A stretch of DNA of 63,825 bases, the filler included. It is 11 parts of 11 records of this genome, joined end to end, with 100 filler letters (N's around TTAATTAATTAA, not from the genome) between each part and the next. Parts side by side here need not be neighbours in the genome. Positions count along the whole stretch, not along the records: positions 46,244 to 52,521 come from SRR15195285_4053; 10 more parts are not named here. One strand, written 5' to 3'. A program made the translations under genes and the position numbers. Under the pieces are notes generated by a model that did no database searches, was not told the origin of the DNA, and worked only from the letters and a program-made list of their open reading frames with translations. This document shows positions 1 through 63,825 of this stretch, in pieces. Each line of letters begins with the position of its first letter. Positions within the stretch are counted from its first letter, which is position 1.

Positions 1-13
1 AGCAAATGCGCAG

Positions 14-3000
14 ATGCAATACGACTCCGATTCGCATAATTCTGCCTTTGGCGCGGCATGGTTTGTGTCAGATCACATACTGGAGGCCTACAATGGTGTC
101 TACTCAGTGATCGGCAAACGTGATGGAATCCCGGTGTACCAGAACGAAGCCGGCATGTATATGTACGGTATCGACACTTCTTCTGTGCCGTACGGGTGGA
201 CAGTCATCCTGAAGACCAACGGAGACCCTACATTTCAGTATTCGTCACCACTTTGGAGTGACACTGAGTCCGTGTATAATCCCACCAGCGAGCCCCACCG
301 TCCTGGCAACGCCAAGTACGCAGCTTACAACACGCAGGCTTTCGACGCGATCAAGGCCTGTGTCGGAAATCTTCAAAACTGCTTGCCGGAGCATGAGTTT
401 GCTGAGCCGCTGACTAACGCAGCAGAGCTATTCGACGGCCGCAATAGGCGCGAGGGCGTGCGCATCGAGGACTTCGTGAACGTGTTTGGAATCGAGGACC
501 CTCGTGCAGAAGATGAGTGCGAGCCGCAGAAACCAGGGTTCAACAGTCAGTGCAATGGCAACAACAAGGTGCGGTGGGGCTACTGCGCAAACGTTGCAGG
601 GGAAGACTGTCAGAGTGAAGATGAGGAGGATGCTGATGGTGTGATTGGCTTTGGAATTCAGGGCGAAGACTGCTGTTCAGCAGGTGCTGGGTGGACAAGC
701 ATGTTTGCATCAATCACCAGTGTTGCAAATGCTGGACACGAAGGCAGTAATCAAGCGTGGCTTCTGGTTCGTGAGGCCGGACAAGGGGCAGGACAATCAC
801 GAGGGATCTCGCGCTCCATTGTATGCGAAGGGTTTACTCGCAGCAACGGACCCACGGAAGATTGGCCTGTGTCATTTGATGCGTTAGCTTCTAGTGGCAG
901 CTGCCAGCAAGGGCAGCAAGTAAACGGCGAGGCTCACTTTGATGCGGCAGAACAAGAAGGAGCAGTCTTGGCCATCGAGCTGAGTGAAGCTGCACCCCCG
1001 GAAGGGATATATATAATGATCATATCTAGTGACTCCACTAGCTCCGGAAGCGAGTGGTGCTACGGAACCTCCATAGATGGACTTCAATGGGGCCAGACGT
1101 GCCTTCCAGGGTTTGTGGAGACCGTGTCCGTTCCTGCCAACGCTCGATATCTGTTTGTGTGGAATGTCTCCCCCGCTTCGATCCGCGGCATCCGGATAGG
1201 TAGACCAGTGCAGTGGCGCTTTCATGATGAACGTCCTTCCGGCGACACGGTCGACAGATTGCATGGCGGCTTCTTCGAAGGCGATCTCCGAGCAACAGCT
1301 TCGCACGAGCTGCGCCCGTGGTGCACAATTCGGTCGTGCCCAGGTGAAGCTACGCTCGGTACGATCCACGTATTGCCAGCCACACGACTCGAGCTGGACA
1401 GAGACGAAGACTCGGAGCGACTCGCTGCTGTACTGCAGAGCAACAGATTCGCACAACAGGTGGCACAGTCAGGCTACTCGTGGTCGCAGGTGGAGCATAC
1501 GTGGATTGATGACAGTGGACATGAGGGTGACAATGGTGTGTTCCACGCAGTGGCACCTGGCGACTGGACTGCAGGCTCTGCATTTCAGCCTGCGGTGGTC
1601 CACCTCGGCCCCACATCCTATCGTGTCCTTGACGGATGTGCACCGGGTCTGTCCGGGCCGGGATGCAGCCTGGGATATCTTGAGGAGATGCAGCCCACCG
1701 GTGGAGATGGTGGTAGCGGACACATGTGCCCTGGCTGCACCGAGGAAACCGCCGTGGGGTGGCTTCCGCCAAATGGACTCACGAGCCCTTATCAGCCGCT
1801 CTGCACCACTGTGGCTAGGCCAGTCCGGTTGTCGACTACTCGAGCAGCACAATACAGCCCAAACATAGATCGCTGCGTACTCGTACAGGCGCCCTATGGT
1901 CTTAGGGTGCGAGTTGCGATCGACTCGTTCCAAACAGAAACCGATTATGACTACCTGTTCCTGTACGATGGACGCTCTGAGGCGGCACCGCTACTCGGGG
2001 ACAGCGGCAACTGCTGCCCAAGAGCTGGAGGATGCGCATCACTGCTTTATCAAGGTGAGTGTCATAAGAGCTGTCGCCGTTTGCACCACAGAGTTCGTGC
2101 AGTGTCTGATCTGTGACGTGTCTGCCGTGGACTTGCAGGCTTGACGCATCCATGTGTGCCAGGAAAGTGCGGCCTAAGTGGTGATAGACCGGTACGTGCT
2201 CAAGCATGCTTCGTGTCGGTGTTCGTGATGGTTCCATATCCTCACGTGCGCATGGGTTTTGGTACGGCCTAGGTTCAAGACGACCTCGTGACAACCAACA
2301 ACACTTTGTTCATCCGCTGGAACTCTGACTGCGGTGTAGAGCGTGCCGGCTTTTCACTTCACATTACATTTGAAGCAGACGGAAGACGGGCATCTGCTGT
2401 AGCGGGCCGGGCGGCCGCCTGCTCAGGCATACCGCTGGATGTAATCGGTGGCGGTACCATTAGCAGGCTCAACTACGGCAGGAACGAGAACTGCCAGTGG
2501 AATCTGGTGTGCGATTACGGCGACCTGCCGGTACTGAAGTTTGTGCTCTTCAGTCTGGAGCAAGACTTTGACTTCGTGCACTTCAGCAGCAGCGATGGCA
2601 GTGAACCTGTATCGCTGACAGGTCGTAGCATACCCACCGATCTTGCTGGTCTTGCGGGGCAAACGGCGACGCTAAGCTTTGCCACAGACGGGTCCGTAAG
2701 CGATGCTGGATTTGCTGCTACGTTCACGTGTGCAAACGGCGTAGATGCGGGTTCACTCCCGGTGAACTGGACTCAGGCGGAAGCTACCTGCATTGCAGCA
2801 GGCGGACATCTCCCGTCGATTCACTCTGACGGCAACGCGGACGACGTCCGTGCCCTCGCCAACGGGCGGGATGCGTGGATTGGGCTGCGCACACCGTGTG
2901 GAGCAGGACGCGACGGCTTTGGTTGGAGTGACGCCTCTGCCGCTGACTATGAATACTGGGCGCTCGGGCAGCCTGATGGCTGGATGAGTACTGGTGCCTG

Positions 3001-6000
3001 CGATGGCAGCGGTGGGGCTGGCATCCTCACGGACGGTCTGCAATGGAATGTGACCAGTCCCAGTGAGCTGCATTATGTGGTCTGTGGATTCAACGAGGCA
3101 TGGATCAGCGCAGATTGGGCACAGAACGGTTTCATCGAGTACGATCTGCCTTTCGTCTTTCCGTATTTCGGATCACCTCAGACTTCGGTTATCATATCGT
3201 CCAACGGATTCTTGGTTTTCAACTCCTTTGGAAACCGTGTTCCTGATATTGGCGTGGATCAGAGCACATGTCGACTGCCCAACGCTGGCGCTTGCAGCAG
3301 CAGCGGGACGGCTGGTGCTCTGACCGTGACCAACAACATACTGGCCGTGATGTGGACTGACCTCGACCCGCTTAGTGGTGGAATCGTGACCTTCTCCGCA
3401 AATCATTCAGTGGCGATCATCAGCTTTGAAGACGTGCCTTTTGCTGGAGCAACGGAAGAGCACGACGAGACGAACTCGTTCCAGGCAGTCCTACACGCGG
3501 ATGGCACCATTGAAATGAATTATGCAGCTGTGCCCTCGCAATTTAACCACGATGGTGAAGCATCTCTTGATTCACCGTCCATTGGATTCGAGGATGGCAG
3601 TGGCCTTTTTGGGTCCCAGCTTGCCTTCGGCGTCAGCGACATTCCTGCATCCTCGACATCCTTTCGCATTCAACCGGCCTCAGCACCTGTGCTCGTCAAC
3701 AGTGATGTAACACTGACTCTTAGTGGGCTAGAGGTTCACATGCGCTACCGACTGCAGCTTCTGTATTACGAGAGACGCTGCTCAACTAGCTTCAACGTAT
3801 TGGCAAATGGTCAGATCATTGAGACTGCCGTCAATCCAGCGCGCCTGCAGGGTCAGGTGGATGCAGCAACAGATGCAGCGTTTACATCTTACGAGTTCAC
3901 AGCAGAAGGAGCAGTACTTGACCTGCAGCTAGTTCCCGTCGATGGCCAAGACTGCAACGAACCGTCGCTGAGTGCAGTCACGTTGGAACACGTTGATTCA
4001 GAATCACGGATGGTAAACCTGGCCCGGGGCCTAGCAAACGGACCCTGCCGCGTCGGAGATGATGCAAACGTGGTTGCTTGTGGCCACTCTCGGCAAGCAG
4101 GGGTGTCTGAGAATGGGAATCCTGGCCGTGCGATCGATGGAGATACCAACACTGACTACGGATACGGGTCGTGCACGCAGACGAATCCCACGTCGTTGCC
4201 AGCCTGGTGGCAGCTTGACCTGGGCGCAACGGCTGTCATCGATCATGTCTCTGTGTACCACAGAACAGACTGCTGCCAGGATCGGCTTCAGCACGCGCAA
4301 ATAATCGTGAGCGCAACTCCCGACTTCAACCACGGAGTCGTCTGCAACCCACTCAGTGATTCCTCTGCGGTGCCTGAGATGGCGTCTTGCAGGCACACTT
4401 ACGGTCAATATGTCACCATCGCATCGGCTCACACGCCATTTCTGACACTGTGTGAAGCAGAAGTATGGGGCTTGCGAATCAACGATACAGCAGTCCTATC
4501 GCAAGCGACCCTTGCTGCAACACCGGCTGCATCGCAAACCATTGCTACGATCACAGATTTGGACCTGCATGGGCACTTCAGCCTTGCAGTCAACGTAGGA
4601 GGGTCCAGTGAACCACCTATAGGTGATGCAACGTTTCTGGACGAGAGTGCCGCCAGGCATGCTGTAGACCTCAACTACACGTGCAGGTTTGTGGCTGGGC
4701 AAGGGGTAGGAGGCGCGGAAGCAGTTGTTGGTAGAGTCGCAACAGCTGAGGAGTGCGCACATCTCGTTCGTGCACGGCAGCCTCATGCAAACGGTGCCAC
4801 GTTTTCCAATATAGGCGGCTTCGACTGCTTCGCGGAGTTTGACATGATCGCCGCAGACGGCAATGCGCAGTGGATGACCTGCTTGTTTGACCATGACGAC
4901 GAGCTAGCGCAGCAAGAAGAGCTGTTTGTCTGCGAGTTCGAGCGAGGCAACGGCATGAGCGAGCGAGACCAGCTGGTGGGTATTGCCGCAAGCATGCAGG
5001 CATGTGCGCAGATGGTGATAGCGATGCGCCCAGACGCAAATGGTGCGTCACTACCACGTACAGGTACTGGAGAATGCTTTGCTGAATTTGGAATGACAGG
5101 ATCCGACGGCTCTCCTGGCTGGACCACGTGCCAGTTCCCGCGCCATGGGTCTTGCAGTGCAATATTCGAGACCGACCCGTCGTCGCCGAGCGGAACGTAC
5201 ACGATTCTTGCCGCGGGCAGAGCGTTGCGAGTCCACTGCGACATGAGTGATGGTGCGTGGACACTAGTCCGAAAGACAAGTGCGAGCCCATCTCACGTAA
5301 TTGATGCAGATCGGTTGGCGGGGCCAGAGGGTGCGCTCAACACTTCGTTCTCCGGCTCTCTGCCAACCTCTGCGGTGGTGGAGCTGTGCACTGGGAGGCG
5401 CAAGATACTGCCGCCATCTACCACGGAGGTCCATCAAAATCCGATAGTTGGTCATCTAGCATCTCATCTGCTCGGGTACTGGTCCTTCGAGGACGGGGCT
5501 GGAGACGTAGCGATAGACCGGTCAGGGCATGGGCGCGATGTAGATCTCCTTGCCAGTGCTCAATGGGTGCCGTCCGTCCAAGGTGGTGGATCGTACGCAA
5601 TGATGAACGGCCGTTTCGAACAACCGGGCCATGTAGGTTCGGCGGTAGGATTACCATCCGGTACTGCGTCCCGAACGGTCATGGCCTGGGTCAAAGTCCC
5701 ATCCAATGGGCCACAGGTCGGAGATTGGCAAGCTTTTGTTGGCTACGGCGTCGGGCAAGGAAACAAATGCTTCGTTTTGGGTATGATGAGCAACGGGAAC
5801 TACATGCTGGACCTATGGGCTTCGGACTCAGAGTTCGGGCCCGGGACGAGCCAGGGGCGGTTTTCAAACACAGATGCCCGAGACGATACCTGGCACCACG
5901 TGGCCGTTGCCTACTCGGAGTCCTTGCCGTTAATGGCGGGGTACGTGGACGGCTCGTTGAGCTTGCAAGGTAGACCGGATCGGCTACCGCACACGGACAT

Positions 6001-7099
6001 TAATGGTGGTGCTCTTGTTTTCGGGAGGTACCCTCCTCCCGGTGGCGGCGGTTCATCCTTGATGTTCAGCCTCGACGAGGTGGCCATTTTTGATAGTGCA
6101 CTACTCGATGACGACATCGATGCCATCTACAACGGCGGTCAAGGAATGGATAGCGCAGAGCATGGCCCCTTGCTCGATCCTCTGTGTGGCTACAACGCCC
6201 AGCAGTGGTGCCAGCCGGAGCCTGGCGATAGATCATTGGCAACAATGTGGCGGCAGCGAATCCCAGGCTGCGTGACGAATCATCGCATCACGCTCTACCC
6301 GCGCCAAACGCTCGCGCTGTGTAAGGCCAAGTGCGTTGGAACCACAGAGTGTCTTGCAGTTGTCTACCGTCCTTTGGGAGAGGAGCCGACTGAGCGTCAG
6401 TGCAGCCCATCATCGTCTCAGTCCACGGGCGATGAATTGGCGCCTGGCGACTGTGAGCTGGTCGATAGTATCGATCCGGCTGGCTGCGATGCGATCACAC
6501 TGAGCCTCGAGCTACACGTACGCCCGCAGCTGGACGGGGGCTCAGTTAGTGTTGACTTTGGGCTAGGTACCGCCGGAGGCAAGTGCCATCAACATGCCGA
6601 CTGCTCCCAGGGTCACTACTGCAATGCCGCCGCTCACTGCGACCCATGCGCCGGAATTACTGAGGATGCATGTGGCATTGCTTGTCCGATTGGGGCCCAC
6701 TGCGATTGCTGCGATGATGCAGAACTGCTCGCCCGATGCCCGCCCAGGGACTTTCCCGGCGTGGCAAGCAGGTGCGAAGCACAGAGGCGTCGAGATGGCG
6801 TACGAAATCTGCCAGAGGCAGCGCCAGAAATCGAATACCTGGGCTGTTGGGCTAATCTGCCACCAGCGACCCAATTCTTCGGCGTGGACCTGGAGATGCG
6901 ATGGGATGATGCGCGTGACTACTGTTTCCAACGGTATGGCGGCGACCTGGCGAGCATCCACAGTCCCCAAGACAACGCGCGAGTGATCGCTGAGTGTGCC
7001 AAAACGAGGGACCACCGGCACAGCACAGCGCAGTCTCACTACTGCTACATTGGGTTCAATGACGTGGAGATCGAGGGCCAGTTCGAGTGGAGTGACGGC
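14..7099 (+). CDS. Giant extracellular mosaic lectin/adhesion protein, 3'-partial and possibly 5'-partial. Exons 14-2054, 2139-2191, 2273->7099. Domains: fibrinogen/USOMP5-like, 2x CUB, C-type lectin, NIDO-like, malectin-like, F-type lectin, 2x apple-like, LamG, PAN, C-type lectin
   Basis: ORFs 14..2116 and 2288..7147 join in frame through GT-AG introns 2055-2138 and 2192-2272, completing a CUB domain (FQTETDYDYLFLYDG...GLSGDRP|VQDDLVTTNNTLFIRWNSD..GF). Motifs: WTQAEATC..GGHLPSIHS..AWIGL (CTL), RAIDGDTN..WWQLDLG..RTDCCQDR (FTP), GYWSFEDGAG..WHHVAV..LDEVAIF (LamG), YIGFNDVEIEGQFEWSDG (CTL). Confidence 0.85.
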
Positions 7100-7199
7100 N
7101 NNNNNNNNNNNNNNNNNNNNNNNNNNNNNNNNNNNNNNNNNNNTTAATTAATTAANNNNNNNNNNNNNNNNNNNNNNNNNNNNNNNNNNNNNNNNNNNN
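7100..7199. other. Artificial contig spacer
   Basis: 44 N + TTAATTAATTAA (stops in all six frames) + 44 N. Confidence 0.99.
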
Positions 7200-7320
7200 C
7201 TTGCCCGCCCGGGTTGCTGTGCTGTGCTGCTGCTTGGTGGTGTTCTCGTCTTGTTCTGTGGTGGTTGTCTCGCACTGCGGTGTGGAGTGCTGAGAGCGGC
7301 GGCGGCTGCTCGAGCTGACA

Positions 7321-9085
7321 ATGGCCACCGTGCTGTCGAGGGGCAAGCGCGTGCTCTTCTCTCGGGTCGGCGCCGGCACGCAGACGCAGGCGCGGGTGCT
7401 GTGGGTGCCGGGTGCGGCGGGCGCGAGGCCAGCAGTGGCGGCGTGCAGGCGCGGCTATGCTTCCGCTGCGCCTGCGCAGCACCACACACCGCAGAAGGAG
7501 CTTGAGTTCGATCAGGACAAGACGACGGTGCTGTTTCGCGTGCTGGACGAGCCGGGCGCGCTGAACGAGGTCTTGACGATGTTCGGCCAGCACGGGTTCG
7601 ACATGACCCACATCCAGTCGCGTCTCTCGAAGGATGACGTGGACGCCTACGAGTTCGAGATCGACTTCAAAGGCGACGAGCTGGACCCACAGGTGTCTAA
7701 ATTCCTGGGCGTGCTGCGTGAGCAAACGGAAGAGTTGCGTGTGCTCGGCAAGAAGCAGGTGCCATGGTTCCCACGCCACATCTCTGACTTCGACCACTTC
7801 ACGCAAAAGACGCTGGACGCGGATGAGGACCTCGAGTCGGACCACCCGGGTTTCAACGATCCGGCCTACCGGCAGCGAAGGGCGGATATCTGCAAAGCCG
7901 CGATGGCGTACAAAGCAGGCACCGGCCGCGTGCCAAACCCAATCGAGCGCGTCGAGTACCACGAGGACGAAGTTGCGGCATGGGGTGCGGTCTACAACCA
8001 GCTGATGAAGCTCTATCCGGCCCATGCCTGCAAGGAGGCGCGTCATAACCTCAAGCTACTGCAGCGCCACGCGGGGTACGGGCCAGGTAAGATCCCGCAG
8101 CTGGAGGACGTGTCGGCGTTCCTGCGCGAAGCTTCGGTGCGGCCTCGTCTCCACATGGATTAGCACAGACTCTCCAGCTCCCATCCGCAGCAGTTTGCTC
8201 GCTCGCGGCGCTCTGACTACGTGCGGCGGTGTGCATGTGCTCGTTGCAGGGCTTCTCCTGTCGTCCCATCACTGGCCTGCTCTCTGCTCGGGCGTTCCTC
8301 GCGGCGCTGGCGTTTCGGGTGTTTTTCTCCACACAGTACATTCGACATCCATCGCAACCGTTCTACACCCCCGAGCCTGACGTATGCCACGAGCTCCTCG
8401 GACACGTGCCAATGTTTGCCGATCCGGACTTCGCCGACTTCTCTCAGGAGATCGGCCTCGCGTCCCTGGGCGCCTCAGATGCTGACATTGAGCGGCTGGC
8501 GACCTGCTATTGGTTTTCCGTGGAGTTCGGCCTGTGTCGGTAGGTCCATCATCGGCGTTGTTCATATAGGCTGCAGTAGGCAATACTGACAACTTTGGTG
8601 TGCGGCAGTGAGAAGGATGTCTACGGACAGCGAACGCTGAAAGCCTACGGCGCAGGATGCCTCAGCTCTTTTGGGGAGCTCGAGCACTGCATGTCGGACA
8701 GTACGTTGCCCCATCACACAGCCAATGCAGCGTCTATGATGGCGGCAACACGCGCGTTCTCTGGCGCCTCGTGTGCATGTGCGCACGCGCGTGTGTCTTT
8801 GTCTCCGTATCTCTCATAACCAACGTTCTCCGTGATACGAAATGTGGCTTCCTGTGCGCAGAGCCTGAGGTACGCACATGGGATCCTCTGGAGGCGTGCA
8901 AGCAGCCGTACCCAATCACAACGTTTCAGCCAGTTTACTATGCGGCGGAGTCGTTTGCTGATGCACGCGAGCGCATGATCGACTTCACGGCGACGATCAA
9001 TCGTCCGTTTGATGTGCGTTACAACGCGCACTCACAGCGGATCGAGTTCGACCGTAACGTGCAGGTTGCACCCCCGCGCGATTAG
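7321..9085 (+). CDS. PAH: Phenylalanine-4-hydroxylase (ACT + biopterin-dependent aromatic amino acid hydroxylase). Exons 7321-8136, 8250-8539, 8609-8700, 8862-9085
   Basis: ACT domain ([13 protein letters not shown]), [51 protein letters not shown] and VEFG (2-His-1-Glu Fe ligands), [19 protein letters not shown]. Three GT-AG introns restore the frame. Confidence 0.95.
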
Positions 9086-9425
9086 CTCTGAAATCGTGAA
9101 CCTCTTATATATGGTCCAAAAGGTGCATGCACAAGCACTTTTCGACCGATTTGAGCTGCATGTCTCCGTGCTCGGATGGACACTGCTGTGGATCTACGTA
9201 GCTGGCTGGACAGTCAAGTCTACGTGTAGATCCACTCGAGGCCCACGAGGTCTACCGCTGGAGCCTACTGGCCCAGCCAGAGGCCTATGAACCCGCGAGT
9301 GGTGGCCTACGTGTGTGTGTAGCTGAGTCCACTACGTGGCCTAGGCAGCCTGTGTGCAATCCAGTCAACAACTGTTTTGATTTTTTTCCTGTAGTTCACA
9401 TTCAACGATATCGGTCGCTTGCCGC

Positions 9426-12400
9426 TTACGGTGGTGGCGAGCCAAGGCTCAAACGTAGGTCGCTGCCGAGATTACTGCTACTCAACCGCGGGCGGCTGTC
9501 CATCCGTCGCCGACGCGTAAAGCTCGTCCTGGGACTGTCGTCCCCCGAGCCGAGTGCAACCGTACTCGAGTCCGAAGACTGCACGTCTTCTTCGTCGTGG
9601 CTCTCATCGCCATCGTCTTCTACATCAAGCTCAGGAAAGTGATTTTCCATTGCTTCCATGAAACGAATCTGAAATGATTCAGCGTCTATGGCTGACAAGC
9701 CATCGATATCCTTCCCAAGCAGTAACTTTGCCCAGCGCTCCAGCTTCTTCGTTGTATTCCACTCCTGTAGGATGTCGATGATCCCAATGTTGTACGATGC
9801 TGCGGCCTTTCCCTGGTTTGGAAAGTAGGTAGGGCTACCAGTCCTTCGACGTGCGGTGTGTGTCAACGGCATCAACCTTTTCTTTATGCCCAAAAGCAAC
9901 GAGTAGTCCATGATCCCACGGCCGGTGGTGCTGAGGAATTTAGTGTCTTTGTACAACTGCGCCATCAATGCGTTTCTCTGGTCTTTCGGTAGGTAGAGCT
10001 GCTCGTGAAGGTCTCCATCTTTGAGAGTGCCAACGGCCCCGCTCTGGGCAGGGGGTCCCTTTGTAATGGTTGTTCGGTTGACCCACGATCCCTTCAAATC
10101 GTACTGCAGCATACTCTCTTTCAACACCGCGCCCGCACGCGCACGAAGCTGTGCTTCACTCTCCCGTTCCCCCTCTCCTCCAGCATTTGCTTGATCGTCT
10201 ACGAGCGAAGACACTTGTCGGATTTCATCCATTGTTTCTTGAAGAGAATCGTGGTTCAAATTTTCGAATACCATGAAGTAGAGCCGGCCTCGTAAGATAC
10301 TGCGCAGTACTGGAACCGAGGAGCAACCCTGATACATTTGTACCTGGTTGCACTGCACGACGCGCAGCAGTAGGCTGTCGGGGTTCTCGGTCATATACTT
10401 GTAGTATGAGTCCAACATCTTCAGCAACACATTTTTTTCCTCTTCCGTCATCTACTTGACTATGTAGCGTTTGTCTGCTGAAAAGTACATAAATGCTCCA
10501 GAAGCCCCCCCCGCTGAAGCTGCCGGCTTCATAGTGCTCCATGGCTGCATGTAGCAGGCCGTGGCGGTCATCGCTGCCACCAGCACTGCTCCCTGGTGAC
10601 TCGACACCGTTGCTGCCTGCCATGGCGATCAGGCACACGCGTTAGTAGACAATACACGCGGCCTGGACTCCAACACGCTCAAGCTACCTTGTGGTATTGT
10701 GTGTAAGCCATCGAACGCACCTTTGTGTGCGTCAAATAGCCGCCGCAATGCGGCAAAGGTTCGCGGCCGGTAGCTCTTGAACTTGAACTGTTCCATCTGG
10801 CTCTTCAACTCTTGCGGAAATCCGATTTCCTGGTCTTGACCTTTAAGAAATACTGGCTGAAAACTGCGGAAGAAAGCCGTCTCATGCGTCTTCTCATACA
10901 AGCCTGCCTCATCAAGCTTGACTGAGATCGACTCGTCTGGTGAGTCAACACTGACGCTGTCACGGTTGTACCCACCAGGACTTGCGTCTCGGACTGCCAT
11001 ACGTATCCCAAGACCCGTGAAGAACAGCAACTCATTCTGCAGGATTTCAGTCAATTCTTTCGCGTTTGTATCGTCAGCATGCTCTATTCCACCACGCTGG
11101 ACTTTCCATACCACCAACTGCCAGACAAGAGGCGTGATCGCATTCCTACCGCCTAGCACAAACGCCCAAATGACAACCCAGAAACGGTCCCCCAACGCGT
11201 AGTCGGTCGCTGCGTCTTGCATTCGAGTTTTCTCCATAATACTAGGGCTTCTTTGCAGTACCGAATGGTACAGGACGCCGAAGAGCACCACCCACCAAAG
11301 CCCACATACTACCGTCACCATAATGCCTTCCTTAATGATGCCCTCACGAACCTCTCGCTGACCCTGGGTTAGAGTGCGTGAGATGCGCAACTTAAAGTAC
11401 GAGTACAACGACACCAGCAACGCAACGAGATTGTAAAACAGAGAGAGACCGTAGACAAGGTTGCTTCCCAGGATTCCATTTCCGGTTAGGTATTCATTCG
11501 AGTTCGGTGCACTCGTTGCATTCAAGCGCCCGAAGTTTCTATGCCAACAAAAGTCCTCAAGGATAGAGTCAAATGAAACGCCCCAATCCCCACTGGCGTA
11601 CAGCCAGACTGCAAGAATGATTGAAACCGCCCAGGTCCATCCGTGGTAGAAGATCCATCTTTTTCGCGTCGACCCAAACGGGCTTGTGAGCAGATTGAGG
11701 AGCAGATCGATCGTGATCATGAAGAAGAATGAGTCCGTCGCAGTCCAGGTCAACTGAAATAGCACTGACATGGCCGCACAGTTGTTGACCGCGTAGCCTC
11801 GGTCTCCATCCACACCACCACCCATAGTTGATTGCGTGCGCGCTGATTCGACCTTTGCCCACGTTGGCCACCCAGTGTAAATAGAGAGCGTCGGGCAGTC
11901 CGTATAATCGAGCTGGCCGTCCATACTGCTCCTACTGTCCTCCAGTATGCATACATCCGCAGGAATCCTGAACGCTAGTTCTTGCAGCATAAAGCAGACG
12001 CAGTAGACAAGCTCTACTGCGGCAGCACATGCGAGTAGAGTTGTGATGCTGCGCTGCTGCAGGGCCTTGTTGAAGGAGAACGAGAAGATTACTTGACAGT
12101 TGCCCACGAACGACACCAGTACGCCAAGCATCATCGGAATGTGCTGTGAGTTGCGAATATTGTCGGGCCGTGCTGGACAGCGTTGCTGGTCACAGGGCTT
12201 GTACTGCATGCAGATGGAGCAGTCTTGCATCAGGTCTAGCATGGGGTCGTGAAGAGTTGACCGAGCACAGCATTCTCCCAAACCGGGGCAAAGCATTGCT
12301 CCGCTGGCATCACCCTGCAATTTGCAGGGCTCGCTTAGGTTGGACCGCGTCTTCGCATTGCAGCACTTGCACATCGGCTTCCAGTGCCCCTCTCCAGCGG

Positions 12401-13568
12401 TTTTGTTGACAAGGTCTTGGCGGTGCTCAATCATGTCCTTAAATGACTGTGACTTGCCCGTTTTTGAATCCTTAATCGGTGCGGATTGTTTACAATTCGG
12501 GTGCACCACTTCTCGAGTTTGATAGTCATGAGGGTATTCCGCACGGATCTGGACATAGCATGGGTCGAAAACCTGCTGGCCATTCTGCACTTTGAACAGG
12601 ACGCCTGTCCACATCACGAGCAAAACACACAAGACAATGCATCCACAGCATCCCTTAATGCATGCCTTTCGCTTGGCCTTGTATGACTTGCTGACTTGCG
12701 CTTTGACGACCTCGTACCCATCATCGTCTGCGGGTGTGGCCTTCCACATATTCCACACATCTTCCACCTCTACTGTGGGTGTGGTCTGCGCAGTGCTAGC
12801 TGCGTGAAGAAGCCCCATTCCGATGTCGTCTTCTGAAGCAGCGACGCTCGCAATCGGCCTAGCAGGTGGATGCTTGTCCATCAGCATGTTGTCCTGGACA
12901 CACACCATGAATATGTTCAACATTAGCGGACAGCAGACCAGCACCGTGACCTCAAACTCGTGCGGTTGACAGCCAAACGCTTGGGCCATTGTTGCCACAA
13001 ATATTGAGACAGGCTGATCCGTCCACGAGAGCGACCACCACAGTAGCAGATGAATCAACCCACGCACCGCTGCCGAAACGAAAATCCAGAGCACGAACTG
13101 CTTGGCCCAGGTGCGGTAGCTCACGCCGGCTGTTTTGGTACTGTATCGGCCCGACTGTCGCTGTCTACAGGCATAGAACAGCAGCACGTATGCTATGAGC
13201 ACGCCCAGCGTGGCGTTGGCCAGATAAACTAGCGCGAACCATGAGCATTCGTCGGTGGCGTTTCCCACGGGACTGTCCTCGTCTACCTGGTGCAAATGGC
13301 GGGCACCCAGCCCGGCTCCGATCTGTACCGTCGCGGCAGAGCCGGCGTGCTTAGCCGCGTCTAGCGCCCACACAATGTTGCGCTCGCTTTTTCGCCCGTG
13401 CCACCGCACCATCCAGCGCTTTGCGAGCACAGCGAGACCGACGACCACCAGCAGGAAAGGCTGCGCTGCCCAGAACCACCATTCAAGGGTGCAGTTGGGG
13501 TTCATGACGAGGTGTTTGTCGCAGTGCGGCCCGCCAATCTGCTTGAGCTCTTCGCACGTTGGGCTCAT
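9426..13568 (-). CDS. STIMATE/TMEM110-like domain + Cys-rich ectodomain + 7TM GPCR-like domain + PIP4/5-kinase (extended GPCR-PIPK). Exons 13568-10688 and 10616-9426; kinase N-lobe disrupted in this assembly
   Basis: STIMATE-like: WALDAAKH..DECSWFALVYLANATLG..SGRY..WAKQ..PLMLNIFMVCVQDNML. 7TM: CAAMSVLFQL..FFFMITIDL..WIFYHGWTW..DFCW. PIPK: FKFKSYRPRTFAALRRLF, GASGAFMYFSADKRYIVK, YDLKGS, IMDYSLLLG, IGIIDILQ, KKLE. G8 run at 10505-10512 and in-frame TAG at 10452-10454. Confidence 0.85.
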
Positions 13569-14079
13569 CTTCAGCAAAGTTTCCTATCAATCGGGCAGGT
13601 CCAACTCCACGCCTCCGCGCTGGTGGCAGCACTCTGTCTCGCAATGGGCCGCCGCGGCTGCTCGCCCGGCACACGCACACACCCTCCGTCCGTACAACCC
13701 CCCTCAAAGCCCGCGGCGCACACCACGCCGGCAGCGCGGCGCGCCTCAGCAGATCCGGGATCGTCTCGCGAGTCCTCGGACGACCCCCCGGGCGCACGAC
13801 GCTCACCTCGCGCTCGCGAGCGCCCGCCGCGGCCGCTCGGTGCCACCGGCGCTGCCGGCAGTGTCGAGTGTGCAGTGAGTCGAGCAAGGGGGCGGCCGAC
13901 CACTCACGAACACCGGCCCTGCCGCGTGCCGGGGGGAGGGTCCCACTGATTTCTCACACCGCCTCAGGCAGACGCATGCGCATGAGCGGAAATATTGGAT
14001 GTGAGAATCAGAATGAGCTCTATCTGCAGATCATCATCAGTATAATCAATAATGGCAATGCAGATCAGATTGTTGGTTC

Positions 14080-14179
14080 NNNNNNNNNNNNNNNNNNNNN
14101 NNNNNNNNNNNNNNNNNNNNNNNTTAATTAATTAANNNNNNNNNNNNNNNNNNNNNNNNNNNNNNNNNNNNNNNNNNNN
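14080..14179. other. Artificial contig spacer
   Basis: N44-TTAATTAATTAA-N44. Confidence 0.99.
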
Positions 14180-14600
14180 CAGAATGGTACGATTTTCCAG
14201 TACAAACTGTGTCAAAATCAAATCTTGGGAAACCCCGGCGCTTGATTTTGAATGGATGAGAATGGGACTAATCCAGTCGGTTGGGGCGCGAGATTAGGCA
14301 TTTGCACGGTAACTGGGGGAGAGTGGAGGCCTTGCACCGTGGTTGGAGAGGGCTGCTGAGGCACGCAGGGAGGGTGGGCTGCAGCGGTTCGACGCGATGG
14401 AGTGCTGAAACCCGGGGTGGCAGGCGGGGTCGAGTGCGACGAGGCGCTGTGCCTCCGTGGGGAGAGAGCGCGAGGGGAACGGCCGTACGATTGAGTGGCG
14501 AGAGGGCAGAGAGCTGGCGTGTACAGCTGACTGGGCGTCCGTGGCTCTCGAGGCGTACTAGTAGGACAGGGGGCAGCGTGAGGCCAAGTGCGGGAGCGCG

Positions 14601-16529
14601 ATGTTGGACGATCCCGATCCCGAGGTGTGGGCGCGGATGGAGCGCGCGAATGATCCGCAGGGCGGCCCGCTCACCGCCGAGGAACGCAGGGTCTTGCGGC
14701 GGGTCTGCGTGGAAATCCCTGCGGCAGATCTGGCGACGATAGATGCGTTCAAAGTGAAAAAGTTCGTGCGGTCTCACGGGCTGACGAACCACAAGACTGA
14801 GGAGATTCGGTACGCAGCGACGCTGAAGAGCCTGCAAGATCACATTGACTGGCGCCGGCAGGTTTGTCTCGACGATTTTTTGAGGCCGGAAACGGAGGTC
14901 GGCGCGCGAGTGCTCAAGAGCTTGCGGCGCTGGCGCCAACTATGGGGCTCGGAGATATACGGCGTCACCCAGGCTGGCGTCCCAGTCATGTACCACCATA
15001 TGGGTGGCTTGAAGCCAGACGAGATCCTCGAGGAGTACCCTGGCGACTCGATGGAGGACGGGCTAATCCTCGATCTGGAGTTGTGCGAGAAGCTGAACCA
15101 GGAGCTGAGCCGACAGGAGGGCCGGACAATCAACCTCGGCGCTGCTGTGATCGATCTACGTGGTATCAGCATGGACCTCATGGCACCGCGGCTACTGTCA
15201 AAGATCAAGATGATGATCGATTTGCCATCGAACCATTACCCAGAATCGCTAACGCACATGTACATCGTGAACGCGCCACTTGCGTTCCGTGGCTTCTGGC
15301 GTTTGGTCCTTCCCTTCATCCCAGAAGAGAACAAGCTGAAGATCAGCCTCATCGGGACAGACCAGACGGCTCTCGACGAACTCTTCCGGAGAGAAGGCAT
15401 CGATACGCGGCGATTCCCGCAGGAAGTTGGAGGAGAGGTGCCTGCTGGCGAATCGCCAGCAATGGGCTGGCTTGGAGCTGCGTTCCAGCGCGCTGCCAGT
15501 ACTGGTCAGTATTACTGGGAAGGTGTGGACCTAGAGAGCCCGACCGACAAGCGCTGCCTGGATCCATCGGATGTGAAGGACCTGCGTCCCTCGGATGCGG
15601 CGCAGGACACACCCGACGACGAGCAGTCTTCTGCGTCCATTGAACAACCAACCGCTGAGCCGCCCAGTTGTCTTGAAGATCAAAACGTTACAGGCGTGTC
15701 GTCTGAGTCAGGCCTGATGCGCTCGCCTGCGCGACGGCGGGAACATCGGCAAGAGCAGCAGCGGACACGTCCGCACAGGCAGGTGCAGCGGGAGAGACCG
15801 AAGCGTAGTACACATGGCTATACACAGCGACCGCGCACGCGAACATCAGCGTTGGCCGCCCAGTCTCCGAAAGCAAGAGCCAAACAGGGAGGTAGAAAAT
15901 TCAGCTGTTGTGCTGCTGCGCCACAAGAAGCACCAAGAGCTGCACGACGCACAAGGCAGCCTGTTGGTGTGATAGCGGCGAGAGCGCCAGATCCGTCAGA
16001 ATTACAGTCTTCAACAGAAGCTGCAACGCAAAGCGCGGATGCCCAGAAAGACCTGCACCACACTGACACGGACTGGCACGTTCCAACTGTCGATGAAGTG
16101 GGGCTGCCGATAACGCCCCCGCCAGAAGCGCGAGCGCGACGAGAACTGAACAGGTCTACCGAAACTTTGCCTGCACCAGCGACCTCTTCTGACGGCTTCG
16201 CTACGTGGTGCATGTCAGCCACTGGCAGCGATGCACCGCATCCGGTCAGGCTGCCTGCGTCACCCAACGAGGGCGCTGGTGCCAACGCGGCTGGGTATGC
16301 GCGAGCTGACAGCAGCACAGATGGGACAGTCGCCGCGTACTGGACCTCGGTACAGTCATCGCTGCAAGGGGTCTTATCGAGCTCTGATAGCCACGAGAAA
16401 TACAGCAAATACTGGTGCGTTAAACCTGACGAGGCGAGAGTTGATCTGGACTTGACGCCGAGCGAGGACGATGGGAGCGGTGGCGACTCGCCTTCCTACT
16501 ACCAAGCGCGTGCGCGGCAGAGCAATTGA
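14601..16529 (+). CDS. Sec14/CRAL-TRIO lipid-binding protein with a long low-complexity C-terminal tail
   Basis: KKFVRSH..DWRR, YGVTQAGVPVMY, AVIDLRGIS, HYPESLTHMYIVNAPLAFRGFWRLVLPFI, FPQEVGG; single 642-aa ORF. Confidence 0.88.
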   Translation: MLDDPDPEVWARMERANDPQGGPLTAEERRVLRRVCVEIPAADLATIDAFKVKKFVRSHGLTNHKTEEIRYAATLKSLQDHIDWRRQVCLDDFLRPETEVGARVLKSLRRWRQLWGSEIYGVTQAGVPVMYHHMGGLKPDEILEEYPGDSMEDGLILDLELCEKLNQELSRQEGRTINLGAAVIDLRGISMDLMAPRLLSKIKMMIDLPSNHYPESLTHMYIVNAPLAFRGFWRLVLPFIPEENKLKISLIGTDQTALDELFRREGIDTRRFPQEVGGEVPAGESPAMGWLGAAFQRAASTGQYYWEGVDLESPTDKRCLDPSDVKDLRPSDAAQDTPDDEQSSASIEQPTAEPPSCLEDQNVTGVSSESGLMRSPARRREHRQEQQRTRPHRQVQRERPKRSTHGYTQRPRTRTSALAAQSPKARAKQGGRKFSCCAAAPQEAPRAARRTRQPVGVIAARAPDPSELQSSTEAATQSADAQKDLHHTDTDWHVPTVDEVGLPITPPPEARARRELNRSTETLPAPATSSDGFATWCMSATGSDAPHPVRLPASPNEGAGANAAGYARADSSTDGTVAAYWTSVQSSLQGVLSSSDSHEKYSKYWCVKPDEARVDLDLTPSEDDGSGGDSPSYYQARARQSN

Positions 16530-16630
16530 ATGGGAATGGGTCGTGCTGGGTTTAGCGTGAGGTGTTGTCCAGGTTCCTCATCATCAATACAGTCCACCGG
16601 TAATGCCTTCGATCAGGTGACCCATCGCAG

Positions 16631-19600
16631 TCACGGGGAGCTGACATCCTCGATTCTCCATGTGTCTGGGTGCTCGCCGCCGGCTGCGAAGAAGCCTGCA
16701 GCCCTTTCTCCAACCTCCAAGGATGACTCGGGCTGATCACTTGCCTGGGCCGTGCTTGTCACGGTCCGCGGTACGAGCTGGGCGCCCGGCAAGGCACCTC
16801 TCCCGGACCCACTTGCGCGGTTGCCCAGAGCAGGCAGTCTCTTGCCGCTGCCTTTCATGTCGCGCTGGGCTTCTGCGGGCGCGACCTTGGCCGATCGGCC
16901 TCTTGCACCGGCGTTCCTGCGCCCCCCAGCTTGTCGCGCCGGCTGACTGGAGCCTCGAGTGCCTCCACGCGGTGACTCTGGCAGGGAAGGTTTGTTCATG
17001 GGTTTCTGCCAAGCCTCTGTGCTGGTTGGTCGTGAATACTCCGTGTCCAGGCGATAGAGGATGAGCTTCTTTTCCTCTGGCTCCATGGAATTCCATGCGT
17101 CGCCGTACAATATCTTGGCCGATGCGAGCGATCCCTCCCCTCGCCGTGTGCCAACCTCCCCCTGCCAGCTGTAGAGAATCTTGTCGGGTACTTTCCGCTT
17201 GCCTACCTTGCCGTTACGCCACTTGGCGATTGACGTGGCGCTCAGCCAGCGCTGCTTTGCTCGGTCGTAGCTCTCTTTTTGCTGCTGCTCCTCGTCGTTC
17301 TTATTGCGCCACCACTCTTTCGCCGCTTCTGGTGAGAGAGTCGAAAGCATTCGCTGCTCTTCCTCTAGCTGCTTCTTTCTTTCCTCTCGTTCTTGCGCAA
17401 TATTCTTGAAGCGCTCGACCTCCTCCTGGTGAATCATCTCCTTTCTTTCACGCCTGTACGCCGCTTCGCGTTCGAGCTTCTTTCGCCTGCTGCGCTTGAT
17501 GTGATAAAAGACCGCCCCAGCAATCGGCAGAAAGATGAGTGTAACCACAGCAATGGCATCAAAGAGGCACCCGCGAGCTCGCGACTCGATCATCCACTCG
17601 CCCTCGCATTTGCCTGCCCAATTTTGTGCTTGCAGATCCCATTTCACTCGTCCGAGTGGCGCTTTGAAGGGTGGAATTCCAGCCCAGCATTGCTCGCGGT
17701 CAACCACATAGTTTTCAATGCACTCGCAGCCCTCCTCCCCGCCGAAATCGCCCACCCACCGATTGTCCTCGTCATCTAGGCACTCCTCCTTCGCGGCAGC
17801 AAGCATCCCACTGTCTCGGGCATCAAATGGTACAGGCTCACCAGTGTCTTCGTCATCAAACGCCTCAAGCAAGATAGGGTCACCGTCTTCGTCGTAGCAA
17901 TAGTGCCGGACTACCTGTGAGAACTCCGGACACGGCGTGTAGACACACGTCGCCCGTTGGAACGCGCCGTCGCGGTCACAGTAGACTGCCGTGTTCTCAC
18001 CTTGGCAGCTCACAGGACGTTCTCGGGGATCGATTTTACGTGTAAGATCTGGCACTGTCATGTCCCAGCTACCATCACCTGCTGAAGTGGGCTCGTCGTC
18101 GCCTGCAAGCCACGTAGGTGTGGGCGGGACGGAGCAACGGTAGGCGGGATCGCATGTGAAGTAGCACTTGTCGAAGGTGCTTCCGACACACCCCGGTAGC
18201 AAATACTGGCCGTGGACGCCAGACGTAGCATACTGTGCCCGGTTTGAGTGAGCAATGTACGATGTCTCACATGGCTCAGGTACGCACGAACCCGCCCAGG
18301 CTTCGTCCGAGGCGATCCAACGTGGTGGGTCGGGCAAGCCGTTTGGCTGCGACCCAGGGCCGTACCCATCATCGCATACGCAGGCAGTCGCCGTAGAGTC
18401 GGTGTAATGCGCATCTGGTGGGCACGGGACCGAGTAGCAGAGCTGGTCTGTGCCAATCTCCCAGTCGGCGTGAAAACTGCCCGTGCTGCGGCAGCCAATA
18501 TTATACTTTGGGTAGCTATCCTGGTCCACCAGCAGTACGAAACTCAGCTCGAAGGTGTAGTCAGCAACATACTCTGCTTCTCCATCTGCCAGCCAGCCCA
18601 TCACCATCCATCCTCGCTCCAGCGCCCCGAGCGGAGGCCCATCCTGCAGCGCGAAGGATGCTGTGCCCCCCGTGAATGCAACCAGCTCCTCCGCTTCGCT
18701 GTAGACGCACCACTTGCCATCGTCGCTCCGCCACATGATTTTCATGCCGTTCGGGTTGACGTATACATACTGGCGCAGCGCAGAGTCCCACTGCTGCCGA
18801 TACTCGCCGTTGTCGCTGCTGATCAGAGGCTGGTATCGCCCACGGCTCCTCTGGACTACACAGTTCTCCGATTCACATGCTGTACCAATGGAACTGTTGG
18901 AAGCTCGATAGGCAGGACTTGTGGTAGGCGGGGTCACCCATATGGCCTCGAGGTTGATGCTGCCATTCAAACTGCGGTACGGATAGGAGCTACCGTTCCC
19001 ACCTTCCCAGCCGGAATTGCAAGAGAAGGTGCAGTCCATGCCGACGGTCGCGAAGCAAGGACGCTTCCCTCCGCCGCTCTCAACAGAGCCGTCGCGGTCA
19101 CTGTTCAGCATCGGTAGCAGCGGGCACTGTGATGTATACATGTACACCGCGCCTGTGTTCTCGCACGCTTGCATCCCGCCCATATCCAAGCATTCGGATT
19201 CGGTGTTGACAGGGTTTTCTCCAAGCTCACAGCCAATGGCGAGCAGAGTCGCATCTCCATTCAGCGCGACAGAGACACCGAATCGAGCATCGGGAGTGTT
19301 CCCTGCACTGTCGCTTGGCACCATGCGTTTGCGCTGAATAAAGTCACCGTACTGGTTGGAGTTGTACAGGAACACCTCGCCGGTGTTAGCAACCCCTCCA
19401 GATACCTCTCCAAAGCTTGCGCCCACAGCAATCGTCGTGGAATCGTCGCTGATTGTCACTGATGTCCCGAAGCGATCAAAGGCGACAGAGTAGTCCGGCA
19501 CCAGCGGACAGAATTCGACCCATTCGTCGTCTACATGTGTTGTGAAGCGAAATGTGGTCCTAAAAGTGCCGAGTGACTCTCCGTAGCAAGTGCGAAACAT

Positions 19601-21691
19601 ACGGCAGATGCCGCCTCTCAGATCATCTGGTGGCCCCGTCACCGGACTGTGGCTGAGGTAGTTACATTCGACACCGATCTGCCACGCAAGTCCGCAGGCT
19701 CTCTCGCACTCTTCCAAGCTGACCCCGGCACCTCCAATCGAGGGACCTTGGTGCTGATATTGACCCTCCGCGTCCAGACCATCCCAGTCGCATCCTTTCT
19801 CCTGCACGACCGTGAACACAGACGCGTTGTGTGCTGGCAGTCTGCGGAAAAGATATACCCGGCCTGCATATTGAGCGGTGCGCGTGCTGAACGTATCGGC
19901 TGCGATGGCTACAATCCCACTTTCCTCGGAGCCGACAGTGAGAAACGAGCCAAAGCTCTGGTCGGGTTGTGGCTCCGAAGGCGTTAAAACCTGCCTCTCC
20001 TCCCACTGATCCGTGTCAGGATTGCGACGGAAGACGTAGACCTTTCCGTGACTCGTCGAAGGGCCGGGGGCGCCCACAAAAATTGACTCACCCATGACAG
20101 CAACGCTGGAGCCAAATCGTGAGTCTTCCTCAGGCCTTTGCGCCCGCTGCAGCTCTGCCAGTTCCCAACCGTCCTCACCACGAGTAGCGACGAACGCTTG
20201 CCCTGCGCCCATTACAGTTCCAGCCTGCAGTGGGACCGGGATCGCTTCGCCCACGCACGTCTCGTCAACCAGCACGTCAAATGCAGTCCCTGTGCAAGTG
20301 GCCTCTGTCACGATGGGTTCAGCCGCCCCAGTGCAGGTCGCGTTCAATGTGACGTTGATAGCTGTGCCCGTGCAGGACGCGTTGATAGCACTGTAGTTGC
20401 AGCCGAGCGGACAGCTGGACGATTGGTTGAATACCACATCCGATGCGACACCAGGGTCCGACGTGCGATTTAGCTCGCTCCAGCACACTGGCGTGTGGAC
20501 ACGCTCCGGCAGGAACTGACAGCCTGGAGCACAGTCCGTTCGGTCGAAGGATCCATTCGCGAGAATGCAAATTGGGGTGAAGGCGGTGAAGTTGGAACCA
20601 TCGCAGCCGGCTGGACACCGGGCCAGCTCGCCCGAGCTCTGCAGCACATGGGTTACGTTTCCGTACTCAACGCCAGTCGCGTCTGTCACTGCGGGTGCCC
20701 CCAGCTCACACACTGGCGTCTCAACATGTGTTGGAGAATAGTCGCACCCGCCAGGGCACTCAGCAGTCCCTTGCGTGAAGAAGTCCAGGTCGCAGTCGAA
20801 GGTGACCATATCTTCCACAGGAAGGTTGACACCGTACGAGCCGATCACAACCAGCGACCCGTCTGGGTGCACGGCCACCGCGTCGCCAAAGAAGGCCTGC
20901 GCGGCAGGAGTCGGGGACTGTAACTCCGCGTCGACGCTCCATCCGCCAAAGTCAAGGCCGTTTGAATCTGAGTAAATCATGACCATGCCGGCAGCGGAGG
21001 CAGTGTTCACCTCGGCGCCCCTCGCTCCCACAACAGCCACGTCCCCCGCGTGGCTCAGCGCGACGGCCTGGCCTGTGTTGGCCAGTGTGCCCACCATTGG
21101 TGACATGCGGTAGCCCTCCGTCCAGCAGGCGTACGGGAAGCCGTACACGTCGCTGCAAAACGAGCGCTCGAAGATCATCGCGCCGCCCGCATCAAGCCCG
21201 ACGTCGTCGCGTCCACGCGCGCCGAAGAGAGCGACGGTGCCCGCCGGATTGATAGCCACCGACGACCCCAGGTAGTCGTTCGCGCGCAGGTCATCCAGCG
21301 ACACCGGACGCTCCTCCGGCAGGTTAAACCGCCCACGGAACGTCGCGCTGCCCGCGAAGAGCTCTGATGTCTCCGGACGCCCGTCGCCCCAGCGCGCCTG
21401 CGCATCGCGCGGCTGCAGCGGCTGCAGCGCCGCCGCATGCTCTTCCTGCTCCCGCACCGAGAGTATAACCCAGAGCTGTACACACAAACACGCAGTCTGT
21501 CCGTGTGAAGAGGGTGGATGGCAACGCACCCGCACACGCCGGACGTCCTCCTCACGGATCGATCCCACCAGCTCCGCCTCCAGCGCGGACAAGCGCTGCA
21601 GATCCAGCTCGCACACGCCGTGGCGCACCGCCCCTGCGCTCTCCTCGCCGGCCGCCCAGCCGCCCAGCAGCGCCACCACCATTATCATCAT
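16631..21691 (-). CDS. Type I membrane protein with signal peptide, seven FG-GAP repeats (integrin-alpha-like propeller), Cys-rich/PAN/sushi-like modules, one TM helix and a charged cytoplasmic tail. Probable in-frame 90-nt intron 21535-21446
   Basis: Hydrophobic N-terminus; repeats LGSSVAI..FGA, TGQAVAL..VGA, FGDAVAV..IGS, FGSSVAV..VGAP, FGSFLTV, FGTSVTI..VGA, FGVSVAL..IGC; TM IAVVTLIFLPIAGAVFY followed by KRSRRKK. Confidence 0.8.
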   Translation of the reverse strand: MMIMVVALLGGWAAGEESAGAVRHGVCELDLQRLSALEAELVGSIREEDVRRVRVRCHPPSSHGQTACLCVQLWVILSVREQEEHAAALQPLQPRDAQARWGDGRPETSELFAGSATFRGRFNLPEERPVSLDDLRANDYLGSSVAINPAGTVALFGARGRDDVGLDAGGAMIFERSFCSDVYGFPYACWTEGYRMSPMVGTLANTGQAVALSHAGDVAVVGARGAEVNTASAAGMVMIYSDSNGLDFGGWSVDAELQSPTPAAQAFFGDAVAVHPDGSLVVIGSYGVNLPVEDMVTFDCDLDFFTQGTAECPGGCDYSPTHVETPVCELGAPAVTDATGVEYGNVTHVLQSSGELARCPAGCDGSNFTAFTPICILANGSFDRTDCAPGCQFLPERVHTPVCWSELNRTSDPGVASDVVFNQSSSCPLGCNYSAINASCTGTAINVTLNATCTGAAEPIVTEATCTGTAFDVLVDETCVGEAIPVPLQAGTVMGAGQAFVATRGEDGWELAELQRAQRPEEDSRFGSSVAVMGESIFVGAPGPSTSHGKVYVFRRNPDTDQWEERQVLTPSEPQPDQSFGSFLTVGSEESGIVAIAADTFSTRTAQYAGRVYLFRRLPAHNASVFTVVQEKGCDWDGLDAEGQYQHQGPSIGGAGVSLEECERACGLAWQIGVECNYLSHSPVTGPPDDLRGGICRMFRTCYGESLGTFRTTFRFTTHVDDEWVEFCPLVPDYSVAFDRFGTSVTISDDSTTIAVGASFGEVSGGVANTGEVFLYNSNQYGDFIQRKRMVPSDSAGNTPDARFGVSVALNGDATLLAIGCELGENPVNTESECLDMGGMQACENTGAVYMYTSQCPLLPMLNSDRDGSVESGGGKRPCFATVGMDCTFSCNSGWEGGNGSSYPYRSLNGSINLEAIWVTPPTTSPAYRASNSSIGTACESENCVVQRSRGRYQPLISSDNGEYRQQWDSALRQYVYVNPNGMKIMWRSDDGKWCVYSEAEELVAFTGGTASFALQDGPPLGALERGWMVMGWLADGEAEYVADYTFELSFVLLVDQDSYPKYNIGCRSTGSFHADWEIGTDQLCYSVPCPPDAHYTDSTATACVCDDGYGPGSQPNGLPDPPRWIASDEAWAGSCVPEPCETSYIAHSNRAQYATSGVHGQYLLPGCVGSTFDKCYFTCDPAYRCSVPPTPTWLAGDDEPTSAGDGSWDMTVPDLTRKIDPRERPVSCQGENTAVYCDRDGAFQRATCVYTPCPEFSQVVRHYCYDEDGDPILLEAFDDEDTGEPVPFDARDSGMLAAAKEECLDDEDNRWVGDFGGEEGCECIENYVVDREQCWAGIPPFKAPLGRVKWDLQAQNWAGKCEGEWMIESRARGCLFDAIAVVTLIFLPIAGAVFYHIKRSRRKKLEREAAYRRERKEMIHQEEVERFKNIAQEREERKKQLEEEQRMLSTLSPEAAKEWWRNKNDEEQQQKESYDRAKQRWLSATSIAKWRNGKVGKRKVPDKILYSWQGEVGTRRGEGSLASAKILYGDAWNSMEPEEKKLILYRLDTEYSRPTSTEAWQKPMNKPSLPESPRGGTRGSSQPARQAGGRRNAGARGRSAKVAPAEAQRDMKGSGKRLPALGNRASGSGRGALPGAQLVPRTVTSTAQASDQPESSLEVGERAAGFFAAGGEHPDTWRIEDVSSP

Positions 21692-21713
21692 CTAGAGCAG
21701 CATCAGCATCAGC

Positions 21714-21813
21714 NNNNNNNNNNNNNNNNNNNNNNNNNNNNNNNNNNNNNNNNNNNNTTAATTAATTAANNNNNNNNNNNNNNNNNNNNNNNNNNNNNNN
21801 NNNNNNNNNNNNN
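21714..21813. other. Artificial contig spacer
   Basis: N44-TTAATTAATTAA-N44. Confidence 0.99.
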
Positions 21814-22138
21814 CAAGGGCCAAACCCGCTTTTGCTGACTCTGGGGGTGGGCCGAAATTGTCACTCGGTGAGACAGACGGCGTGAATCGAATGATGTGAC
21901 GGACTCACCCTCGGTCAGAAGTGACCATGTGATTCCACGGTTCCGTATACTCGATATACTGGCCGGCCGTCGCCGCGTCGCGGGAGGCGGGTGTATGTCT
22001 GAGTGAGAATTGAGCAGCTAATACACGTATGCCTCCTGTGTGACTGACATAGTGCGCTGACTACGTGTGTATTGGGTAAAAGACACCTGCCGTGTGCTTG
22101 CATGCAGGCCTGCTGGCACGCATTTGTCGGTCGGTGTG

Positions 22139-46243: not shown

Positions 46244-49200
46244 GCAGAGCAATATCCCACCCCAGATTCAACATGTCTACGTCTAGCACATGCCCGAAGC
46301 TTTCAGTACCATCGGGTTGATACAGCCTCTCACATATATGCTGTAGATCGTTGTGCGGAGGGTTGTACGAGCCAGTGGACCATGTCTTGAACTTGGTGAA
46401 GATCCAGAACAAAGTCAATACCAGAGTGTATACCAAGCACATTTCAGGTGTACCAAGCTGATGCCTGATGATCGATAGCGTCGAATCAATTCGTCGCACG
46501 TTACGTTTCTGCCCAGTTGCTGAGTTTACCTGTTCCATCTTTTCAACGTCAACCTGACGCGTGGACCCAGCAGGCAACCCGAGCCGGCGTGGGTGTGTAA
46601 TTTCGAAATTGACCATATCCTTCGATTCCTTTCGCCACTCCTTTTCTAGCCGCGCGCTGTCGTCGTCGCTGTACCGACTCCAAATGTATTTCGATCGTCC
46701 TCCCATGTCTTCGTCCTCCCAGTCTTCGTACTCCCATCGCTCAAATTCCGCAAACACCAAATAACACACGATGACCGCGATCACCAAACAACACACGGTA
46801 CCCCAAACTAGCCCAACCCAGCTGATGATGCAAAACCCAAGCAATATGAGTGCGCCAGCACAAGAGAATACAACCACCTGATCAATGAGCGAGCCTCCTC
46901 TCCGCTGGATGGCTGTGGAAGATGGCTCTCGGATATCCAACTTCGAGGTGCCGAGGTAAGCGGTGATGCTCAGTAGACCCACCGCTGGCCAAATCAACGA
47001 CCCGAACAGCCCCTGAAGCCCAATCGCCAATAGAGCAACTGGCAAAAGGGACTCTAAGAATTGCTTGTGCGCATCGTACTGCTTGTGCGCAAAGACTAGT
47101 GGTTTCAGCAATATCCAGATCGAATGGAGAAGGCATCCCACGATCAGCACAAACGGAGGCACCGCATTCACAAGCTGCACTGTGAGCATTCGTAGCTGAA
47201 GCAGATCGATTGCGGAGCACCAGACTATACAAAATACACAAAACGCTATGATGGTTAGTAATCGAAGGACATATCAACTTCGGTGATATGGCGTGTGGCT
47301 CACATCTGTTGCGTGCTGTGGCAAGCGTGCCTGCCGTTCCAGTGGGACCGGAGCTTGTTGGGGCTTCAACAGCGGTCGTGCGGACAGTCATTGCGTCCGA
47401 ATAATTGTCCACGCCAGTCACAAAGTAGTAACCAAACAGAGTCGTCATTAGAGCCCCAGAGAGCAGGTCCTTGTGAACCATAAATCCCGCGCAGATCATC
47501 ATGCAGCACAGCTGCAGACTTTGCCCGACCACAACGAACCAAGTCATTCTCGCGATCCCCTACGCCAAAAACAACCGTGTGGATAAAGTTGAATTGGATC
47601 AAATCAACAAAGGCAAGCAGTACTACCTGAAGGTAATGTGGTGAAAGTGGCTGACAACTCACCAATAAGTTTTGGAAAGAGAATTCCAGGCTGTCGGCGA
47701 GTTTCAGGAACCAATCCGCTGGTCTGCGCAGAAATCTCGGCAGTTTCTGGTAAACGCTCACGTCTTGCAATCGTTGCGAGGCCCGAGAACCCAAGGCCTG
47801 AAAGTCTTTTAGAGGTTCGACCAGCTTACGTTTGCTTTTGTCGCTCAATTTCAAGATTTGACGCTTGTCAGTAAACTTCCCCCGCTCATCTCCCGTTTTG
47901 TCTTCGCACCAGCTAAGGAACTCTTCAAAGCGCATGCCGTGCTCTACTTCGAGGTACGCCGATCGTGCTAACCCGAGCTCCTTGGCGTACTTCTTGATTT
48001 CACAAGCATCCAAATCCCTGCGGTACTCCGGATTGACCTCTTGAGACGAACGAGAATCAATCATAGACCAGATCCAGTCCTCGATGAATTCAGTTTCCTG
48101 TTGCTTTAGCTCAGCCTTCACTTCACTCTTGAGCAGCGCTACCGGCAGCACTAACATAACAAGGAGAATGATTATCCCAAGGAGTAGCAGAACGAGATAG
48201 GTCCCACCTACGTATGTCCAACCGTTGCTCAGTAAGATCACACCAACTTCAATAAGCACGGTCATGGTCAGAAGTGCCACAACAAGCCGTGCAAACAACT
48301 TGAACCCCGAGCTTCTACTCTCCGAATTGACATAACTGATGGCTTTTGCTTTGGCTGAGGCTGCGTCAATCACCTTGTGTGAATCGTGTTCATGGATCAG
48401 TTTGTCGATGAAATTGTCGTGCAGGTATCCGTGTAGATCTTCGAAGACGTCACTGACCCTCGCAACAGCGCTCCCACTTCTTTCACGCGTTCTATCTACG
48501 GGCGAAGGCAACACGTCGGCAACAATCCTCTTCCGGATATGGTTCGCAGATGTGTCCGTGGGTCCCATGGACCTGGAGTCCCTGCTACGAATAGCTTGCT
48601 GGTCGCGCAAGACATCCTCCATGGTCTTGTGCTTCAACACCGTCTTTAGAATCAGCGCAATCAGGGATGTACACGCTAGAACAGTCAGGTACGACGCATC
48701 GGGGGATTGGGAAGGAGAATCATCGTGAAGAGCGTGCGTAACGGTTGCCATAGGAATCCCAGCAAGTGACATTAGCGCTGTCCAAACACGAGTTTCGCAA
48801 TACGTTTTGTGCTCCCAGTGTCGCCAATCCAAAAAGAGTGTGCCCAAAGGAGGTGAAGTCAACGCGTAAAAGAACATGGCTCCACATGCCCATCTGAACA
48901 GTATTTTGGCGTCTCTCTTCAGCTCGAGATCAGGAAGCTCTGAGTCAGCTTTTTCGTGTCGAAAGGTGCGCAAGATTAGCCAAGTGAAAAGACACATCCA
49001 CACAGATGTGCCCTGGTGTGGATGCTGCCGTGCGTCTACGCCAACCCAGTAACACAACAACATGTACAGCAAACCCACTTGCATAACGAATACTCCACCC
49101 GCATGCCAGCACAGGCACAAAACATGGTCAAGCCAGCTTTCATCGCCGTAGCGAGGGCCGTACACCTTGGTGTTGGACGCTTCCACACCAGCGAGTGACA

Positions 49201-52123
49201 AGTCTTCAGTAGTTACAGGCTTTGGCTCCGCCTCCGCCTTCGCCTGCGCCTGCGCTGTGTCAATCTTCCACCGCGTGCAGCAGGCCATAGATGTAAGGAT
49301 GAAGTAGTCCGACCAAAAGTCATCTACCGGACACGGCCGGTAGTACTTTTGAAGGGTGACGCACTCGTTCGCTATGCCAAGCCAGACTCGCAGCGCGGGG
49401 TCTCTCGTCACCAGCTGAGTGGGGGGTGGGAGGAAATCCAGCCACGAGCAATCTGGTGGCCTACCCAGGTACACCAAGTAACGAACCCATAGCACAACAA
49501 GCAGCAAACCCATTTGATTCTGGCACACGCCCTTGGCAAACGCTCGACAAGTCCTTTTAAACCATTCTCGAAAGCACAGCAGCCCAAGAAGCAACGTCGC
49601 ACATATCGCACTTATGTAGGACCCACCAATCGCCCGACTGCTCAAAAGCCCGCCGGTGAGGTGGTTTCCCCATTTGAAAAATACCCAACCAAGTCCGACA
49701 ACCATTAAAACAACGAGAATCCCACACCAGAAAGCTTTGTTTGCATTTGACTGCAGTCCGTGGTGACGCTGGTTTGCGTGCTCCACTTCGCGTTGGGTCT
49801 GTGTATAACACACCAGTAGTAACAGGTATAGTCCACTGACAAAGTCGACCTGTCCGCGCAAGACTGGAGTACAAATCAGGAGCGCGGAAAAAGCAGGCTC
49901 AAAGATGGCCTTATCAGTAATCGTGCCGCGAATCCATATGAGAACATCTCGAACCTTCGCGGCAAACCAAACTAGCCCCACCAGGTCCACGTCCTCTTCA
50001 TGGTATTGCCCAGGGAGCGGCAAGTCTGCTTGCTGTGTGCCACCTTTGTCTTGGTCAGATGATTCGCTGAGCCAGTCGTGCACAGCCAACGATATCATCA
50101 CGACAAGTGGCACGAAAGTGGATTCGAGAGTGTCATACTTTCCATCGGGATTCTTGCGCATCACTTCTCCACGAAATCCAATCCACGTGAATGTTTGGTC
50201 CGCATCACAACCGAATATCGTCTCAAGTGTGGCAAACGGTAAGATTGATCCTTCTGATTCATACTGGGGAAACACTTGCTGCCAGTACTTCAGTTTCCAC
50301 ACGTAAACGCTTGTAAGATGCACCAGTGGGACAAACTTGCCGAATATGAGAAACCAGCCTTGGACGCATGACAAACTGCATTTCTCGGGCCAATTAGGGT
50401 GGCCCCAAGCAAACGTTAAGGTCGTACCCATGACAAAGTACACGAAATTGAACAAGGAGAGCTCAAAAGTGCCCATCCATACGATCACTGCAATACATGT
50501 GACTCGCAGTACCTGGTTACAGTCTTCCCTGAACACTGACTTGTTTTCCACGCACCGTTCGGACATACCCCTGACGCCGAGCGTTTCCCAGAACGTTTCG
50601 CCGAGCGTGTCCGAGAGCCTTTGCCAACCCATTCTCACGTAACGAAATGGATCGGTTTCTGAGATTTCAGCTTCCTTCTTCGAGCGTAGCAAAGAACCAG
50701 TGGCCACCAGTGCGAGCATCTCGGGCAAGATATCGATCGTCGCGCCCCCGTTTGTCGAGAAAAAATCTCCAGGATTTGTAACAAGTCCAATATCGTCGAG
50801 TAGATCGCGCGCCGAGTAATCCGGTGCCCAGTCCCGAAATCGTTGCCAGTTTTCGAGCCAATTTAACATGGTACATGCGGAGATGACATTCGTGCGGAAT
50901 AAGCGACGAAAGAGTTGAGACTTGTAGCAGTATTTCACGACAATGCTGGCCACCAACCAGGACTGCGCAAATTGCATCGCTCGCATGCGGCAACCACCGC
51001 GCTTCCACGTGAGTAAAATACCAGCGAGAACGAGAGTCACGGTCTGCAAAATCGTGCTGCCACCATCGTCGCGGCTCTTATGGTAGCGGGGTCCGTACAC
51101 AGATAGGAAGAGAAAACCAGTGGCAAACACGTGCTTGGCGTTTTCAATGAGAAGCCTGTCAGTTTCTGGATGAGCGGTCTCAGGGTCACCCCCACGCTCA
51201 GTCTCGTCTTCATCTTCGTCTTCGTCATCTTCAATCGAATTGATCTGTGCCCTTGCTTCCACTGCTTTCATCCAACAAGTGGTAGTGACCAGAGCCAAAA
51301 AAGGCAACCCAAACGTCCGCCACGAGTAGCCAAGCATATCGTCGCACATTCCAAAGTCGTCATATGGAGATGCGTCCGAGGAGTTTCTTGGGTGTTCACA
51401 CGCATCAATGCTAATGATACCGACAGATTGTTGCCACGTTCCCGGTTGGTGCACCCACGGAAAGTTCAGAGCGTACACAATGAAGAGCGATGCTTGGCAA
51501 GACACTTGCACCCATCGCACGAAGTGGCTTCGAATCCCACACAAGGCTATCAACAACCCTAGCAGGAAAAACCAGCAGTGGCCAAAGTCAAATTTGGCCA
51601 GGCCCGCGAAGAACATTGCAAGCATTGACAGAGCTCTGCAAACTCCGACGTAGGCACCCGCTGGAACTGATTCGAGGATACGTATTAGAATTCCCTTTCG
51701 AGCTTGGCAATCATTTTCGGATCGAGAGCACTTGTAAATCAAAAGCACCATCAGCAGTAAAATTAGCGGGCAGTAGCGCCACAGCATGCTCTCGTGAATG
51801 GCACCCCACGGGCCTCCTGTCCACCATAGCTTGCACATCTGCACAATCATTAAAGCGCAGAAGAGCGAGCAGTAAAGTGCACTTGCGAGGGCTCGGCTGC
51901 TGCTGGGCAGGCATGCCGTGCCTATGGGTGCCTGGGGCTCAGACACCGGCTGAGCGCCTGGGCTCGTTCTCGGCGGCGCCACTGCGTCGCCGCGAGAATT
52001 CAGGCTCGTGCTCCACGCGCTGAACTCAGGCTCGTCGACAGGAGCTGGCACGACGCCATGGTTCGGCTCGCCATCAGGGCCAAGCAGCGGCATCCTCTCG
52101 CTGGACATCGGCACGCGCGGCAT
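46244..52123 (-). CDS. PIEZO: Piezo-like mechanosensitive channel, 3'-partial, with an inserted WWE domain. Exons 52123-47663, 47559-47304, 47224-<46244
   Basis: More than 1,800 aa with over 30 hydrophobic segments in repeated 4-TM units; Piezo-like motifs LSLFNFVYF, FVSGLYLLLL, VRYLVYLGRPPDC, WLG..SDYFIL, QSLQLCCMMI..DLLSGALM..LFGY..RNRFW; the pore module lies beyond the contig end. Confidence 0.7.
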
Positions 52124-52521
52124 TTGACCTTCGTTCGATCTAATGCGGCGTTGCGAGTGTGCGTGTGCCCGCGCCGCCAATCGTCGCGATGTCCGGCGTG
52201 CGCTGCCTCGTGCTGTGCTTCACGTGCTGGTTTCCGTGATGCACGGCTGAGCCGCGCTGCTGACTTTAGCTGCAGGTATGGTCTTCCAGTACGACATACA
52301 AGATCCCTCGGAGTCGTGACGCTAATTGTAGTAAGAGCAGGAGGGGCAGCTGAGCTGGCGTTGATAGGTCGCGCTTTGCCAGCCTCCCTTCGCTCTCCGC
52401 GGCGCGGCCCACGCAGTCGGCGGTGCAGCCCCGGGGCGTGCGTACGGTATCGATGCGTGCTCCCGACCAACGGACAGGATCGCGTTGGATCGTGTGCGCC
52501 GCGCGCCGCGGGCCGCCGCGG

Positions 52522-52621
52522 NNNNNNNNNNNNNNNNNNNNNNNNNNNNNNNNNNNNNNNNNNNNTTAATTAATTAANNNNNNNNNNNNNNNNNNNNNNN
52601 NNNNNNNNNNNNNNNNNNNNN
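52522..52621. other. Artificial contig spacer
   Basis: N44-TTAATTAATTAA-N44. Confidence 0.99.
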
Positions 52622-52623
52622 AG

Positions 52624-54198
52624 CAGCAGCAGCAGCAGCAGCAGCAGCGGTCCATCAGCGCAGACTTGGCCATAGCCACCACCCCGGGCGGCCATGTCAA
52701 CACTCCTGTAACAGGCCGTGGCCGTACCACACCCGGTGCAGAAACACCGGCATCTAGTCGGACGCTGCTCAGTGCTCCGGCGACGCCGCTAATTGCACGA
52801 CGTGGTTCGCGGTCGCACGGCAGATTTTCGGACGAGACAATGAGTGGCACTACGACCTCCGCTGCCAGCAATCGGCAGCGTCCAAGATCTGCTGGGGCAC
52901 GAGTCTCTACTTCTGTGTCGCTGCTGGTGCAGCCAATGACCAGTGGTGATGACGATGAGGGCTTGCTGGCGACTCCAGGAACGCCAGCAGATTCTCGTGA
53001 ATTAACAGATTTCAAGCCTTTCATGAACTGCTCGGCTGCCCGCTTCGTTGACTTCGTCCTGGATCCGACCGTTGAGCCTCCACGCTTCGCAAAGCCGGGT
53101 GAACGATCTGCCAGCTACGTGCTGGCCGAACAGCGAGCTCCTGGACCCGCGCAGCGGGCGGCGCGACATCGGCAACAGCGAAAGAATGGTGAGCGAGTTC
53201 GACGGCGTAAAGCAGAGCGAGAAGAGGCTTGGGTGGCGGCAAAGATAGAGGACATCAATCGACGCCAGCTGCAGAAGGAGGAATTGTTGTACCAGCGCGA
53301 CAACAAGGTGCTCCTCACAAAGCAGCGTGGCATGTTGGTGCAAGTTGCGTTAGCATCGCGGTTGAATTGCTGGATCAGCGGGATAAAGAAGGCGCGCGCT
53401 GAGAAAGAAGAGTACTGGCAAGAACACCGCGCCGCGCTAGCAATTGGCACTTGGTTTAAAACACGAAGGATGATCAAAAACATGAAAGCGGCGAATAGCC
53501 AACGGGGTGACGCTTGCACCAGGATCCAGCGCTGGTGGCGTGGTATTCTGCTGTACAAATGGACTGAAGCTCGACAGCGGGCTGCGAATACCATCGTGGC
53601 TGCAACGCGTGCCGTACACAGTTCGGGCAAGCTGCAGGAATTGATTCGGATTTTTCGGTACAAAGTTGTGCGAATTCAGAAGTCTTGGAGAGAGACACGG
53701 TTGCGCCAAGCAGCGGAGGTCGCGCTGTGTATCAGAAAATGGGAAAAGTCAAGGAAATATCTTGTAAGCAAAAAATCTGAGCTGGAGCAGGCGATTGCGA
53801 ACGTCAAAGACGAGCGCTCGACCACGCAGCGGGAGCGTGTGGCAAAACGAGAGGCACTCGAGAAAGAGCTAGAAGAGTTACCGAAGTTGCCAGAGGGCGT
53901 AGGGAAGAAGGGATTCGTGTCACCGACTGTGATGAAAATTATCGCCGAACGGTGGGTCCGAAAGAACAGAGCCGACCACAAGAAAGTGCTGCGTGCCTAC
54001 TTTCTCGAGCTTGACCAGTACAACGAGCAGTATGCGGCTATGGCATCTAAGCTGGCTGCGCGGCAGCTCATGGGCGCACGAGTCAGCGGAGTGGAGGGCA
54101 TGCCCACCAAACCGCTAAAACCATTCTATCGCATGCTACCGTCAGATCTCGATGTGGTGCGCATGATCAAGGCCAGCCAGAAGCTAGAGCGAGCCTGA
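52624..54198 (+). CDS. IQ calmodulin-binding motif / coiled-coil protein, probably 5'-partial
   Basis: Frame open from the contig start (polyQ from CAG repeat); IQ motifs ACTRIQRWWRGILLYK and VVRIQKSWRETRLR, degenerate ALAIGTWFKTRR. Confidence 0.7.
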   Translation, partial: QQQQQQQQRSISADLAIATTPGGHVNTPVTGRGRTTPGAETPASSRTLLSAPATPLIARRGSRSHGRFSDETMSGTTTSAASNRQRPRSAGARVSTSVSLLVQPMTSGDDDEGLLATPGTPADSRELTDFKPFMNCSAARFVDFVLDPTVEPPRFAKPGERSASYVLAEQRAPGPAQRAARHRQQRKNGERVRRRKAEREEAWVAAKIEDINRRQLQKEELLYQRDNKVLLTKQRGMLVQVALASRLNCWISGIKKARAEKEEYWQEHRAALAIGTWFKTRRMIKNMKAANSQRGDACTRIQRWWRGILLYKWTEARQRAANTIVAATRAVHSSGKLQELIRIFRYKVVRIQKSWRETRLRQAAEVALCIRKWEKSRKYLVSKKSELEQAIANVKDERSTTQRERVAKREALEKELEELPKLPEGVGKKGFVSPTVMKIIAERWVRKNRADHKKVLRAYFLELDQYNEQYAAMASKLAARQLMGARVSGVEGMPTKPLKPFYRMLPSDLDVVRMIKASQKLERA

Positions 54199-54284
54199 GC
54201 AGTGCGCTGTGTCGTGGACAATGCGCTGTTCACACACGTGGTAGCCTTTGAATTGAACATACCAACATGTCCACCACCAAGCTT

Positions 54285-57206
54285 TCACCCAGCTAATAGC
54301 TTGTCCAGCTTCGAGTCGAGGCTCGCTAGTGATGACTTGAGATGCTTTTGCACCTCAGCAATCTTCTCATTCAAAGCCTTTTCCGTCATCTGCACGGCGT
54401 TCAGTTCGGGGAATGCTAGTTCCTCCACGGCCGTCTGCTCATCCGCCGCCGTCACCCCATCCTCATTGTCATCTGACAAGATGTAAAAGTACTTCGCAAC
54501 AAGCTTTAACTCGTCCGGCCCTTTCGGCCAACTATCTCTGAACACTATCGGGCAGTCCTTTTTGTCCAGGTACACCAGGTCACAGTACGTGACCGCATCC
54601 ACGGTCCAATCTCTGGTGGTCTCTTCAATTTGCTGTTGCAGTGGTCTTCTCAATGCAGCTGAGAGCCCAAAGATAGGCTCGCGGTCCTCGTGCTTCACCT
54701 TGTGCGGAAGTTTGCGTGCCTCTGGCACTTGTCCGGTTCCGTTGATGACAACGGTGCCCGCCAAGAGAATGTAGAACCGTTGCCCGTACTGACCAGCCTC
54801 CACAATTGTATCCTTTGGGGCCTTCGCTTCTGTCCTGCTAGACATCCTGAAGGCCATCTCTTCCAAGAAGCTCTCAGGTGGTGGATCAATCTTGGGAATC
54901 CCAAATTTCTTCAAAAACCACCACTGCTCAAACTCTTCCATATCAATCGCGCCTTCGCCGTCAGCATCCATTTCTGCGAAAGCCGCTTGCATTTGTTCGG
55001 TCGTCATATGCATTCCCAGACGCGTTATGAGGCCCTCGATCTCCCCGTGGTCAAGCGAGCCGCCCCCGTCCGTGTCAGTCTCTTCAAACAGCTCCTTCAC
55101 ACGCCTATCTTCCTCAATACTGTCCTTCGCATGCCCCAGCATCTTGACATTGATGAGAGCAGGCTTGAACAGTGCAATTTTAATGCGCCGCTTGAGCGAC
55201 TCTGACAATGGAGCAAACCGCTCGTCGCCATCTTCGACTGTGCTCCCGGAGTTCGAATTAGCCTTGAAGTTGAGGAACGCGATCGTGGAGTGGATGAGAT
55301 CCATCGGGGCACCGTTGGACTTCATGAAGCCGATCACCTCGTTTTTAACATCATTGGCCTCCGCAGCCTGCTTCCCAAGGACGTCGTTGAGCTTATTAAT
55401 CTGGTCGAGCAACACAGCGAAAAACGACAGACCGATGACCTCGGCGAAGACCACGAAGATGATTTCAGGTTGAGACGCAGGACCAATGTCGCCGTATCCA
55501 ATGGTCGTCATTGTGGTAATCGCCCAGTACATAGACATGACGTAGGCATACGACCTGCCCATCAACGGTTTCCAGTCACCGGTCCCTACAATGGTTTCGC
55601 ATTCTCCATCGCCTACGTTGTATATTTTGTTCTCCTTGGTTACGCAGACTCCAGCGCCGGCAGCTGGGGTATTCACGCATGTGGAGGTGAAGCTAGTGTC
55701 GCCGACAGACGCACGAACACCTGCCTTGCCGCAAAACAAAGGAGACCCGTCAACACCATCGATATCGACATCATCGCGGGGCACAGCTGCAACACAGGCT
55801 GCTGAGCCACCTGACTCTAGTAACGCGCATACTCGTTTGCCGTCGGAATCGGGAGCGACGTATTCTATGCATTCATCTTTGTCGGTGCTGAAATCTCGGC
55901 TAGCGCAGATGTCAGCATACTTGGCAACACACGACATGATCGGCGCGCATTCTTCATCGCGCCCAGCCTTCAGCGTATCGTAAACAGGCATGCTCGGGTC
56001 CCACTCGTCAAAAGTCCCGTCTCTCCACGAGCTTTTCATACAGTCGCTTTTCATGTTCTCATACGGGTGACCCAGCTGATAATCCTTGCCAGGGTCACCA
56101 GACAGGTCGAGGTCGTCGTCAATGAAAGGTGTGCCATAGCCAGTGCACTCAACCAAGGTTGGCACCATGAAGAAGAAGCAGCCCAGAATGTGAGCACAGA
56201 TAAGCACGTATATGATAAACTTGGCGGCTTCAACGAAGCCCGTGTTGATAGTCCAGGATGCTGTCAGGCGGTGCACGAGCCTGCTTGCGCGGGCCAGACG
56301 TGCAACCTTGATCAGTCGCACGAGCCGCACGACGCCGCCGTCCACATCCTCGAAAAGAGCCCCGACAATGAGATCCCACTGCACAGTGGCGAGTATGTCC
56401 ACCCAGAACCACAGTGCTAAGTAGTTCTTAGCGATGACTTTCTTTTCGTACACAATTTCGTAGCCACGGTCGAAACCAGTCCAGAAGTTGAAAATGATGT
56501 CGACGTAGAACGCAACATCGATGGCGATGGCCCATGGTGACATGCCGGGAGGCTCGGTCGCGCGAAATTCGCTGTCCAACATGTGGACGTGGTAATCATC
56601 CGCGTTCACTTCCATGTTGTCTCCGACTACGAACGTCTGGTCGAAAGCGGCGTTGTACGGCTCCATGATGGAGCTGTAGAACACCAGGATGAGGATGAAG
56701 ACGTCCCAGGCGGTGTGGAACTTCGAGTACGGGTGGAAGTGGAAGCGCCAAAGGAACCGGTACAGATTTACGCACGGGTTCCGGCTTTTCTTTTGTTTGT
56801 CTAAGGCCTCAAAGATGGTGCTGGACCCCATGTCATCGACCACTTTGGACATCACCGCAACTTTCTTCACCGACTTGATCATCTTCATCCGTGCCGCCGA
56901 CTTGGTCTGCATACCAGTCAGGGGCTTGTCCGCAGTGTATCCCGTCATGCCCAAGTCCATCATCACGTTCTTCGCCTGGTCGGGTGGCGCTTGCAGCAAC
57001 GCTGCTATCCCGGACTGACCCGCAGGATTGGTCTTGGGCTTGGGCGCCATCGTGAACGGGTTCGCCTTCGCCGCGCTGGCGCCGAGCGCGGGCGATCCCG
57101 ACGCAGCCTGCATCGCTCCAGGTAGGAGCGCCTCAGGCTCCGGCGCCGGCGCCGAAGCAGGAGCAGGAGCATCTCCGCTTGCCGCATCCCCGACCACTTG
57201 GTCCAT
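54285..57206 (-). CDS. 6TM K+ channel of the EAG/HCN/CNG (CNBD) superfamily with a large Cys-rich turret and an inserted EF-hand pair; intronless
   Basis: FHPYSKFHTAWD (S1), DIIFNFWTG, YLALWFWVDILAT, S4 RLVRLIKVARLARASRL, filter TTMTTIGYGDI, C-linker LSESLKRRI, EF loops DTDGGGSLDHGE and DADGEGAIDMEE, CNBD GQRFYILLAGTV..IFGL..VTYCDL. Confidence 0.9.
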   Translation of the reverse strand: MDQVVGDAASGDAPAPASAPAPEPEALLPGAMQAASGSPALGASAAKANPFTMAPKPKTNPAGQSGIAALLQAPPDQAKNVMMDLGMTGYTADKPLTGMQTKSAARMKMIKSVKKVAVMSKVVDDMGSSTIFEALDKQKKSRNPCVNLYRFLWRFHFHPYSKFHTAWDVFILILVFYSSIMEPYNAAFDQTFVVGDNMEVNADDYHVHMLDSEFRATEPPGMSPWAIAIDVAFYVDIIFNFWTGFDRGYEIVYEKKVIAKNYLALWFWVDILATVQWDLIVGALFEDVDGGVVRLVRLIKVARLARASRLVHRLTASWTINTGFVEAAKFIIYVLICAHILGCFFFMVPTLVECTGYGTPFIDDDLDLSGDPGKDYQLGHPYENMKSDCMKSSWRDGTFDEWDPSMPVYDTLKAGRDEECAPIMSCVAKYADICASRDFSTDKDECIEYVAPDSDGKRVCALLESGGSAACVAAVPRDDVDIDGVDGSPLFCGKAGVRASVGDTSFTSTCVNTPAAGAGVCVTKENKIYNVGDGECETIVGTGDWKPLMGRSYAYVMSMYWAITTMTTIGYGDIGPASQPEIIFVVFAEVIGLSFFAVLLDQINKLNDVLGKQAAEANDVKNEVIGFMKSNGAPMDLIHSTIAFLNFKANSNSGSTVEDGDERFAPLSESLKRRIKIALFKPALINVKMLGHAKDSIEEDRRVKELFEETDTDGGGSLDHGEIEGLITRLGMHMTTEQMQAAFAEMDADGEGAIDMEEFEQWWFLKKFGIPKIDPPPESFLEEMAFRMSSRTEAKAPKDTIVEAGQYGQRFYILLAGTVVINGTGQVPEARKLPHKVKHEDREPIFGLSAALRRPLQQQIEETTRDWTVDAVTYCDLVYLDKKDCPIVFRDSWPKGPDELKLVAKYFYILSDDNEDGVTAADEQTAVEELAFPELNAVQMTEKALNEKIAEVQKHLKSSLASLDSKLDKLLAG

Positions 57207-57320
57207 CCGCGACAGGTCGCAGCGCGCGCGCTCCACACGCCCTGAGCGCCGCGCTCACGCGCAGCGCCCCCGGGGCCCGCGCGCCCACTCAGCTCCGTCC
57301 ACCTCCTTTTCCCTTCCCCC

Positions 57321-57420
57321 NNNNNNNNNNNNNNNNNNNNNNNNNNNNNNNNNNNNNNNNNNNNTTAATTAATTAANNNNNNNNNNNNNNNNNNNNNNNN
57401 NNNNNNNNNNNNNNNNNNNN
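57321..57420. other. Artificial contig spacer
   Basis: N44-TTAATTAATTAA-N44. Confidence 0.99.
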
Positions 57421-57629
57421 GGTAGCTGGGGGAAGATGGGGGGGCAGGCGGTGAAGGCGGGGGAGACAGCCCTAGTGGGCCCGCACACTTGCTATTGGGG
57501 AGCGGGAGCCACGAGCGCGCTGCGTCAAGCGCTCTGGCTTCCACGCGGCTAGCCGATTGCGCTGCTGCCACCATTGTTTGCGCTTGGCGAGGCAGCCGCT
57601 CGTGTGGAGCACGCCGAAGTGGTCGTAGA

Positions 57630-58081
57630 GTCTCTCCAATACACTGGCACAACGATGCAGTGAACTATGCAGTACACGGGGCGAAGCTGTGGACGTTGTT
57701 GCCTCCCTTGCATGCAGTGTACATGTACAGCAGAAGGCACGCGACTGTTGACACGGCCGATTTTTTCCTTCACAAGAACAGCACGTCGGCACTTCATTGT
57801 GCTCAACGTGCTGGCGACCTGATGTTTGTGCCAGATGGTGAGCCGTCTTGGCGTTCGAAGCATTGGCATTCGTGACTAATTTTATATGTGACCTGCTGTT
57901 GTGGTCAGGCTGGGGTCACGGTGTTCTTAATCTCGAGTCCAGCACTGGTTATGCACAGTCGTGGAATGGTGAGCACAAGGCATTTTCGCACGATATGCCA
58001 CATCGGTTTCTTCACAATCGTCAGCAGATGACCTTAGCGGTGGTCCGGAATCTAACGAAAGAAAATGAGTCGTCCGATTGA
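57630..58081 (+). CDS. JmjC/cupin-like 2OG-Fe(II) oxygenase, C-terminal part (5'-partial). Intron 57838-57908
   Basis: SPIHWHNDAVNYAVHGAKLWTLLPP..HCAQRAGDLMFVPD|GWGHGVLNLESSTG. Confidence 0.75.
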
Positions 58082-58330
58082 AAAAGGACTCTAATGCCCT
58101 TGCGAAGTGCGACCGTTGGATAATACTACCGCAAATACCTGAAGGTATTGCCAGAGTAAGGAAGGAAAAGTATTGTCACTCGGGCTTTTTATGTCAGTGG
58201 GTTGAATGCATGCTCTGTCGCATGGAGATTTACCGACATGATTGAACCAATCGAGGTCATCGGGATTTCCATTGTGAATACATGAAACCAATAGCGCGAA
58301 ATGTCCTCGTCGAAAAGCGAAAGGCCAACA

Positions 58331-61300
58331 TCATGTCATCGGCGAAGGCACAATGCCACCACGCACGTCGTCTAAATCACTCTGCACTCGAGACAGCTTG
58401 CGAGACAGCTGGGTTAGTGTTGCTGAAGCCCGAGCCTCAGAGCCAAAACTGGCGTCGCCCACATTGCCAATCGAATGCCCAGGTGATAGACTGGCATGCA
58501 GAACTGCCGTTGGCGGCGACTTAGGTGGTCTGTTGGCCAATGACCAATGGGAAGATGATGGTGTAGACGACTCAGGTCTGTGATAGTGCCAAGTACCGCT
58601 GTCGACATCGTACTGTGCACTCATCCCGCTGGCTATAGACGTGGAACTTGTAGCGCTTAGATTGGCCCTGGCGCGTCCCTCCATCTCTCGTAGCCTTCGC
58701 CGCATCTGCTCTAGTTGTTCGTTGGCGCTGCTCGGGGAATTGCCTTGCCTTGATGCCCTACCACTAGAGTGTGAGGATGTAGTGGTGGTTGTGGGCTCCA
58801 TCGTTGCAAGGCTCGTTTCTGCTGTAGATGTTTGACCATCATCAGCGGCTTGTTTCTTACCGATAGCAATTGCAGCGTGGCACTTGGCATCTGCAAGCTC
58901 GCCACGCCAGCGATTGGCATCGGCCTGCGCTTGCTCAACCACTGTTTTCATTTGTCCCGCATCGGCATGGGCGTGTTGGAGTTCAGTGCGGAGCCACTGA
59001 AGCTGCTCTTGGCACTCGGTGATCATACGTTCCGCCAGGGCCATGGAAGCCTCCCGCTGTGTTTGTTCATCCCGCAGCCGTTGCAGCTCCGGTCGATCCC
59101 TGGCTAGCTCGTCCTCTGCAAGTCCGCACTTAGAAGCAATCTTCGAGGCGTCACTTTCCAGAGCTTGATACCGACCTTGAAGCTCCTGCAACGCTTCGTA
59201 AGCGGCCTCTGCACGGGATTGTTGCTTCTTCAGCTCTTCTGGATTCGCCGGATTTGCATTCAGAGCAGCGCGCTCCTGCTCAAGCAGAGCTCGCTCTTCC
59301 TCAGCACCTTCCACCATCTGCATTAAGCGAGCACGAATTTCATGCGTCTCGACTTCTTGCTCCTGCTGCGCTCGCTCCGCTTCACTCGCACGCATGCGAG
59401 CAGCCTCAGCCTCAGCAGTCAATCTACGCAGCTGATGCTGGTATGGCACGACAAGGTCTTCTGCACTTTGTGCCCTCTGTACTGCAGAATCGCAGCGTGC
59501 CACCGCTTCATCACGAAGACGCATAAGCTCCTCTTGAGCGGCAGTGGCCTCAGTTTCTTTCAATGTGTATGATTTCTCACGAGCCTCAAGCTCAGCTCCA
59601 TGTGTCTTACGCAACTCAGATGCCATCGCAGCGAGCTGTTGCTCAGACTCGTGTTGTAGCTCTGCTATCTTCCGCTCGAGCTCTGCCTTCGGCAGCATCT
59701 CCGTGTTTGGTCGGGGTTCTGGCTCTGGTTCGGGCTCTGGACTGGGTTCAAAAACGCTGTCCGCACGCATGAGCTTCTGGAATTTCAACCTCAGTGCCTG
59801 TAGTTCCTCCTCAGCTTGGTCGCCCAGCTTCTTTTCAGCCATGATCACTTCGTCCGATTCTAGCTGATCGTCGCTTTTGCTGTTCTGATGCATCTGCGTG
59901 AAAATTTCCAAGATACGTTCGGCCCAGACTACCGCCCCTCCTGTCAAGCTTGCAGATGATGCGTCTTCCTGCATCTCAGTTCGAAGCTCCATGGCTTGGT
60001 GAGACGCTGCTGCTAACTGTGACTCAAGTTCATGGTGTCCAGCCCGTGTTTCTTGCAGGTCAGTCTCTGCTTGATGCAGCTGCTCAGCGGCTAGCTGCAA
60101 CTGTGTACTGTGGTCGCGAGAAGCTGACTCTGTCATGCCTTTGCTCAATGCAGTAATGACCTCATGAGCCTCTGCCAATTCGTACGCCACTGCTTTGTCT
60201 TTGGTCTTCTGCTGCACGTCAGTGGCAAACGCAGCCGTCTCCAATGTCTGAACCTGCTCCTCAAGCTCAGCTACACGTCTCTCAGCGATCTCAGCCCGCT
60301 CACGCTGCCACATCACCTCCTTTGTGCACTGCGACTTCAGCGCTTCCACAGCTCTGGATGTTACATCGCTTGCCAACTTGACAGTCTCGGTCTGACTAGC
60401 ACATGATGCAACCTCAGGTAGTACTGTCTTGACCACAGCACTATGACTCTGCAGGTACTGTATCTCTGCGAGTCGTTGATGCGCTGTCGCTACAGCAAGT
60501 GCATCAGACTTTGTCAGCTCAAGTGCCTCTTCGGTCTCCTGGAGGCGTTCTGTTAGATGTTTCACCGTGGCAGTCGCGTTCTGCACGAGGCTAGAATTGT
60601 TCGCTTGCATCTGGGCAACGTGTAGCTCAAGCTTAGCAATAAATGCGCAATTTGCATCGCACTCTGCTTCAGCTGCTTTAATCGCATCTTCATCGTTCTG
60701 CCAGGCAGTCAGAGCTCGCTCAAGGGACTGACGTCGCTCTCGCTCTTGAGCCATTTCTTCAGCTGCAGAATCTGACTGCTGCACCAGTGCTTGACACCTC
60801 ACGTCAGCGTCTGCCAACGCTCTGCGTTTTGCGGTCTCCACCCGTTGAACCTGCTGCTCCATTGCCTGGATCTTCTTGTCGTGATCTGCCTTAAGCTGAG
60901 CGATCTGATGGCGGAGCTGTTGAACAGTCGCATCCTCCTCGTTGTCTTGCTCGTCTTCCATTTCAGCATGCGAGACGAGGAACTTCGAGGAGTTCGCATG
61001 ATCCAGCATTGAGGGTGCTGCAGGTTGAATGTCAGACTCGACCTGCCTGCGTCGTGCCTGGACTCCTTCGAGTGGTTCAGTGTACACAGAGGTCTGGGTT
61101 TTTTCGTTATACCAGTATTCGTCACCTTCGTCATCGAAAAAAGAAACCCACGGGCTGCTTGGGTTCACACTCAATTCACCTGCAGTCACAGAAGGATTGG
61201 AAGACGAGGGTCCATCTGGGAGGATAGGATAGGGTGCCTTTGCATGCTCTGACCTTTTGGGCCCACTGTCGTTCAACTCAAGCAGCTTTGAAGTTTCTGC

Positions 61301-63325
61301 TGGGCTGTTTGGCGAGGGCAGAAGTGCAGGTGGCTCACCGGCGGGTTCCAGCGAACTTTTGCTCATCGATTGACCAGCTACAAGCTTTGTCTGTTCCTGC
61401 CCACCTTCTACCTGAAGAGACTTGACTTTCTGGGGTGCCAATGTTTCAAACCCATCGTCGACATCGTCGTCAACGAGTGGGACAGTTGCGGTCACAAGTC
61501 TGTCTTCATCATCAGACATCAGAGCGTCCTCAAGCATGTCAACGGTTTCTAGCATTGGTGATGCTAGATTGTCTGACACCAAGGACCGTGCGATTGATTC
61601 GGATCCCTCGTCATGTGGCTTGCTGTGTGCCGCCAGCTGTGCGGTTTGAATCTCAGGTGTCTGCAAATCTACCGCGTCTTTGCTAGATTTCGGTAAACTA
61701 GCTATCACCTCATGAGCTGGTGCCGCAGACGATTTCGGCGACTCTGTCACTTGCCTATCATCATTGGAAGTTATCTGTTGTAGCAGTACCGTGCCACTTC
61801 GAGAGACTAAACTGGTCCACCCATCATTCAAACGAACACGCACAGTTCCCTCCCACGCTCGAGCCTCTAGTGCTTCGACCACTTGTCCACGCTCCAAGTT
61901 CCCGATGACCTCAGAATCGAGGCTAACTGATGCTCGCAATGCTGCTTTTCGAGTGGCAGTGTAGCGACCAGTCACGGAGGAGTCTAGGAGATCGCCTTCT
62001 TCGTCCTCTCCCTGTGTTTGCTCCTTTTGCTCGTGCTCGTACTGTTTGATGGGTTCCGGTTCCGGTTCCGGTTGCTGGCTCTGATCGTTCGACGCAGTCT
62101 TGTCTGCCCTCGCCCCAGGGCTTTGGCTTCGCCGCTGTTTCTTCTGTTCTTGTTTGCGCCGCTTTGCCGCTGCCTTCTCTTCCTTCATCATCTTTATCAT
62201 CTCTTGCGCCTTGGCAGTCATCAGATCGCACACTTCCTGTCCCTGGGCACATGTGAATTCGATCATCTCGAAGCCTTCCTGATCAGGTACATGCTGTATT
62301 TGAAAACCTTTGGCAGTTGGGCCCCATGACTGGCATTGCTGATAAAGAAAATTGGCCACAGGTTGATCGTTCTTCCCGTACACCTGCAAGCTCATTCCGG
62401 ATGCCTGCACTTTTACCGTCTTCCGCTTCCACTTGGCATCAAACTTCGGATCAGGTTCTGGAATATCGAAAGTCGCAGGTGGCTCGTCACGAGAAGAGCG
62501 ATTGAGCTCTGCCTCATCAGGTGGTGGCCCTGGGGGCGGGGGTGTTTCATCGTCACTGGAGTCGCCACCTGGGGGCGGTGGCGGCGGCGGCGGTGGCATG
62601 CTTGGTGTACTTGGCGCTGTCTTACACGACTGGATGAATTGATCGAGCTCCGTTAGCGACATTTCCTGCAGCATGCTCACCATTTCATCCACCTCGCTGA
62701 CTCCAATGTTCTGCATGGCCTCCTTGACACGTAAGGTAAAGGCAGCGTAGCCCTTCGAGTCCAAAAATCCGGCAAGGTCGAGCTTCTTGGAAGACACAGA
62801 CTGTCTGAGGGCATGCTCTTCAGCGAGTATCGAGGCTTTCTCAGTCAAGACCTGGCAAAGCTTCTCGCCTCTGTCGCACGTGAAATTGAGCAGCTCGCCG
62901 TCAGCAAGTGTCAAGTCGAAGCCCTTCTCTGTTGATGTCCACGACAGCATATTCTGAAAAATCCATTTGTCCACTGGCTTTCCCTTCTTGTCAAATGTTT
63001 GCAGACCCATGCCCACGACCTCCAGCTCCAGTTTCTTTCGCCCCAGCTTGGCTTCGTAGCGCTCAGTGAGCGGCACTGGCACAGGCGACCCGCCGCGGCG
63101 ACGGCTGGTCGGGGATTGCGAGTCCCCATCGCTCTCGTCCTCGCTGTTTTGGGCTCCAGACGCGGGCACCAGTTCCGACGCATTCACCCAGGTCGATGCC
63201 TTGCCGCCGCTCGCGCTGAAGTCGACACGCATCCGCTGACCATCCCGCTTCTTGACCACGCCCTCCTGTTCGGGATCCTGCGCGAGCGCCACCAACGCAC
63301 CCACGGCGATGTCCTCCGGCACCAT
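58331..63325 (-). CDS. Large scaffold: SH3/Tudor-like N-terminus, 2x PH-like repeats, polyPro, SH3-like, WW domain, long coiled coil; intronless
   Basis: Repeated units YEAKLGRKKLELEVVGMGLQTFD..WIFQNMLSW and FDAKWKRKTVKVQASGMSLQVYG..FLYQQCQSW; GRYTATRKAALR..GNLERGQVVE..GWTSL; PWVSFFDDEGDEYWYNEKTQTSVYTEP; heptad-rich C-terminal half. Confidence 0.75.
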   Translation of the reverse strand: MVPEDIAVGALVALAQDPEQEGVVKKRDGQRMRVDFSASGGKASTWVNASELVPASGAQNSEDESDGDSQSPTSRRRGGSPVPVPLTERYEAKLGRKKLELEVVGMGLQTFDKKGKPVDKWIFQNMLSWTSTEKGFDLTLADGELLNFTCDRGEKLCQVLTEKASILAEEHALRQSVSSKKLDLAGFLDSKGYAAFTLRVKEAMQNIGVSEVDEMVSMLQEMSLTELDQFIQSCKTAPSTPSMPPPPPPPPPGGDSSDDETPPPPGPPPDEAELNRSSRDEPPATFDIPEPDPKFDAKWKRKTVKVQASGMSLQVYGKNDQPVANFLYQQCQSWGPTAKGFQIQHVPDQEGFEMIEFTCAQGQEVCDLMTAKAQEMIKMMKEEKAAAKRRKQEQKKQRRSQSPGARADKTASNDQSQQPEPEPEPIKQYEHEQKEQTQGEDEEGDLLDSSVTGRYTATRKAALRASVSLDSEVIGNLERGQVVEALEARAWEGTVRVRLNDGWTSLVSRSGTVLLQQITSNDDRQVTESPKSSAAPAHEVIASLPKSSKDAVDLQTPEIQTAQLAAHSKPHDEGSESIARSLVSDNLASPMLETVDMLEDALMSDDEDRLVTATVPLVDDDVDDGFETLAPQKVKSLQVEGGQEQTKLVAGQSMSKSSLEPAGEPPALLPSPNSPAETSKLLELNDSGPKRSEHAKAPYPILPDGPSSSNPSVTAGELSVNPSSPWVSFFDDEGDEYWYNEKTQTSVYTEPLEGVQARRRQVESDIQPAAPSMLDHANSSKFLVSHAEMEDEQDNEEDATVQQLRHQIAQLKADHDKKIQAMEQQVQRVETAKRRALADADVRCQALVQQSDSAAEEMAQERERRQSLERALTAWQNDEDAIKAAEAECDANCAFIAKLELHVAQMQANNSSLVQNATATVKHLTERLQETEEALELTKSDALAVATAHQRLAEIQYLQSHSAVVKTVLPEVASCASQTETVKLASDVTSRAVEALKSQCTKEVMWQRERAEIAERRVAELEEQVQTLETAAFATDVQQKTKDKAVAYELAEAHEVITALSKGMTESASRDHSTQLQLAAEQLHQAETDLQETRAGHHELESQLAAASHQAMELRTEMQEDASSASLTGGAVVWAERILEIFTQMHQNSKSDDQLESDEVIMAEKKLGDQAEEELQALRLKFQKLMRADSVFEPSPEPEPEPEPRPNTEMLPKAELERKIAELQHESEQQLAAMASELRKTHGAELEAREKSYTLKETEATAAQEELMRLRDEAVARCDSAVQRAQSAEDLVVPYQHQLRRLTAEAEAARMRASEAERAQQEQEVETHEIRARLMQMVEGAEEERALLEQERAALNANPANPEELKKQQSRAEAAYEALQELQGRYQALESDASKIASKCGLAEDELARDRPELQRLRDEQTQREASMALAERMITECQEQLQWLRTELQHAHADAGQMKTVVEQAQADANRWRGELADAKCHAAIAIGKKQAADDGQTSTAETSLATMEPTTTTTSSHSSGRASRQGNSPSSANEQLEQMRRRLREMEGRARANLSATSSTSIASGMSAQYDVDSGTWHYHRPESSTPSSSHWSLANRPPKSPPTAVLHASLSPGHSIGNVGDASFGSEARASATLTQLSRKLSRVQSDLDDVRGGIVPSPMT

Positions 63326-63630
63326 ACTGCTCGGTTCTGCCCGCCACGACCGACCAATCTCGACCACGTGACCGCCCAGTACCAGCACCGCTGCCCGATC
63401 GACTCAGCTGCTCTGGGGGACAGTATGTCCCGAATTACAGACCGATGGTCTGTCTCTCCCACTGCCGACCAGCACTCCCGCCAGTGCAGATATCGAGCTG
63501 GACGACGCTCTCCGATGACTTGACTGGGAGAAATGACTGTGATGAGCGCTAGCAACAGTCAGTCACCTGCACTCGATCGGCGTGGATGACCGACTCTTCT
63601 CTGCCAGCGCCGCCATGCCCATGGGTGTGC

Positions 63631-63686
63631 CGGAAGGTACGCCTACGCGCCAACGGAAGGTACGCGCCAACGGAAGGTACGCGCCA
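63631..63686. repeat. Short tandem repeat, three copies of CGGAAGGTACGC (17-nt period for the last two)
   Basis: Copies at 63631, 63654 and 63671. Confidence 0.8.
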
Positions 63687-63825
63687 CGAGCCAACTGCTG
63701 CCTGATGACCGCCACCGGGTCAACGTCAACGTCGGCGGTTGGGACTCAGCACTCACGAGCAGACCTGCTCACCTCGCCCGGGTACACCCTACACCGTACA
63801 GTGAATCATGTGTATTAATCACAAG

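Follow-up and report, generated by a model that had tools for sequence, protein, structure and literature searches.

A WWE domain encoded between predicted membrane helices of a Piezo-family gene from an uncultured marine protist

Animal Piezo channels are sensors of membrane tension whose long cytosolic loops are for the most part disordered. An earlier note on a contig from an uncultured marine microbial eukaryote (protist) described a WWE domain inserted in a Piezo-like protein. Here, we ask whether the domain is genuine, whether its host belongs to the Piezo family, and what a WWE domain might do at such a site. The window (the whole stretch of DNA analysed, 63,825 nucleotides) was built from 11 short contigs joined via N/TTAATTAATTAA linkers; the Piezo-like gene takes up at least 1,899 codons and runs off the end of a 6.3-kb contig (Table 1).

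Table 1. Coordinates of the Piezo-like gene, its WWE domain, and neighbouring features in the window
Feature	Position	Strand	Details
Exon 1, Piezo-like gene	47663..52123	-	ATG of MPRVPMSS... to ...EFSFQNLL, ~1,487 codons; open frame 47366-52219
Intron 1 (modelled)	47560..47662	-	103 nt, GTGAGT...TAG
Exon 2	47304..47559	-	85 codons + 1 base; 3' end set by RNA joint
Intron 2	47225..47303	-	79 nt, GT..AG; RNA-confirmed
Exon 3 (truncated by contig end)	46244..47224	-	Identical to P0016 over 315-residue overlap
Hydrophobic helix pair before WWE (LIDQVVV...CIISW; VGLVWG...CYLVF)	46752..46889	-	Hydropathy 1682-1736 of spliced protein; AF2 helix 101-146 of P0016
WWE domain	46488..46739	-	84 residues, RWEYEDW...NVRRI; predicted cytosolic; Pfam, PDB profile, AF2, VIA, Foldseek
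Short linker DSTLSIIRHQLGTPE, WWE to next helix	46443..46487	-	AF2 helix 237-245 of P0016
Hydrophobic helix after WWE (MCLVYTLVLTLFWIFTKF)	46389..46442	-	First of four helices before THU9
Predicted outer (non-cytosolic) loop	46260..46388	-	1 K+R vs 6 D+E in 36 residues
Artificial contig joiner (N runs around TTAATTAATTAA)	46144..46243	.	Cuts gene short; no biological content

The spliced model of the gene contains no stops. Exon 1, whose start Met is conserved in four relatives, encodes a mainly hydrophobic product, the divergent N-terminal blade region, and conservation among the relatives ends just past ...NLL/VS, at the GTGAGT donor. Intron 1 was modelled because exon 1 and the RNA-supported frame of exon 2 differ and a frame change is required; a TAG at 47562-47560 shuts the exon 2 frame toward upstream. 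RNA-library contig X14 (47480-47638) is colinear over the intron 1 acceptor and therefore represents unspliced RNA or DNA. Exon 2 encodes a pair of hydrophobic helices and a loop rich in Thr, Ala, and Gly that ends in ...ATARNR, and the RNRFW junction proposed from the genomic letters is correct, as RNA contig X16 (record 12) links 47304 to 47224 and omits the intervening 79 nt (CT..AC on the plus strand). A 58-nt form of intron 2 ending CATCATAG was ruled out by this joint. In the product of exon 3, helices come first, followed by the WWE domain, a single further helix, an outer loop that contains Cys, and the start of the next helix (GWDIAL). The domain had been assigned to the last exon of the gene; it does lie in one exon, but this is the final one on a contig that stops at 46244, and the gene goes on in P0016 (a database protein from an independent assembly) and in an oligo-dT RNA contig (X19, record 15) that extends past that position.

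RNA-library contigs are colinear over 46441-46658, most of the WWE-coding segment (one oligo-dT library with 0 mismatches), and no RNA joint was reported within it; among the RNA contigs listed, 46659-46746 and much of exon 1 are uncovered. With a single open exon, these colinear contigs, and an in-frame copy in each of four relatives, the domain is not visibly spliced out. Searches for the remainder of the gene (tblastn of the window with four relatives) returned this locus alone, and two metagenome contig scans for downstream exons encoding the pore (one with the family alignment, one with P0017) gave pattern matches, none of them confirmed.

The earlier note had placed the WWE domain at 46490..46740, in near-exact agreement with its mapped limits, and the peptides quoted there (RWEYEDW..., YIWSRYSDDDSARLEKEWR, and RQVDVEKMEQVNSATGQKRNVRRI) all occur in the minus-strand translation of 46244-47273. 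Pfam PF02825 scored 35.3 bits on the window's own translation (curated cutoff, 21.1; E=1.6e-8), which is therefore well beyond chance, and 32.7, 36.2, 32.7, and 23.6 bits in P0016, P0017, P0011, and P0007, respectively (all above the cutoff). A family profile searched against the PDB matched the WWE domains of DTX1 (E=1.8e-4) and HUWE1 (E=5.5e-3); profile searches were needed because single-sequence phmmer (P0001 and P0021) against the PDB returned solely a chance PadR match (E, ~0.5). In an alignment of the relatives and a PARP-linked WWE protein, the Trp-Trp-Glu signature (W6, W24, and E36 of P0021) is invariant.

The WWE fold is a half barrel of six beta strands under one alpha helix (PMC11269756). 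An AF2 model of the WWE domain alone (pLDDT, 82.4) has six strands (5-12, 21-26, 47-50, 64-68, 73-76, and 82-88), one main helix (29-40), and one short helical turn. Compared with the PDB using VIA, this model matched HUWE1 (Z, 10.4; rmsd, 1.7 over 69 residues), TRIP12 (Z, 10.4), and RNF146 with iso-ADPr (Z, 9.1), rows 1-11 all being WWE domains; Foldseek ranks 1-24 were likewise all WWE (TMt, up to 0.75; best E-value, just 1.7e-3). The objection that the segment might lack a WWE fold is not upheld by the model and these comparisons. Positions 46488-46739, in frame and inside one exon, encode a genuine WWE domain.

The window's exon 3 is 100% identical to P0016 throughout their overlap, and P0016 extends 365 residues further and matches PF24874 (Piezo_THU9_anchor) at 61.5 bits (cutoff, 28). 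The contig stops short of the THU9 region, which is therefore outside the window; PF24874 is present in all seven relatives that reach that region (57-75 bits). The host was assigned to the Piezo family because P0016, identical in the overlap, continues into PF24874, and the Piezo-like character first claimed for it is thus supported at the level of sequence; on this assignment, the host is a predicted very large, polytopic Piezo-family membrane protein of at least 2,264 residues up to the anchor. The family profile also matches PEZO-1/Piezo1 chains 9uox and 9uoy in the PDB. In a protein atlas, the best feature score (0.79, a lead only) was to a THU9-anchor cluster.

The Piezo anchor carries the motif PF(X2)E(X6)W. 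All gene calls read PFLMELVYLV and then end at a conserved intron inside this motif, not at a stop; the following ...DW is seen in the P0007 read-through alone, and we take the ...DW...EEIY of that read-through to resemble the Piezo anchor. Toward the N terminus, Piezo_TM1-24 scored 16.2 bits on exon 1 (below the cutoff of 28.8), with such a weak match in two of five homologues, the N-terminal family profile had no match in the PDB at E<=1, and the ~1,500 residues concerned resemble Piezo below threshold only. The spliced protein has many hydrophobic segments (a blade of nine four-helix units, or 36 helices, is expected in Piezo). Neither this gene nor any relative showed, in the sequence obtained, the Piezo pore module, which is made up of an outer helix, a cap, an inner helix, and a C-terminal domain.

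Hydrophobic helices lie on either side of the WWE domain and share one open frame with it, in line with the earlier description of a domain between transmembrane helices. Counts of K+R are 18, 6, and 2 in the predicted inside loops and 1 and 1 in the predicted outside loops, and an HRHRLLRR cluster comes after the second helix. The domain is predicted to face the cytosol, four predicted helices upstream of THU9 (four hydrophobic segments/AF2 helices lie between its end and the THU9 start). The ...LG(T/K)P(E) part of the linker that follows is conserved even in WWE-less relatives, and the outer loop beyond, with a conserved Cys and an ERLYQPDGTE motif, is conserved in 7/7 aligned relatives.

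By helix counting, the WWE site would be the junction of the 7th and 8th four-helix units. This placement relies on counting because the AF2 model of the 680-residue P0016 (9 sequences; pLDDT, 41) is unusable in its membrane part (its WWE part is usable), and weak matches to PF23188 (18-20 bits; cutoff, 27.2) favour another register, in conflict with the count from THU9. In animal Piezos, the loop at that junction holds the beam, which couples the blade to the pore. The Piezo beam lies between TM28 and TM29 (PMC12951647). Four helices ahead of THU9, the loop is occupied by the WWE domain here, or by 13-16 residues in WWE-less relatives, with no room for a beam-length helix; as the helix numbering comes from counting, the beam may lie elsewhere.

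Relatives of the gene share 43-60% overall identity. Eight of them cover the site, of which four have a WWE domain at the same position (only four Piezo+WWE sequences were found) and the other four have the short loop. One gain or loss suffices on the tree of relatives, with one clade of this Piezo family carrying the domain and its sister clade lacking it. Absent from four of these eight relatives, the domain is therefore dispensable for the core protein. It is also less conserved (27-46% identity) than the whole C-terminal region (44-59%).

Known WWE domains contact the adenine of their ligand through a Gln and a stacking Trp (Tyr in RNF146), and its proximal phosphate through a Tyr and an Arg (PMC11269756). 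Aligned to DTX1, the window's WWE domain retains the Gln (MEQ), the Arg (QKR), and an aromatic residue, the Tyr of RWEY; the position of the phosphate-binding Tyr is occupied by Arg (alignments to DTX1 and TRIP12). In relatives this last position is Arg in P0007 and His in P0017, and P0007 also has Leu at the phosphate Arg position. Among the WWE copies, the stacking aromatic is Tyr or Phe, and no variation occurs at W, W, E, Q, TG, or RR. The window's copy has a long, acidic first hairpin (DWEDEDMGGRSK), where relatives accommodate inserts of 13 to ~85 residues.

Set against the WWE domains of RNF146, HUWE1, TRIP12, DTX1/Deltex, and PARP11/13/14 (3v3l, 6miw, 9bks, 8r5n, 2a90, and 2dk6), the domain has the same six-strand, one-helix fold and shares the W-W-E signature, adenine Gln, phosphate Arg, and stacking aromatic (Tyr, as in RNF146), but differs in the phosphate Tyr, replaced by Arg, and in its longer, acidic first hairpin. 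Their hosts are E3 ligases and PARPs, whereas here the host is a predicted ion-channel blade and the domain is joined to membrane helices at either end. Like Piezo1 and Piezo2 (mouse and human) and Caenorhabditis elegans PEZO-1 (9uox/9uoy), the host is very large and polytopic, has THU9 and an anchor (PF24874, via P0016), and starts its anchor motif with PFLMEL...; unlike them, it has a cytosolic blade loop with an inserted globular WWE domain, a nearly unrecognisable stretch of ~1,500 N-terminal residues, no beam-length helix in the loop four helices before THU9, and no pore module in the sequence obtained. No globular ligand-binding domain in the cytosolic loops of animal Piezos was listed in the literature searched, and no paper linking Piezo with WWE was found there. 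Piezo-family genes are described in the unicellular eukaryote Trypanosoma cruzi (PMC12124754) and in pathogenic protozoa (PMC3681921), in papers whose titles and abstracts make no mention of WWE or another inserted reader domain.

The closest functional parallel we can offer is an analogy. TRPM2 is an ADP-ribose-gated cation channel with a NUDT9-H domain, and its gating by ADP-ribose has been demonstrated (PMC6759353 and PMC11479946). It is likewise a cation channel with a cytosolic ADP-ribose-binding domain in its own polypeptide, but its channel fold and its ligand domain (Nudix, not WWE) are unrelated. Regulation of this Piezo by ADP-ribose is plausible. We propose, with a probability of roughly 50%, that the gene encodes a Piezo-family channel with a membrane-tethered cytosolic WWE domain that reads an adenine-nucleotide ligand or an ADP-ribosylated partner and alters the behaviour of the channel. 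The domain would read ADP-ribose, iso-ADP-ribose in poly-ADP-ribose, or ATP/ADP at the cytosolic side, or alternatively an ADP-ribosylated partner protein, and binding beside the pore-proximal blade would change the mechanical gating, partners, or turnover of the channel. A stricter version, in which the WWE domain is a built-in chemical sensor whose binding of ADP-ribose, poly-ADP-ribose, or ATP shifts the mechanical gating threshold allosterically at the beam-lever site, is doubtful.

The fold might also be present without reading a nucleotide, as a structural element or a site of protein-protein docking that, for instance, tethers a regulatory or cytoskeletal partner or takes the place of the beam or latch of animal Piezos, with no ADP-ribose dependence. 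We regard this as possible but not probable: the phosphate Tyr has become Arg, Arg, and His in three of the four copies, and the phosphate Arg is lost as well in one of them (P0007); the first hairpin is acidic and very variable; PARP was not found among the window's 17 long ORFs; and the very short loop of WWE-less relatives means that nothing else occupies the site. Against it, all four copies retain the adenine Gln and the TG..R.VRR tail with little or no variation, the stacking position still holds Tyr or Phe, and the phosphate could yet be touched by an Arg that replaces the Tyr. That a WWE-coding piece landed in one lineage of Piezo paralogues, in a loop that accepts insertions, and is tolerated there as a neutral or decaying insert is unlikely. 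Its presence in just four of eight relatives, its lower conservation relative to the helices, and the further inserts inside it (~85 residues in P0017 and a W/C-rich repeat in P0007) would suit such an origin; yet signature and ligand residues stay invariant, in frame, down to 43-45% identity, including in P0011 on the longest branch, and every copy exceeds the Pfam cutoff and the fold is confidently predicted.

Two further readings concern the host and the data. The host may be a Piezo-derived membrane protein that is no longer a mechanosensitive channel, its WWE domain regulating something else; the pore module is missing from every sequence obtained, the N-terminal blade is hardly recognisable, and the expected loop has no beam-length helix. 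This reading is very unlikely given the strong conservation of THU9 and the anchor (57-75 bits in seven relatives), gene calls that end at a conserved intron and not at a stop, and the continuation of P0007 into anchor-like sequence. Least credible, to the point of being negligible, is an artefact, whether through chimeric assembly or because the segment is an intron or an alternative cassette that the mature mRNA lacks. The window was pieced together from short contigs, an RNA-library contig is either unspliced or of genomic origin, and 46659-46746, which takes in part of the domain, has no cover among the RNA contigs listed; however, the same architecture occurs in the independent P0016 assembly and in three relatives from other sources, 13 DNA runs contain 0.28-0.92 of the stretch's sampled words, and the WWE domain lies in one open frame with both flanking helices and no reported joint inside it.

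A Piezo-family channel with a WWE reader in its blade remains our preferred reading. A conserved WWE domain between blade helices, near THU9 and the anchor, would exemplify in nature a chemical or post-translational input within the force-sensing blade and, since WWE domains read ADP-ribose-type ligands, would link ADP-ribosylation signalling and mechanotransduction, a connection at the protein level for which our literature search found no paper. The WWE-plus and WWE-minus clades provide a paired natural comparison. If the chemical-sensor version were true, the channel would integrate stress-induced ADP-ribose signalling with membrane tension, and its blade would be the first of any Piezo found to contain a ligand-sensor domain, offering a template for designing chemogenetic Piezos.

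The minus-strand translation of 46244-47273 contains the peptides quoted in the earlier note and, at residues 188-261, a WWE domain (Pfam PF02825; E=1.6e-8; 35.3 bits, curated cutoff 21.1) at essentially the coordinates proposed there (46490..46740). AF2 modeling of the domain alone (window:46464-46751, alignment A5) gave a pLDDT of 82.4 and a fold of two strands, a helix, and four further strands, plus an additional short helical turn; the Foldseek comparison against PDB that the note had suggested returned WWE entries at all of ranks 1-24 (probability, 0.99-1.00; TMt up to 0.75; best E-value, 1.7e-3) and unrelated entries from rank 25. P0016, a 680-amino-acid database relative (eukprot:COSAG02_NODE_61...), was modeled with AF2 from 9 sequences (pLDDT 41 overall; residues 150-235 at 70-82). 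In a full scan of 48,161 PDB representatives with this model, rows 1-11 were WWE domains, among them TRIP12 and HUWE1 (both Z 10.4, the latter at an rmsd of 1.7 for 69 residues), DTX1 (Z 9.5), iso-ADPr-bound RNF146 (Z 9.1), ZAP, PARP11, Deltex, and PARP14.

The window's own resemblance to Piezo is a subthreshold Piezo_TM1-24 match in exon 1 (16.2 bits; Pfam cutoff, 28.8). The decisive evidence for the Piezo-family host named in the note is P0016, a sequence identical to exon 3 across the whole 315-residue overlap that continues for 365 residues more, so that the window's protein comprises at least 2,264 residues up to the anchor. Pfam finds in P0016 both the WWE (32.7 bits) and Piezo_THU9_anchor (PF24874; 61.5 bits, cutoff 28; residues 499-670). 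The Piezo anchor motif is PF(X2)E(X6)W; P0016 ends in PFLMELVYLV, the point at which every gene call is broken by an intron. The family profile matches the solved PEZO-1/Piezo1 chains 9uox and 9uoy in PDB (E about 6e-3 to 9e-3). Over its first ~1,500 residues, the protein belongs to a divergent family of few members (4 matches in the protein search); the weak Piezo_TM1-24 match occurs in 2 of 5 members, and the profile of this N-terminal region has no PDB match. Fragment P0020 (287 amino acids, 99% identical to the P0016 C terminus) is named "protein-S-isoprenylcysteine O-methyltransferase Ste14" by one source, probably a misannotation, because its sole Pfam match above the curated cutoff is Piezo_THU9_anchor (62.5 bits).

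Features of the Piezo/WWE gene and contig joiners in the window
Feature	Position	Strand	Basis or content
Exon 1	52123-47663	-	Start Met and end (...NLL, then GTGAGT) conserved in 4 homologues
Intron 1	103 nt, between exons 1 and 2 (acceptor 47560)	-	Inferred
Exon 2	47559-47304	-	3' end joined by RNA contig X16
Intron 2	79 nt, between 47304 and 47224	-	RNA confirmed
Exon 3	47224 to contig end	-	
WWE domain, including first strand (RWEYEDW)	46488-46739	-	Pfam and coordinate mapping
Contig joiners	7100-7199, 14080-14179, 21714-21813, 25413-25512, 29203-29302		N and TTAATTAATTAA filler
Contig joiners, continued	33820-33919, 38798-38897, 46144-46243, 52522-52621, 57321-57420		N and TTAATTAATTAA filler

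The spliced model has 0 stops in 1,931 codons (1,899 residues from Met). The metatranscriptome contig across intron 2 has GT..AG ends on the minus strand and yields ...NRFW..., bearing out the RNRFW junction of the note. Intron 1 is predicted; a contig from RNA library X14 (47480-47638) is colinear across its predicted acceptor and is thus unspliced RNA or DNA. Joint-free contigs cover 46441-46654 (X14), 46500-46658 (X19; oligo-dT, 0 mismatches), and 46747-46890 (X15), with 46659-46746 uncovered among the RNA pieces listed; one X19 contig extends beyond the contig end (46244). From libraries that may also contain DNA, these contigs are moderate evidence that the WWE domain is present in mRNA; a stronger case comes from the single open frame that the domain shares with the helices on either side of it.

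The window is composed of 11 separate contigs (3.6-7.5 kb; GC, 0.53-0.60), and genes on either side of a joiner are not necessarily adjacent in the genome; the Piezo/WWE gene is on contig 46244-52521. Part of the DNA of the stretch occurs in 13 seawater metagenome runs (word shares, 0.28-0.92). On a separate contig, a long open reading frame (ORF) (54285-57254, minus strand) with Ion_trans (79.5 bits), Ion_trans_2, and an EF-hand pair is a cation channel of the voltage-gated type that has a Ca-binding tail. A PIP5K kinase ORF (9426-10451, minus strand) shares its contig with a 984-amino-acid STIMATE-domain ORF (10629-13583, minus strand), and a 1,608-amino-acid ORF on a protist contig (2273-7098, plus strand) has an animal-like adhesion/lectin architecture (CUB, C-type lectin, F5/8 type C [NedA-like], and Laminin_G_3). 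Abutting minus-strand ORFs (43142-44257 and 44248-46062), on the contig adjoining the WWE contig in the window, carry halves of a GH65 central catalytic domain (profile 155-346 and 6-155), a single gene broken by a short intron or frameshift.

Four hydrophobic segments separate the WWE from the Pfam THU9 start in the spliced protein (AF2 helices of P0016, 248-271, 308-328, 393-413, and 444-467). Every Piezo four-helix unit (THU) starts and ends in the cytosol, so an even helix number before THU9 would make the WWE cytosolic. The charge distribution agrees: the loops predicted to be cytosolic contain 18 (WWE loop), 6, and 2 K+R residues, against 1 in each of the two predicted to be outside. The second helix is followed by an HRHRLLRR cluster, and the outer loops contain conserved Cys residues. 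By helix counting, the WWE would lie at the THU7/THU8 junction, where the beam joins TM28 to TM29 (PMC12951647). The WWE loop contains no beam-length helix, and the same site is 13-16 residues long in WWE-less relatives; weak, subcutoff PF23188 matches in 5 relatives would point to a different helix register.

An exhaustive phmmer search with exon 3 (1.84 billion representatives, E<=0.001) gave 9 matches, and further searches left a family of 9 proteins plus fragments. Eight cover the insertion site; looking beyond the window for Piezo with WWE, as the note had proposed, recovered the architecture in four (P0016, P0017, P0007, and P0011), which are all the WWE-bearing sequences found, and the domain is absent from P0008, P0009, P0018, and P0019. 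The tree (566 columns, loop columns removed, P0020 left out as a fragment nearly identical to P0016) splits the two sets with support of 100/98, so a single change suffices. Midpoint rooting nests the WWE-less clade among WWE bearers, which, on a tree with no outgroup and a long-branched P0011, hints at loss rather than gain. P0019 and P0016 share an assembly label, with coverage figures far apart (36 and 741). The first WWE hairpin holds an ~85-residue insert in P0017 (residues ~175-265; no Pfam match) and a short Trp/Cys-rich repeat (SWHLC-like) in P0007 (~225-250), a nesting of domain in domain in channel. P0019 (~400-510) and P0018 (~440-585) carry differing ~100-140-residue inserts without Pfam match in the cytosolic loop directly before THU9; different cytosolic loops in this family seem to gather lineage-specific modules.

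A conserved Gln of WWE domains makes two hydrogen bonds to adenine, the stacking residue is Trp but Tyr in RNF146, and Tyr and Arg bind the proximal phosphate (PMC11269756). In HMMER alignments to DTX1, HUWE1, and TRIP12, the window's WWE retains the Gln (MEQ) and Arg (QKR), has Tyr at the stacking position (RWEY) and Arg instead of the phosphate Tyr (STRQV), and has a long, acidic first hairpin. The phosphate Tyr position is Arg in P0007, His in P0017, and Tyr in P0011 (visual alignment reading), and P0007 has Leu instead of the phosphate Arg. The predicted pocket looks largely competent yet noncanonical. The most plausible rival, though a tentative one, is a docking or structural module that binds no nucleotide; the varying phosphate residues favor it, and the retained Gln counts against it. 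A neutral insertion, at a site that WWE-less relatives bridge with a short loop, is unlikely beside the retained pocket residues. A host that is no longer a channel is less likely still. The sequence obtained reaches the anchor and includes none of the pore elements (outer helix, cap, inner helix), and metagenome contig scans for the relatives' DNA gave no confirmed match. An artefact or a spliced-out segment is scarcely credible beside the matching architecture of P0016 and the continuous frame.

Piezo and WWE are each known, and their combination is undescribed in the literature searched, where comentions were incidental (titles/abstracts); by title or abstract, none of the papers listed concerned direct Piezo1 regulation by ADP-ribose/PARylation. 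Precomputed Pfam labels place PF24874 and PF02825 together on 3 proteins, so the architecture is machine visible. The nearest working analogy, of unrelated fold, is TRPM2, described as a channel that is gated by ADPR and carries a domain for binding it (PMC6759353, PMC11479946). From the anatomy we infer, with a probability of about 0.5, a membrane-tethered cytosolic reader that modulates a Piezo-family channel: the WWE would read an ADP-ribose-type ligand, an adenine nucleotide, or an ADP-ribosylated partner, and this reading may modulate the gating, partners, or turnover of the channel.
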